This document shows positions 1 through 64,000 of a stretch of DNA of 64,000 nt, piece after piece. The DNA is from Octopus sinensis (taxonomy: Eukaryota), in contig NC_043000.1 in assembly GCF_006345805.1 (NCBI RefSeq), forward strand, positions 133,610,001 through 133,674,000, read 5' to 3'. The notes beneath the pieces were generated by a model that saw only the letters and a list, made by a program, of their open reading frames with translations, searched no databases and was not told where the DNA came from. Both the position numbers and the translations under genes were made by a program. Within the stretch, counting starts at the first letter, position 1; every line of letters begins with the position of its first letter.

Positions 1-91
1 AAATATATTTCATTTTTACTATGCTAAATCATATACAACATGATTTCGTCAATATATCCGCATATCAACATTTCTCACTTTCATTGTTTAA

Positions 92-108
<17 letters not shown>

Positions 109-139
<31 letters not shown>

Positions 140-167
140 ATATATATGTATATAAACACATATGTAT

Positions 168-217
<50 letters not shown>

Positions 218-245
218 CACATATGTATACACACACACACACACA

Positions 246-278
<33 letters not shown>

Positions 279-316
279 CATATGTATACACACACACACA
301 CACACACACACCACAC

Positions 317-349
<33 letters not shown>

Positions 350-488
350 ACACATATGTATACACACACACACACACCACACACACATATATATATATAT
401 ATAAACACATATGTATACACACATACACACACACACCACACACACACATATATATATATATATAAACACATATGTATACACACATATA

Positions 489-536
<48 letters not shown>

Positions 537-595
537 CACACACATATATATATACATACATATATACATGCATACCTACATACATATACACGCAT
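109..595. repeat. Compound (TA)n/(CA)n microsatellite with a recurring ACACATATGTATACAC unit about every 60 bp
   Basis: The unit recurs about 6 times between 155 and 485. All ORFs here are low-complexity artefacts. Confidence 0.95.
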
Positions 596-1184
596 CTAAG
601 GATATAACATTTATTTTCAGGAAATCAAGCAGCACTAAATGTGTAATACAAAACTTCTCAAACACACATTGTTTCTGGTTGTCAGATGTTTCTAGATGTC
701 TATGGTCACGTGATGTCTTCATCAGCGAGGCTACAAAATAATCACTGTAGCACACAAAACCTTATGCCTTGCTAATAACCCCAATAACGAAATATAAAAT
801 ACATTCAATTTTCTATGAAAAGAAAAACAACTTTGCATCACTGATAGAATCTCCAAAATCAATGCTAAAATCAATAATCTAAAAATCATTGTAATAACTA
901 TATGGATAAACATTTTATTGAGAATACTTTTGTGTAATTCCATAAGGTTCAGAGCGATATAATTTACAACATATAAGTGCATCTCACACACGGAGATTGA
1001 CGTGCGAATACTATGACGTGCGAATACTATAATACCTCGTTTTCCGTAAGTTAATGATAAATTCTTTTATTAGCAATGATATTTATGATTCTAACATTCG
1101 TACAAAGGTTTTGGTGCAATAAATTGAAGGATTTTGTTTAGGGTAATTCAAGAGGCGCGTTGTGCCCTCGAGAAAGACACTTTC

Positions 1185-1405
1185 CTGTTGCTCCGGTTCA
1201 CGCAGCTGGCAAAAATGAGTAGTACCTGTAAATCAAAGGGCGAGCCCTTTTACATTCTCTGTCGCGCTGAATCTCCTTAAGAACTAGGTTAAGGGTACGT
1301 GTGTCTGTACAGTGCTCAGCCACTTGCGCGTTAATTTCACGAACAAGCTGTTCCGTTCGTCGGATCAACAGGAACCCTGGTCGTCGTAACTGACGGAGTG
1401 CTAGT
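1185..1405 (+). mobile_element. 3' part of a SINE (CORE-like segment plus family C tail)
   Basis: cagccacttgcgcgttaatttcacgaacaagctgttccg...gtcgtaactgacggagtgc matches the tail of the minus-strand copy at 37021-37404. Confidence 0.75.
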
Positions 1406-3759
1406 TGATTATAGATATGTCGGTAGTAATTAGTACTTTACCGATTCTGTGTTACTTTACAATTTACGTAAAGTGTAACACAAACGATTCCCTTTGCAAG
1501 ACGCAGAAAAAGTCAATACTTGAACGTAAACTTCTTCGAGCATTTAACAGCCAGAAGCGTAATTCCCAGGGATAGAACACATTATATATTCATGTGGTTT
1601 GATTTTATTTTCAAGTGCCTCTTATTAGGTGTGCTCATACATCATTGTATTTATATAATATCACTGAGAATCTGCTTCTATTCACTTTTACTGAGCCCTC
1701 CAAGAAATCGGTCTGCAAACCAAGAATATTTAGATACTTCTACGAAATATTGCTCCTTCTTTGTAAGTGTATGTGTATATATATATGTGTATGTGTTCAC
1801 ACAGTATCAAGATATGATATATTATGTATGTAACATGGTATAATTATAAACAGGGCAAATTTTAGCCATTTCTCCGCCGAGTGAAAAAATGAAACCTCCA
1901 GCTTCTATATCCAGACTATGAATTCCTATTCATACCAATAATAATTGGAGCACTAGGTTTTGTTAGTAAATATTTAAAGGAGATCTAGATAAACTGAGAT
2001 TTTCAGAAAGAGAAATTGACCGGCTGATTCGTACATTGCAAGTCCAATCTGTGAGTGGAACAGTAAAAATATGCAAGACTTTTCTCAAGTTTCAAATGTG
2101 AATTTGTCTGTATTAACTACATCCCAAAGATGAGCTTTGTATCTTTGTTGGAAACAGGCTCCCTCCTCAGTGGAAGATTTATAATAGATAAAAAATAGAA
2201 GAGACATACATACATAAATACATACATACATACATACATAAATACATACATACATACATACGTATCTATTACGGATGTACCTTAATATGTCGCTCACCAG
2301 TATTTCAACATCTTTGACATCAACAAAGCGTGAGAATCTAGATAAGCTGTCCGTGTTCAGGATTCAGATTACATCACAATACGTGCTAAGAAGTTTATCT
2401 CTGACACACATTTACTGCAGATTCTAGTGTGGCCCAAGTTGTGTTGTTATACTCCTCACACTGTTCCTCATGTGTATTCGATCTTTGTGATGTCGCCTCT
2501 CACCACACTCATTCCCATGCCGCTGATACCACCCATTATTCATTATTTGCCTTTCAAACACTGAAGTATGCCATCTACGAGCAACCTACACACGAAGTGC
2601 CATGACACATCCAAAATGCACCATCTCAATAGCAAGGTTATCAGAAATATCGCAGGTCTCAATCTGGGTTGATCAGGGCGAAAGATCGGGCAGAATAGTC
2701 AGAACGAAATTTAGTTATGACCCTTTACGTTCGAAGTTAAAATTCTGCCGTAATAAACTTTCCTCTATGCTCTGAGTTAAGATGCAGCCGATAAACTTTA
2801 ATTGGTCCTCCCAAGATTGAAAAATAAAGGAGCAGCTAAGAACTTGAGCAAATTTACTACTCCAATGAAACAACCAAATTAAGGGGGAAATGAAAAAGAG
2901 GAGGAATGACAACTTTTTAAAATATAATCAAACCAGATGTAACTTAAGTTGAGGATGTGCTCCAGATGTTCACCAAGGTGATGTAAGTACCTACAAGTTT
3001 TTCAATCAATTATTGCATCCTCCTTGAGAATAACAATATTTCTCTCATTAGGATCTATAGTTAATTGAATTTACTTCGTATATGTCGGATATCCCATCTT
3101 GGAATGAATCCAGATGTATCCCTTGAACTCGGAACATAAAAAAATGAAACTAGTGAATTCTGTTAGAGATTTCGTCCTGTTTTCAACCAATTCAACCAAA
3201 CAACTGTTCATCTGGCAAGAATAAATGATTTCTTACACAATACCATGAACTTATTGGGGAAGGTTGTAGTAGATTAAAACAATTCTAAGCATACTACTGG
3301 TACTTATTTCATCGGCCACAGCGTAAAGAAAAATGTTGCCTCTTGGGAATTGAACTCAGGACGTAGAGAGACGTAAGTAAATTAGGTTAAATGTTTTACC
3401 ATCGACCAATCCACCCCTGTAAGTGTGAGAAGAATGAGAAACAGAAATGACAACAATAACCGACTAAATATCTAATAACTTGTATGATAGTAGTTTGTCT
3501 CATCACTTAGTCTACCTTCGAATGAAAACGAAGTCTAAATAACTATATATACAATGGTATGAGGCTAATTTGTGTATGAGTCCTAAATCGAATGCTGAAA
3601 GACTTGGTGGTAAATTAACATTAAGAAGATAAGTGTGTCATCATGTTGTGATCTGTCAAAGAAGAAATATATTTTGGTTTTCAAAATGAATTACAAATAG
3701 AATACAAAACATATTAGGGAGATAATATCAAAATATAGTTGATTCTAATTTAGACACTA

Positions 3760-3925
3760 GGCAAACAATTTTGAGAGAGGGAGCCGGTCTATTAAAGTGA
3801 TCTTGACTGGTACTTTATTTTCTCAGCCACAAATAAATGAAAGACAAAGCTGACTTCAGCAAGATTTGAACTTAAAACGTAAGCAGCGGAAAAAGTGGTT
3901 GTTTAAAATTGCTGGCCTTGTACCT
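3760..3925 (-). mobile_element. Diverged family B SINE
   Basis: ctggtactttattt...gacaaagctgacttcagcaagatttgaactt resembles the reverse complement of the family B core. Confidence 0.55.
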
Positions 3926-4134
3926 AAATCAGAAACCGTGTATCGCATATGATACACTGGACATATTTCCCTGGCGTCTACACATCATGTATAACACACA
4001 TTCCCATTTTCTTTACAACCATCCGAGTAACCTGGGACTTATGAAAAGAAAGCTATGAAACAAAGGTTAACTACAAGTCCGAAAACCAGCATAGACGTTT
4101 AGGACAAACTTATGAAAATGATTTCCATGGTGAA

Positions 4135-4285
4135 GGGTTAAGGGAAAGGACTAGTCAATTACACCAACCTTAGTATTTGACTGGTACTTTATTTTATCGA
4201 CTCCAAAGGAATGAAAGGCAAAGTTGACTGCAACAGTATTTGAACTCAGAATGTAAGGAGCCGGAAAAAATAAGGCGAGGCATTT
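4135..4285 (-). mobile_element. Diverged family B SINE
   Basis: ctggtacttttattttatcgactccaaagggaatgaaaggcaaagttgactgcaacagtatttgaactcagaatgtaagg. Confidence 0.65.
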
Positions 4286-5215
4286 TACATCACGAAATTG
4301 TAATACAAACCTGTTTTAAATAAAGAAGGCTTTCATCAATCGCTGCTGCTCATAGTTTAAAATCGTGCTATCATAATTATATGCGTGGGTTTACTGAAAC
4401 AAGTTAAAACTTTATTTAAACAATGACACAGATTAAGTTAATTTCATAAAAATGAAAATACAATATTGTACCTTTAGCCAAGCTTATCAACATATCGGTA
4501 ATTCTTTTCATATTCAATAACTGTTTAACTTCTTGCCTCTCTACGTGCCTCAGATTTGATTACAAAACGATTCACCATTCTTTCAGAAATGGATGTTTTA
4601 TCTAGATTCCGGCATGTTGGGTCAATAAAGGAAGAAGACTATGGCGATGGCAGTATTTGCCGTCATGGTATCTAATTATAGTCCCATCTTTTACAAAAAT
4701 CCAACAGCAGGTTAAAACTAATATAATCACTAATAATGGGATGAGACAGAAGGAAATTAACTTCCGACCAGAAGAAAAATTAAGAATAGATACATTTATT
4801 TTCTTAAGAATGATACTATTTAATTAAAATAAATATATATTTTTTCTTCCAACAATTTCATGTGGTTCACCGTCTTTCTATAAAATGAAACGCAAGTTGT
4901 ATGCGTGTGAGACTGTCTTCCAAAATACATGTGTACACACATATTTTCATTTAACTTTCATATATTATGAAAATTAAATGTAAAAATAAGTGCGCATATG
5001 TATTTTACTTATAACTTACTCTCGCCCCCACAATACAAGCCCACGCACTTACATACACACGCGCACTAAGATACATACGCGTACATACAGACACTCAGTT
5101 GCACAGATGTGTGTGTTTATGTACAGATACATGCATGTTTTATACAAAAAAGGTGTAGCTAATAATATATATTTTCAGTTCAAAAGAACCTGCCAAAGAA
5201 GCCTTTAGCAAGTAC

Positions 5216-5255
<40 letters not shown>

Positions 5256-5280
5256 GTGTGTGTGTGTGTATATATATAGT

Positions 5281-5750
5281 AAAGTCTATTTGCTGACGTA
5301 AAGTGGCAGTCCTAGTTAGAACTGTGTTAATACCTTTTCTAGCCCCAAGAAAACATATTTTTCAACTGACTATCGACGCACAACTACGTCCTTATACATT
5401 GAACAAGGGAGCCAATGTCTCCACTCAGTCTTAAACGGTACCTGCGGACCAATGGTATCTGGGTTATTTCCTTTCATCGGCACAGGATAACCGTTGGCTA
5501 GAGATGGTAACACTAGGCTTTACTCGAAGTATATACTTTTAAAATGAAACACGGACAGTGATTTCGTTAGAAGAAAAGAAATTGGTTTTAAATCGCTGAG
5601 TGAGAAATAAGTAGTAACAGTACTACAGAATAAATCTATTTGCCAACGTAAAATGACAGTCCTGAGTAGGACGATGTTACTAGCTTTTTTTAGCCCTAGG
5701 AAAACATCTTTTTTCATTTGGCTATCGACGCACAAATGCGTTCATATATC
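5281..5750 (-). mobile_element. ~350-bp tandem unit (1.3 copies) carrying a type I hammerhead; retrozyme/PLE-pLTR-like
   Basis: tctatttg at 5285 and 5635 gives a 350-bp period with clearly homologous, diverged sequence. HHR at 5441-5486. Confidence 0.75.
5441..5486 (-). ncRNA. Type I hammerhead ribozyme, decayed
   Basis: Minus strand: CCTGTG-CCGATGA-AAGGAAATAACCCA-GATA-CCATTGGT-C-CGCAGG. Stem I is 6 bp, stem III is ACC/GGT, the triplet is GUC. The inverted copy at 5764 has an intact GAAA. Confidence 0.7.
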
Positions 5751-5752
5751 TC

Positions 5753-5990
5753 GAAATAATCCAGAAACCATTGGTTCGCAGGTACCGTTTAAGGCTGAGC
5801 AGAGGCATTAGCTCCCTTGTTCGAGGTATAAGGACGCAGTTGTGCGTCGATAGTCAACTGGAAAAGATGTTTTGTTGGGGCTAAAAAGCATAGAAACATC
5901 GTCGTAATCAGGATTGCCACTTTACGGTGGCAAATAGACTTTATTCTGTAGTACTGTTACTACTTAATTCTCGCTCAGAGATTCATAGAA
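5753..5990 (+). mobile_element. Inverted (head-to-head) arm of the 350-bp HHR unit
   Basis: Reverse complement of 5281-5470 plus 5590-5630. It starts inside HHR stem II (gaaataatccagaaaccattggttcgcagg). Confidence 0.8.
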
Positions 5991-6049
5991 CTTTCAAATG
6001 TATCCAGGCTCAATATATTTACATACTCATGCATAGATATGTGTGTGTA

Positions 6050-6203
6050 TGTGTTATATAATAATATAAATGATATATATATATATGATATAATATAATA
6101 AATAATCATATGCATAATAAATAATATATATATATAATAAATAATTATATATATATAATAAATAATTATATATATATAATAAATAATATATATATATGAT
6201 ATA

Positions 6204-6242
<39 letters not shown>

Positions 6243-6255
6243 TATATATATATAT
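6050..6255. repeat. AT-only micro/minisatellite
   Basis: (TA)n with repeated atatataataaataatt units. Confidence 0.9.
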
Positions 6256-6950
6256 GGGAACATGGACACGTAATCACATACATATGCAGAGTGCGTGCGC
6301 TTATGTATATGTGTGCAAATTTATGTAGCTATATAATGCATTTAAAGCTTCTTCGGACGATGACCTGAAGTTATTTCATATGAAATAATTAACGAAATAC
6401 GTTCAAACTTCTCTTTGATTGATAAACGAACTACAATACGGAGTATTAAAATGCAATAAGACGGATTAATAAATTCCTTTGTGAGAGCGAAAAAGCTAAT
6501 AGGTTCATCAAGAAAACAGACCGTATGGTAGCCTGAATTATATGCATTTATGTACGTAGTCTTTCATTATTAGTACTCTATTTATACATAAAACATGAGA
6601 CTGCATGTATGCAGCTATGTACACATGTAGTGGGTGAATTAGATTTTTTAACTTGTATATACTGGATAGCTAGTCTAGTACTTCGACCTTCCAGATTATT
6701 TACAACAGCGCATGTCTATGTTATGAGTTCTTGGGAAGATGGCTCTTGAAAAATATAACCTTCGTTCGTTACTGTAAACACAGTCTGGCAGGAAAATATT
6801 ACTTCCATTAGTCTATTGGTATTTTCTTCTTCATAATTTGATTATAAATAAATAAGAATAGGTCGCTACAAGAAAATATAACCAATTCTGTGTTGAAATG
6901 TAAACAAAAACGAACCATTTTGCCAGTGCATGTATGTGTGTGCGCGTGCG

Positions 6951-6989
<39 letters not shown>

Positions 6990-6994
6990 ATATA

Positions 6995-7154
6995 GGCGCA
7001 GAAGTAGCTGTGTGGTAAGTAGCTTGCTTATCAACCATATGGTTCCAGGTTCATTTCCTCTGCATGGCACCTTGGGCAAGTGTCTTCTATAGCCTCAGGC
7101 TGACCAAAGCCTTGTGAGAGGATTTGGTAGACGGAAACTGAAAGAAGCCCGTCG

Positions 7155-7197
<43 letters not shown>

Positions 7198-7384
7198 TTG
7201 TCCCCCCAACATCACTTGACAACCGATGCTGGTGTGTTTACGTCCCTGTAACATAGCGGTTCGGCAAAAAGAGACCGATAGAATAAATACTAGGCTTACA
7301 AAGAATAAGTCCTGGGGTCGATTTGCTCGACTAAAGGCGGTGCTCCAGCATGGCCACAGTCAAATGACTGAAACAAGTAAAAGA

Positions 7385-7385
<1 letters not shown>
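6995..7385 (+). mobile_element. Family A tRNA-headed SINE, full length, with an internal (TA)n(TG)n tract
   Basis: Head ggcgcag...tgtggtaag...ggttccaggttca; tail gactgaaacaagtaaaagag. About 10 copies in the window. Confidence 0.9.
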
Positions 7386-7444
<59 letters not shown>

Positions 7445-7445
<1 letters not shown>

Positions 7446-7915
7446 TGACTAAAAAAGCTTAATCTCTACTCTCCAACGCTGCCGTGAGCGCTTCATTATT
7501 TGTGAGATGCGGAAATATTTCGTCAATATTGCACAAATGATGTTGGCATCAATTTTAAAATCCACCCCAGACTTAGCCGCGGTGCTATCCACCCACTACA
7601 AAAATCGAACTCAACACACATAACAACATTACGACACAACTACTTTACCTCAACCGGTCCAGCTTTCTTTAATATTATACCAAAATACATCAAAATGGAA
7701 CCAGATTCCATAAAATTCAAAAGTTCTCTGGACAAATTTCTCCAAAAAATCCTGGACCAACCTCCTACACTCGGATATGTGTCCAACAATAATAATTCTT
7801 TGCTAGAGTGGGCCATGACGTTCCATATATGATTGACGTGTGAATCACGAAAGACTTCACTAGGTGGTGCTATTAAGTTAGAAATGGTTTGGGCCTATAT
7901 TGGCCGAAACCTATC
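7445..7915 (+). mobile_element. 5'-truncated CR1/L2-group LINE: ORF2 C-terminus, 3' UTR and (TATC)n tail
   Basis: Translates as KLNLYSLQRCRERF, frameshift, then ...NDVGINFKIHPRL...TGPAFFNIIPKYIK...FKSSLDKFLQKILDQPPTLGYVSNNNNSLLEW with a stop at 7830-7832. The LYSLxRRRER and FKxxLDKFL motifs are typical of this group. Confidence 0.8.
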
Positions 7916-7966
7916 TATCTATCTACCTATCTACCTGTCTACCTGTCTGTCTGCCTGCCTGTCTGT

Positions 7967-8013
<47 letters not shown>

Positions 8014-8070
8014 CTGCCTGCCTGCCTGCCGCCTGCCTGTCTGTCTGTCTGTCTCAATGTATCTATACAT
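7913..8070. repeat. (TATC)n/(GTCT)n/(GCCT)n microsatellite
   Basis: Direct reading. Confidence 0.95.
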
Positions 8071-8453
8071 ATCTGTATATATAAGTAAATATTATCATTT
8101 TCTATAGTCACATGTCGATCCATAGCTAACTTGTGAATAAAATTAGGTAAACGGTAACTCTATAGAAGCTTAACAGGTAGCTAGCATCTGTAATTTAAAA
8201 TTTACGACATTGCTGTACCTTGTAAGAACTACGCTATGGTTATACGTCTCTTTAAATCAGGAGCAAGTTAATCAGTTACTCCCCCCCAAAACTCAGGCGA
8301 ACGACAGAGATGCACCACCAAGATGTGTGCGTGTGTGTATGTTATATAATGATTTAGATACATGTGTATGCAAATGTTATCCATATCAGCCCTCTATACG
8401 ACACAGATGAAGACTATTTAGAATGTATTTAAGCTCTTTATCGTTTCAAAATT

Positions 8454-8527
<74 letters not shown>

Positions 8528-8901
8528 CATACTTGGAAATGGATGCGTCGCGTGAAATTAAATAATAACAGAATGATATGCAACAATTAAGTTTATATCT
8601 GACTGTGTCTACTTCTCCGTCTATCGAATTTTACTCATAAGGCTTTGGAATCGGCGAACTTCTGAAATATATTGTGATGTCTGATTTCAACACATGTAGA
8701 CAACTTATATTTCCTTTCGTTATCTTAGGTAAATATCTGATGAAATACTTATTAACCTAACCCTATTTGTTTAATCTTTAGCTAGTATTTTTATTACTAA
8801 TTGTACTAAAATAAACCAAGCCTATTGGAAGATAAGGCAGTAATAAAAAACGGCAATGATCTCCAACACATTTTGTCGAATCAACGAAGAAACCTTTATA
8901 C

Positions 8902-9108
8902 CAGGGGTGGGCAAACTACGGCCCGCCATAGGTTTTCATGCGGCCCGCCGAGAGCTTTTATGAATCCCAACTTCTATGCAGATACTTCGTAACTGTTTCA
9001 GTTGTACGGTAATTCACAATATTTTCACTTGATTTTTATAAATGAGGCCCGCCAAGGTTCCAAAGACGCACTGTGCGGCCCGCGATCAAAAAAGTTTGCC
9101 CACCCCTG
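8902..9108. mobile_element. hAT (Charlie-like) MITE, 207 bp
   Basis: TIRs CAGGGGTGGGCAAACT / AGTTTGCCCACCCCTG, perfect 8-bp TSD CTTTATAC, internal GGCCCGC repeats. Confidence 0.95.
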
Positions 9109-9924
9109 CTTTATACGGTAGTTCGACCTGTTGGAGAGCAACCAAACCACCCTCAAATTTCAAACTTTTCTTTTGTAAAGGAAAGACACATTGCACAGTG
9201 CCGCACTGCCAATGGGCACGGTCAGGCTGTTTGTGATTATATATCTGTCTCTATCAGAGCTGGCATAGGGGGAAACTACAAGAACTAGACATTCTTTGCG
9301 GCTGTTTATATTTTATATTTACTTTTTTTCACCGAAAACAAAGCAAAATTTATTCTTTGATGAGCATCAAAGAATAAATTAATCAAGTCATGATTAGCTG
9401 CTTTTTAGCCTTCAGTAAAAGATTAACAAAATTTTCCCCAAAAAAATTTACCATTTTCGTGCAAGCTACTAATAATGCTTTTCCAATGAAATTCTGTAAT
9501 CAATATGGTAAGAAAGTAAATTCTGTAATTGATGAATTATTGAAAGTAATTCAATCAAATAACTTAATTAAATTGTAAATTGAAAGATAACTTAATTAAA
9601 TTGTAAATTCTAAATGTAAGTCATTATAAATTGTAATTAAATTATATAAAGTAGATAACGAACGATTTCTTATCTCGACTTCAAGTGTGTAGGGGAGTGG
9701 TGGCATGGCCAAATATATACACAGAAAGAAACCTTTTCATGGCCTTTAGATCTGCTAGAAATAGCTAGCAAATCTTTCTGAAATACACCCTATTGTAACA
9801 AAAATGTGTAATGATATGATAATGTTGTTATAGATATACAAAAATACAAGATAGCCATTGCTGGAATGTCTTTGACCAAAGTAAAACTGGGGCTAAATAA
9901 TGATAACAACTGGGACTTAAATAT

Positions 9925-10100
9925 AAGATTAGGGCAGCGAATTGGCAGAGCCTTGTAGTATTTGTTCCGGCCTTTTATGTTCTGAGCTCAAATCCACCAA
10001 GGTCAACTTTGATTTCATCGTTTCAGGATCGATAAAATGAAGTATCAGTCAAATACTGTTATTATTGACTATTTTTTGCCTAAAATTTATGGCCTTCTGT
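9925..10100 (+). mobile_element. Diverged family B SINE
   Basis: gttctgagctcaaatccaccaaggtcaactttgatttcatcgtttcaggatcgataaaatgaagtatcag. Confidence 0.6.
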
Positions 10101-13100
10101 TTACATAAATGATTCACAAAATCAAGATTGCTTTGATCAATATATTCACACCTTGTTACCATGTCGTATTAAACAAGCTAATGAGAGAGAGCATCGACAT
10201 GATCGCTCGACCTGGGATAAAAACAGTGAAATCACCATTAAATCAAATCCTGCCTTGTTTTAAAATCTAAGACGCCTGTTAATGTAGTCCTCTGTTTCCA
10301 GCGTATTGAGAAAAGACTTCTTAAAATATTAGATTAACCAAACAAACGAGAGAGCTCGTACGTAGTCGCTCGACTGGTGAAAAAAATACTCTCTCAATTC
10401 GAATCATACCATGTTAAAAAAAGAAAACGTTAGTGAATGTGGCTCTATCATATGTTTCCAGTATGTAGAGTCAAGACTAGATTGTCACGTCTGTGACGCC
10501 TTTGGTCATTTGTCTGTTCGATCAGATGCAACAACAGCACTGCTGCTGCTGCTACTACTACTACTACTACATTTTACATATGCATCAAAAACTGATACGT
10601 TTTGTTAAACGACATAGTACTTTTGCCAAATGGTATCAACCACCATATTTTTGCTAAACAGCGCTACAAATCAATAAAAATAAAGGGTTAAACGATAACA
10701 GCCATGATCAAATTCTGCAAGTTTCAACATTTTTATTCGTTTTATTTTATTATCAGTTTCTTTCTCGTTTATTCCAAATTATATTTTCCATTAAGTTATC
10801 CTACACCGAATTCAACCATAAGACAATTATCTTCATTATCTTAATCGATAGTTTGACCTGGTCAAACTGACGCTCTATTAACAGGTTCTGAAGACTATCA
10901 TATGAAACAAAATATATCTTCTAGTCTCCATATTATGTTTAGCTTGATATTAATGTTAACATGTAATTGAACAGAAAGAGCCATCATTTTGGGAAATATT
11001 TCAAATTAACTGCCTGCTGCTAAAGCAGGAGGAACGTCTCTATAACAAATAAACCTAATATTTACATTCTTGAAGAGACATGGAAGAAAATATTAGCATT
11101 AATTAAGTTTGGGTGTATTTGCTGTAAAACCAGTTTGTGTTTACTCTAATGTGTGTGTTCTATGCAAATATTTGTGTATAACTGTTGTCAGACCAGTGTA
11201 GGTTCGCTATAAGGCCGATGCGTATTTGTTATGGTTTATCACCAGATCAAGGTTGATCCATAATACTAATGATGAAAGACATTCCAGTCGTGATTTTCTG
11301 ACTATTTAGGCGTCTCTATGACTAGTTATTAAATATGTCCTTTTTAAGATGGTCGGTTGTGATTTGAGAGGGAGAACTTTTCTGCTGTTTCTAACACATA
11401 GAGATGTAGTTTCTCTCTCTTTTTCAGGAGGAAATGACAGTAATTATGGCCCTTATAGAACCTTCGAGATTGGTAGGAAAAAGGGAGGTAATTGCAACCC
11501 GGAAACCTGGCCCAAATGTTTACAATAGAGGAACACAGCCAATATGCTAGGTGGTGATATTAAACCAGGCGATTCACTCAGTTTATAACGCGGATTTATT
11601 TCCTTCTGTATCAAAATCCTTCCTATTGAAAGCTTCAAGTGACTAAGAAAGCAACTAACTAAGGTTATCAGCCATGGTATTAGATTAATCATGAATGCCA
11701 GGTAGGCACTCTCATATCATGGTGACTTCTACTAGGTAAATGAAAGAAAGTGGACTATTAGTTTGACGTCTCTATGTGGAGTTACCGTGGAGTTGCAAGT
11801 GCGGATTTAGTTGGATTAATCCTCGTCGACACCCTCAAGAAGCGCATTTCACCCCACATTTCGGCTATGTACAGAAACGATAGCTTGGCATTTATTATAT
11901 AAATGTTGTACTAGGGATAGATTAACTTTTTAAAAAGTATTCTCGAAGATATTGGCTTAAACATTATTACATTATTATAAGCCCAAATCCTCTAAGCTTT
12001 CTATTAAAGCTAACTCTACTCATTTCTTGGACATTATTTTAGACCTGAAGTCAAGTAGGTATTTCTCTATAAAACTTGAAAAGCCATAATTTGAAACTTC
12101 ATGCCATAATTAGAAACTCAGCAGCCGAAGCTAGTAGAAGTAGCTTTTTTTTTTATTTATCCTTAGTTAGAAATATCTTCGACAGGACAGCACCCACAAG
12201 AACGAGGTGTCAGTAAGGAATGGCTTTCGTGGGAAATAAGTGTAAAAAGATCGTTATTCCTACTCCGAATAAAGGAAGAAAAAAATATAGTTCTTCCTAG
12301 ATATCTCTACAAACATAGCTAGGAACTTTTTATGCTTTATTAGTCAACCCTTTCTAAGCACGCAAATGAAACAAACCTTTTAATGTTTGTAACGTGAAGA
12401 TTAGTTACTTTTGTCTCGGTCATATAATTTCCAGCATCGCACGCTACAACAGAAACAAAGTACGCACAGGTTGTATCTTAAGGATTTGTCTGCAACTGTT
12501 AAAATCAAAGTACACGTCCACTAAAAGAGATTGTATTTTTCTAAGGCAGTATTCTATAGGATGACCCTTACCCATCTGGTAGTACTCCGAGGAGGAATTA
12601 CACGAGACTTACAGCCAATGACTTTAAGGCAGAGTTAACTCAGCGTACACACATCTTTAGGTCCAGGGACAAAAATCCACCGTTCTATATAGCCTTCGTG
12701 ACAGAAATGACCGGTCCAATACAACTCGCAACATCTTCGACAATGCTCTATGTTACTCGCCCTGAGCGCACAAATACTTTCTTTGGCCTTGTGAGAAACC
12801 GTGCTTTTTATAATAGCCTGATAGATTTCTTAACAAGACGACTTAAATTTTGTATTGCTACTATCAACAGAATACTGGTATTCAAGCCGGAACCAGTGAA
12901 TATTACCTTATCCATAAAGATTTTATATCTTATAGAAACATTAACTAATTTTCTAAAATTTATCTGGCTGGAATAAACAACAGCGCATCGTGACATATTC
13001 CAAAAATATGGATCGATCAAAATATAAATAAACTTTTCGGAGCGGAAAGTTGATGTAATATCAACTGTAGTGTGGGAAATATGTTTGCTATAAAATAGGA

Positions 13101-14252
13101 TTCATATAGCTAACGATTTTTTTTCAGTTATCTAGGATGACTTTTCTGTGAATTCAAAACAAGGCTTCTTGTTTATATTTTCACAGCAAAGTGGTGGTGG
13201 TGGTGGTAGGTGTTTTTACTGTTGTTGTCGATTAGCCTCACATCAGCCAAGGGCAAACAAAATTCAAGTCAAATACGTTGCAGCTGTAGAAAGCGCATGT
13301 CTTTTTTATATGCAGTACCATATTTTTCAATACATCCTTCCAGATTTTTAAGATGTTTGGGTGTAATTTGCGAGAGATTCATCTTCTATCTCTTGTGGGT
13401 CGAGCAGTCATGTAGAGGTTTCTCTTGCTAGTTTGCAACAAAGAACTTAAATAGTTCGACGATACATGTATACGCAGTTGTCCTTAAAGTGAACTAGATT
13501 TAGTTTGTGCAATGGCACCTGTCGATTTATAAGTAACGATAAATAAGTTAAGGATAATGTGTTGAATATCATACGGAAAGGTTCTGAATTAATTGAAATA
13601 CCTTCTTCATTGGAGAAAGAAAACTAAAACTTAGCGGAAATTGTTATTGACATCACCTCCATCCTTTTCAAAAAGAAAGATAATTTTCAGAAATCAATTA
13701 AAATCTCAGAATTAATTTACATGCTCATGGAGAATGAAAGTCTGATCTTTGCAGGCAGGGGACAACTATGCACGCACTTTTGTTTGATCTCATCTACAGA
13801 GTGTAGTCTATGCAGGCTGGTTTGATGCATTGACATTTACTGATTTGTGCGAAATTTAGCCAAGCTAGGAAAAAAAGTAATATAGGTTCTTGAAACGGCC
13901 GGAGATATAAATATTGGTGTGTATACACATATATGTGTATACAAAAGTGGAGCTGTACAAGCTTTAATATTTTGTCTCGGGGAAACTTCTCAAACCTTCG
14001 TCTTAATATCACAAGTCTTCGCTCAGAACGCCAGTGGATCGCCAGAAAGTGCTTCAACTGGTTTTGGTGCCTTCAGAGACAAACACCCCCGACTAATGGA
14101 TCTTATAAATGTGTATACAAGGTATTTTAACATAATGCTGTTTCGTGTGCGTTTATTAATTCAGTCCTAGCCTGGAAATTTTTTCCACATAAATCAGTAA
14201 ATGTTTTATCGGAACAAACACTTTTCGACTCAACTGAGCACTTCTGGGGCAT

Positions 14253-14297
14253 TCATCACTGAGAAGACCAAACAGGTTGAAACACCGTGTCTGATGA
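14253..14297 (+). ncRNA. Type I hammerhead ribozyme with one core deviation
   Basis: TCATCA-CTGAGAA-GACC AAACA GGTT-GAAA-CACCGTGT-C-TGATGA. Stem I is 6 bp, stem II is 4 bp, stem III is ACAC/GTGT, the triplet is GUC. Confidence 0.7.
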
Positions 14298-14448
14298 TTT
14301 ACAGACATTTTGAAGCCTTGTCTTTTAACACAAAAGTCTCCTTGAGAGGTTTCTCGAGGACAAAGTATTATAGTTAGTGTCGTTCTACATTTGTATACAC
14401 ATTAGAAATGTGTACGCACTCCTGTATATGTTTCCGAAGTATATATAA

Positions 14449-14661
14449 GGCGAGCTGGCAGAAACGTTAGCACGCCGGGCGAAATGCGTTGCCGTATTTC
14501 GTCTGCCGTTACGTTCCGAGTTCAAATTCCGCCGAGGTCGACTTTGCCTTTCATCCTTCCGGGGTCGATAAATTAAGTACCAGTTACGCACTGGGGTCGA
14601 TGTAATCGACTTAATCCGTTTGTCTGTCCTTGTTTGTCTCCTCTGTGGGTAGTAAAGAAAT
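14449..14661 (+). mobile_element. Family B SINE
   Basis: ggcgagctggcagaaacgttagcacgccgg...gttccgagttcaaattccgccgaggtcgac...gtagtaaagaaa. Confidence 0.9.
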
Positions 14662-14749
14662 ATATATAAGGAAATGAAGTCAGTCTGAGAGAGTTCGTCA
14701 TTGTCAGAGTTACACTCATGGAAAGAGCTGTCTTCAGTATGTCAGGAAA

Positions 14750-15260
14750 AGGCTTTTGTATGCTATGGAAGATTTCACATATTTAGAAAGCCTTATCATC
14801 AAATTCAATGGGGCAAAAAGAGATACTCAGTCAAAGCATGCCGAAGCTAGTGTGGCATTTGCAAAACTTCAGTTCATCTGGAAGTTAAGACATTATAGTC
14901 TTAAGACTAATATTACACTTTATGACAGCTATGTTAAATCTGCCTGAATATGCATGACTCATATAAATGTTGGTGGGCAGCAAAAGGAGACATGAATAAG
15001 AGCGATACTTTTCAGTAAGGGTACTTGAAGAAACTCTTCGACTTATTCTGGTATAACAAAGTGTCAAATGAGCTGCATCGCGAAAAGGTTTGCGATAATG
15101 CTGTCAGCTGGCCAGACCACGCATTCAGAATGGACCCGTACAGATACCAAAGGTAGATTTTTAAATGAACATCACCTGCAAAGCATAAATCAGGATAGCC
15201 AAGGAACTTTTGAATAGTTGAAGGTAAATACATAGAGCAAGGCACATTGGGTTACTAAGA
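14750..15260 (+). pseudogene. RTE-clade LINE ORF2 (RT C-terminal region) remnant
   Basis: EDFTYLESLI...AFAKLQFIWK...YSLKTNITLYDSYVKS matches the RTE FTYLGS...AFxKLxxIW...TKIxLYxSxVxS pattern. Stops and frameshifts follow. Confidence 0.8.
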
Positions 15261-15921
15261 AAATTTATGTCGAATCGCCGAAACCCTATATCGCAAATGG
15301 AAAGAAAATTATTTTTTTAAAAAAACGTATGCTAATGAAATATCCGTCAGTTATTAGGTATATCCTGCTGACTATGTTGCTTAACTTTATTTCCCCATTT
15401 ACATGCTAAATGAACTGGGTTTGCGGTTAGATAGAAGACTGCCTTACCATTTAGCTTGCAACCTAACCACCGGTCAAGAACTGACATTCTGAAACAATAT
15501 ACTTTGTTTTAAATTTTGGATTAAAAAAAAGAGAAGGTGATTCTTCATCATAGATCTCATGCTGATTGCTGTCATCCACCCTCATTTCTCCTCCTTCTCC
15601 TCATCATCAACATCATTGCCAGTATTGTTGTCATTACTGTTCGCAAATGTGAAGAGACGGGACCGGTGTCTTGGTAACCAGCGTGATAAATCAGAACAAT
15701 AGAAAGTAATCGATGGCGTAATTTAATCAAATTCTAACCACTTTGTCTTGTGAAGGAATATACAAGAAATGTGAACGATAGACATTGTATTTCCTTGAGA
15801 TACAAAACTAACATTGAGGTCTTAAACTAAATACATAAAACATTTCATTAGAATTATTTAGTCAGTTATAAAGTATAAATTAGTGAAACAGCAGTTATCC
15901 ACACGAGTCAATGAAGATAAT

Positions 15922-16206
15922 GGATCTTTTCACTTTGACCGGCAGATTTTAAAAATAATTTCTTTGTAACTAAACACTTTTAAACTTCGTATACTGGTAG
16001 AATGTGTCACATAAAACATCTTTTTCTCTTGGCGTTCTTGAGAACATTATGTAGTTTGTAAGCTATTGCTTGTTTAATTTCTCGTATTTCGGCAATTTCA
16101 ACCAAAAGATGTTTTATGTGACACATTCTACCAGTATACGAAGTTTAAAAGTGTTTAGTTACAAAGAAATTATTTTAAAAATCTGCCGGTCAAAGTGAAA
16201 AGATCC
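15922..16206. mobile_element. MITE with ~103-bp TIRs and 8-bp TSD (Merlin/MULE/hAT-like, superfamily unresolved)
   Basis: Arms 15922-16024 and 16104-16206 have 1 mismatch; termini GGATC...GATCC; flanking direct repeat AAGATAAT. Confidence 0.9.
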
Positions 16207-17293
16207 AAGATAATTTCACATTGTTACTTGACCAACTCAAAAGATAGCAACCAAATGTCTATCAAATCAGACTTCACTGGCTTAAAGGAAGAGGAATTAC
16301 ATATTAGACTATGCACTAATAGATAGACGTGAAAACATGGCGGTGATGATGGAACGCATTTGAATTTAGGTGTGCTTGATCATGGCTAACTTGGGGCTAT
16401 TATTTACAGCCTCTTCATCTTGATGCTTGTACACCACCACCACCACCACCACTACATCACTGAAAAACTTGTCTTATTGTAAGATGAAAGCCAGCTGCGA
16501 TTATTCACGTCTTTTTATATTTTTTCACGGTCAATATTTAAACATTGACAATTTTTGTGTATGAATACAATCAATATCTTCAATATCTTTATGGTTGTGT
16601 TGAGTTCATTTGGATTGTCTGAGTACTTGGCTTGTCATGTTCTTCAAACTAAAGCCTTCGCAAAGGAGCGATGTTTTGTAAAATATGATAAACAAAATAT
16701 TCCTAAATGTACATATTATTCAGCTGAGCAAATGCTATTTCAATAACAAACAAGCAATAATGAAAAAAAAAAAAAAAAAGCCATGTCTGTTCTTAATCTC
16801 AAACCATCAGTTATGAATAGGTTGTTGTGTTGACAGTATCAGTTACGAAATAACGTAAAGATAGATGAACAGGCGATAAGTAAATAGACACAGATCGATA
16901 CGTAAAGTGATAGATAAAGAGATTAAAACAGAGAAAGAATAATAGAAAGGCGTGGAGATGAATAAGAAACTCTAGAACCATATATTTGCACAGAATATTT
17001 TGAAAAGTAAATAAGCTGTAGTAATCGGATGGTGTTTGTAACCAGTTTGTTGGTACGTGCGCACGCAACACATGTACGTATTACTCAGCTTCCTGGGCAA
17101 ATTTATCTACTATATTTGTGTTCTATTCCAGTTTGTGTTGTCTGCCTACTTTTCCCTACATATCGCCTACATTCTCTTAATTCTCTCTCTATCTCTCTCT
17201 CCACACACACACACATATATGTATATATATGTGTATATATATGTGTATATATATGTATGTATATATGAAAATATATATGTATGTATGTATATT

Positions 17294-17327
<34 letters not shown>

Positions 17328-17357
17328 TATTTATATATATTTATACTTTGATACTTT

Positions 17358-17417
17358 GATAGGTTTCGGCCATTATTGGCCCAGGCCATGTCTAACTTAA
17401 TAGCACCACCTGGTGCT
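17358..17417 (-). mobile_element. LINE-type 3' terminus matching the CR1-like element at 7862-7915
   Basis: aggtggtgctattaagttagacatggcctgggccaataatggccgaaacctatc versus aggtggtgctattaagttagaaatggtttgggcctatattggccgaaacctatc. Confidence 0.85.
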
Positions 17418-17929
17418 ATAACATAAGGGGCTAAAACCATCTGAATATGGCTAGGGACAGGGCAGGGTGGTGGGGGTGTTACTGTTGCATTTAGCCCCAG
17501 GCGAACATCAACGTCGCCAGATAGGCTTGACACCATCACGGCGTCCTCTATCCTGCAAAGGGAGATAATTCCCCGATGAAGCGGATACCACACACGGACC
17601 TAGGTTTCAAGGTGTTTGCCTATTATCAACGTGTGGTAGGCATCGCTTCCTCGACGAAAAACTCACTCTGCAGGATATTTATATATAGATTTTCAAGCAA
17701 AATACATTTGCTGATTTCGAAAATCTGTTCGACAGCAATAATAATTCTCTAAATGAGATATAGACAGTAACTGCTCCATAACATAAGGGACTAAAGCCAT
17801 CTGAATATGGCTAGGGACAGGGCAGGGTGGTGGAGGTGTTACTGTTGCATTTAGCCCCAGGCGAACATCAACGTCGCCAGATAGGCTTGACACCATCACG
17901 GCGTCCTCTATCCTGCAAAGGGAGATAAT
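17418..17929 (-). mobile_element. 360-bp tandem unit (1.4 copies) with a type I hammerhead; retrozyme/PLE-pLTR-like
   Basis: ataacataaggg at 17418 and 17778 gives an exact 360-bp period; copies are nearly identical. Confidence 0.9.
17586..17638 (-). ncRNA. Type I hammerhead ribozyme, U3-A8 core variant
   Basis: Reverse complement of the motif at 18115-18167. Confidence 0.75.
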
Positions 17930-18375
17930 GCCCTGTCCCTAGCCATATTCAGATGGCTTTAGTCCCTTATGTTATGGAGCAGTTACTGTCTATATCTCAT
18001 TTAGAGAATTATTATTGCTGTCGAACAGATTTTCGAATTCAGCAAATGTATTTTGCTTGAAATTCTATATATAAATATCCTGCAGAGTGAGTTTTTCGTC
18101 GAGGAAGCGATGCCTACCACACGTTGATAATAGGCAAACACCTTGAAACCTAGGTCCGTGTGTGGTATCCGCTTCATCGGGGAATTATCTCCCTTTGCAG
18201 GATAGAGGACGCCGTGATGGTGTCAAGCCTATCTGGCGACGTTGATGTTCGCCTGGGGCTAAATGCAACAGTAACACCCCCACCACCCTGCCCTGTCCCT
18301 AGCCATATTCAGATGGCTTTAGTCCCTTATGTTATGGAGCAGTTACTGTCTATATCTCATTTAGAGAATTATTAT
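17930..18375 (+). mobile_element. Inverted (head-to-head) array of the same 360-bp unit (1.2 copies)
   Basis: gccctgtccct at 17930 and 18290 (period 360); reverse complement of the left array. Confidence 0.9.
18115..18167 (+). ncRNA. Type I hammerhead ribozyme, U3-A8 core variant
   Basis: TACCACACG-TTGATAA-TAGG CAAACA CCTT-GAAA-CCTAGGT-C-CGTGTGTGGTA. Stem III is the palindrome ACCTAGGT with GUC at 18154-18156. It lies within a 129-nt extended stem (18076-18204). Confidence 0.75.
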
Positions 18376-19955
18376 ATATATGTATATATGTATATATATT
18401 TATATGTATATATGTATATATATTTATATGTATATATGTATATATATTTATATGTATATATGTATATATATTTATATGTATATGTATATATGTATATATA
18501 TTTATGTATATATATATGTGTATATATATTTATATATATGTGTGTATATATATTTATAATTATATATGTGTATATATGTATATATATTTATATATGTATA
18601 TATATTTATATTATATATATATATGTGTATATATGTATATATATTTATATATATATGCATATATATTGTATATATGTATATATATTTATATATTATACAT
18701 ATATATATGTGTATATATGTATATATATTTATATATATATATATGTGTGTAATATGTATATATATTTATATATATATATATATGTGTATATATTATATAT
18801 ATTTATATATATATATATATATATATTATATTAGTTGTATATATATTTATATATATATATATTATGTGTATATATATTATATATATATATATATATATGT
18901 TGTATATATGTATATATATTTATATATATAATATATATGTATATATATTTATATATATATATGTATATATATTTATATATATATATGTATATATATTTAT
19001 ATATATATATATATATATATGTGTATATATGTAATATATATATATATATATATATGTTGTGTGTATATATGTATATATTTATATATATATATATATATAT
19101 GTGTATATATGTATATATATTTTATATATATATATGTGGTGTATATATGTATATATTTATATATATATATATATATATATGTGTATATATGTTATATATG
19201 TATATATATATATACTATATGTGTATATATGTATTATATTTTTATATATATATATATATATGTGTATATATGTATATATATTTATATATATATATATATA
19301 TTCTATATGTGTATATATGTATATATATTTATATATATATATATATATATGTGTATATATGTATTATATTTATATATATATATTATATATATGTGTATTA
19401 TGTTATATATTTATTATATATATTATATAATGTGTATATATGTATATATATTTATATATATATATATATATGTGTATATATGTATATATATTTATATATA
19501 TATATATATATGTGTATATATGTATATATATTTATTATATATATATATATATGTGTATATATGTATATATATTTATATATATATATATATATATATGTGT
19601 GTATATATGTATATATATTTATATATATATAATATATATATGTGTGATATATGTATATATTTATATATATATATATATAATATATTGTGTATATATTATA
19701 TATATTTATATATATATATATATATGTGTATATATGTATATATATTTATATATATATATATATGTGTATATATGTATATATATTTATATTATTATATATA
19801 TATATATATATGTGTATATATGTGTATATATATATATATTATATATATATTATGTGTTATATATGTGTTATATATATTATATATATATATATGTATATAT
19901 ATTTATATATATATATATATATATGTTATATATTTATATATATATATATAATGTA

Positions 19956-19987
<32 letters not shown>

Positions 19988-21297
19988 GTGTATATATGTA
20001 TATATATTTATATATATATATGTGTATATATGTATAATATATTTATATATATATATATGTGTGTATATATGTATATATATTTATATATATATTATGTGTG
20101 TAATATGTATATATTTATATATATATATATGTGTGTTATATGTATATATATTTATATATATATGTGTGTATATATTGTATATATATTTTATATAATATAT
20201 ATATATATGTGTATATATGTATATATATTATATATTATATGTGTATATATGTATATATATTATATATTGTGTGTATATATGTTATATATATTCTATATAT
20301 ATGTTGTATATATGTATATATATTTATAATATATTGTGTATATATGTATATATATTTTATATATATAGTTGTTATATATGTATATATTTTATATATATAA
20401 TATATTGTATATATGTATATATATTTATATATTATATTTGTATATATGTATATATATTTATATATATATATGTGTAATATTAATATATTTATATATATAT
20501 GTGTATATTGTATATATATTTATATATATAATTATATGTATATATGTTATATATTTATTATATATATATGTGATATATGTATATATATTTATATATTATA
20601 TATGTGTATATATGTATATATATTTATATATATATATTTTATAATGTATATATATTTATTATTATATCTATGTGTATATATGTATATATATTTATATATA
20701 TATATATGTGTTAATATTTATAATATATTTATATATATATAATATATGTGTAATATGTATATATTTTATATATATTATATATTATGATGTATATATGTAT
20801 ATATATTATATATATATATATGTGTATATATGTATATATATTTATATATATATATATATATGTTATATATGTATATATATTTATTATATATATATGTTAT
20901 ATATGTATATATATTTATATATATATATATTATGTATATATGTATATATATTTATATATATATATATGTGTATATATGTATATATTTTAATATATATATG
21001 TGTATATATGTATATATATTTATATATATATATGTGTATATATGTATATATTTATATATATAATATATATGTGTATATATGTATATATATTTATTATATA
21101 TATATATATATGTGTATATGTATATATATTTATATATTATATATATATGTGTATATATGTATATATATTTATATATATATATATATGTGTATATATGTAT
21201 ATATATTTATATATATATATGTGTATATATGTATATATATTTATATATATATGTGTGTGTATATATGTATATATATATATATGTGTGTGTGTGTGTA
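18376..21297. repeat. ~2.9-kb AT-rich satellite; starts as a 24-bp unit (ATATGTATATATGTATATATATTT) and decays to irregular units
   Basis: The 8-residue period YVYMYIYL in the ORF translation equals 24 bp. All ORFs here are artefacts. Confidence 0.95.
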
Positions 21298-22619
21298 TTA
21301 GTTTCAGTCTGTATCACATTACTTAAAATTTGACAGAAATGGAAAACTCTTGATTGCTTGTGTTCTTGGTTCCAAATTTTAGATTTTCATGGAAACAAAT
21401 AAAAATTAAAATTCATTGCTGTTTTCAAAAATTAGACACACTTGACCAAATAGCTAATGTATATGAGAATCAGTTCATAGTTCTGGAATTCAAACACACT
21501 CTGTTTATATTTATTTCTTTTTAGCTCCCTTAATTCTTTTCCCTCGCCAGCAATCTTGCTATCGTATACAAAGGCATAAATAGCGTCCTTTCAACCAGAA
21601 ATATCTTTCCATCAGTCAGTGAGCACTAGCATTAAATCTTATAACATCAACAGAGTCCTTGCAGATGTATTTATATATGTTGTGCATTTTGCACGCTATT
21701 AAATTAAGCAAAGGTAAATTATTACAAGCGGGTATTTATTTTCTAGTCATCAGTAATTTCATTGTATTGACTCCTGATTGTAAATCCCTTCCCCTTACAT
21801 TGTATTTCTTTATTTTCTCAAAATCTTTCCTCACAATAATTTCACAAGTTCTATTTTCCAAATTATATTTTCCCTACTGTTTGGCATTTATGATTTGCAT
21901 TTATCATATATACGTTTCCTCTTATTAAATCTTTTTAGAATAGTATATCCATTCTAATTATATCTCATTATATATTTCTCATTTCTTGTTTTAAAAAACT
22001 GTTACTCTAGAGACTGTCTCGTCTGCTCATCATTGTCTTTCATTTTATTTTTTAAATATGCTCCGCGTATTTTGTGATTTAATACTTTGAACCTAATGAA
22101 CACTGACAACTGGAAATGCTTGTCTCATGAATAAATGAACCTGATATGAAGAAATATTAGAAAACCGAAAGAATCGCAAACTTGATAAAAGGCAAAAACA
22201 AAACGAAAAACTTACAGTGACTATTAATTGGAGAGGTTGCAAGGTTAAAACTTCTTCAATCATTCATGTAAAATGCATTACGGAAAGTCAACTCCTGAAA
22301 TATTAAATAAATTAGTTAATTAATGCGAATTTTGATTTGAAGTGATACAAAATACTAGAGTACTATAATATTTCGGAGAAATAAAACCGATTGTATAAAA
22401 AATAATAAATGGCTAACAACTACCTTCTAAAATTTGTTTCTGAAACATTTTATGAAATGTCCTCTCTACAAGCCATAAGCCAAACGGCTATTCTCATATT
22501 TATCAATCAAACTGTATACAACAATTAAAAAATGCCCTCGTCTTCTCTCTCCCTCACGGAATGTTCATAACACGCACTAACACTTTACAAATTCAAATAT
22601 TAAAATGTTTCAATATTGG

Positions 22620-22780
22620 CTTTTACTCAGTATTTAGCTGCTGCTCTTTACGTTTTGAGTTCAAAATCCTGCCGAGGTCGACTTTCTTATTCGTCCTTCC
22701 GAGGACGACAAAATACTGAAGGTCGATTTAATCGACCTTCCATTCAGTCTGTGGCCTTGTGGCAATGCTAGAAATCAAAA
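22620..22780 (+). mobile_element. Diverged family B SINE
   Basis: cgttttgagttcaaaatcctgccgaggtcgactttc...ggccttgtggcaatgctagaaatc. Confidence 0.65.
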
Positions 22781-23394
22781 CTGACTTTCACAAAGTGGAA
22801 TGCAACAAATTAATATTAGCTTTCTAACTACTTTTATGATATTCTATTAAATATTCAGAGACTGGGCAAATTTGATGCATTTCAAATAAATGCAAAAACT
22901 ATTTTAAAAATATGTTATGGTCATTTCTGAAGTATTACACATGCGCGTACACACACACACGTGTGTGTGTGTGAGTGTTTCCGCTGCCTGTGCGTAACCC
23001 AACATTCGGCTCAATTGATAGTATTTTAGATGAGATCCGGGTCACTGATGTTAAAACACAAAAAATACTAACTACCGTTAGAAATGTCATCTATTGCGTC
23101 ATTGACTGATTCAACCAATAGAAACAGACCTGAAATTTTGTGTCATATATTTCTTCGACAGAATTCATTCGCCGTCAAGCGCCTGACTGAATCCATGAGA
23201 GCAAGTCTACGTACACGGTACACGAACAAATAGCAATAGAAAGATTGGAAAAGAACTCTACAGAAAGTATTCTTTGAGTGCTGATCAAGTATACGCACCC
23301 AGACAAGTTTCGCAACTTTACACGATAGAACTTCAGAGGAAAGATTTTCCATGTATCAAAACTAGATGTAACAACTGATCTAGAGGCCAAAATA

Positions 23395-23598
23395 TACTCT
23401 TTTACTCTTTTGCTTGTTTCAGTCATTTCACTGTGGCCATGCTGGAGCACCGCCTTTAGTCGAGCACATCAACCCCAGGACTTATTCTTTGTAAGCCTAC
23501 TACTTATTCTATCGGTCTCTTTTTGCCAAACCGCCAAGTTACGAGGACGTAAACACATCAGCATCGGTTGTCAAGCGATGTTGGGGGGACAAACACAG

Positions 23599-23633
<35 letters not shown>

Positions 23634-23803
23634 TATATACATACAAGCTTCTTTCAGTTTCCGTCTACCAAATCCTCTCACAAGGCTTTGGTTAGCCCGA
23701 GGCTATAGTAGAAGACACTTGCCTAAAGTGCCACGAAGTGGGACTGAACCCGGAACCATGTAGTTCGTAAGCAAGCTACTTACCACACAACCACTCCTAC
23801 GCC
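23395..23803 (-). mobile_element. Family A SINE, full length
   Basis: Reverse complement of 6995-7385. Confidence 0.9.
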
Positions 23804-24825
23804 TATACATTATACATTGCAATCCGTACAAAGGACAGTTCTGAATGTCAAAACAAAAGGTTACTGATTGTGATTTAGAAGGCATGCTTACTATACCTAT
23901 AATGGTGCAATATTCCTGTCGAAATCTCTGTAAAATGTAGGCACCACAGAGCAAACAATGATCTGACTCAAAGAAAAGAAAGTGTGCACGGTAATAGAAA
24001 TCTATTGTCTGTCAAGTGTTAACAAAATGTTAAAGATTAAAGGAAAAAAGCATTCATGCCGAATTAATGGAAAATATGAAGACACAGCAAACGGACTATA
24101 ACTTAAGATTAATACCATTGGTTATTAAGGTATTTGGCTACGTAGCTAACTGCCTCACTACCTCTCTTGAGAGGCTGGGCTTCATAAAATCAGAAAGGAC
24201 TCAGCTAATTAAAAAAGTATAATTAGAAACCAAGCCGTTAATGGAACAATGAAAATATGTTAAACAAAATTTAACCTTTAATCAGTACGTAGACATACAT
24301 ATAAACGTAAAAATGTATGGATATGCACACATATGTAAGTTAAAGCATACGGATCGCACAGGCATCCATTCGTATGTACACTTGCATATATATGTATATA
24401 TACACGATACATACAGCAGTGTTTAGTTGTCTAAACCTCAATAAAACTGCCTTGGAAATTAGTTCATTCTTTATTGGGGAGAAAATTTTCAAATTAAACT
24501 AGCACATACATAAAACTCTAATATTTTATCTTCAAGCATTAAAGATATTTTTGACATCTCACGAAAATATTTGGCTATATATCATGATAACTACAATAAT
24601 ATCCATTAAAAACATAACAGCATTAACTTGGAAAACAAGAATAATATAGATATTCTAAACTGATATTTTACTGTACGTGTTTTTTTTCTTCCTAAATGGT
24701 AAAGCGATAGTCGCATCAGGAACACTGATTGATATATATATATGAATCAGTCTGCCTGAGAGGACTATCGCTTTACTAAATATATATGCATGTATGTATA
24801 TGTGTAATGTGTATGTGTGTATGCG

Positions 24826-24901
<76 letters not shown>

Positions 24902-24904
<3 letters not shown>

Positions 24905-25278
24905 GCAGCAGTGGCTGTGTGGTAAGTAGCTTGCTAACCAACCACATGGTTCCGGGTTCATTCCCACTGCGTGGCATCTTGGGCAAGTGTCTTCTGCTAT
25001 AGCTCCGCGCCGACCAATGCCTTGTGAGTGGATTTGGTAGACGGAAACTGAAAGAAGCCCGTCGTATATGTATGTGTTTGTGTGTCTGTGTTTGTCCCCC
25101 TAGCATTGCTTGACAACCGATGCTGGTGTGTTTACGTCCCCGTCACTTAGCGGTTCGGCAAAAGAGACCGATAGAGTAAGTACTGGGCTTACAAAGAATA
25201 AGTCCCGGGGTCGATTTGCTCGACTAAAGGCGGTGCTCCAGCATGGCCGCAGTCAAATAGCTGAAACAAGTAAAAGAA
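24902..25278 (+). mobile_element. Family A SINE, full length
   Basis: Head, internal TA/TG tract and tail all present; preceded by (TA)n. Confidence 0.9.
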
Positions 25279-25649
25279 TACACAAGAGAGAGAAAGAGAG
25301 AGACTGTTTAGCCTAGTACTGAACGGCGAATACATATTTATATTTAAGCAAAGTACCTGGGTTATCACGTTCTTGCATTTTTTTTCAGATTTATGTGCAA
25401 TCTTTATATCTACACGCTTAGCCTATCTACATGTAAACATTTATATCGTTCAATCTTGCACGATGTTTGATTAGAATCACGAGTTTAAAACCAATAGTTT
25501 CGTTGTAACGTGTAATTTTGGTTTATAGCGCATTTTACCATGTATAAATGACTCAATCGATAGATGCAACGAGATAACCCACCGAAAGGTCGTTATTTCG
25601 TATTGTATCAGTAGAGCTATTCTGAGTCGACGGTAAAGTAAGTTAACTT

Positions 25650-26065
25650 AAGGTGGTGAGCTAGCAGAATCGTTAGCACGCCGGACGAAATGCTTAGCCG
25701 TATTTCGTCTGCCGCTACGTTCTGAGTTCAAATTCCGCCGAGGTCGACTTTGCCTTTCATCCTTTCGGGGTCGATAAATTAAGTACCAGTTACGCACTGA
25801 GGTCGATATAATCGACTTAATCCGTTTGTCTGTCCTTGTTTGTCTTCTCTGTGTTTAGACCCTTGTGGGCAATAAAGAAATAGGTATTTTGTCTGCCGCT
25901 ACGTTCTGAGTTCAAATTCCGCCGAGGTCAACTTTGCCCTTCATCCTTTTGGGGTCGATTAAATAAGTACCAGTTTCGCACTGGGGTCAATGTAATCAAC
26001 TTAATCCGTTTGTGGTCCTTGTTTCTCCTCTCTGTGTTTAGCCCCTTGTGGGTAGTAAAGAAATA
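25650..26065 (+). mobile_element. Family B SINE tandem dimer (full unit plus 5'-shortened unit) with an 18-bp TSD
   Basis: GGTAAAGTAAGTTAACTT at 25632-25649 and 26066-26083; the second unit begins near 25886. Confidence 0.9.
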
Positions 26066-26544
26066 GGTAAAGTAAGTTAACTTCCAATAGTCCTTTAGAC
26101 ATAACAATGTATAACAATTAACAGCAATAAGTAGGTAAAACTAGTTATTTTCATGTGTAACACAGTAAAGTTACTATGTTTGTTGTTGGACTCAGAAAAT
26201 AAGTCCCACTTTTGCCATGTCATTCATTTACATCTCACAATTCAATCTAAAATTCGCGATGCCACATTATTATACTATTAAGCATAGTTCTGAAAATTTG
26301 GATCCAAATGCAATTAATTTCGAAGTCTACTTTTGCAAAAGTAACTTACCGTGTTTGCCGACATATAAGACCCACTTTTCTATTTTTTAAATGTATCAAA
26401 AAATTGCCCTGCGTCTAATGCGATCGTATTACGGATGGGAGACCAAGTGCCATAAACTAAGGAGCCGGGTAAGCATACGTTTGCTTGGTATAATAATTGT
26501 TACTAATAATCTAATATTGAAAACAAGCTAAAATATCAGCCTTT

Positions 26545-27411
26545 TAACATAGACTTACGAAAATTGCTTACAGTATGTCGGCAGTTATGTGGAAGAAGTC
26601 ATTGTCTTACTGGAGCGCACGTCTTCAGTTGGCCGATGCCGATTAGCAGGCTATCAAAGCATCATATACTCGCTGCAGTTATTGACTATATAACGTTTAG
26701 CATTCACAGCATGACCATCTGGGACAAGCTCAAAGTGCAACACACCCTCAAGATTCCACCAAACACATTACGTAACCTATTGAAACTGCTCTTCTTCGAC
26801 AACAGATTCTGAAGCCCGGCAGGAACGAAGCACTTGATTTCTTATTGGGATTACGAAAATAGATCCATTTCTCATCTCTAGTTAGAATTCGACACCAAAA
26901 ATGGGCATTCCGAGGATTTGCTACTAGTTGTTTACAAATGTTCACACGTTTATGAAGAGCTTCTCGACAACGTCTGTTCACAAGGCTGAGGTGTCGATTG
27001 CTGGTGCTTTGTGAAGGACCAAGTTCTGCCGACGGTGTAAGAGTGCTTGTGCTTGGCAGTTGTTCAACCAAAGCTTCATCTACTGCAAAAGGTCTCCTTA
27101 ACTTTGGTTTGTCTCGAGGCTAGTGTAACCTTCGATGAAACGTTTGAAACATTTTTGTGCCGCACGTTCGTTGACAGCACCTGAACCTTTCACATCATTA
27201 ATTTCTTTTGATGCAACCCTTGTACCCAGTCATTTTTTCTACAGGCAGCGTAAAATGGCTCTAATTGCAATTTTTCACCACCCAAAATTGTAAAATAAGG
27301 AATGAACAATTCAATAACAATTGGACAAGTTGTATCAAATTAACGATATAATGAGATACAAGTTGCCAAAAATCATCTGTTAAAATTCGAAAAAACTTTC
27401 GACCCAACCTA
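26545..27411 (-). pseudogene. Mariner (Mos1-like) transposon remnant: one TIR and a decayed transposase
   Basis: TIR taggttgggtcgaaagtttt at the 27411 end. N-terminal ...GAVNERAAQKCFKRF... (helix-turn-helix), RILTRDEKWIY (first catalytic D motif) and a decayed LQ*DN motif near 26600. Confidence 0.85.
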
Positions 27412-27872
27412 GCTCAGTGGTTAGAGCGTCGGGCTCACAATCATGAGGTAATGAGTTTGATTCCTGTGCTGGGCTGTGAGTTGTGTTCTTGAGCAATACA
27501 CTTTAATTCACGTTGTTCCAGTTAACTCAGCTGTAGAAATGAGTTGCGACGTCACTGGTGCCAAACTGTATCGGTCTTTGCCTTTCTCTAGGATTCTCGG
27601 ACCTGGCTGCGTGTTGTGTTCTTGAACAAAACATTTTATTTCCCGTTGCTCCAATTAACTCAGCTGTAGAAATGAGTTGCGACATCACTGGTGCCAAGCT
27701 GTATCGGCCTTTGCCATTCCATTGGATAATACCAATGATGTGGAGAGAGGAAGCTGGTATGCATGGGCGACTGCTGGCCTTCCATAAACAACTTTGCCCG
27801 GACTTGTGCCTCGGAGAGTAACTTTCTAGGTGCAATCTTACTCGCATGGTCATTCATGATCGAAGAGTGTCT
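27411..27872 (+). mobile_element. tRNA-headed SINE with a CORE-like central segment, internally duplicated
   Basis: Head agctcagtggttagagcgtcgggctcacaatcatgagg; ttgtgttcttga...ctcagctgtagaaatgagttgcgac occurs twice (~27480, ~27615). Confidence 0.8.
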
Positions 27873-27876
27873 CCAA

Positions 27877-27928
<52 letters not shown>

Positions 27929-28944
27929 TCTTCAGTACTTATATATGTATATATACACTCTACAGTACGAACTGTTTCCGGGATTTGGCGCGCCAGAACT
28001 TAGACATATGAAAATAACCCCAAGGTAATCGGTAGAACTATACACACATCTAATTTTATGAGGACAACTTGTGTATAGTTCTCTAAATTATATTGAATTG
28101 GAACGATCGTACTGAAGAGTCCAGGGACGTACGTAAAATCGTTAATGGCGAAATCTGTCTACGATTAATTCTGTATTTTGTATATTTTCATCTGTCTTAC
28201 CCGCTTATGTTCTGGTGTTTGCTGAATTTCTCTAAGGAACATTCTTTCTTTGTGGTTAGATCGTAGATGATCTTCTTCTAGCATATTAGATGTCCACTTT
28301 GTGGCCATCCCTTATTATACGCATGTATTACAATTTTTCTGAATTTTCAGATTTTTCTATATGCTAGGCTACTGGTTTTAAATTGATGTTAATTAGATAA
28401 ATATTGAATTTATCACCCTCATTATTTAAATATATATATATATATGGATACATACCTACTAGGTAAACACAAGATATCTAAGAAAGTGGAATAAATTTGT
28501 TATATCACCAGCGAGACTCGAACGCCGCGTTTGCTGTAAACTACATAGCTGTAATAACCTCTGCATGTTCGTGTGTGTTTGAGTGTGTGTGTGTGTGTGT
28601 AGTTTAGTAATGGTATGAATTCAAGGAAGAAGTATGTCGATGATAATATTTGAAGGCTTCCAGACTTGTGAGACCATTGCGGTTGATGTTCAGAATGCAG
28701 TCCTTTAGGTTGATAGCTATAGAAAAAGCGTGGAAGTGGAGAGAGAGAGATCCCAAAAGCTGCAGTCTGTATGGAACGGTGATTGGCAGAATGAGTAAAG
28801 TGACGGACAACATATTTTAACGTTTTGTGTTCAAATCCTGCCGAGTTTATCTTTCAACCTTCTGCAGTTGATATTAAAATCGATGTAGTTGATAACACCC
28901 TAAAAGATGGCGCCGCAGTTCAATGAATGAAGCCAGTAAAAGAA

Positions 28945-28950
28945 GATATG

Positions 28951-29010
<60 letters not shown>

Positions 29011-29110
29011 GTATGTGTGTGTGTGTATGTATGTATGTATGTATGTATGTATGTATGTATGTATGTATGTATGTATGTATGTATGTATGTATGTATGTAT
29101 GTATGTATGG
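28945..29110. repeat. (TA)n + (TATG)n microsatellite
   Basis: Direct reading. Confidence 0.95.
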
Positions 29111-29984
29111 AGGTAGGTAGGTGTGTATACATCTATGTGTATATATATGTGTGTAATTGTGTGTTCGTCTATCAGCTTATTTTTTCACTTGTGTATGGTC
29201 CGGCTTAACACATTCAGTTTGTGATGGTAGTTATTTATGTCGGACTTGAAAATTTTGAATTAATTTCGTTGATGGTCTCTCTATTTGCAATCAGCCATGA
29301 AATTTCGTTATTCATGCATCGTTTTCTTGAGGAAATATTTACTAGAATGAATGAATATACTTTATATAGAGTTAATATTGACTTTTATTTGTACCACCTA
29401 TCACCAAATTTATTACCGTTATTTTCCGAGTGTGTTTATTTTAGCCTGTCATCAACAGATTTACAGAGAACAATGACTATGATTTATAGATATCTTCAAG
29501 ACAAAGCAATAGTTCACAGTGACAAGTCATTCGGGATTCAACTGTATAAATTTTGGCTCGGTCTTCTATCTATCTATTGACAGCCATCATTTGTAAAGGT
29601 TCGAAATTCATTAGAGTAATTGGCTGTTTTTAGTAATCGTTCCCCACACCATCCATCTCAATATTACCGCTTCGGAGGGCTCGAGAAAGTCATGGGTACA
29701 TTTTCCTGACGAAATCATCTATCTATCTATCTATCTGGAAACAAAGGGTCTTAAAGTTAACTTAGCAAAGACTAAAGTTCTAATTTGCAGGAAAGCAGAC
29801 AGAAAACTAATCTCTTCGGGTAAATGGCCCTGCTTCATTTACAGACAAGGTGTAGGTATAAATTCTATACGGTGTGCTCAGTACAAACTATGAACATATA
29901 AAAGGTACAGTGGGATCACAGGAAGGTTCGTAGAGAAAATAGAATTTGTTTGTGGCAGATGTACAGTAGGAATAAGCTATAAGA

Positions 29985-30345
29985 GAACATGCGCATTAGA
30001 TGTTCTGAAATGTTCAGGAGACACCAAGGCGACTTAATTAGCAGTAGAGGAGGATGCTCTGAAGGGATAGTTGCTAGAATACGAACTGACTGGAGAACGT
30101 TCAGAGAACTTTTATTTCTGTTGGTAACAAAAGGCCTCTCTCTCAGAAAGAAGGGCAAATTGTACGATGCTTGTATATAAATAACAATGCTAGCTGAGTG
30201 TGAAAATTAAGCTGTAAATGCAGAGAACATGACGTAGGACGAAGTGGTGAAGACTAACCGCAATATGTTGAGCCTCTCAGGGGAGATTACGCGGAAGGGG
30301 CGCTGAGATGAATGGTGTTATGCTGTGCTTGAGAAGGCCAGCCCA
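29985..30345 (+). pseudogene. RTE-clade LINE ORF2 remnant
   Basis: GDLISSRGGCSEGIVARIRTDWRTFRELLFLLVTKGLSLRKKGKLYDAC matches RTE GDxISSxGGC..ARIRxGWxKFRELLPLL...KGRLYDAC. An RTE-type 3' UTR motif (ttaggaagggcatccagc) is at ~30585. Confidence 0.8.
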
Positions 30346-30649
30346 TCTCAGCAGTATTGAGACTTCGTCAAGCCTTCACCCACAACTCATCTTCTGTTAC
30401 TCATTCTTCCATCAATCTTCTAACTTCACTTATTTTCTTCATTTCCATCTACACCGAACTGATGTCCTCTACGTTCATCTCCTTTTCTATATCTAATATA
30501 TTCACCCGCCCAGTTGAAAAGTCTTAACTTGCGGGTACTTGGGGACTTCACCGGTGCTGGTGTCGCCCTGTTGAGTGATTCGCATTAGGAAGGGCATCCA
30601 GCTGTTTTCATCAAATTAACTCACTAGCCATTGGTCATCAACTCGAAAC

Positions 30650-30740
30650 TATGGAAGATATTTGCCCAAGATGCTTCGTAGTGGAACAGAATCCGAAATC
30701 ACATTGTTGCGAAGTGAGCTTCTTAACTGCACAGTCATAC
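30650..30740 (-). mobile_element. Diverged family A SINE head
   Basis: Reverse complement reads gttaagaagctcacttcgcaacaatgtgatttcggattctgttccactacgaagcatcttgggcaaatatc. Confidence 0.6.
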
Positions 30741-30800
30741 ATTGATTGATAGATAGACAGACAGACAGAAAGACAGATAGATAGATAGGCAGATAGATAT

Positions 30801-32023
30801 GTTTCTTTATTGGCCACACGGGGCTGAACACAGAGGGGACAAAATGCAAAGTAGAGGTTTTCTTTTTGGGGAAGAAGAAAAAAAGGGAGGGGTAGAATTT
30901 CGATCAAAAGGGATCGTGGAGAAAAAATGGGGGGGGGATCAATAGTGATCGTGTATCACAGAAATGTCATAATGTAAAAAGGGGAACAGATTAGGTTTAT
31001 ACGTGGAAAGAAAAGCCTACAGAAAAGACCACGGTAACCTTGGGTAATAATGTCATGCAAAAATCACATTACAATAAGTGACTCTCTTTTTCCTTTCTTT
31101 TTTTGGTTCATAGGATTATGCTCAAGCTGGCTCCGTCATTCACACGTGCCATCCTTGCTACATTCACCTATCTTTTTTTTTTTTTAAAACATTCACTAGA
31201 CAAAACTTCTTTCTCTACTCTCACCTTCCTCTTCAAGCGACACTTGAAGTTGATGAGTGATTAACCAGAGAGGCAACTGTTTGTCCTGGACCGATGAAAA
31301 TGGCTCTTCCTTCCCGTTTCAAGGAAGGAGGAGCGACGATATTCACGATAGACTCGGTTGATAAACCGACTCGTCCCACACGCGATAGCAGTCGTTCGAC
31401 ATAGGCCCACAGGTCAGAAATGGTTGGACACTGTATAAATGCGTGCAGAACGGTTTCGTCGCTCTGACCGCATCTCTGGCAGGTCGGCCCCGTGTTTCTC
31501 GAGCCATGCCTATAGAGCTTATCCCGAACGGGTAGCGCTTCTCGATAGCACTGCCAGGCCAGGGATCTCTGGAAGTTGTCCATAGGTCCCGGCCCGAAAG
31601 TCGTCTTGAACAGACGGGTCATGTATTCCTCGTCGACGCCCAGGATCGTCGTCGTACCTCCCCTCCACTAAACTCCTATAGAATGCTTTGGTTGTGTTGA
31701 AGTCGCTCAAGGTCGACCCGGCATGGCATAGTTGCTCGAGAGCAACGCGACATTCGTGGTGCCATTCGCCCTTCCTCGACCTCTTTTTGTTCCACGACTG
31801 GAGTTCGGTTATGGAGAGGAGCTGGGGGAAAGCGCGCCTCACAAACGGCGACCACACCTGTTCACCGTCGTCTACGTAGAGCCGGAGATGTCGCAGCCTC
31901 AGCGCGTGTCTGCGCATCATCAACCACAGCATGCCCAGTCCTCCTTTTAACGGGTGTTAGCAGTAAACGGATCGCCTGACTATCGGAACGCATCCTTTCC
32001 ACAAGAAGTAGAAAAGTGGAAAG

Positions 32024-32024
<1 letters not shown>
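30801..32024 (-). mobile_element. 5'-truncated Tx1/L1-clade LINE: ORF2 C-terminus with zinc knuckle, 3' UTR and poly(A) signal
   Basis: FLWKG..VRRSV..HPLKGGLGM, then after a frameshift AWQCYREALPVRDKL...CQRCGQSDETVLHAFIQC (Cx2Cx8Hx4C, zf-RVT). Ends in aataaagaaac followed by (TATC)n. Confidence 0.9.
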
Positions 32025-32059
<35 letters not shown>

Positions 32060-32512
32060 TGCTGTGTGTATATATCGAAACATCCATTTCAAACTCTTGT
32101 CCAGAAATCTAGATTTGTTTGTATGTTATCAAAAAGTTGAAAGATTAGATTTCACGGAAATTTTACTGGATATAAATCAACGAATGTAAATGCTTCAGAC
32201 TCAATAAGGAGATTTTAATGTCTATAATATTGATTTCTAATAATGCACGATGTAAAATACAACATACAAAAGAAGTCTTTTTCCTACGTGATCTAACATC
32301 TTACAGTTCTCTACTCTCAATAAAAATCAGCATTTCATCTTTACAAGTTGATTCGGTTTTATCAGATGTGCATACTTCCTGACATAAAACTGAAGCAGAA
32401 AACATATGAGGGAAAATGTGGCCACTGTGTAATAATAAAGAATATTTACCGCGTGAAAATCTCTGATTATCAATTGTAATATATATATATATATATCTAT
32501 ATATATATATAT

Positions 32513-32693
32513 AAGAATACAGTGTACATTCAAACACATAAGAGATGACCAATAATAGGACATCTGTTTTTATTTTTCATTCCCTTTCAGAATTGCAACT
32601 ATTAGTGGCTTGGAGTTTTAACTGCTCTTTCTAGTGAGTCAGATGTCCTATTATTGGTTATCTCTTATGTGTTTGAATGTACACTGTATTCTT
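32513..32693. repeat. 54-bp inverted repeat with a 73-bp loop
   Basis: Arms 32513-32566 and 32640-32693, 1 mismatch. Confidence 0.9.
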
Positions 32694-32837
32694 CTGTAAA
32701 TAATGTATAGTCTATTGACTAAATTTTCTTTCTCGCTCGACCAATGATAACAAAGAATTTTTCTATATTTATTTTTGCTACCCTAAGATTTTTAAATATA
32801 TACTGTACTTTAAATATATAATTGTATAAATATAATA

Positions 32838-32911
32838 TAATTAAGGGTACTGGGTAGGGGTACCACCATGCTAGATATAGCATGATAGTACCTCTCCAGT
32901 ACCTTTAATTA
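32838..32911. other. 74-nt imperfect hairpin
   Basis: taattaagggtactgg...catgcta-gata-tagcatg...ccagtacctttaatta. Confidence 0.75.
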
Positions 32912-33509
32912 CATATATATAATCATATATTTATAGTAATTATTACCTTTATGGTTTTTTCCATGCTGGCCACTTGATATGATTAGTCAACAGATCCACA
33001 TCGCAAAAATGACATTGGCGAAACTACAGGAGTTGGAGTTTTCAGTATTTAGTATATGCCTCACTGTAGTCATTGCTTAAGTCGAGTTGGCTTCATTGAC
33101 TCCCGCTTTGGACTTCATTCAGTTGTTGTCTAGCCCTAGCTTGGCTCTTATCGAGCCGAGCTTATCAAAGCAGTATCATTTATGGACATCTTGTCAAGTC
33201 TTTTTCGTTGCAAGGTGTATAGTACCCAGGACTACATTATCCACTGTGCTCTTCCTATTATTTTTAGCTCGCTTTATCGTAATTTGAAGGAAATTTAGTT
33301 CATTCTGGCGGGAGAGTGATCATGCAGGAAATTTTTGTTAGTTCGACTTACATTTAAACGTAACGTCTACCATCAGTATAAACTGAATATATACAGTGTT
33401 TTGCTATTAAGATGTCTGTTAAAAGAAAACATCCTGCTTTGCCAGATCGATAAGGTCAGAGTATTATGTAACCCAATTACTGATGATATATGAGTGTGTA
33501 TAACACTAT

Positions 33510-33718
33510 GTGACCGCGTGAGTATTGTTGGCGATTTTTTTCCTCCGTCTTCCCTTTCTTGGATCTTTCCTTTTCCTATGTTTCTGACGAAGAGCTCCGC
33601 TCGAAATGTTGAATCCTCCTTCTTTCTTTCCTTTCCTGAGTGTCCAATAACACTATACTTGTTCCACGTCCTCGCGTTGTTGTGTTTTCTCTTTGGGTTT
33701 CCATGTTTGGATTAACTA
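33510..33718 (+). mobile_element. Penelope-type pLTR-like repeat with a minimal hammerhead (33580-33614)
   Basis: GTTT-CTGACGA-A-GAGC TCC GCTC-GAAATGTT-GAAT; homologous to 43464-43660 and 52762-52945. Confidence 0.75.
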
Positions 33719-33998
33719 TGTATTAACTATATATTTGTGTATACTCTGGAGTAGTAGAGATCATCTTCGTGAAATTATGAATGTAATGTAAAATTAGAAA
33801 TTTTTCACAATCTTGCAATGCTTCGCTACCAAAGGATATAGAGTGGAGAAATTATAAGCTCCTCTAGACTGTGGTTCAAATCCAATAGCTCATGTTGATT
33901 AACGAATGACACTCATTACTTCTACTGTAACCAGTCACCTCTTTTGCCACTGCCATCTCCAACACCAATATGTTCGTCATATAAACAACAACAGCAAC

Positions 33999-34190
33999 GG
34001 AGGCGCAATGGCCCAGTGGTTAGTGCAGCGGTCTCGTGGTCGTAAGATCGCGGTTTCGATTCCCAGACCGGGCATTGTGAGTGTTTATTGAGCAAAAACA
34101 CTTAAGCTCCACGAAGATCCGGCGGGGTGGGGGTGAATCCCGCTGTACTCTTTCACCACAACTTTCTCTCACACTTTCTTCCCACTTCTG
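33999..34190 (+). mobile_element. Family C tRNA-headed SINE, 5' part
   Basis: ggaggcgcaatggcccagtggttag...ggtttcgattccc (A and B boxes). Confidence 0.85.
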
Positions 34191-35064
34191 CCACAAAGCA
34201 GAAGAACCATGGTGCAACCAACTATGGTATGGCAAGCTTTCAGACCATAGTCTAGATTGCGAATCCTCTGCAACCCAGGATGGTTCAGCTCTCCACCCGT
34301 TAAAAGCCACCGTTTACGGAATGAGGATAACAACGTAGCTTTCGCGCCCAGTCTATCGCGTGTGGTGGGTGGATTTTCAAGTTGCCACACGCATTCTTAG
34401 TATCTTAGAGTAGGCTCGAATTAGAGATTATTCTTTGTGGTTAATGACGTGAGTCCTGACTGGAAGAAGAAGAAAAAGACGACAACAGCAACACTACTAC
34501 TACTACTACTACTATATGCTACATGCTACTGTTGATGATGCCGTTCCAGTTGGGACAGCTCTAATAAAATACGTATCTAACGTATTGAAATAAAGTAAAA
34601 AACCTTTTTAAAAAGCTAAACATAATTAATCTTGCTTTCGTATATTTCTGTTAAACTGAGCTATTTAAATATTTTTCTTATATCGCCCAACATTCTATGG
34701 TCGTTTTATCTTTCTTCTTTTGGTATTTTACTTTTAGAATATAATCAATATTCTTCTGCTTGATTATAATCCACAGAGCAGAACGAGATGTGTATTTATC
34801 TATTCCATCATGAATGTATAAATATTTGAATAAATACACGCATAAAGTTTTTAAAAATTTAATCTTTTCTGAAATTGCTAAGACTTAAGACCAATACCTA
34901 AAATTGGATTCTACAGCTTAAAGAAAACATTATATCTCCTATTATTGCATGTAACTTTTGCAGTTTTACTACAGAATTATTGTATCTGCTTCCAAAGTTA
35001 GAGGATCTGCAACCATCTTGAAGTGTCCTAGTCAGAAACATATCTTGATATCTTGAATAGCTTT

Positions 35065-35281
35065 AAGGCGGCAAGCTGACGGAATCGTTAGCATGCCGGA
35101 TATAATTCTTAGCCGCATTTCGTCTGCCTTTATGTTCTGAGTTCAAATTCCGCCGAGGTCGACTTTGCCTTACATCCTTTCGGGGTCGATAAAATAAGTA
35201 CCAGTTGAACACTGGAGTCGATATAATCGACTTACTCCTCCCCCAATATTGCTGGCCTTGTGCCAAAATTTGAAACCAATA
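35065..35281 (+). mobile_element. Family B SINE variant (3' end ggccttgtgccaaaatttgaaacc)
   Basis: Family B core with an alternative tail, also seen at 60440-60680 and 61335-61495. Confidence 0.85.
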
Positions 35282-35303
35282 TCTTGAATAGATTTGAATA
35301 ATA

Positions 35304-35440
35304 GGCTGTGTGGTAAGTAGCTTGCTTACCGACCGCATGGTTCCGAGTTCAGTCCCACTGTGTGGCAGCTTAGGCAAATGTCTACTACTATAGCCTCGGG
35401 CCGACAACCGATGCTGGTGTGTTTACGTCCCCGTAACTTA
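35304..35440 (+). mobile_element. Family A SINE, internally deleted
   Basis: The head is joined to the 3' half at a GAC microhomology (gggccgac|aaccgatg). Confidence 0.8.
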
Positions 35441-36267
35441 ACTCGAAAATAAAGTGGGTTTTTATCGGCATCATGCGAAGAAACTGATAATTGTCCTCTT
35501 TTTCATTAAAACGGAACTTTTGTTCGGCTGCCAACTTTCAGTTTCTTCAATTTCTGTTCGAATTGATATGATATTCGGTGTGATGATATACTTTTATGTG
35601 CTAATCAATGCCTTGAAATTCATTTTCGCCATAAATCAATAAATAAAAAAATTGTGAATAGCTTTTAAAATTTGCAAATTTTTGGTAATTTGAGCTAATC
35701 GTAAGCTACAGACACATTCATGTTTGTTTCCATAGTAACAAACCAAGCACGAGAAAGCACGTGTTGACAAATATATTCTATTCATTGAGGTGGTGGTGAG
35801 ATGTGCTAAAAATAACAGCTAAATAGGCTTTAAATCACGCACCTCCAAATTTTTTGTTTTGGTTTCTGCACAATGTATGAATTCCGTGTGTAGAATGAGA
35901 ATTCGCATAAATTATCTGAAACTTCCAAAAAATAAAAAAGAAGTTATAAGGAGGTATATGGCGTGCGTAAAGCAGAATCCTGCCAGTATTTCAATTGTTT
36001 ACAGTTAACAACACGCGATGTCCCGCACAAAATGACAGCTTTCAAATCCTGTTTTCTGATTGGGTGAAAATTATCAAACTCTATCAAACCTCTATAACTT
36101 TTTTAAAAAGATTTTCTGGAAAAAGTGAAATATCTCCTGAAATTCAGCTTGAAAAACTCTATTAACACTCCGTAGGCCGGTGGGACCCCAGCAAATTTTA
36201 AAAGTTATGCAACTTTTATATATTTTGATTAAATGATTTTATATCTCATGACTTTTATTGTCAATAG

Positions 36268-36680
36268 TGTAACAGGATGAGATATTCCTGCACTGGATGG
36301 GTGCTGCTCGCATCCTTTACATCAAATATTAATTGAAGAAAGAGTCAAGATTTTCCGTTAACTTCAACAGTATAAATATTTATTCTTTGATTCGCAATAT
36401 AAACATTTCCTTCCTCTGGGCGAATCAGCACTAGTCTAGTGGAGTGAGTCAATCCTGCCCACTTAGGCATAGCGGGGATGCGCCACGAGGTAGCAGCTCG
36501 AGAGAGCTGCTGGAGACACGTGTGTATCGTTCAGCTGCTAGCGTCAAAAGAGAGAGATACAAGAGAATTTCGCTGCTGCTAGTTTTCTGCGCATGCGCAT
36601 GAGGGAACTTCCAGCAGGCCTTCCGGAAGATTCCATCCCTACGCATGCGTGCTGGAGATTTCCAAGATGGCGTCACTACA
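36268..36680 (-). mobile_element. Solo LTR (Gypsy-like), 413 bp
   Basis: Termini TGTA...TACA, 4-bp TSD ATAG (36264-67 and 36681-84), AATAAA on the minus strand. Confidence 0.85.
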
Positions 36681-37020
36681 ATAGCTTATGTATGCTCATA
36701 CAAATTTTGAGTTTAAAATTTCCAGTCATAGGGATGTTATAGCAAAAAATATGGTCATTGGTCCAACTAGATCACATTGGCCTTCTGTGAAATTATATTT
36801 TCTGTTCTTTTTACAGATATTCTCATGAACTATAAGTCAATTTTCTTCGTATTTGTACTGGTATGAATCAATACACTAAATAATTTTGTGTTATTTTATA
36901 TTTAGTGCTATATATATAGTTTATAAAACTATAAAAAAATGTGCTAAATTTCTTGTTCTGCATCATGCACTCAGCATATATACAAGATTAAACAAATATT
37001 ACTTTATGGATGGATGGGAT

Positions 37021-37404
37021 GGAAGCACTCCGTCGGTTACGACGATGAGGGTTCCGGTTGATCCGAATCAACGGAACAGCCTGCTCGTGAAATTAACGTG
37101 TAAGTGGCTGAGCACTCCACAGACACGTGCACCCTTAACGTAGTTCTCGGGGATATTCAGCGTGACACAGAGAGTGACAAGGCCGGCCCTTTGAAATACA
37201 GGTACAACAGAAACAGGAAGTAAGAGTGAGAGAAAGTTGTGGTGAAAGAGTACAGCAGGGATCACCACCATCCCCTGCCGGAGCCTCGTGGAGCTTTTAG
37301 GGTGTTTTCGCTCGATAAACACTCACAACGCCCGGTCTGGGAATCGAAACCGCGATCCTATGACCGCGAGTCCGCTGCCCTAACCACTGGGCCATTGCGC
37401 CTCC
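37021..37404 (-). mobile_element. Family C SINE, full length, with (CCAT)n tail
   Basis: tRNA-like head at the 37404 end; 3' part matches 1185-1405. Confidence 0.9.
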
Positions 37405-37429
37405 ACTACTTTATGGATAGTGCGGAAAT

Positions 37430-37610
37430 AAAAGGGGACCTCAATGGCCTTTTGTGTAATTCCAACCAGGCCGGCCCACGAAGAGTTAACACATAAATCA
37501 CGACGGCCCACGATCGTGGCCGTCAGGCACAAGTCAACAGGCAGTGATCGTAGCCCAGATAGATGCATTTGATTTATGGGCGTTTGTTAGGGTCAAATGA
37601 CAGTCAAACG
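37430..37610. promoter_or_regulatory. Candidate enhancer with Hox/Pbx-type and Meis-type motifs
   Basis: CATAAATCA (37492-37500), TGATTTATGG (37570-37579) and TGACAG (37598-37603) in a GC-richer non-repeat island. Motif evidence only. Confidence 0.3.
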
Positions 37611-37839
37611 CTCCGATACCCCCACCTCCGAGAATGCAAGAGGACTAATAGTTCAATTTATAAATTTTCAGGCGATGTAAAACTTGCCATCATTATATAC
37701 AAAGAAGATATTTTAACTATTTTTTGTTTTTTATGTGTGCATGGTGGTCTCATTTTCATAAAATGTGCTCAGCAGTCCGTGCAATGTAAGTGCAAATCCA
37801 AGCGCTTTATGGGTTATAATAATAAATGCGCCCTTTTAC

Positions 37840-38071
37840 AGCCTATCCAGGCTCATGGGCCCGGTTTCCCGGTTTCTATGGCGTATGTGTTCCTCAGCTG
37901 GACGGGACGCTAGTCTATCGCAGCGTTACTCATTTTTGCCAGCTGAGGGACTGGAGCAACGTGAAATGAAGTGTTTTCACCAAGAACACAACGCGTCGCC
38001 CGGTCCAGGAATCGAAACCACAATCTTACGATCATGATGCTGGCACCCTCACCACTAAGCCACGCGCCTCC
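37840..38071 (-). mobile_element. tRNA-headed SINE with CORE-like and Meta-like segments
   Basis: Head ggaggcgcgtggcttagtgg; ctgcgatagactagcgtcccgtccag resembles the MetaSINE domain. Confidence 0.75.
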
Positions 38072-38538
38072 ACTTTATGGGTTAATATACTAAATTTTAA
38101 AATTTTCAATAAACTTTGAATTTTCGAAAATTAGCAATCAAATTGAAAAGATGCATTAAAGCATTAAAATATTAACGAAGGATTTTGTTTCTATCAATAC
38201 TGCAGCCTTTTTTCCACAAGACGATAGTTTCTTAAGGGAAGTAGATTTAAAAGTCGAAGGATCGTTGTCGTTGTTGATAACGGGCTATTTTTACTTTGTT
38301 TCTGTTGTTGCTAACTAATGCTAGAGATATTATTGTATTGCGTTATATATATATTGAATTGCGTTCCAGTCATGACCATCCAGTCTTTATATGAGTGTCT
38401 ACGTTTACCTTCTTTAAGATGGCAGGGTGTGAGAGAGATTTGGTCGGCTTTGTTGCTGCTACCAGTGGTGATGTCCTTGTAATAGCTTTGTCAGTTTCTT
38501 CTACGTCATCTGCACAACAATACATCATTAATGATATC

Positions 38539-38860
38539 ACTGTATATTAACAGTTATCGCCAAGCTAATATGGCAGTCCATAAATATAGGACGTAAGCTG
38601 TCGTTGATTAGCTCCAAGAGGCCATCGCCTATAGCTAGCTATATGACACACGAACGTGTGTCCATTATAACCTTCGAACAGGGGAAGTTAGCCTCTTCTC
38701 CTTGCTGGTCAAGCATCTGCAGACATGTTTCAGGGTATTTACCCTTTAGCAATGCAGAGTAGCCGAACCCAGCAGGCGTCGCTGCTGACCGTCTGTTCGA
38801 AGGAATATTTACCTAATTTCAGTGGAATACATCCACTGGTCTTCAAAAATGGAAATATTA
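38539..38860 (-). mobile_element. ~320-bp hammerhead-bearing unit (left arm of a head-to-head pair)
   Basis: 38539-38711 is the inverted counterpart of 41234-41406. Contains the HHR at 38716-38758, enclosed by ccttcgaacag/ctgttcgaagg (38671-38803). Confidence 0.8.
38716..38758 (-). ncRNA. Type I hammerhead ribozyme, U3-A8 core variant with A6C
   Basis: Minus strand: TCTGCA-TTGCTAA-AGGG TAAATA CCCT-GAAA-CATGT-C-TGCAGA. Stems of 6 and 4 bp, palindromic stem III ACATGT, GUC triplet. Confidence 0.8.
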
Positions 38861-39216
38861 TTATTTATTACACACATGTGAGTGAGAACACTTTGAGATA
38901 TTTTTGGTATCTAACATACGTCAGATACTGCGAGCGCTGCTTCTGATTGGTCAATCCATGGTGATGACCCGAGGTTACGGTGACGGCACTACTTTTGTCA
39001 TTCATAAGTTACAACTAAACTTTCACGAGCAGGTAGAATGTAGCCATGTAATTAAACAAACATACTATCTTTTTTATACCAGATATCACTTAAAGTCATA
39101 TACACATAAAATATAAAAATTTCTGGTCGTAATTCAATTTTTTGTTGCCAAAAAAATCACAACATATATCGTCTGCGCGTCGATACTCTTGCAGTGCAGG
39201 TAGATCTATCAACAAG

Positions 39217-40800
39217 ATGGCTACTGTTGTCGATATCAAGGTGAATGATTTTGTTAAGATTGATGGTAAAGATGGGGGAAGAGTGTTATCCGTTGTTCAA
39301 ACTCTTGGAACATACAGAATGTTCAATGTAAAGATCAATACTGGCCAAGTTCGACATGTTGCTGGATACAGGTTAACAAAGGTACCTGAAACAGTGTCAT
39401 CGACGAGTGGATTGTCATCGAACCCTACATTTAACATCCCTGATGAGGTGTACAATGATCTTCTTCGTGACGATTTCTTTGATGATAGCCATAATGATCT
39501 TGAATTTCAACCGAGGTATGATCATTCTGGAATAGATAAATTCGTTCAAGGTAATCAAAATAAAAACACTCTTCGGGAAACAAACTATGATGTTAAACGA
39601 TTGTTTGCTTTCATGGCGACAAATGGCGACACGTGTCCAATTGAATCTATCGACAAAAGCGAACTTCGTGACATTCTGTGTACTTTCTTTATCTCGTTGC
39701 GAAAGCCGGACAGTAGCAACTATGAACCTTCATCTTTGAGGGGAATGTTATCCAGTATTGAAAGATATCTGAAGTCAAAACACTACTCGACGTCACTATT
39801 CTCGGACGGGACATTCGTGAAACTACATGACGTACTAAAAACAAAGCAAAAGCTGTTGAAAAGTGAAGGAATGGGAAACCTACCTCGACGCGCGGAATCT
39901 CTCTCCGACGATGATATCAACAAGCTATGGGAATGTGACCAGCTCGGTCCGAACACACCTGAATCCATCCTCAACACGCTATGGTGGAACAACACCGTTC
40001 ACTTTGGTATCCGGAGTGTCAAACCTCACAACGACATGCGATGGGGCGACGTTTCTTTGCATGTTGACAATGAAGGCAAGGAATTCCTTCAGTTTAGGGA
40101 GCGACAGTCCCAAACTTGTCAAGGTGATAATCTCGACCATGCACGTAACATCTACCCAAAAGCATGGGCGACGAATGATGGGCGTTGTCCAGTTAACCTG
40201 TACAAGCGTTTTGCTGATCTGAGACCATCAGATTATTCATCGCCGAATTCACCATTTTATTTGGCCACCAACTGCAAAGATGCCTCCCATTCTCATCCCT
40301 GGTTTAAACGTCAACCGTTCGGTGTCAACAAACTAGGTACAATTATGAAAAGGATGGCTAAATCAGCTGGTTTGGACAATCGAAGATTCACGAACCATTC
40401 AGCACGCAAATACCTTATGCAGAAGCTCGCTGACCAGAACATTCCTCCAACTGAAATCATGCAGATATCTAGACATCGTAATGTGCAAAGCATCAATAGT
40501 TACAGCAATATTTCCATGGATCGTCATCGTGCCATCAGTAACATCCTTAGTAGCAACAACGACCAGCCTGGTTCGCTTGTACCTCCGTCTCACACAGCAG
40601 CAGCGAGTACAAGTGAACTCCCCTCCACCGTCAACGTTACGTCGAGTCAATCTCGGAACGCTGTCACTTGCTTTGGTTCATTGCACTCCATTTTCTCGGC
40701 TCCAATATATGGGGGAACAATCAATGTGAACTTCTTTGGTTCAGATGCAAAGCGACCTCGTCTGACATTGCTACTCGAAAACATGTTTGAGTATTATTAA
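39217..40800 (+). CDS. Crypton-like tyrosine recombinase (DUF3504 / KIAA1958-like), 527 aa from the ATG at 39217
   Basis: Motifs FFISLRKPD..YEPSSL, HFGIRS (R), CPVNLY, FTNHSARK (HxxR), ISRHRN (H) and SINSYS (Y). ATG context aacaagATGG; the track start at 39142 is a TTG. AATAAA at 41038. Confidence 0.92.
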   Translation: MATVVDIKVNDFVKIDGKDGGRVLSVVQTLGTYRMFNVKINTGQVRHVAGYRLTKVPETVSSTSGLSSNPTFNIPDEVYNDLLRDDFFDDSHNDLEFQPRYDHSGIDKFVQGNQNKNTLRETNYDVKRLFAFMATNGDTCPIESIDKSELRDILCTFFISLRKPDSSNYEPSSLRGMLSSIERYLKSKHYSTSLFSDGTFVKLHDVLKTKQKLLKSEGMGNLPRRAESLSDDDINKLWECDQLGPNTPESILNTLWWNNTVHFGIRSVKPHNDMRWGDVSLHVDNEGKEFLQFRERQSQTCQGDNLDHARNIYPKAWATNDGRCPVNLYKRFADLRPSDYSSPNSPFYLATNCKDASHSHPWFKRQPFGVNKLGTIMKRMAKSAGLDNRRFTNHSARKYLMQKLADQNIPPTEIMQISRHRNVQSINSYSNISMDRHRAISNILSSNNDQPGSLVPPSHTAAASTSELPSTVNVTSSQSRNAVTCFGSLHSIFSAPIYGGTINVNFFGSDAKRPRLTLLLENMFEYY

Positions 40801-41074
40801 AGTTATTGAAGATTCAATCTGTATTATGTATTTCTTGAACGTGAACTTGAATGTTAACAAAATGTTAAATAGTCATCAGTTATCAGTCATTTCACCTGAA
40901 AACTTAGCGCTATAAAGTCGGACTATCTTCCTGCGGCATGACATCTTTTACAGTTACACATTGTGACGTCACTGACGTGAAATCAAGCTGTATTCATGTG
41001 CGCTTCAACATGATGTGAAGAATTTAATTATTAGATTAATAAAATATGGTCGTTTATTCGTGTGTAATAAATAA

Positions 41075-41218
41075 AATACCAAACTCATTCCCTATGGATA
41101 CCGTATTTATTACAACTCGTGGCTTGTAAACGTATCTAACTCGCTTTCGCTCGTTAGATACGTTTACAAGCCACTCGTTGTAATAAATACGGTATCCATA
41201 GGGAACTCGTTTGGTATT
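41075..41218 (-). other. 144-nt terminal hairpin; minus strand has three tandem G.A pairs and a GCGAAAGC cap
   Basis: Arms 41075-41140 and 41153-41218 are Watson-Crick paired except at recurring CTCG motifs. Confidence 0.9.
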
Positions 41219-41233
41219 GTCTATTTCTAAATC

Positions 41234-41406
41234 TGATCAGCAAGGGGGAGCGGCTGACCTCCTCTGTTCGAAGGTTATAATGGACACAGGTGCGTGTGTC
41301 ATATAGCTAGCTAGAGGCGATGGCCTCTTGGAGCTAATCAACGGCAGCTTACGTCCTATATTTATGGACTGCCATATTAGCTTGGCAATAACTGTTAATA
41401 TCCAGT
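41234..41406 (+). mobile_element. Right (inverted) arm of the HHR unit at 38539-38860
   Basis: 173 bp with about 13 mismatches to the left arm; begins ~10 nt 3' of the predicted cleavage site. Confidence 0.85.
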
Positions 41407-41734
41407 ACCGCTGCCGTAGTCTCTGTTAGAGAGACTTAGAAATAATAAGATATCCCTGTATTTGTGCATGATAAACAACGAGAAAATAAATGATATTTAA
41501 AACATTTCCAACGAGGGATTTTACTCGGAAACTACTCGGAAATTCTTAAACTTACTTCTTTTACGTCCTTATCTCTAAAACGAATTTTAAAAACAAATCC
41601 TGAAATTCCCGAGCAACCCAAACCACTACTACTGCTACTACTAGATGATACGGTGTGGAACATGGCTGATTTTTTCTTTTACTGATATAATCCACGAGAT
41701 TCCACATAATTTTCACTTAATTTCCTTCACAGCG

Positions 41735-41960
41735 CTTTGGTCAGCGCAAGATACGAGCTGGACGAAATGCTTAGCAGTATTTCGTCTGCCGTTACGTTCT
41801 GAGTTCAAATTCCGCCGAGGTCGACTTTGCTTTCATCATTTCGAGATCGATAAATTAAGTACCAGTTACGCACTGGGGTCGTTGTAATCGATTTGATCCC
41901 TTTGTCTGTCCGTGTTTGTCCCCTCTGTGTTTGGTCCCTTATGGGCAATAAAGAAATAGG
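41735..41960 (+). mobile_element. Family B SINE
   Basis: Core and tail (gggcaataaagaaatagg). Confidence 0.85.
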
Positions 41961-42479
41961 ATAATGGTAGGAGCCACTTACTGAAAATGCCGTGTAGTAG
42001 GATCGAACTCGAAACTCATTACTGCAAAGTGAACTTCTTAAACATTCAGCCGTGCTTTTGCCGATATAACACTAGTTGTAGTGTGTATACGCTGGTACAA
42101 GTATAGCTATAACCAGTGTTCAATGTTTAGTGACCGTTAAGTATATTTTCTAATGGTATGTAAAATGTCACAAGTCACCGGGAAAAAATACGCTGTGTGC
42201 TTGTGTCCGAAAAATAATTCACAAATCTTTTAGCGAACATAATTCTGAGAGAAGGAGGGCGGTTGGAACAACATATAAATGCAGACACTCACGCACATAC
42301 TTATGCACACACATATATAAATGCATACATACATGCACACATACATACACACATATATATACATACATACATTTATATGTATATATCATATATATATACG
42401 CATACACACATGTATGTTTCTATATATATATATATGTATATATGTATGTGTGTATGTGTGTGTATGTGTGCACGCGCTC

Positions 42480-42694
42480 GTGTCTTTGTGTCTGTGTTCG
42501 TCCCCCCCCCCATCACCGCTTGACGATTAGTGTTGGTGTGTTTACGCCCCTCTAACTTAGCGTTTCGGCAAATGGGACCGATAGAATAAGCACTAGGCTT
42601 AAAAAAAGAAGTCCTGGGATCAATTTGTTCGACTAAAAAAAACCTTCAAGGCGGTCCCCCAGCATAGCAGCAATCAAATAACAAACATATAAGA
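42480..42694 (+). mobile_element. Family A SINE, 3' half
   Basis: ttagcgtttcggcaaatgggaccgatagaataagcactaggctt... Confidence 0.75.
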
Positions 42695-42750
42695 GCATAC
42701 ATACATACATACATACATATTTATGTGTGTGTGTGTGTGTATGTGTGTGT

Positions 42751-43050
42751 GGAGGCGCGATGGCCCAGTGGTTAGGGCAGTGGACTCACGGTCGTAGGAT
42801 CGCGGTTTCGATTCCCAAACCGGGCGCTGTGAGTGTTTATTGAGCGAAAACACCTAAAAGCTCCACGAGGCTCCCGCAGGGGGTGGTGGTGATCCCTGCT
42901 GTACTCTTTCACCACAACTTTCTCTCATTCTTTCTTCTGTTGGCCTGCTCGCTTAGCCCGCGGGGTGGCGTCATTTGAAGGCTAAAACAATGCGAAGCGC
43001 ATTGTGACCAGCGATGTGTAGCAACATCTGATGGCCTGGTCGGTCACGTG

Positions 43051-43051
<1 letters not shown>
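42751..43051 (+). mobile_element. Family C-headed SINE with a different 3' half
   Basis: Head as at 33999, then ggcctgctcgcttagcc...gatggcctggtcggtcacgtga. Confidence 0.8.
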
Positions 43052-43088
<37 letters not shown>

Positions 43089-43418
43089 TGAGTGAGTGAG
43101 GTGGCCTAGAAATTTGAGTGTTGATCCACGATCGCAAGATCCTTGTCCTGAACAGGACGTTGCGTTCTGTTCTTGAACAAAACACTTTATTTCACGGTGC
43201 ACCGTGATCACTTGGACATCTGACGTGTGGCACACCATGTACCTGTTCAGTCAATATCGATTTAATGGAAGGACTGAGCTACTGCACAGCTCAAACATTT
43301 GATCGACATAAGCAAATCGTCTGTGCACGTTGTTCAACAGAGCGACTGCAGGGACTTCATATGTCGTCGACAACAGGGGAGTCCTCGACACGCGCGCACA
43401 CACACATACACACACGTG

Positions 43419-43463
<45 letters not shown>

Positions 43464-43464
<1 letters not shown>

Positions 43465-43660
43465 GTTAATCCAAACAAGAAAGCACAAAAAAACACAACA
43501 ACGCGAGGACGTAGAACAAATATAGTATTATTGGACGCTCAGGAAAGAAGGAGGGTTTAACGTTTCGAGCGGAGCTCTTCGTCGGAAACATAGGAGAAGG
43601 AAAAATCCAGAGAAGGGAAGACAGAGGAAAACAAATCGCCAACGGTACACACGAGGTCAC
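43464..43660 (-). mobile_element. Penelope-type pLTR-like repeat with a minimal hammerhead (43555-43589)
   Basis: Minus strand: GTTT-CCGACGA-A-GAGC TCC GCTC-GAAACGTT-AAAC; flanked by (TA)n on both sides. Confidence 0.8.
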
Positions 43661-43794
43661 ATATATATATATATATACATACATGTGTGTGTGAGAGAGA
43701 GTTCAGAGGGACATATCCGGGTGGAAACCGTGGTAACTCTCAGTTATGTTCCAGGTTACGGAACTAGTCCCCATATTCTCTATCTTTATAATTA

Positions 43795-43832
<38 letters not shown>

Positions 43833-44256
43833 ACACCTCAGTTAGCGCTGTACGTGCTAACCGAGATATTATAAGATATTTAGTTAACTTGGTAGTAAAT
43901 TGCAAAAATAAAGCATAATTAAGGTGGTGTTTTAAGGATAAGATAACAACATTAATAGACAAAATAGCAACATTAATAGATGTAATTCAGAAGAAGAAAA
44001 ACTAGAAAATTAGGAATTACCTTACACCAAAGCATAAATTTTCAAGTTTTTGTGATTTACGCCTCTTTGGAAAACTCAAAATTTCATTCCTCACGGAAAT
44101 ATTCTGACCAGAGATTCCAAACAACTGGAAGATATTCAGAAACAGACATTCATTATTATAGAGGAGTTATAAGCTACAAAATTAATTATTGGATTATCCT
44201 CATTATATTTTTGTTTTGCAAGATTCTTGATGTGAAATCGTGTGTTGAAACAGATA

Positions 44257-44519
44257 TTGTTGTATTTAGGAATGGTCATGTTGCCAGTTTAGCCAATAAA
44301 AACACACGCACTATATATTTGGTGTTAATTTGCTTCAGCTTTATTTATATTTTACATTAATCTTAATCTTAGCTTTATTTATTTTTTACATTAATCTTAA
44401 TCTTATAAATAAGATTAATGTAAAAAAATAAATATAGCTGAAGCAAATTAACACCGAATATATAGTGCGTGTGTTTTTATTGGCTAAACTGGCAACATGA
44501 CCATTCCTAGATACAACAA
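44257..44519. mobile_element. Fold-back/MITE-like element with ~112-bp arms
   Basis: Near-perfect inverted arms with an internal ~34-bp tandem duplication; a diverged single arm is at ~55335-55400. Confidence 0.8.
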
Positions 44520-45286
44520 CACTCATTATATTAGTATAAAAGAAAGAATAATAGTTACTGTTTTATTTTTCGGCCATTGTTATGTCCGTTACGTGCTGCA
44601 CGTATGCACTTCTACAAACATTTCATTACTTCCTATAATTAAGTTCTATCATTAAATGTACTGCTTTTTACAGGTGTTTTTTTTTATATCCCTAAACCAC
44701 ACTATATTTTATATTTTTATTATTCCTTCTTTATCACCTTACCTACCCTTTCCTAATTTTTTTCTCTTAGTTTTAACCGCCATTTTGTAAACGAAAACCT
44801 CTTTAAAACAAACTTTGCTTGCAATAAATCTGACGCCTTACACTATTCTTTTATCCCCATCTTCTCAATGTTTATAGTTCAATCACACACACCATTAATA
44901 TAGAGATTTTTTCATCTATATATATATTTAACCTTTAATTTTCTAAATTTTTCTTTAATTTTCTTAAATTATTTCCTCTTCTTTCAGGTCTTACAGCCAA
45001 CACACCCCTTCAAACAATCCATTCCTATTTAATCATATTCTTCCTCCTCTGTTTTCCTTTTTCCTAATTTTTCTTTCTTTTAGTATCACTTTATTTTTCC
45101 ATTACTTGCTTTCCTTCCTTTTACACCTGACACACCTACTGCCCAACACCGTTTATAACACATTCACAAATATTAACCCTATCAATTCTCAACAACTAAC
45201 TAAACTGCGTATTTGCTTTCAAGTAGTTTGTGGCTGCCCAAGAGAACTCAGATTATATGTATATAGATGTATGTTCTGCCAAATCG

Positions 45287-45829
45287 CTATTGGCGTCTAT
45301 TAGATTTAAAACACATTGTTCTATCCGTTGTATTGCGTATATACGAGAATACGTATCCAGTCCCATGATCAGGAAGAAAAATTCGAAAAACTAGATGTGA
45401 AATGCCAGTTGTCATAAACATAAGTGACTCTTGCTTGAACATCTCACCTGTACTTACAAACATTATATGTATGCATGTTATCTCATTTTCTATACTCAAA
45501 ACGAACTTTTCGTTCAGCGTAAGCAATTCATTCAAAAGCATATGTTCCTTATTACTGATGGGTTTCCCCCAGCCATTTGTGTATATAAAAGTAAGTGGCT
45601 TTACTACGACTATTTGTTCCTGAAAGTATGCTGAAGTCAGAAAACCTGAAAACGGGTGACTAGAAATAAATTTGTCCAAGTCTGCAAATATGTTATTTTC
45701 TTCATATACTCTGTGTTGTAGGGATATTTTCAGATGTTTAATTGTGTTGTATATTTTTCGTACCATTACTCTGAATTTGTAGTGATTCATAGACTTCAAA
45801 CGTTTAATTAAGTTATGGGAAATATACAC
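45287..45829 (-). CDS. Unassigned ORF (180 codons from GTG, first ATG at codon 14), not low-complexity
   Basis: The length is unusual for DNA this AT-rich; I recognise no motif. Confidence 0.3.
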   Translation of the reverse strand: MYISHNLIKRLKSMNHYKFRVMVRKIYNTIKHLKISLQHRVYEENNIFADLDKFISSHPFSGFLTSAYFQEQIVVVKPLTFIYTNGWGKPISNKEHMLLNELLTLNEKFVLSIENEITCIHIMFVSTGEMFKQESLMFMTTGISHLVFRIFLPDHGTGYVFSYIRNTTDRTMCFKSNRRQ

Positions 45830-46136
45830 ATAAACTCCGCCCTCTCAATCCACCCACACTTCACGTCACTTATGTCAGTTAAATCAAGAATGTAAGGGTG
45901 TCTGCGTCTGTTGGCGACTACGTGAGCATCTAAAACCATGAGGCAGAATAGCTCATGCTGATATTAAATCATATATGTATTTCCATATATACACATCTAT
46001 GACCGCGTGATAGTCATAGATGTGTATACATGTGCGTGCACGCTCGTCTGTGTGTAAATACGAATATACATTTGTATATATTTATGTATGTATCTATGGA
46101 TGTTCATATATATATAAACACATACGAGCGTGTGTA

Positions 46137-46191
<55 letters not shown>

Positions 46192-46254
46192 ATAAATGGA
46201 GTAACTATTTATCTATTTTTTCCGTGTTAATTGTTAATAAGGGGGAAATACACA

Positions 46255-46255
46255 C

Positions 46256-46347
<92 letters not shown>

Positions 46348-46479
46348 GTCTATCTATCTTATCAATCTATCTTGTCTATCTATCTTATCAATCTATCTTG
46401 TCTATCTATCTTATCTATCTATCTTATCTATCTATCTTATCTATCTATCTTATCTATCTGTCTTATCTATCTATCTATC

Positions 46480-46560
<81 letters not shown>
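46255..46560. repeat. (TCTA)n grading through TATCT variants into (TC)n and (TA)n
   Basis: Direct reading. Confidence 0.95.
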
Positions 46561-46562
<2 letters not shown>

Positions 46563-49500
46563 GTATATTTGGATATATATGATGTACGTATTTCAAGAGA
46601 ATTATAAATGGAAAACTAGAACCGACCATCTGTCATTCATTTTGTGATGATAGTTTTGTGTTACAGTGGCCGAAAATAAATGTTAGAAACTATTGAACAG
46701 CTTTCACCGATGCTATGGTTATTTTTAATCAGTATTGCGGCTTGACACATTATTTTCTTGTTGAGATGTTTTCTACAAGGTAAGACGAATTTTTCATCTT
46801 TCTGCTTATATTTGATTTGATTTCTGATGTTCCTCACTAAATTTATTATCTAACTCTTTTTAGAGTGTTTATAATTATAGAAATAGTTTGTGAACATGAC
46901 AGATACGTAGTAAATAATTTATTTGATTTATAGATGTAGGTTTATATAGATTTATAGACAAAATAAATGTTCTCGGTTATAGTTTCGAGCCGAATTTTAA
47001 GAGCTCTGGGTTAAATCTTTACATTTCCAGTAATGAACAATTGTGATATTTTTAATGAGATTTAGATAATTAGCAGGAATTACCTGCACCACAAATTATT
47101 GTCAATACAAACGAAATCTCGTTTTAGGATGCTTATGTTCTCAAAAACCTTAGCTAGCATATCTTTTGCGCAATTACTAAAAATATGCTTTGCTGAGGAG
47201 GCGTAATAAGACCAAAACTTTCCAAAGTTGTTACCGATTTTCTGAAGATCATGCTCTCTTCCTCTGAATACCCATATTTTATTGTTAATTAAACTTTATA
47301 AATTTACAATCCGGAGTTGACTCCTCTGGCTTTCCTAACTAGCCTTAATCATTAAGCTATTGATTGTTCTTGTCACTTTGCTTGCAATTTTAAGTAAATG
47401 TATTCTAAACTTATTTGCGTTTAGTACTTTAGTTCTGACTTTTCTATCTTTCGAATCGAACTTTTGCCGTCCCGAACACTCGAACTGTGTTCTCATTTAC
47501 CACATTGATAGTGTCTGCTAAAAATTCAAAGTACAGTTATTATTTCTTTAAAAAAAAGTCGTTATCAAATTCCATCAAAATCGTCTTTACTTCTTATCTT
47601 TCAACAATCAAGTTTTGAGGTCAATCTAATTAATTGTGCATTCATCACAATAAAATATTGTACAGGGGGGGGGGGCTATGTGACCCTGCTAGAGACCCTA
47701 ATTAGCTAGGATTCTTTAGAGAATATTTGTTCATTAAAATATGTTTGGGAAACAATTAGAAAAGAGAAGAAAGAAAAGCGAATGACCTAGAAACATGTAA
47801 TGTTGCTATTGCTGTTGTTTAACCCAGGTCAGCCCTGATTGACGTATGACCAAAGGCGTTCCAGCCATGATCATCTCGTCTTCTTTTACTTCTAGGATCA
47901 TATTAATTAATGTGTCCTTTTTCTATATTACTAGTGTGTGAATTTGTGGTATTTATCCACTACATATTTCTAAAGTTCGAATAACTGCGTAGAGGCGCAT
48001 TCGTGATTCAAATCCCTCGTAGGTTATTGTTGAAATGCTAGTTGTTCTCAATTTTACAGTCTGTTTTATAACCTTTGAAATTTCAGTAGACATAGTCTAA
48101 TTTTGTTTTCCCAGACCTCTCTCTCTGACCGTTAATTAAACACTTAATTCGTCATTTTTTATCTTATGTCACTCAGAAGGGAAACATTCTACAAAATGAC
48201 TAAGTCACTCCGACAAAATTTATTTTCTTATTTTCTATATTTTTCAGTACATCAAAGAAACAATTTCTTTCGCAAATATTTTTTACTAAATGAATGTATT
48301 TATCACGTGTGAGTGTATATATAGGCAAACGGTAATAAGAGAAAAAAAAAAGCGTAAATGAGCGTGCTAGAAACTGGTTGCACATTTTTTCTTTTCTTTT
48401 CTTTTTTAGCTTCATTACTCGAATTTTCGAATGGTCACGAACATGTCTGTACCGACTATTATACCTGAAATTGAGCAAATAGAAATTGGCTAAAAGGCAA
48501 ATTAGGAGAAAAAAATTGTTTAGATATTTGCTCATTATGCCTTACCTCGCTAATTATATACAATTACATATGATAATGCTTCTGACATATGAACACAATT
48601 ATGTATGTATTTTACTATTTTTAATATAATATTAATTTTCTCGAGTCTAATTACCTCAGAGTTATTTCATTGGTTCCACTATATTCCAGCTTGTTGTCAG
48701 ACTGGGATGTCACTGATTAAACATCGGTTGGTTGCTCTTGCGAATAGATTTCCTAGTTCAATGTAAACCATCTTTCAAATTTACTTTTAGAGATATCTCC
48801 TTGAAATTCTTATTCGTTTTCTATTAATTGAAGATTGTCTAATTAAGCACTAAGTATTAAGTGTCATACGACGTTCCACATGATTACTTAATCACATCGG
48901 TTGTTAACAACGGAATAAAATAACATACCAGAAGGAAAATATTAACATCATTAGCATACATATGTTTCTGTTGTGAACCAAATCAAGTATTATTTTAGAA
49001 AAAATAAGAACGAAAGATATTAATGATTTAAATATATGTATACTGAAATAAATCATGATGTTCATTGTGTTTAATTTAAAATCTACGCCAGATCATTAAC
49101 ACGTATGTCAAAGCTCCACGAATTATATCTAAATAATTAATTGAAATTCTAATCATAGACCCTATGGTATCTGAAGCAAATATTATAATGCAGTTTCATA
49201 AGCGGAGAAGCAAGGTTTCTTAACTTAAATTCTGTTGCTACTAGATTGTTAAATATAAAGGAAAGTAGATGCAACAAATACTATGTTACTCTGAACAAGA
49301 ATATATTGCTTAGGAAGGAAAAATTTCATGATACATCTAAGAGTGGGATATATGTTATTACTTATACTATTAGCTTGTATGAGATAAAGTTATCTCAAAT
49401 GCGTCCTTGCTTGGAACAGCTATAATATACTATTTAAGCCAACATTACTAAATGACAAACGAGAGTAATGGTCAGTTTATAATGGGATAGCTGCCAGATA

Positions 49501-50308
49501 GCTTATGTTTAACGGTGTTATTTCGTGTAATAGAAATTGTTTCATATGATGGAAAGAGACGAAAGTCGATGGAGATAGAAGTCAACTTTAGATTAGTTGA
49601 TATATTGAGAGCTTGACAGATAGATAACTAAATAAATCAATTTGATACAGAATATAACATATTTCCAAGAAAAACGCTGAAACATAAAAACTACAGCTGT
49701 GCTAATAAGAAAACTTAGCTTTACATAATATTTCATAATAATAAGAAACACGGGGAACTCATAGAATTCCATATTCGATGTGTGTATGCATATTGCTCGG
49801 TGCCTCTGTATTCATTATCTAAATCGCTGAAACCAAGATTTCTTCCATCCGTAAGCAATGATGGCACACTGGGATTCAATGGGTTACTTATCTTCTCTGG
49901 AATATTAATTTTTTGCCTCTTGTTATAAACTGTCCAGAGGAGTTATGATATTTAACAGGTCTCAGAACTCGGTGAAATGATGCAGTTTAAATAATATTGC
50001 TTTAACTATATATGATTCACTTCTTTAAAAAGGTTTCTCAATGTCAACTCTCGATATTGACGTAGCAACGGCGAAGTTTTCCATTTTAACTTGTGAAACC
50101 TCTCACTCTCAATTTTAATGTTTTCATTTCAAGTTTTAATTCGCTATTTGCAAACGGCTACGATAAATTACTGAACGAAATACTTCACAAATTCAAATAT
50201 TCACTACAAGATAGTTTTTAACGAGCTTTTATTTATACGATTTTTCATTTCATGTTTATTTCATTCATTGCTTGCAATGTTCTCTCTCTCTTTCACTCAC
50301 TCACTCAC

Positions 50309-50339
<31 letters not shown>

Positions 50340-52761
50340 TATATATATATATAATATCCTTTTTGTGGTGTGAGGTGATTTTTGTCTCCACTGCTGGGAT
50401 CAAACTAAAGTGATATATTCAGAATTTGCTCTCGTATAAGAGTGCTCAAGTACCAATTTCCATTTAATCCAATGTAGTCGAAGTTACTACAGCTTAACAT
50501 GACGAAAACTCATAAAATATCTAATATTTATAAAATTCTACTACAGTAACAAAACAACTCGTTCTCCCGTCTACTTTCACAATCACCCTATCTACTTGTT
50601 TTAAGAAGGTGTTATGTTGATGATTGATATGTAGATGGGATTAATAGTTACGGTTGAAGGATTGAGCTATGATTGATATACTTCGAAAACTGGAGTAAAC
50701 TAAGAAGCAATCTATCTGTATAGGCACAGATTATGTTTTATTGATCGATGCGTAGAATTAGAGAATATAAACATAAATGGTTATTGATTTCTAACTTAGA
50801 GAGATTTATAGAGAAGTTAAAGGACATTATATGACGTTCATGCATTTCCCGAATAAAGCGAAGGGAATTAGTTTCAACTGGGAATTAGGAGCCAGCATAA
50901 GTTGATGTTGGAAAGAGAAATGAGATTTTGAATGAAATTAATAATGATGATTTAAAAAATCGAAAATGAAAGAGAAGAAAAAAAAAACAATTGAGAAGAG
51001 GTTTGACGGCATAGTTAAAGAAAGATCGCCTGATATTTTGAAGAAAGAAAAATAGTTGTCTGACATGAAGGGCAAAAATAATTAAGATTGAGATAATGAG
51101 AGAATTTTTTTTTTAAATAAGAGGAAGTCGCTATAAATATAAAGGAACAAATAAAAAGAAGATAGAAATATAAAAGAAAGCATTTATATTAATAATAAGA
51201 GCGTGCAGAGAAGGGGGAGAGAGCGAGGAAAGCAAAAAAGGATGAGAGGGAGAGAAGGGAAGTATCAAAAGAGAACGGAAAATGCCGTCTATTAGAAGAA
51301 AGACAAAAAGATGATTCGTTATAATAGTAGATATATTTATTGAAATTGGAAGGCGAATACAAGTCAGACTCGAGAAACGTCATGTGGAATTCAGACAACA
51401 TGGAACCAGAGAAAGGCAATTAAATGATTGATTGAAACTGAAACAATTTAACAAATTTACTATATTAAACATTCATTTGGGAGTTGGTAGCTAAATATCT
51501 ACGAGTTTTCCTTTACGTCATTTAATATAAATTGTTGTAGTCTAAAGATGTAGCGGTTCTGCCTCAGTCGCTCCAAAACAGCAATCAATAACACCAACCA
51601 AACAAGAAACAGCCAGTTTTATAACCATCTAAGTTATGAAATATTACCACACTATCTCTGTTTAGACACAAAACTCCAAGAGCGCAATCAATCGTATTAT
51701 ACTGGGAAAGTGAACACAATCCTTCAGTTTCGATTAGTAATCTTTTTTTAAAAAAATAAACCAGAAGAAATATAAATATTCGTAAAGAATTGGCTAGGAT
51801 AATTATTCTGTCTATGATTTATATCTATTTTATATTGCTTCATGTAATTTTACTTAGCTATTTTAATAATTGTTTCATCTTTTGCAACAGAATATTTGTA
51901 TGAAATATTTTTAGATATTACTTCCACTTGTAACATTAACAAAGAAAAAACATTCATGACTTTTGTCATTTTAGAAGAGTTAACTAAATTGACAAATTAT
52001 TTATATCTAAATCAAAAACAAATTTTTTAAAACTATGGATTAAAAATCTTTTGCTTATTATGATCCTTGCTAATTTTCTTTGTGTTTAGTTAACTGGATT
52101 GATTTGAAATTTATTTTCTCAAAAGTTGTTGTGACACTAACATACGAATAAATATTACTCAAGATCAATAGCCAAAGACAATTAGATAATTGTGTGATGA
52201 TCGGGCTCTAGAGAAATGATCATGCACCATAAATATTTTAGCTAAGACATTTTTATACGCTCACAAACTCATATTTATAGAGGTGGTATAAAGATACGCT
52301 TTCACAGAATAAATGTTTTCGTATTATAACTGAAAATGTAGAGGTATACGTATTCATAATATTTGGCACATATAATATATAAACATATGTAGCATAAGTG
52401 AGAAGGACAGAAAAAAGGTATCAGATTTTGTTTCGAATCTTTTGTTTAGAAAAGGGGTGTTAGTTTATACATCTGGGATGGGGGCTTAAAAGGGTTGTTT
52501 TTGTAGTATATGAAAAAGTCATAGTTTCGCTGATTTCGGCCTTCCAAAGTTTGATGTAATTTTCTTTATTTAAAACTATATGTAGATTAATGATTAAACA
52601 GGCATGTCGTTTATGATATTTCCAAAACATAGGACTTAATTTTGGTTTGTGTTAGTGTCGTTGTTCTTGTTATCAGTCCAAAACCAATGCAATGGTGAGG
52701 TGGACCGATCTAAGGCTTGTAATTCTCTTTTGGTGCACACGCGTATTCAGTGGGGTAGTAA

Positions 52762-52945
52762 TGTAACTACACGTGTGCCGTTGGCAATGTCTTCTTCTTC
52801 TCCATCTTTAGACTTACCCCTTTTCTCCTTTCCAACGAAGAGCTATGCTCGAAACGTCAAACTTTCTCCCTTCACTGAGTGTCAAGCTAATACATTTCTT
52901 GTGCACGTCTTCACGTTCGTTTTTTTTTTTCGTATTTGAATTGTT
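52762..52945 (+). mobile_element. Diverged pLTR-like repeat with a decayed minimal hammerhead (52828-52862)
   Basis: TTT-CCAACGA-A-GAGC TAT GCTC-GAAACGTC-AAAC; stem II retained with a changed loop. Confidence 0.65.
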
Positions 52946-53769
52946 CATTTATTTGAATTGACAGTGTGTGTGTGTGTGTGTATGTGTGTGTGTGTGTGTG
53001 TCTGTCTGTACTTAGTTATTTTCTTTTTATAAAGCCAAAATAATGCAAGTAATAAAAAAATACAGGTCGATGATTTGAATAAGCTAAAACTATAAACCGT
53101 TGAGCTGTATTTTTCATAAAGTGCATTGTATTGGATTTATAAAAAATATAAAAAACATATATTAAAGGCGCACTAAGCAGCGTTAGATAAAGTATTGTTG
53201 TGTACAGTCTTGTTTAGCACCTGCATGAACCTACTAACATAGAAAGACAATAAAATGCAACTTTTTGTGACCATGAACGACGGCTTGGTATACGTAGCTA
53301 GTGAAGCATAACGACACAGAAATGGCCTAGTGGTGTGTTTACCTCTATACTGTCAGGAGAATGTCTTCTCTCGATACTTGCACAGCGTATTGCCTTTCCA
53401 TGTCCGAATGTACATGAACGTAGCAAAAATTTATGCTGATTATTTAGTGCATATATGTCAAAGACGGTAACTGGCTAAAAGCATCGAACCGAGAGGATAA
53501 ATAAAATGGAAATTCAGAGAATCCCTGATCTAGTGGATTACTCATCAGCTGGAAACATAGTTCTTGTTTAACTTCAGGTAAGCTCTGATGAAAGCCTTCC
53601 AGTCGTGATCAGTTCTTCTTCTGTCTATCTGTAAAATCTCTCTACCAGTTAGCCTCTTTGTGCCTGTGTAACTCTTTCAAATATGTATATTTACAAATAT
53701 AGTTATGTATGTGTATGCATGTATATAGATTGTATATAGATGTATATATAATAACATATAAGTGATCAG

Positions 53770-54741
53770 ATTGCGAAAAGATTCAAGTGTCTCTCAGAAT
53801 TGATTAACAATTCAGAATTTAATGAGGGCAGTATCAAACAATATCGCATTACAAGACGATATTGACCACAAATTAATAAATGAGTGTTATCAGTTCAAAG
53901 AGTATTTACACATTAAGGAATTACGGAACACAGAAGAAAATACACCATCTAAAATGCAATGCACAGAAGTTCTTAAGCTTATTCATGAGCAACAATTAAT
54001 TGAAGTGTTCTCTAATATTACCACTTAAGCTGTACTTGTCAATGCTTATCACGACCCGTGAAGCAGAAAGGTATTTCTCAAAGCTTTCCTTTGTAAAGAA
54101 TAAATTTTGGTCTACCATGGCTGAAGAGCGCGTAAATTCCTTATGCATATTGTCTCTAGAAATTGACATTGCAAGGAAGCTGCTTTCATATGACAAAACT
54201 GCAAGGGAATACGTTGCTACAAAAAAAAAACACAGAAAAAGAGTATTTTGTAATTTTCATATGTATCTTAAATATGAGATTAATATTAGATTATATTAAA
54301 TGTGGTATTTGTTATGTTTTATATCTTTATTCTATGATGCATCATAATACTTCCCTTACTTTCAACCCCCATAACTCTAAAAAGTATAAGGCATAATATT
54401 TGTTCACACCAGTGACTTTGACGATCACAATCTGAAACGTCGTGCTTAAATTTGTACAGAAAATTTTGGTGATCTGCCATGGAACAACTACATCGACAAA
54501 GATATCGGTGATTACCGACACCTTGTTTCTTGTGGAAAGAGGACTCACTGTCAGACTCCTCTTTAAGGACTCCACGTCACCACTTCACTATTTGGGCTAT
54601 CAGGACCTCAAGGCTGGAGTTCCTTGTAAAGGCAAGAACATTCTTTGACCCTCGCTGGATGTTATCCTACTGTTGCCGGTTGAAAGGGGGCCCCTATAAC
54701 ATTTTAAGCTTGAGGGACCCAATATTGTAGATCCGCCAATG
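53770..54741 (+). pseudogene. hAT transposon 3' remnant (C-terminal dimerisation domain and right end)
   Basis: LIEVFSNIT, frameshift, LKLYLSMLITTREAERYFSKLSFVKNKFWSTMAEERVNSLCILSLE (hATC: ERxFSxLxxxKxxxRSTMxxERL). Terminal agatccgccaatg resembles a hAT TIR. Confidence 0.85.
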
Positions 54742-55020
54742 ATGTGTATGTGTGTATTTTGTCAATGCACGCGTGGGTATGCATATGTTATTATGTGCTC
54801 ATAAGTGGAACGGTTGGTTTATGCAGGTATAGAATGGTGTTGTTTAGTGAATACTAATAGGAAAGTGTGTAAATGTAGCTGTAGAAGATTAAACAGCTTA
54901 TCCTGGGTGAATATATGTTGGGTGCGTGTTGAAGTATAGTAATGTGAAGGGAACATGCAGGCATACTTATTATTTTTTTTATCCACATATTTATGTATAC
55001 TTGTTTTAGACATAAAACTG

Positions 55021-55170
55021 GGAACATGCTGGAGCACCGCCTTGAAGGAGTTTAGTTGAACGCATTGATCCCAGGACATTTTTTTCCTTAAAACCTCATA
55101 TTTGCACTACAGGTCTCTTTTTTGACAATAAGCACCGGTTCGTCAAATAGTGATGAGGGACAAAAACAAG
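55021..55170 (-). mobile_element. Diverged family A SINE 3' half
   Basis: catgctggagcaccgccttgaagg...ttgatcccaggac. Confidence 0.6.
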
Positions 55171-55766
55171 CGTGTGCACGCACACACACACATATATATA
55201 TATTTCATGAAATACGTGGGGCAAGATCAAACATGAAGATGGAAAGTATCACTGAAGAGTTCACAGATGTGTGACAAAAGATTTCCGGACACTGGACATG
55301 AGTTACAATAAGAACAGTAATAAACGCGTGAAGCGAGAATATATAGTGCGTGTGTTTATTCGGCAGAAAAAAAAATGACTATTCCGAAATACAACAATAT
55401 ACATACATACATACATACATACATACATACATAAATACGTATACAAAATATGGGGGTTTAGTTCACAGGTGATCTAAACGGTTAGGTAAGTGCTGTAACG
55501 GATTACTAGGGCTCCAAGGATATAGCCGAGACGGTAGTTATGGAGCCTTTATAGATTTCCGATATAGCGGATATATAATTGTTAAAGAGGACAACAAACG
55601 TTAAGGCAAGGCAAATATCTCAACTCATATACATTATTATTATTATTGAAAAATAAAAATTCGAAGTTTTATAGCTGTTTCTGGGATATCCCGAGTATGG
55701 GATATTCCGTCATCTGAGACAAATAGGGAAAATGAGAAGGGTATAGAATAACGAAATAACGACATA

Positions 55767-56059
55767 GGCGCAGGAGTGGCTGTGTGGTAAGTAGCTTGCT
55801 AACCAACCACATGGTTCCGGGTTCACATATATATATATGTGTGTGTGTGTTTGTGTGTCTGTGTTTGTCCCCCTAGCATTGCTTGACAACCGATGCTGGT
55901 GTGTTTACGTCCCCGTCACTTAGCGGTTCGGCAAAAGAGACCGATAGAATAAGTACTGGGCTTACAAAGAATAAGTCCCGGGGTCGATTTGCTCGACTAA
56001 ACGGCGGTGCTCCAGCATGGCCGCAGTCAAATGACTGAAACAAGTAAAAGAGTAAAGAG
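55767..56059 (+). mobile_element. Family A SINE with an internal deletion after the B-box
   Basis: Head joined directly to the TA/TG tract; 3' half intact. Confidence 0.9.
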
Positions 56060-56160
56060 GACAGGCGTAACGGAATAAGAAGATGAAGAAAAATAAGCAT
56101 AAAAGTTCACAGTTCAACTTTCCGATCTTATAGTTTTCATCTCTCGAATCCATTTACTAG

Positions 56161-56281
56161 GCTTTTGTCAACCCAGCGCTATGGCACAAAAACATTTGCC
56201 CATGTTATCACGCAGTGGGACTGAACTCATAACCATGTGGTTGGGAAGCAAACTTCTTATCACACAGCCACACCTACGCCT
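56161..56281 (-). mobile_element. Family A SINE head
   Basis: gcagtgggactgaactcataaccatgtggttgggaagc...cacacagccacacctacgcc. Confidence 0.8.
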
Positions 56282-56971
56282 GTGGCATGTGTGTCTGGTG
56301 ATCGAATGGTTTGTACAGGTGTGTGTTCGTGACGTGTGTATCATTAGTGTAGACTGTGAAGCGTGACACATAGAAGGCGTTTATTAGTGTCATTGGAGGT
56401 AAACGCATGAATGTAGGTAAGCGGAAATTTGAGTGGGCCGTGTGTAGTATGTACTTCACTAAAGGAAAAGAGTGGATATTATTTTTCACGTTGTATGACT
56501 GTCTGGAGAAAAAAATACGTGCTACGGTAGTGTGTATATTGCGTGGGCGGTAAGTATATACGAGTGGGGAAGGGACATGTACGCATGATTTGTATATGTT
56601 TTGTAGCAGGTGAAACTAAAAAAAAGGAATATAGGTGTGTGTGCATTTATGTGTACGCAAGCATAACGATTGTTTAGACCATGAAAAATTGTTAAATAAA
56701 TAAAATATGACTACACATTTTTGTATGATCTTAAATGAGTAATATGACTTATACAATGGCGCTTTGGAGAGTGTCTATATACCACGGTATATCATAAATA
56801 GCTATATATATGTATATAAATATATAAATAAATGTATATAAATGTATATATATATATATATTTATAGATGTATAAATCTATTTATTTATAGATTTATATA
56901 AGGCACATAAGAAAATGGAGAGGATATAATTATATATATAAATTTATCTATATGTATACGTATATATATAT

Positions 56972-57016
<45 letters not shown>

Positions 57017-57208
57017 TATAATGATAAATCTCAGAGCGAGTTATAAACAGTAGCAGCAACACATCGTGACGTATATTTGCCATTTGAATATGGCTAACCC
57101 CTAAGCGTGGATGCTACTGTAGTTTGTAGCCCCCGGAGGACACCTCCTCCAGCTGGCTATAGACACACACACACACACACACACATATATAAATATATAT
57201 ATATATAA

Positions 57209-57350
57209 GGCGCAAGAGTGGGTGTATGGTAAGAAGCTTGCCTCCCAACCTCATTGTTCCGTGTTGAATCCCACTGCGTGGCATCTTGTGCAAGTGTCTT
57301 CTACTATATCCTCGAGCCGACCAATGCCTTACGAGTGAATTTGGTAGACG
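57209..57350 (+). mobile_element. Family A SINE 5' half
   Basis: ggcgcaagagtgggtgtatggtaagaagcttgcc...tttggtagacg. Confidence 0.8.
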
Positions 57351-57594
57351 ACGGTACATTTATGTAACATCAAATTCTCTATGTCCTTTCCTCTTTCAGT
57401 CTTTTAAAAAAATTTTTCCTCTCGTCGTCTCATCTCTCTACAATAGAGGAACTGACAGTGATTTAAAAAAATGATTCGCATAAAGAGGAGGGGAGATAAG
57501 TAGAGGGAGAAGAGTAATAGCGATGATGGCGGTAACTAGAAAACCAGATCAAAGTATACAAGTCTTCTCCTTCTCACTTTTTTCTTTCTGTTCA

Positions 57595-57720
57595 TCTCTC
57601 TCTCTCTCTTCTCTCTCTCTCTCTGCCTCTCTCTCTCTATATATATATCTTTCTGCCTCTATATATATCTGTCTCTCTCTCTCTGCCTCTCTCTCTCTCT
57701 ATATATATATATATCTCTGC

Positions 57721-57782
<62 letters not shown>

Positions 57783-57815
57783 TTCCGTCTGTCTGTCTCT
57801 CTCTTTCTCTCTCTA
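57595..57815. repeat. (CT)n/(TA)n compound microsatellite
   Basis: Direct reading. Confidence 0.95.
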
Positions 57816-59689
57816 AAAAAATTATCTGTGATCAGGCCTGATGAAGGATAGGCGCCATCATATTTTTTAAAATGTCTAAGACACGATGAATATCACATCG
57901 TATCTCCTATGATTCAATCTAGGAGCCAAAGCAGGCTTGTAATGTCTGGAGTGCGCACGCGTGCGAATGTATGTGCAAGTGTATCTGAATGTGTATTCAT
58001 ATTAACGAGTTTTAACTCGCGCGTCAAGCCGTAATTCTTTATTTCAAATACGTTACTTAGAGATTCGATAAATAAAGATCAATAAAATATGTAGCAGACT
58101 GAAACAAGTACTGAGATCGATATTACAGACTAAAACCCTTAACATCGGTGCTGCAGTCCAATGATTGAAATCAGAAGAAAGAAAATTAGAATCAGAATTT
58201 CTTTCTGATATATTTGACAATCAATATTCCATCGATTTATACAGTGAGCCGTAGATAAGCTTCTGCATAGCCGTATCTGCAACGCAGTTTTCCTTCTTAG
58301 GCCTTCAAAACAAATCTGTATTTTACAGCAGGCTTGCCAATGAAGGAGCCTCCACGCAATTGTTTGCCTTGCTAGAAATAGCAGTAGAGTCTCTTTCAAA
58401 TAACACACTACAATCTTTAAAGGAGAATGCTCGCTGGATAATACAGTTTTACATACGCTTAAAGTGAGATGGTCATAACTGGAATGTTTTTGATTAAGGG
58501 CCCTACTGAATTTGAACTGATCTGGAAGTAAAAATTAGCCGTTCGTATTTTATTTTGTCGCCCGTAAACGCAACTTCACTTACCAGAGATATATGTCAAT
58601 AGGCGATCGTGCGTATTCATTTCTGAACTTCCTATTCTTCGGCATTGGTTTAAGAGAACGGCATTACTTCTTCGTTCGTTGTGATTTCTCTCCATCTTTC
58701 TTTTTTTCTTTGGCAAGAAGATCGGAATATTCAATGGAAGAAAGATCAGAATATGTGACGTTCATAACTTTTTAAGAGCATTAGAAGCATAAGAATATGA
58801 ATTAGTTACAGTCGAAGATAGGAGTCAGGGCGCGAACTTTACTTTTAAATATATCGCTCATGCCTTCTGATTCATTAACTAAAACAACGTAAATGAGCCA
58901 CTCCCCATCACAAGACAGCCAAATCTGAAACAATAAATCTGAACAACATTCGCCAGTCAATTTTACTACACCATTAACGAAGAAAGCTTTCATATTATGT
59001 AGTGCACCATCAATATCTATGACATTTATCATTTCTATATTACTGAATATTCTAAGTATCGATGTATTTGACCAACTCCGAGTGCTCTTTCTTTTTATGT
59101 AACCTTTCCCAAAATATTTTAAAACCAAAAAATAAACCGTTGTAGAAGATTGACACTCCTCCATGGTTCATAAGTAATGGAGAGTAATATAAATTGATGA
59201 CCACTACCAATGCAAAGTAGTAGTAAAATTATCGATTTCTTCCATAGGCATAAAGCTACAACAGTAAAAGTTATTGATTATATTTTTATGAAAGCACAAG
59301 ATCTCAGATGAACAAGGGATAAGAAATGGCAACGTGTAATGTTTATACCATCTGAAAGCACATTAGGCATGTAAGGAAAATGAAATGATTATAACCGGGA
59401 ATCTGAACTGGTTCATGGTTTCCGTTCGCATCTATTCTCCGACGTTGTCATAGTAACAAGCAAAATTAATAATTTCATGTTTTGAGGGGAGGGTATTGAA
59501 AAGTCGTGATATATTTCAAGATCATTAAGGGTGTTAAATAAGTGTATATGAATCAACTGAGAATCGAAAGTGGATTGCGAACTCGCACTATAGTACAGCC
59601 GTCACTCGCAAGCGAGTATATCTTGGTAGAGTGTACCATGTTTTCACTATTTGTTTTAAGGGCCATGTAGTCGTGAGGAGACACAGGCA

Positions 59690-59920
59690 TCCTCTCAAAC
59701 TTCCCACCCTTGACCTAATGCAATATCCATTATGTGACTGCCGAAATAGAGGAGGGCTGCACCAGCATTCGGCTGGCATATATTTTGCAGTTGAGTGAAC
59801 TGGGGCAATATGAAATGAAATGCTTTCATCAACGACACAAATATGCCGTCCACTCCAAAAAACGAACCCACAACCTTACGATTGTGAGACCAACACCCCA
59901 ACCACTAAGCCACGCGCATT
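59690..59920 (-). mobile_element. Diverged tRNA/CORE-like SINE
   Basis: accttacgattgtgagaccaacacccaaccactaagccacgcgc and ttgagtgaactggggcaatatgaaatgaaatg. Confidence 0.65.
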
Positions 59921-60439
59921 CACGCACTAGTAATACAGGGAGCTTATCTCTATTTTATTGTCATAATAACAATGAAAATTATTGATTTTTTTTTTTTGAG
60001 AATGCACAAAATCACATTTTTGTAGTGGAGTCTAAAGTCAATTTATCGACTCAGAAAGAATGAAAGTCAACTCCAATGAGATTTGAATTTAGAAATATGA
60101 AATATGAAACTAAAGACAAAACGCATTTAACTCTAGCTTTACTGTCTCGATCAAGCATCTCAGTTATACTCACAACTGTAATAATTATTAAAACCATTTA
60201 CTGTCTCTGCGCCATTTTGTGAGCAGAAACAATTCTTTATATTTTTCCATACTGTAAGAGGTCAATGAACAAGAGTTCGCCTGTGATTGTCAAAAGCAAT
60301 AAATTATTGATATATGTGATGTTTATGTGTGTTTTGAAAATGTGTATGGAATAGACAGCTAGAAAGAAAGACACGGGAAGAGGGGAGTAAATGTAAAGAG
60401 CATGAGATATTTCGACGAGTTGGAATACGTTGTAATAAT

Positions 60440-60680
60440 TGTTTATTTGAAGACACCGATTTGGCAGAATTGTTACCACGCCGGGAAAAATGCTTAGCGG
60501 CATTCCGTTCGTTTTTATGTTCGGAGTTCGAATTTCACCGAGGTCGACTTTTCCTTTCATCCTTTCGGGGGTCGATAAAAGAAGTACCGGTTGAACACTG
60601 GAATCAATGTAATCGACTTACCCACTCCTTACTAGCTTTGTGCCAAAATTACTGGCTTTGTGCCAAAATTTGAAATCAAT
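60440..60680 (+). mobile_element. Family B SINE variant
   Basis: Core plus gtgccaaaatttgaaatc tail (partly duplicated). Confidence 0.85.
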
Positions 60681-61334
60681 ATTTATTTAGCTGAAAATAT
60701 ATACCAAATTATGACTTATTGATTTCAAATGTAGAGTAGACCTTAAAAAAAATTAGTTTTAACTTTGTAGTGAAAATCAAAATAGATACACTACATATAT
60801 TTATCTTTTCGTGTGCAGTAAAAATGGGGTAGATCTAATTAGTTTTGACTCTTCTTAGATCTTTATTAAAGAAAGGATATCCATCTATCTATGGAGAGAT
60901 TAGCAGCTTGAAGTTATTATTGATATAGCCAAACCAGAACTCAGCTAAACTGTTCAGTGTAATTTGCATAATTGTACATGTGTTGCAAATGTGTGTCAAT
61001 TAATTCATAGTCTGCGTTGTCAGCACCTGTACAGCTATGCAAATTAGAGTGACTGGTTTAGTTAATTGAGTCCTGGTTTGTATACATTATAAATATCTAC
61101 CAGCTACTTACTCTCTCTGTGGACAGGAGATGGTTATTCTTTCACTGATGTCAGTCAAAGAAGACTGGAAACTACTGAAATCAATCCAATATTTTCTGAC
61201 CACTGAGAGACAAAGATTTATGGGGCATCCACTTTGACTACTATTCATTGCAAAGCTACAATTGTACAGTCCTTAAAAAAGGTATATCGTTTATTTCAAA
61301 TTATTCAAAAATAGTATGTTGTGCGATATGAAAT

Positions 61335-61495
61335 AATGATTTGAAATTTTGGCACAAGGCCAGTAATTTTAGAGGATGGGTATGTCGATTATATCGGCCC
61401 CAGTACTCAACTGGTACTTATTTTATCGACTCCGAAAGGATGAAAGGCAAAGTCGACTTCCGCAGCATTTGACTTCAGAACGTAAAGATGGACGT
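61335..61495 (-). mobile_element. Family B SINE variant
   Basis: gatttgaaattttggcacaaggcc...gcaaagtcgacttccgcagcatttgacttcagaacg. Confidence 0.8.
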
Positions 61496-61739
61496 GTGCG
61501 CTATGAAATAATAATAATAAATTATAACTTTATTAGAAAATCGATAAGAGCAGATTTTGTGAACTGGTTTAAATACTAAGTCGAAGCTACTTATGTTACC
61601 TATAACCTTCGGAAATATATAGCATAAAGCTCCAATTCTTTTGTGTCTGGGAAGAGTCATTTTCTTTTTTTGTTAAAAATTAAAGGACGCGCAGATAGAC
61701 TACCGAACAATCAGCCGAATGTTTTATATTTTACATTCT

Positions 61740-61882
61740 ACCAGTGCGTAACTGGTACTTAATTTATCGACCCCGAAAGGATGAAAGGCAAAGTCGACCT
61801 CGGCGGAATTTTAACTCAGAACGTAACGGCAGACGAAATACGACTACGCATTTAGCCCGGCGTGCTAACGTTTCTGCCAGCT
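61740..61882 (-). mobile_element. Family B SINE, 5' two-thirds
   Basis: Reverse complement of the core; head ends at tttctgccagctcg. Confidence 0.85.
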
Positions 61883-61904
61883 CGACATTATTGGTAACAT
61901 ACAG

Positions 61905-62110
61905 GAGGCGAGCCATCAGAATCGTAAGCACGCCGAATAAAATGCTTAGCGGTATTTCTTCCGTCTTTACGTTCTGAGTTCAAATTCCGCCGAGGTCAAC
62001 TTTGCCTTTCATCCTTTCATCTATGAAATAAGTACCACTTGATCACTGGGGTCGATGTAATCCAGTAGTCCCCTCCCCACAAATTTCAGGCCTTGTGGTT
62101 ATAGTAGAAA
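61905..62110 (+). mobile_element. Family B SINE variant
   Basis: ggcgagccatcagaatcgtaagcacgccg...ggccttgtggttatagtagaaagg. Confidence 0.85.
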
Positions 62111-62709
62111 GGCTAATTGGTAACATAAAATAAAGTCTAACGATTGTAACGGAGAATCGAAACATGATCCCAATTATACCGGGCTGTGAATTTTATCTAA
62201 CGATAAGGCATCTGACCTTGGGTCAATAAATCTTCAAAGACGACCTTTTCATTATTTATTTACTGATCTTATCGTAAATATTATCAACAGATGACTTTAT
62301 TTGTCCTTATTCTATCTTTCTGTTTCCTTATCTTGGCCATCAGAATTTAACCTGTTAAAAAACACGTTTTTATTATTAAGAAATAATGTCTCTCTCTTAG
62401 TGTAGGTTTGTTTAGATGCTGAAAATTTTTTTCTTTTATGTTTACCTTGAAATAAGTATTAGAATCTTTAAAAAAACTTTTCCATTATTGATTGTTATCA
62501 TTTAAATTTTCTTATGCAGCAATTTATGTTTCTGATTAAAGTTGGATATAGGTGGCATGAGGAGAGTAATACCATAACCAACTGCTTTTATGGTACAAAT
62601 ATTCACTTTCGTGCAATGTCTCTTGACCTCGTCAATGTAATGGAATACATCCCACAGCAAGCTTGGTGTGTAGTTTGAACTCAACACTGCAAGTCAAATA
62701 AAAGGCACA

Positions 62710-63105
62710 GGCTTCCCAACCACATGGTTCCGGGTTCAGTTCCACAGCATGGCACCTTGGGCGAGTGTCTACTACTATAGCCTCGAGCCGACCAAAGACT
62801 TGTGAGAGGATTTAGTAAACGGAAACTGAAAGAAGCTCGTCGTGTATATACACCTATGTATGCGTACCTTTGTGTCTGCGTTTATCCTTCCATACAGCTA
62901 TTAGTGTGTTTACGTCACCGTAGCATAACGGTATTAGTGTGTTTACGTCACCGTAGCATAACAGTGCGGCAAAAGAGACAGATAGAATAAGTATCAGGCT
63001 TTAAAAAATAAGTACTGGGGGTCCATTCATTCGACTAGAAATTCTTCCAGGCAGTGCCCCAGCATGGCCGCAGTGTCACGACTGAAACAAACGAGAAATA
63101 AAAGC
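62710..63105 (+). mobile_element. Family A SINE with a 33-bp internal tandem duplication
   Basis: tattagtgtgtttacgtcaccgtagcataac at 62899 and 62932. Confidence 0.85.
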
Positions 63106-63319
63106 TAAAAACATATTGATCTTTACCATAATTAACTGTATTTGCTCACAGTGTCTATTTACATATGATAATTAATTCTACAGTTTCTGTGAAGCACTGA
63201 TGAATATATTCATATCATTAAAAAACAAAAAGAAAGAAATAAAGACCACATTGTTCCGTAATCCGACAGCTGGCCGCAATGTTTTTCCGAATACATATAG
63301 CTACAATATTGACTTCAAA

Positions 63320-63450
63320 GTCTGAAGCAAGGCCAGAAATTTCGGGTGTGGGATTAAATCGATTGCAACTACCCCAGTACTCAACTCGGTGGAATTTTAA
63401 ACTCAGAACGTAAAGATGGACGAGATGCTGCTAAGCATTCCGCCCGGCGA
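63320..63450 (-). mobile_element. Family B SINE variant, internally deleted
   Basis: caaggccagaaatttc...ccccagtactcaact|cggtggaattttaaactcagaacg. Confidence 0.7.
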
Positions 63451-63459
63451 GCTTAACGA

Positions 63460-63690
63460 TTTTTATTTCTTTATTGCCCACAAGGGGCTAAACATAGAGG
63501 GGACAAACAAGGACAGACAAACGGATTAAGTCGATTACATCGACCCCAGTGCGTAACTAGTTACTTAATTTATCGACCCCGAAAGGATGAAAAGCAAAGT
63601 CGACCTCGACGGAATTTGAACTTAGAACGGAGCGGCAGACGAAATACTGCTAAGCATTTCGCCCAGCGTGCTAACGTTTCTGCCAGCTAA
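63460..63690 (-). mobile_element. Family B SINE, full length
   Basis: Tail atttctttattgcccacaaggggctaaac through head gtttctgccagct. Confidence 0.9.
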
Positions 63691-64000
63691 TCGCCTTATA
63701 TATGGCAACAATATTAAATACTATTCCCTCAAGAGGTTTCATTGTTCTTAAGAAGATCTCCTTAATCTTTCGCTGAACTTTCCAATACTTTTTCAATTTA
63801 CAACTTGAAAAAAAGCATAATAAAAATGAAATAAAAAGTCAGCACTTTTATAATATAGTTTAGACTGAAATCATCAATATATGCCTTAGATTGCATTTAT
63901 TTATTCATTATTTTTTTCTTTTGTCGCTCTCATGAATGATTATTTCTACATTGATGTTACACACTAAAGCTTTCTGTTGAGCAAACAAAAATTTAACACG

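What the first reader, a model, noticed from the sequence alone, without database searches (positions are those of the whole stretch)
38539..41406. Crypton recombinase element sits at the inversion junction of a ribozyme element
Seen: 173-bp inverted arms (about 13 mismatches) belonging to the HHR unit flank the whole Crypton. Only ~15 bp (41219-41233) separate the Crypton hairpin from the right arm. Two readings are possible. (a) The Crypton inserted at the centre of a pre-existing head-to-head HHR insertion, perhaps favouring palindromic/cruciform DNA. (b) It is a composite element in which a YR gene is carried between ribozyme-bearing inverted repeats, loosely DIRS-like but with no RT. Reading (a) is more parsimonious; (b) would be new.
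Basis: partly seen in the sequence, partly recalled or inferred. Interest (0 to 1): 0.75.

Follow-up and report, generated by a model that had tools for sequence, protein, structure and literature searches.

The report
Crypton transposon nested in old inverted repeat
A young tyrosine-recombinase ("Crypton") jumping gene of an octopus genome landed by chance between the two arms of an older inverted repeat; the arms are not part of the Crypton and contain no detectable hammerhead ribozyme, so this is an ordinary nested insertion.

Summary
The arms 38539-38711 and 41234-41406 are 173 nt long and 92% complementary, and they flank an intact Crypton.

The composite reading (b) is refuted. Six other copies of this Crypton family in Octopus vulgaris and O. 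sinensis represent five independent insertions. All share the ends TTTATTACACAC...GGTATTGTCTAT (window 38864-41224), and none has the arms or any flanking inverted repeat.

The "HHR unit" label is not supported. Rfam finds no hammerhead in the arms or their relatives, even at E<=10. The look-alike motif (CUGAUCA...GAAGG) breaks the catalytic core and is not conserved in the family.

The arms belong to an old dispersed repeat family that often sits head-to-head; there are two more such loci in this window. The insertion is 9 bp from the right arm and 152 bp from the left, so it is not central. The arms had already diverged when the locus was inherited by O. vulgaris, which carries the same filled site. 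Nine independent insertions give no sign of a palindrome preference.

By-product: this mollusc Crypton lineage has a conserved 3' subterminal palindrome of about 145 bp. Its outermost stem is completed by the element's own left end. This feature may be undescribed.

The parts
38539..38711 (-). Left arm of the inverted repeat: a unit of an old dispersed octopus repeat family. It is not part of the Crypton.
   Evidence: Inverted pair I1. nhmmer links it to diverged copies at 5268-5453, 5604-5789, 5770-5970, 17437-17943, 18244-18355, 57040-57216 and L006:10714-10890. No Rfam ribozyme hit.
38712..38863 (.). Left part of the spacer between the arms (152 bp). It is not palindromic. It holds a weak direct partial copy (38770-38810) of the inner end of the right arm, and it is AT-rich next to the insertion point.
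   Evidence: Read directly from the sequence. The spacer scored against its own reverse complement (19) lies within the shuffle range (mean 15.6, max 21). The stretch is orthologous in O. vulgaris L002.
38864..41224 (+). Complete CryptonA-type DNA transposon, 2,361 bp, with ends TTTATTACACAC...GGTATTGTCTAT.
   Evidence: The ends are shared by L001/L004, L003, L005, L006 and L007, all with unrelated flanks.
38864..38875 (+). Left terminus TTTATTACACAC. TTTAT is the left copy of the short terminal direct repeat T(T/C)TAT. The 12-mer is the reverse complement of 41061-41072.
   Evidence: The pair co-varies in the second cephalopod family and in Littorina.
39217..40800 (+). Intact, intronless ORF for a 527-aa tyrosine recombinase.
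   Evidence: Pfam hits: DUF3504 2e-25, Phage_integrase 3e-07, QRICH1 9e-07. R266, R397, H420 and Y429 are invariant in 15 homologues; H394 sits in the NHSARK box. 96% identical to O. sinensis XP_029643456.
41061..41072 (-). GTGTGTAATAAA, the inverted copy of the left terminus, just upstream of the hairpin.
41075..41218 (.). Conserved 3' subterminal palindrome of the Crypton: 66-nt arms and a 12-nt gap between them, with the invariant 14-nt centre CTCGCTTTCGCTCG.
   Evidence: DNA fold -64.8 kcal/mol, z = -18. Present in all family copies. 13 compensatory pairs against the second cephalopod family and 29 of 63 once Littorina is included. Also found in three metagenome contigs.
41219..41224 (+). 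Right terminus GTCTAT. TCTAT is the right copy of the terminal direct repeat.
   Evidence: The terminus GTATT(C/G)TCTAT is invariant from octopus to Littorina.
41225..41233 (.). Right part of the spacer, 9 bp (TTCTAAATC).
41234..41406 (+). Right arm of the inverted repeat, a unit of the same repeat family. Weak family similarity may continue for about 12-40 nt beyond 41406.

Best explanation
An autonomous-looking CryptonA DNA transposon (38864-41224) has inserted into the 161-bp non-palindromic spacer of an older head-to-head pair of repeat units, 9 bp from the right arm. It has one intact tyrosine-recombinase gene and no reverse transcriptase, LTRs or TIRs.

Shown:
- The element's ends.
- The absence of the arms from the other copies.
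- The membership of the arms in a separate repeat family.
- The absence of a ribozyme match.
- The presence of the same filled site in O. vulgaris.

Inferred, following the Goodwin / Kojima-Jurka model for Cryptons:
- The element excised as a circle.
- Its recombinase then exchanged strands between the circle junction (...GTATTGTCTAT|TTTATTACACAC...) and an AT-rich T(T/C)TAT-like target.
- This leaves T(T/C)TAT at both ends and no target-site duplication.
- The predicted empty site is ...GGAAATATTATTA[T(T/C)TAT]TTCTAAATCTGATCAG...

The arms play no part in the Crypton's mobility. Their position around it is coincidence in a genome region dense in inverted repeats.
For: 1. Five other independent insertions (L001=L004, L003, L005, L006, L007) share only window 38864-41224. 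Their flanks are unrelated and lack the arms.
2. The best inverted match between 500-bp flanks is 254 bits here. It is 16-37 bits at eight other independent insertions, including a second cephalopod family and Littorina. Random control positions have a median of 19 bits; 3.3% reach 50 bits and 0.7% reach 100 bits.
3. The arms match diverged units elsewhere in the window, including two other head-to-head loci without a Crypton: 5604-5789/5770-5970 and 17418-18335.
4. The arms differ at 13 sites (7.5%), and nearly all of these differences are shared with the O. vulgaris orthologue L002. The locus is colinear with L002 over 13 kb. The Crypton is 98.4% identical to its paralogue L001.
5. The recombinase is intact, with catalytic residues in place.
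6. In the sister family, copy L009 sits inside a repeat R whose uninterrupted copies give the empty site GGGTTCTTTTAT^ATGCACC. There is no duplication, and there is T(Y)TAT microhomology.
7. Published descriptions agree. Cryptons have only short terminal direct repeats that are similar across copies (PMC3212892, PMC8969392).
Against: - No empty allele of this particular site was available. The only orthologue retrieved (O. vulgaris) is also filled.
- The circular intermediate and the exact crossover position are inferred, not observed.
- With only nine insertion sites, a weak preference for structured or repeat DNA cannot be excluded. L008 lies beside a repeat, L009 lies inside one, and L008's flank inverted-repeat score is about the 95th percentile of controls.
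- The repeat family of the arms could not be named, because no eukaryotic repeat library or octopus genome search was available.
Confidence: 0.9

Rival explanations
1. Composite element: the 173-bp arms are terminal inverted repeats of a mobile unit that carries the recombinase gene, loosely DIRS-like or MarCry-like.
For: The arms flank the gene. A precedent exists: MarCry-1_FO is a Crypton carried inside a Mariner with TIRs (PMC3212892).
Against: - All six other copies end at 38864 and 41224 and lack the arms.
- There is no target-site duplication outside the arms.
- The arms are more diverged from each other (7.5%) than the Crypton is from its paralogues (1.6%).
- The arms are placed asymmetrically, 152 bp against 9 bp.
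- There is no second ORF, reverse transcriptase or DDE transposase.
- The arm family occurs without a Crypton elsewhere.
Confidence: 0.02
2. Target preference: the Crypton recombinase favours palindromic or cruciform DNA, so landing inside an inverted repeat is not chance.
For: - This locus itself.
- The element carries a long palindrome at its own recombination end.
- L008 lies beside a dense repeat and L009 lies inside one.
Against: - Eight of nine independent insertions have flank inverted-repeat scores within the control range (16-37 bits).
- The insertion lies in a non-palindromic spacer, not at the symmetry centre.
- The window is rich in inverted repeats. Roughly 1-4% of positions lie in or between such arms (my rough estimate), and control positions with a match of at least 50 bits make up 3.3%. 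One hit in nine is therefore unremarkable (about 6-25%).
- All sites share an AT-rich T(Y)TAT-like sequence instead.
Confidence: 0.07
3. The arms are units of a hammerhead-ribozyme-bearing repeat (retrozyme-like), but with a divergent ribozyme that Rfam misses.
For: - The inner end of each arm reads CUGAUCA-[stem GGGGAG/CUCCUC]-GUUCGAAGG, which has the outline of a hammerhead.
- The family keeps hairpins with covariation, so it is or was an RNA-structured repeat.
- Units can be tandem or inverted.
Against: - There is no hammerhead, twister, HDV or other ribozyme hit at E<=10 in the arms or in related units.
- The motif breaks the invariant core: G8 becomes C, and GAAA becomes GAAG. Established hammerhead biochemistry holds that G8 and A15.1 are essential.
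- The left arm and the other family members differ again at these positions (CUUGACCA, CUGAGCAG...UUCGAGG, CUGAGUGG...UUCAAUG). The core is therefore not conserved.
Confidence: 0.04
4. The inverted arms were created by the Crypton itself, for example by recombinase-mediated rearrangement or inverted duplication of flank at insertion.
For: The right arm starts only 9 bp from the Crypton end.
Against: - The arms are 7.5% diverged, and those differences predate the species split, whereas the Crypton is young.
- The same family forms inverted pairs without a Crypton.
- No other copy shows flank duplication.
Confidence: 0.02

Closest known systems
CryptonA elements (animal Cryptons; Kojima & Jurka 2011, PMC3212892)
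   Same: - A single ORF for a DUF3504-type tyrosine recombinase with a full catalytic set.
- No reverse transcriptase, LTRs or TIRs.
- Low copy number.
- A short terminal direct repeat that is the same in all copies (T(T/C)TAT).
- No target-site duplication, shown for the sister family.
   Different: That paper reports no terminal repeats of any kind in animal Cryptons. This lineage has a conserved subterminal palindrome of about 145 bp at the 3' end, and the 12-nt left terminus is the inverted copy of the sequence just upstream of that palindrome.
MarCry-1_FO (Crypton fused inside a Mariner, Fusarium; PMC3212892)
   Same: A Crypton recombinase gene lying between inverted repeats of another element. 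This is the known precedent for reading (b).
   Different: MarCry copies all carry the 16-bp TIRs, TA duplications and a DDE transposase. Here the arms occur at one locus only, there is no duplication and no transposase, and the other Crypton copies lack the arms.
DIRS1-like retrotransposons
   Same: A tyrosine recombinase, with inverted repeats around the coding region.
   Different: DIRS elements encode RT/RNase H and have ITRs plus an internal complementary region. None of these is present, and the recombinase belongs to the Crypton/DUF3504 clade.
Hammerhead-bearing repeats (retrozymes, Penelope-like element termini)
   Same: Short structured repeat units that can be tandem or inverted.
   Different: No hammerhead core or covariance-model match in the arm family.
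Foldback / long-TIR non-autonomous repeats
   Same: The arm family recurs as head-to-head pairs (5604-5970, 17418-18335, and this locus).
   Different: No target-site duplication or fixed outer ends could be shown. It may simply be pairs of units.

Membership tests
Crypton (CryptonA) | Encodes a tyrosine recombinase with the catalytic R...H-x-x-R...H/W...Y set | tested here: met
   Pfam Phage_integrase and DUF3504. R266, R397, H420 and Y429 are invariant in 15 homologues; H394 lies in the NHSARK box.
Crypton (CryptonA) | No reverse transcriptase, LTRs or TIRs; a single gene | tested here: met
   There is only one long ORF between 38864 and 41224. The family ends are shared without the arms.
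Crypton (CryptonA) | Short direct repeat at both termini, similar across copies (microhomology, not a duplication) | tested here: met
   TTTAT at the left and TCTAT at the right in all copies. L009's empty site, known from other R copies, shows no duplication.
Crypton (CryptonA) | Multiple copies at unrelated loci with identical ends (mobility) | tested here: met
   Six independent loci counting this one, all sampled in O. vulgaris; the L001/L004 site is also filled in O. sinensis and the window's site also in the window's species. Copies are 92-98% identical.
Crypton (CryptonA) | Excision as a circle and recombinase-mediated integration | not testable with these tools
   Only indirect evidence: metagenome contig L013 has a right end abutting a left-end-like sequence.
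Hammerhead ribozyme | Match to Rfam hammerhead covariance models | tested here: not met
   No hit in the arms or in related units at gathering score or at E<=10.
Hammerhead ribozyme | Conserved core CUGANGA ... GAAA around three helices | tested here: not met
   No CTGANGA on either strand of the arms. The nearest motif, CUGAUCA...GAAGG, is not conserved between the arms or across the family.
Composite TIR-bounded element (MarCry-like) | Arms present at the ends of other copies | tested here: not met
   Absent from L001, L003, L004, L005, L006 and L007.
Composite TIR-bounded element (MarCry-like) | Target-site duplication outside the arms | tested here: not met
   The flanks read ...GATATC | ACCGCT..., with no direct repeat. 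The O. vulgaris orthologue is the same.
DIRS-like retrotransposon | RT/RNase H (and methyltransferase) genes, plus ITRs with an internal complementary region | tested here: not met
   No such ORF or Pfam hit.
Foldback / MITE-like repeat (for the arms) | Inverted arms recurring at several loci | tested here: met
   Head-to-head pairs at 5604-5970 and 17418-18335 as well as here.
Foldback / MITE-like repeat (for the arms) | Fixed outer termini with a target-site duplication | tested here: inconclusive
   No duplication was seen. The outer boundaries differ between the arms, and the copies are too diverged (about 55-60%) to define termini.

The most novel reading that the evidence does not exclude

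What the evidence shows:
- It is a palindrome of about 145 bp with an invariant, asymmetric 14-nt centre (CTCGCTTTCGCTCG) and an invariant terminus GTATT(C/G)TCTAT.
- Its stem is maintained by 29 compensatory pair changes from octopus to Littorina.
- The outermost 12 bp of the stem are supplied by the element's own left end. The palindrome is therefore complete only when right and left ends are joined, in a circle or a tandem.
- The strand-exchange site then falls in an internal loop of that structure.

This would give the first defined recombination-site architecture (attP-like) for an animal Crypton.
Probability: 0.5. Interest if true: 0.55.

Novelty: new member of a known kind. Interest (0 to 1): 0.3.

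Why it matters
As posed, the finding does not matter much. It is a nested transposon insertion, not a new ribozyme-recombinase composite, and it gives no support for cruciform targeting.

Two things are useful:
- It documents an apparently recently active, intact Crypton family in Octopus, with exact ends and a microhomology target. Cryptons are rare and their boundaries are notoriously hard to define.
- It exposes a conserved split palindrome at the recombination end. This could make the Crypton mechanism (circle formation and site recognition) experimentally testable, which has not been possible for animal Cryptons.

Tried and rejected
- **Rfam scans.** I scanned the whole window (gathering score and E<=1), the locus (E<=10), the left arm plus spacer alone, and the 5.2-6.0 kb relatives. 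None gave a ribozyme hit. A CTGANGA regex on both strands of the arms found nothing.
- **Link to the 14253 hammerhead-like hit.** BLAST and nhmmer showed no relation to the arms.
- **tRNA origin of the arms.** ARAGORN found no tRNA in the window.
- **A larger ancient palindrome around the locus.** The pair 37212-37406 / 42749-42941 (93%) looked suggestive, but the DNA between it and the arms is not colinear and a third copy lies at 33999-34148. It is best read as two SINE-like copies in opposite orientation.
- **Exact look-up of the window's own protein.** It is not on record, so the window's assembly and species could not be named. The nearest locus is O. vulgaris OX597817.1.
- **Empty allele.** The only orthologue obtained is filled. 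No tool searches octopus genomes by DNA.
- **L008 flanking inverted repeats (35 nt, 97%).** These first looked like a second Crypton within arms. They turned out to be fragments of an abundant local repeat R, and L008's allele-like duplicate L010 adds no independent evidence.
- **Purifying selection on the ORF between orthologues.** There are 5 synonymous and 17 non-synonymous codon differences, so this copy shows no sign of domestication.
Full report
**1. The observation.**
The window holds inverted arms at 38539-38711 and 41234-41406. They are 173 nt long and 92% complementary, with 13 mismatches. Between them lies one long ORF, 39217-40800, encoding 527 aa. It matches Pfam DUF3504 (2e-25), Phage_integrase (3e-07) and QRICH1. 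Near its 3' side is a hairpin with 66-nt arms at 41075-41218. Folded as DNA it gives -64.8 kcal/mol with z = -18.

**2. Where the window comes from.**
The closest protein is Octopus sinensis XP_029643456, at 96% identity. Its 90% cluster holds ten O. vulgaris gene models on several chromosomes. Locus L002 (O. vulgaris OX597817.1) is colinear with the window over 13 kb, so it is the orthologous locus. It carries the same Crypton and the same arms. The window is thus from an octopus closely related to O. vulgaris. The exact species could not be named.

**3. True limits of the Crypton.**
Six further copies were fetched:
- L001 (O. sinensis) and L004 (O. vulgaris), which are the same site in two species
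- L003, L005 and L006
- L007, which is internally deleted

All share window 38864-41224 and nothing outside it. The element begins TTTATTACACAC and ends GGTATT(G/C)TCTAT. The spacer between the arms is therefore 152 bp on the left (38712-38863) and 9 bp on the right (41225-41233). The insertion is not at the centre, and the spacer itself is not palindromic.

**4. Reading (b) is refuted.**
None of the five other independent insertions has the arms. The best inverted match between 500-bp flanks compares as follows:

| Sites | Best inverted match |
|---|---|
| This locus | 254 bits |
| Other five octopus sites | 16-19 bits |
| L008, L009 (second cephalopod family) and L011 (Littorina) | 21-37 bits |
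| Random control positions in the same DNA | median 19 bits; 3.3% reach 50 bits; 0.7% reach 100 bits |

There is no target-site duplication outside the arms. There is no second gene.

**5. What the arms are.**
A profile search links them to diverged units (about 55-60% identity) at several other places:
- 5268-5453 (-)
- 5604-5789 (-)
- 5770-5970 (+)
- 17437-17943 (-)
- 18244-18355 (+)
- 57040-57216 (-)
- L006:10714-10890

Two of these places are themselves head-to-head pairs without any Crypton. The inverted arrangement is therefore a habit of this repeat family. The family keeps hairpins with compensatory changes in 7 of 14 predicted pairs, which suggests an RNA-structured repeat.

The two arms differ at 13 sites, and nearly all of these differences are shared by the O. 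vulgaris orthologue. The arms were therefore already diverged before the two species separated. By contrast, the Crypton is 98.4% identical to a paralogue at another locus. The order of events is arms first, Crypton later.

**6. No ribozyme.**
Rfam finds nothing at the gathering threshold in the whole window. At E<=10 it finds no hammerhead or other self-cleaving family in the locus, in the left arm plus spacer alone, or in the related units at 5.2-6.0 kb. Neither strand of the arms contains CUGANGA.

The probable source of the label is the inner end of the right arm, CUGAUCA-[GGGGAG...CUCCUC]-GUUCGAAGG. It has the outline of a hammerhead, but it changes G8 and the GAAA box. Both are essential in established hammerhead biochemistry. 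The left arm and the other family members differ again at those positions.

The one hammerhead-like hit in the window is at 14253-14297. It scores 31.9 bits against a cut-off of 34, reads CUGAGAA, and is unrelated to the arms.

**7. How the Crypton most likely got there.**
The recombinase keeps R266, R397, H420 and Y429, which are invariant across 15 homologues, and H394 lies in the NHSARK box. All copies carry T(T/C)TAT at both ends: TTTAT on the left and TCTAT on the right.

In a second cephalopod family (59% amino-acid identity; ENA ERZ25071447), copy L009 lies inside a repeat R. Uninterrupted copies of R give the empty site GGGTTCTTTTAT^ATGCACC. The filled site shows no duplication, and it shows T(Y)TAT microhomology.

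This fits the published Crypton model: excision as a circle, then recombination at a short sequence shared with the target, leaving a short repeat that is the same in all copies (PMC3212892, PMC8969392, PMC13465315). The circle and the exact crossover are inferred, not shown. By inference, the empty site here was ...GGAAATATTATTA-T(T/C)TAT-TTCTAAATCTGATCAG..., an AT-rich patch that happens to lie next to the right arm.

**8. Is there a preference for palindromes?**
There is no support for one. Only one of nine independent insertions has flanking inverted repeats. The window is rich in inverted repeats. With control rates of 0.7-3.3%, one hit in nine is expected in roughly 6-25% of such samples. 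A weak preference cannot be excluded with nine sites.

**9. No sign of domestication.**
Between the window and its O. vulgaris orthologue, the ORF differs at 5 synonymous and 17 non-synonymous codons.

**10. By-product: the hairpin.**
The hairpin is part of the Crypton, and it is better conserved than the gene:
- It is 79.5% identical in nucleotides to the second cephalopod family, where the coding DNA is 69% identical.
- A palindrome of the same size and position lies about 370 bp downstream of the homologous gene in Littorina saxatilis (L011 4613-4763). A profile of the cephalopod hairpins finds it at E = 1e-6.
- Three metagenome contigs carry it too.
- The 14-nt centre CTCGCTTTCGCTCG and the terminus GTATT(C/G)TCTAT are invariant.
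- 13 stem pairs show compensatory double changes between the two cephalopod families, and 29 of 63 do once Littorina is added.

In addition, the 12 nt just upstream of the hairpin (GTGTGTAATAAA, 41061-41072) are the reverse complement of the element's left end (TTTATTACACAC). This pairing co-varies in all three lineages:

| Lineage | Left-end sequence |
|---|---|
| Octopus | TTTATTACACAC |
| Other cephalopod | TTCTTACAC(A)AC |
| Littorina | TTATCCTTCATAC |

Joining the right end to the left end in silico lengthens the stem by 12 bp and puts the junction GTCTAT in an internal loop. Contig L013 shows a right end directly followed by a left-end-like sequence, which is probably a tandem of short non-autonomous derivatives.

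Kojima & Jurka state that they found no terminal repeats in animal Cryptons. Three literature searches for Crypton terms, one including 'hairpin', listed no paper whose title or abstract describes this structure; I opened only the four cited here. Repbase and Dfam could not be consulted, so I cannot say it is undescribed.

**11. Verdict.**
The finding is a real but ordinary nested insertion. A young CryptonA transposon sits in the spacer of an older head-to-head repeat pair. The ribozyme label and the composite reading are wrong, and a palindrome preference is unsupported. The only part that deserves follow-up is the conserved split palindrome of the Crypton itself.

Noticed in passing
window 41061-41224 with 38864-38875; L008 4855-5020; L009 4768-4932; L011 4606-4767; L012-L014: The Crypton lineage has a conserved 3' palindrome with an invariant centre CTCGCTTTCGCTCG and an invariant terminus GTATT(C/G)TCTAT. 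29 of 63 stem pairs show compensatory changes. The outer 12-bp stem is completed by the element's own left end (a split palindrome). I found no description of this in the papers I could read.
   Followed up: partly
window 14253-14297 (+): A sub-threshold type I hammerhead-like motif (Rfam 31.9 bits against a cut-off of 34), with CUGAGAA in place of CUGANGA. It is unrelated to the arms.
   Followed up: partly
window 17418-17824 / 17929-18335, and 17738-17933 / 18180-18375: A very young complex palindrome (407-nt arms, 99% identical, 104-nt spacer). It contains units of the same repeat family as the arms and is flanked by long microsatellite tracts (17-21 kb).
   Followed up: partly
window 15921-16024 / 16104-16207: Another near-perfect inverted repeat (104 nt, 99%, 79-nt spacer). 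Not examined.
   Followed up: no
window 5268-5970: Three units of the arm family: two in the same orientation about 336 bp apart, and a head-to-head pair that meets at a palindromic centre (about 5770) with no spacer.
   Followed up: partly
window 37212-37406 / 42749-42941, and 33999-34148: An inverted pair of SINE-like copies (93% identical) lies roughly symmetrically outside the arms. A third copy elsewhere and the lack of colinearity argue against a large ancient palindrome.
   Followed up: yes
window 14460-14650 and 41740-41960: Copies of an abundant SINE-like repeat (…GTCGACTTTGCCTTTCATCC…GATAAATTAAGTACCAG…). ARAGORN finds no intact tRNA in the window.
   Followed up: no
L008 2866-2891 versus L009 2760-2780: A segment of about 20 bp just inside the left end of the second Crypton family is inverted between two copies (GTGTAGGAGATCACCGTTG versus CAACGGTGATCTCCTACAC).
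   Followed up: no
L013 57-743 and 744-1298: A metagenome contig holds two short elements without an ORF, each with Crypton-like left and right ends, lying head to tail. These are probably non-autonomous Crypton derivatives in tandem, and they give a right-end/left-end junction.
   Followed up: partly
window 38349-41110 versus L002: Between the orthologous loci, substitutions are 0.6-1.2% across the left arm, spacer and Crypton up to the hairpin (38349-41110), but 3.5-5.5% in the left flank and 0.6-3.4% in the right. The cause of this uneven divergence is unexplained.
   Followed up: no
P0035 (O. vulgaris CAI9731261): An annotated gene model joins the first 99 aa of this Crypton protein to Pfam PAX (PF00292), HTH_32 (PF13565) and DUF4817 (PF16087) domains, which I read as transposase-type. 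It is probably a chimeric prediction across nested transposons.
   Followed up: no

Follow-up and report, generated by a model that had tools for sequence, protein, structure and literature searches.

Some tyrosine recombinases (YRs) act on folded single strands in a strand-specific way, as in two bacterial systems. Integron attC sites, recombined by IntI, are imperfect palindromes conserved in structure rather than in sequence; folding of one strand rebuilds a two-box site with an unpaired centre, the crossover lies in the foot, and unpaired features with purine skew on the recombined strand set strand selectivity (PMC5027507, PMC4792948). In the attP(+) hairpin of CTXphi, a filamentous phage with an obligatory single-stranded genome that uses the host XerCD recombinases, two inverted core-like sites pair within a single strand to form one site with a mismatched central region, which permits exchange of a single strand pair (PMC3442271, PMC3089051). 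Among eukaryotes, the Cryptons are DNA transposons in which a single ORF encodes a tyrosine recombinase; no transposition mechanism has been shown experimentally for any of them, and the accepted picture is that of a circle recombining through direct repeats of 4-6 bp (Goodwin et al. 2003; Kojima and Jurka 2011, PMC3212892). The reference survey states that no terminal repeats were found in animal Cryptons and mentions no hairpin (PMC3212892), a 2026 paper on DUF3504 CryptonA elements reports none either (PMC13465315), and our full-text searches for a Crypton hairpin, palindrome, stem-loop or cruciform found no description in the library searched. Here we describe a CryptonA-type element of an octopus that ends in a long interrupted hairpin with a pronounced strand asymmetry, and ask whether comparison with related elements can help in understanding the role of this structure.

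The element lies in a window of 64,000 nucleotides of Octopus sinensis DNA (GCF_006345805.1, NC_043000.1, positions 133,610,001 to 133,674,000), to which all coordinates refer. A first-pass annotation, made from the sequence alone, had noted a terminal hairpin at 41075-41218 in which all interruptions of a 66-bp stem fall at CTCG motifs repeated on one strand, such that the minus strand would carry tandem G.A pairs and a GAAA cap, and had inferred that this Crypton may recombine or replicate through a folded minus-strand single-stranded substrate. The observation is confirmed. The arms, 41075-41140 and 41153-41218, are each 66 nt long, are 92% complementary and are separated by 12 nt, and every interruption is where that annotation had placed it: TCA at 41085-41087 faces CTC at 41206-41208, TC at 41117-41118 faces TC at 41175-41176, and TC at 41141-41142 faces TC at 41151-41152, so that stems of 10, 29, 22 and 2 bp are separated by TC/TC bubbles. 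On the antisense strand these sites become CGAG facing CGAG three times, with an additional G.T wobble at the outer site, and the apex at 41141-41152, TC-GC-TTTC-GC-TC on the sense strand, reads GA-GCGAAAGC-GA, with the cap proper at 41143-41150. CTCG occurs 5 times in the 144 nt and CGAG 0 times, whereas the window-wide rate predicts 0.24 occurrences (Poisson P about 6e-6), and 20 of the 22 unpaired or mismatched positions are pyrimidines on the + strand.

As single-stranded DNA, the hairpin is predicted to fold at -64.8 kcal/mol on the + strand and at -66.6 kcal/mol on the - strand, compared with averages of about -11 to -12 for shuffled sequences (z = -19.6 and -20.7, respectively; 0 of 200 shuffles folded as well). 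The nearest-neighbour model thus sees only a 1.8 kcal/mol preference for the minus strand, and across related families the differences are 0-4 kcal/mol and go in either direction, although the parameter set does not credit sheared G.A pairs. The claim that the hairpin is optimised for one strand therefore rests not on our energy calculations but on published chemistry, which shows that self-facing CGAG tetranucleotides form stable sheared G.A 'CGAG blocks' in DNA hairpins (PMC10085684) and that GCGAAAGC is an extraordinarily stable mini-hairpin (PMC13037366). Because tandem G.A pairs and GAAA loops are classic RNA motifs, a role in a transcript was also considered, either as a 3'-UTR or terminator structure or as a long hairpin RNA giving small RNAs, in which case the G.A pairs and a GNRA tetraloop would be features of an antisense RNA. 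A search of Rfam gave only matches to long miRNA-precursor models that are far below the gathering thresholds (mir-5880 at 41.9 bits against 97 and MIR6224 at 46.8 against 171) and reflect generic hairpin shape, so that we rejected them as identification. Furthermore, two overlapping AATAAA signals (41066-41071 and 41070-41075) lie immediately 5' of the foot in the octopus element, and the retention of the hairpin in copies without an ORF and its complementarity to the DNA termini, both described below, fit a DNA role; the RNA scenario appears very unlikely.

The hairpin belongs to a 2.36-kb transposon (38865-41224). The ORF at 39217-40800 (+) encodes a DUF3504/CryptonA-type tyrosine recombinase of 527 aa counted from the ATG (Pfam DUF3504, 2.4e-25; Phage_integrase, 3.2e-7; QRICH1), with R266, R397, H420 and Y429 invariant among 9 homologues and H394 present in the window protein, that is, with the catalytic residues intact. 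The closest named protein, from Octopus sinensis, is 96% identical, and the closest solved relative is the domesticated QRICH1. The open frame that contains this ORF (39133-40800) is the only long one in the element, the other frames listed being short, overlapping ones with nothing to mark them as genes, so that no reverse transcriptase, DDE transposase, replication protein or HUH domain accompanies the recombinase. In the 2.7-Gb genome, the hairpin gives 359 candidate loci and the 5' end gives a nearly equal 355, of which at least 40 were scored as copies; the element thus has about 350 copies. Comparison of 30 copies with the window, together with the 5' boundaries of 28 copies and the right boundaries of 32 copies, defines the ends as TTATTACAC... 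and ...GGTATTCTCTAT: the element runs from TTATTACACAC (38865-38875), with conservation from TTATTAC onward and variable flanks, to GGTATT(C/G)TCTAT, its terminal hexamer at 41219-41224 being GTCTAT in this copy and CTCTAT in most copies, and the hairpin thus ends 4-6 nt before the 3' boundary. The flanks are AT-rich (TATATAT or TATTTAT) and show no fixed duplication, the pattern expected for site-specific recombination through microhomology. Most copies are non-autonomous derivatives of roughly 350-700 bp; all those examined keep only about 136 nt of the 5' end and about 212 nt of the 3' end, including the whole hairpin. One locus is a head-to-tail array with a 633-bp period and the junction GGTATTCTCTAT|TTATTACACAC (CTCTAT|TTATTAC); it is the only such junction found in the genome, and the only indication here of an excised circular intermediate.

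The first-pass annotation had named conservation of the G.A positions and of the cap among Crypton families with covarying stems as a test of its reading, and we carried out this comparison on the DNA around eleven loci (designated L061 to L081 below) that encode recombinases 36-62% identical to that of the window. These come from cephalopod-like ENA assemblies, Littorina saxatilis (two families), Mytilus edulis, Mizuhopecten yessoensis and the hemichordate Ptychodera flava; two of the loci are one family. All eleven carry a long imperfect hairpin 160-480 nt after the stop codon. The stems are largely rewritten but remain paired: in a five-family alignment, 99.5% of cells are paired, 42 of 52 pairs changed on both sides, 0 of 500 shuffles reached the observed values and no slid register comes close, whereas segment lengths are conserved at 10-12, 29-30, 22-23 and 2-3 bp. 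In ten of the eleven loci, CTCG or its variants T-TC-G and C-TC-A face each other on the ORF-sense strand, with no facing GA/GA there; the eleventh, L078, has none because its sites are fully paired. The outer TC/TC site has equivalents in L061, L063, L064 and L079, and the middle site is conserved in L061, L062, L064, L067, L079 and L080. Across the 12 loci including the window there are roughly 22-25 tandem TC/TC sites and no GA/GA on the sense strand, all sites fit the pattern of self-facing 5'-Y-GA-R-3' tetranucleotides on the antisense strand, and pyrimidine-pyrimidine mismatches number 69 against 24 purine-purine. Inside the stems there are about 12 G.T and about 11 A.C mispairs on the sense strand over single copies of the 12 loci, and the octopus family sequence, shared by most copies, has 2 A.C and 0 G.T, so that wobble counts, like energies, give no call of the folded strand. 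A more distant homologue in the octopus genome (L051, 34% identity) has no hairpin, and the feature is therefore specific to a lineage. The possibility that the palindrome is a neutral passenger that arose by chance inverted duplication might seem to be favoured by the deletion, insertion and flip variants tolerated in individual copies, but it is contradicted by the conservation of position, segment lengths and mismatch identity across recombinases down to 36% identity and at least three phyla-level host groups, and must be considered remote.

The test was thus positive for the G.A positions, whereas the cap tells a different story. The GCGAAAGC cap is present only in the octopus group and in one Littorina family (L062), which has the identical 14-nt apex, CTCGCTTTCGCTCG; other families have an apex of the type C-TC-GCC-NNN-GGC-TC-G, with GCC-AAA-GGC in L064 and GCC-TGC-GGC in L067, and L066 has GGT-AGA-ACC. 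Within the octopus family, a pattern census found about 167 copies with a complete centre, of which about 42-45 carry the central 12 nt flipped, so that GAGCGAAAGCGA lies on the sense strand. In 66 copies that were classified, the left-arm sites never change and the variants form a polar series, namely, centre flipped; centre flipped and the right-middle site converted to a perfect pair; and both of these plus the outer site converted. We considered recombinase-mediated inversion between the two inverted core-like sites and whole-hairpin flip-flop, as in rolling-hairpin replication, but rejected both because only the centre and the right arm are converted, from the inside outward, and the whole hairpin is never inverted; an inter-strand template switch fits better. 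Neither do the flipped copies represent one subfamily, because they occur in both subfamilies defined by linked diagnostic sites, so the flips are recurrent. In addition, a slippage deletion that removes the cap and the two inner sites is present at 33 or more dispersed loci, including ORF-bearing copies, so that the cap and inner stem are dispensable, at least in the short term. These data cut two ways. Conversion between the arms, which is frequent within the octopus family (classes F2 and F3), could by itself keep the arms complementary, without selection for folding; however, because conversion also erases the TC/TC bubbles, their persistence at the same positions and on the same strand, in ten of the eleven homologous loci as in the window, argues for selection on the bubbles themselves.

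A further anatomical feature emerged at the foot of the hairpin. The 14 nt at 41060-41073, GTGTGTAATAAATA, are the exact reverse complement of the head-to-tail junction TAT|TTATTACACAC, so that the 5' terminus is an inverted repeat of 41060-41070; the 15-nt exact inverted match between the 5' end and the bases just 5' of the foot was equalled by 0 of 300 shuffles. A match of 11-17 nt is significant in the window and in L061, L065, L079, L080 and L081 (p <= 0.007) and borderline in L067 (p about 0.05), the comparison leaving out L062, L063, L064, L066 and L078, whose 5' ends could not be located from single, possibly truncated copies. In a circle or tandem copy, the palindrome would therefore extend across the crossover point, with GTGTGTAATAAATA-A-AATACCAAAC pairing with GTTTGGTATT-CTC-TATTTATTACACAC, that is, with GTTTGGTATT-CTC-TAT|TTATTACACAC; the resulting CT bulge is also present in L061, L062 and L063, which conserve the terminal motif GTATTCTCTAT, with TCTAT in L064. 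Seen as duplex DNA, this is a core-like site at the junction plus a mirrored copy with a spacer 2 nt shorter on the other side of the hairpin; seen as a folded strand, it is a single duplex-like core site with an unpaired centre and the crossover 3-4 bp from the bulge, as a folded-strand recombination site predicts.

Nevertheless, a duplex mechanism is not excluded. In L067, the junction reads TGTGAGA-TTCTATT-TCTCACA, an ordinary core site with inverted arms, so that duplex recombination alone could suffice, with the six same-strand (A)CTCG motifs serving as arm-type binding sites for a host factor or for the N-terminal region of the recombinase, which has about 110 residues N-terminal to the SAM-like and catalytic region, and with the palindrome kept complementary by conversion. 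The canonical core with a 6-7 bp spacer readable at the junction, the demonstrably frequent conversion and the lack of a clear strand preference in the energies are all compatible with this view. However, independent duplex sites need not face each other exactly, whereas here every CTCG sits opposite another CTCG such that TC meets TC between two Watson-Crick pairs, a geometry that has meaning only in a fold; the sites survive homogenising conversion, and this model also does not explain why an inverted copy of the 5' terminus sits at the foot. We therefore regard the duplex array as the leading alternative, but an unlikely one.

The hypothesis that appears best able to accommodate these findings is that the hairpin is a conserved cis-acting part of the recombination site of one lineage of animal CryptonA elements that works as folded DNA in a strand-asymmetric way, although we consider the case for it to be only about evenly balanced. 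In this view, joining of the element ends would yield an interrupted palindrome of about 180 nt consisting, from foot to tip, of a 14-bp foot stem that contains the crossover point, a CT bulge, a 10-bp stem, three CTCG/CTCG sites separated by 29-bp and 22-bp stems, and a small cap. Folding of one strand, most likely the antisense strand, on which the interruptions would become stacked sheared G.A pairs and purine bulges, would rebuild a duplex-like core site with an unpaired centre for the recombinase and, acting as a splint, would bring the two termini side by side. What the analysis demonstrates is the anatomy of the hairpin, its conservation, the covariation of the stems, the strand bias of the mismatches and the retention of the structure in non-autonomous copies; that the folded form exists in vivo and is the substrate, that it is single-stranded rather than a cruciform, that the antisense strand is the active one, that a circle is involved, and that one strand pair is exchanged as in the attC or CTXphi reactions, are inferences from sequence, without direct evidence of single-stranded DNA, circles or cruciforms. 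The interpretation offered in the first-pass annotation is thus supported in part. Another possibility is that the hairpin is not the recombination substrate but a strand-specific origin or priming site, comparable to the single-strand origins of rolling-circle plasmids, that converts a single-stranded transposon intermediate into duplex DNA. The long, imperfect, orientation-specific palindrome with conserved structure rather than sequence, and the polar variants suggesting that DNA synthesis often runs through a folded form, are compatible with such a role, but no replication protein is encoded, and the foot complementarity to both termini and the distance of 4-6 nt to the crossover point tie the structure to recombination, so that this scenario appears improbable. 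Against the alternative explanations as a group, the exact facing geometry of the CTCG sites and the foot complementarity count most.

A bolder and more tentative reading, plausible but unproven, is that this lineage transposes through a folded single strand: the antisense strand of the hairpin, stiffened by CGAG blocks, would present a bulged core site, a guide or splint sequence at its foot would align the termini, and the recombinase would exchange one strand pair, with replication finishing the job. This would be the first attC/CTXphi-like single-strand reaction by a tyrosine recombinase in a eukaryotic transposon, would extend such recombination from bacterial integrons and filamentous phages to animals, and would bear on the ancestry of the domesticated DUF3504 genes (ZMYM2-4, QRICH1, KCTD1). 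The conserved, strand-asymmetric hairpin of about 150 nt, with its foot complementary to both termini, provides a concrete cis-element that makes the Crypton mechanism directly testable, and a compact, structure-defined recombination site that may be useful as a tool.

How, then, does this structure compare with those already described? With the subterminal hairpins of IS200/IS605 (IS608) and the 3' hairpins of Helitrons, it shares a location a few nucleotides from the end, a short sequence 5' of the foot that base-pairs (here, is predicted to pair) with the cleavage-site region and, if the folded-strand hypothesis holds, a strand-specific logic of transposition; however, those elements use HUH nucleases, and their hairpins are 16-25 nt long with 4-nt guides and non-canonical pairing. 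The CGAG-block hairpins and the GCGAAAGC mini-hairpin are identical in sequence to the antisense strand of the octopus element, but are short oligonucleotide or promoter motifs, whereas here they punctuate a stem of about 66 bp in a mobile element, with a cap that is not universal. As in CTXphi attP(+), two inverted core-like sites lie roughly 100-150 nt apart and would pair in a folded strand to form one site with a mismatched centre, but CTXphi relies on host recombinases and on its single-stranded genome, and no source of single-stranded DNA is known for a Crypton. As in attC, structure is conserved while sequence diverges, folding of one strand would, in silico, rebuild a core site with an unpaired centre and the crossover in the foot, unpaired features are purine-rich on one strand and the distal stem-loop is variable and partly dispensable; here, however, the asymmetry is made of 2x2 self-facing CGAG blocks rather than extrahelical bases, no G.T skew was found over the single copies compared, the recombinase is not IntI-like, the host is an animal, and recombination of a single strand is a conjecture. 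Finally, with the Cryptons as described, the element shares the single ORF for a DUF3504/CryptonA-type recombinase, the lack of a fixed target-site duplication, the short AT-rich microhomology of the termini with the target, the excess of non-autonomous derivatives over autonomous copies and a head-to-tail junction compatible with a circular intermediate, so that it is a bona fide Crypton; what sets this lineage apart is the subterminal hairpin of 120-160 nt and the inverted repeat of 11-17 nt between the 5' end and the hairpin foot.

In about a quarter of the octopus copies, the central 12 nt of the hairpin are flipped, as seen in copies L035, L043, L048 and L068-L077 of the octopus genome (the affected region is equivalent to window 41141-41208). 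The conversion is always polar, that is, only the centre and the right arm change, from the inside outward, whereas the left arm never changes, and the flips recur in both subfamilies. This pattern looks like frequent inter-strand template switching in the palindrome, be it in place or during transposition. Furthermore, a slippage deletion between TTGTAA repeats, equivalent to a deletion of window ~41125-41177, removes the cap and two of the three mismatch sites in copies L032, L033, L042 and L060 as well as in 33 pattern hits in the octopus genome. This variant is dispersed at 33 or more loci, and the copy at L033 has an open 588-aa frame; in five of the 33 hits, the remaining loop motif is CGAG instead of CTCG. 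In addition, one copy (L055) carries a 75-nt insertion exactly at the hairpin apex, equivalent to window ~41139-41154.

The only head-to-tail tandem array of the family in the genome (loci L006, L082 and L083; contig C1:107,572,8xx-107,574,2xx) consists of three copies of an internally deleted element with a 633-bp period, and it is this array that provides the junction sequence CTCTAT|TTATTAC. The terminal CTCTAT (equivalent to window 41219-41224) varies in length between copies as CTCT(CT)nAT, as seen at the 3' boundaries of copies L007-L010 and L020-L022; this is dinucleotide slippage, or variable crossover, right at the recombination point. With regard to the surroundings of the Crypton copy in the window, 173-nt inverted repeats that are 92% complementary (window 38539-38711 and 41234-41406) flank this copy, which appears to be nested inside another element that has long terminal inverted repeats. 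Pieces of the right-hand flank (about 41757-41960) are repeated elsewhere in the window, for example, near 25680-26069, 14474-14647 and 63464-63667. The stretch at ~18500-21500 of the window, with 8% G+C and a GC skew near +0.95, is a very AT-rich repeat with G but almost no C on the + strand and is unrelated to the present finding.

In three of the loci that encode homologous recombinases (L065:4717-4807, L080:4433-4587 and L081:5682-5857), a second, different long hairpin lies immediately downstream of the first and also has 2x2 mismatches at CTCG/CGAG-type tetranucleotides; this second hairpin may belong to an adjacent non-autonomous relative or may be a tandem remnant. Among the annotated proteins, P0035 of Octopus vulgaris (608 aa) has DUF4817, PAX and HTH-type Pfam domains and shares 88% identity with the Crypton recombinase over 19% of the query; it is probably a gene model that swallowed a Crypton fragment. 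In two relatives (L061:~3725-3751 and L079:~2779-2808), the DNA just outside the presumed 5' end resembles the element's own 3' end (GGTTATTCTAT and CCATGAAGTGAA), which could reflect either a target site that mimics the junction or a remnant of a tandem copy.
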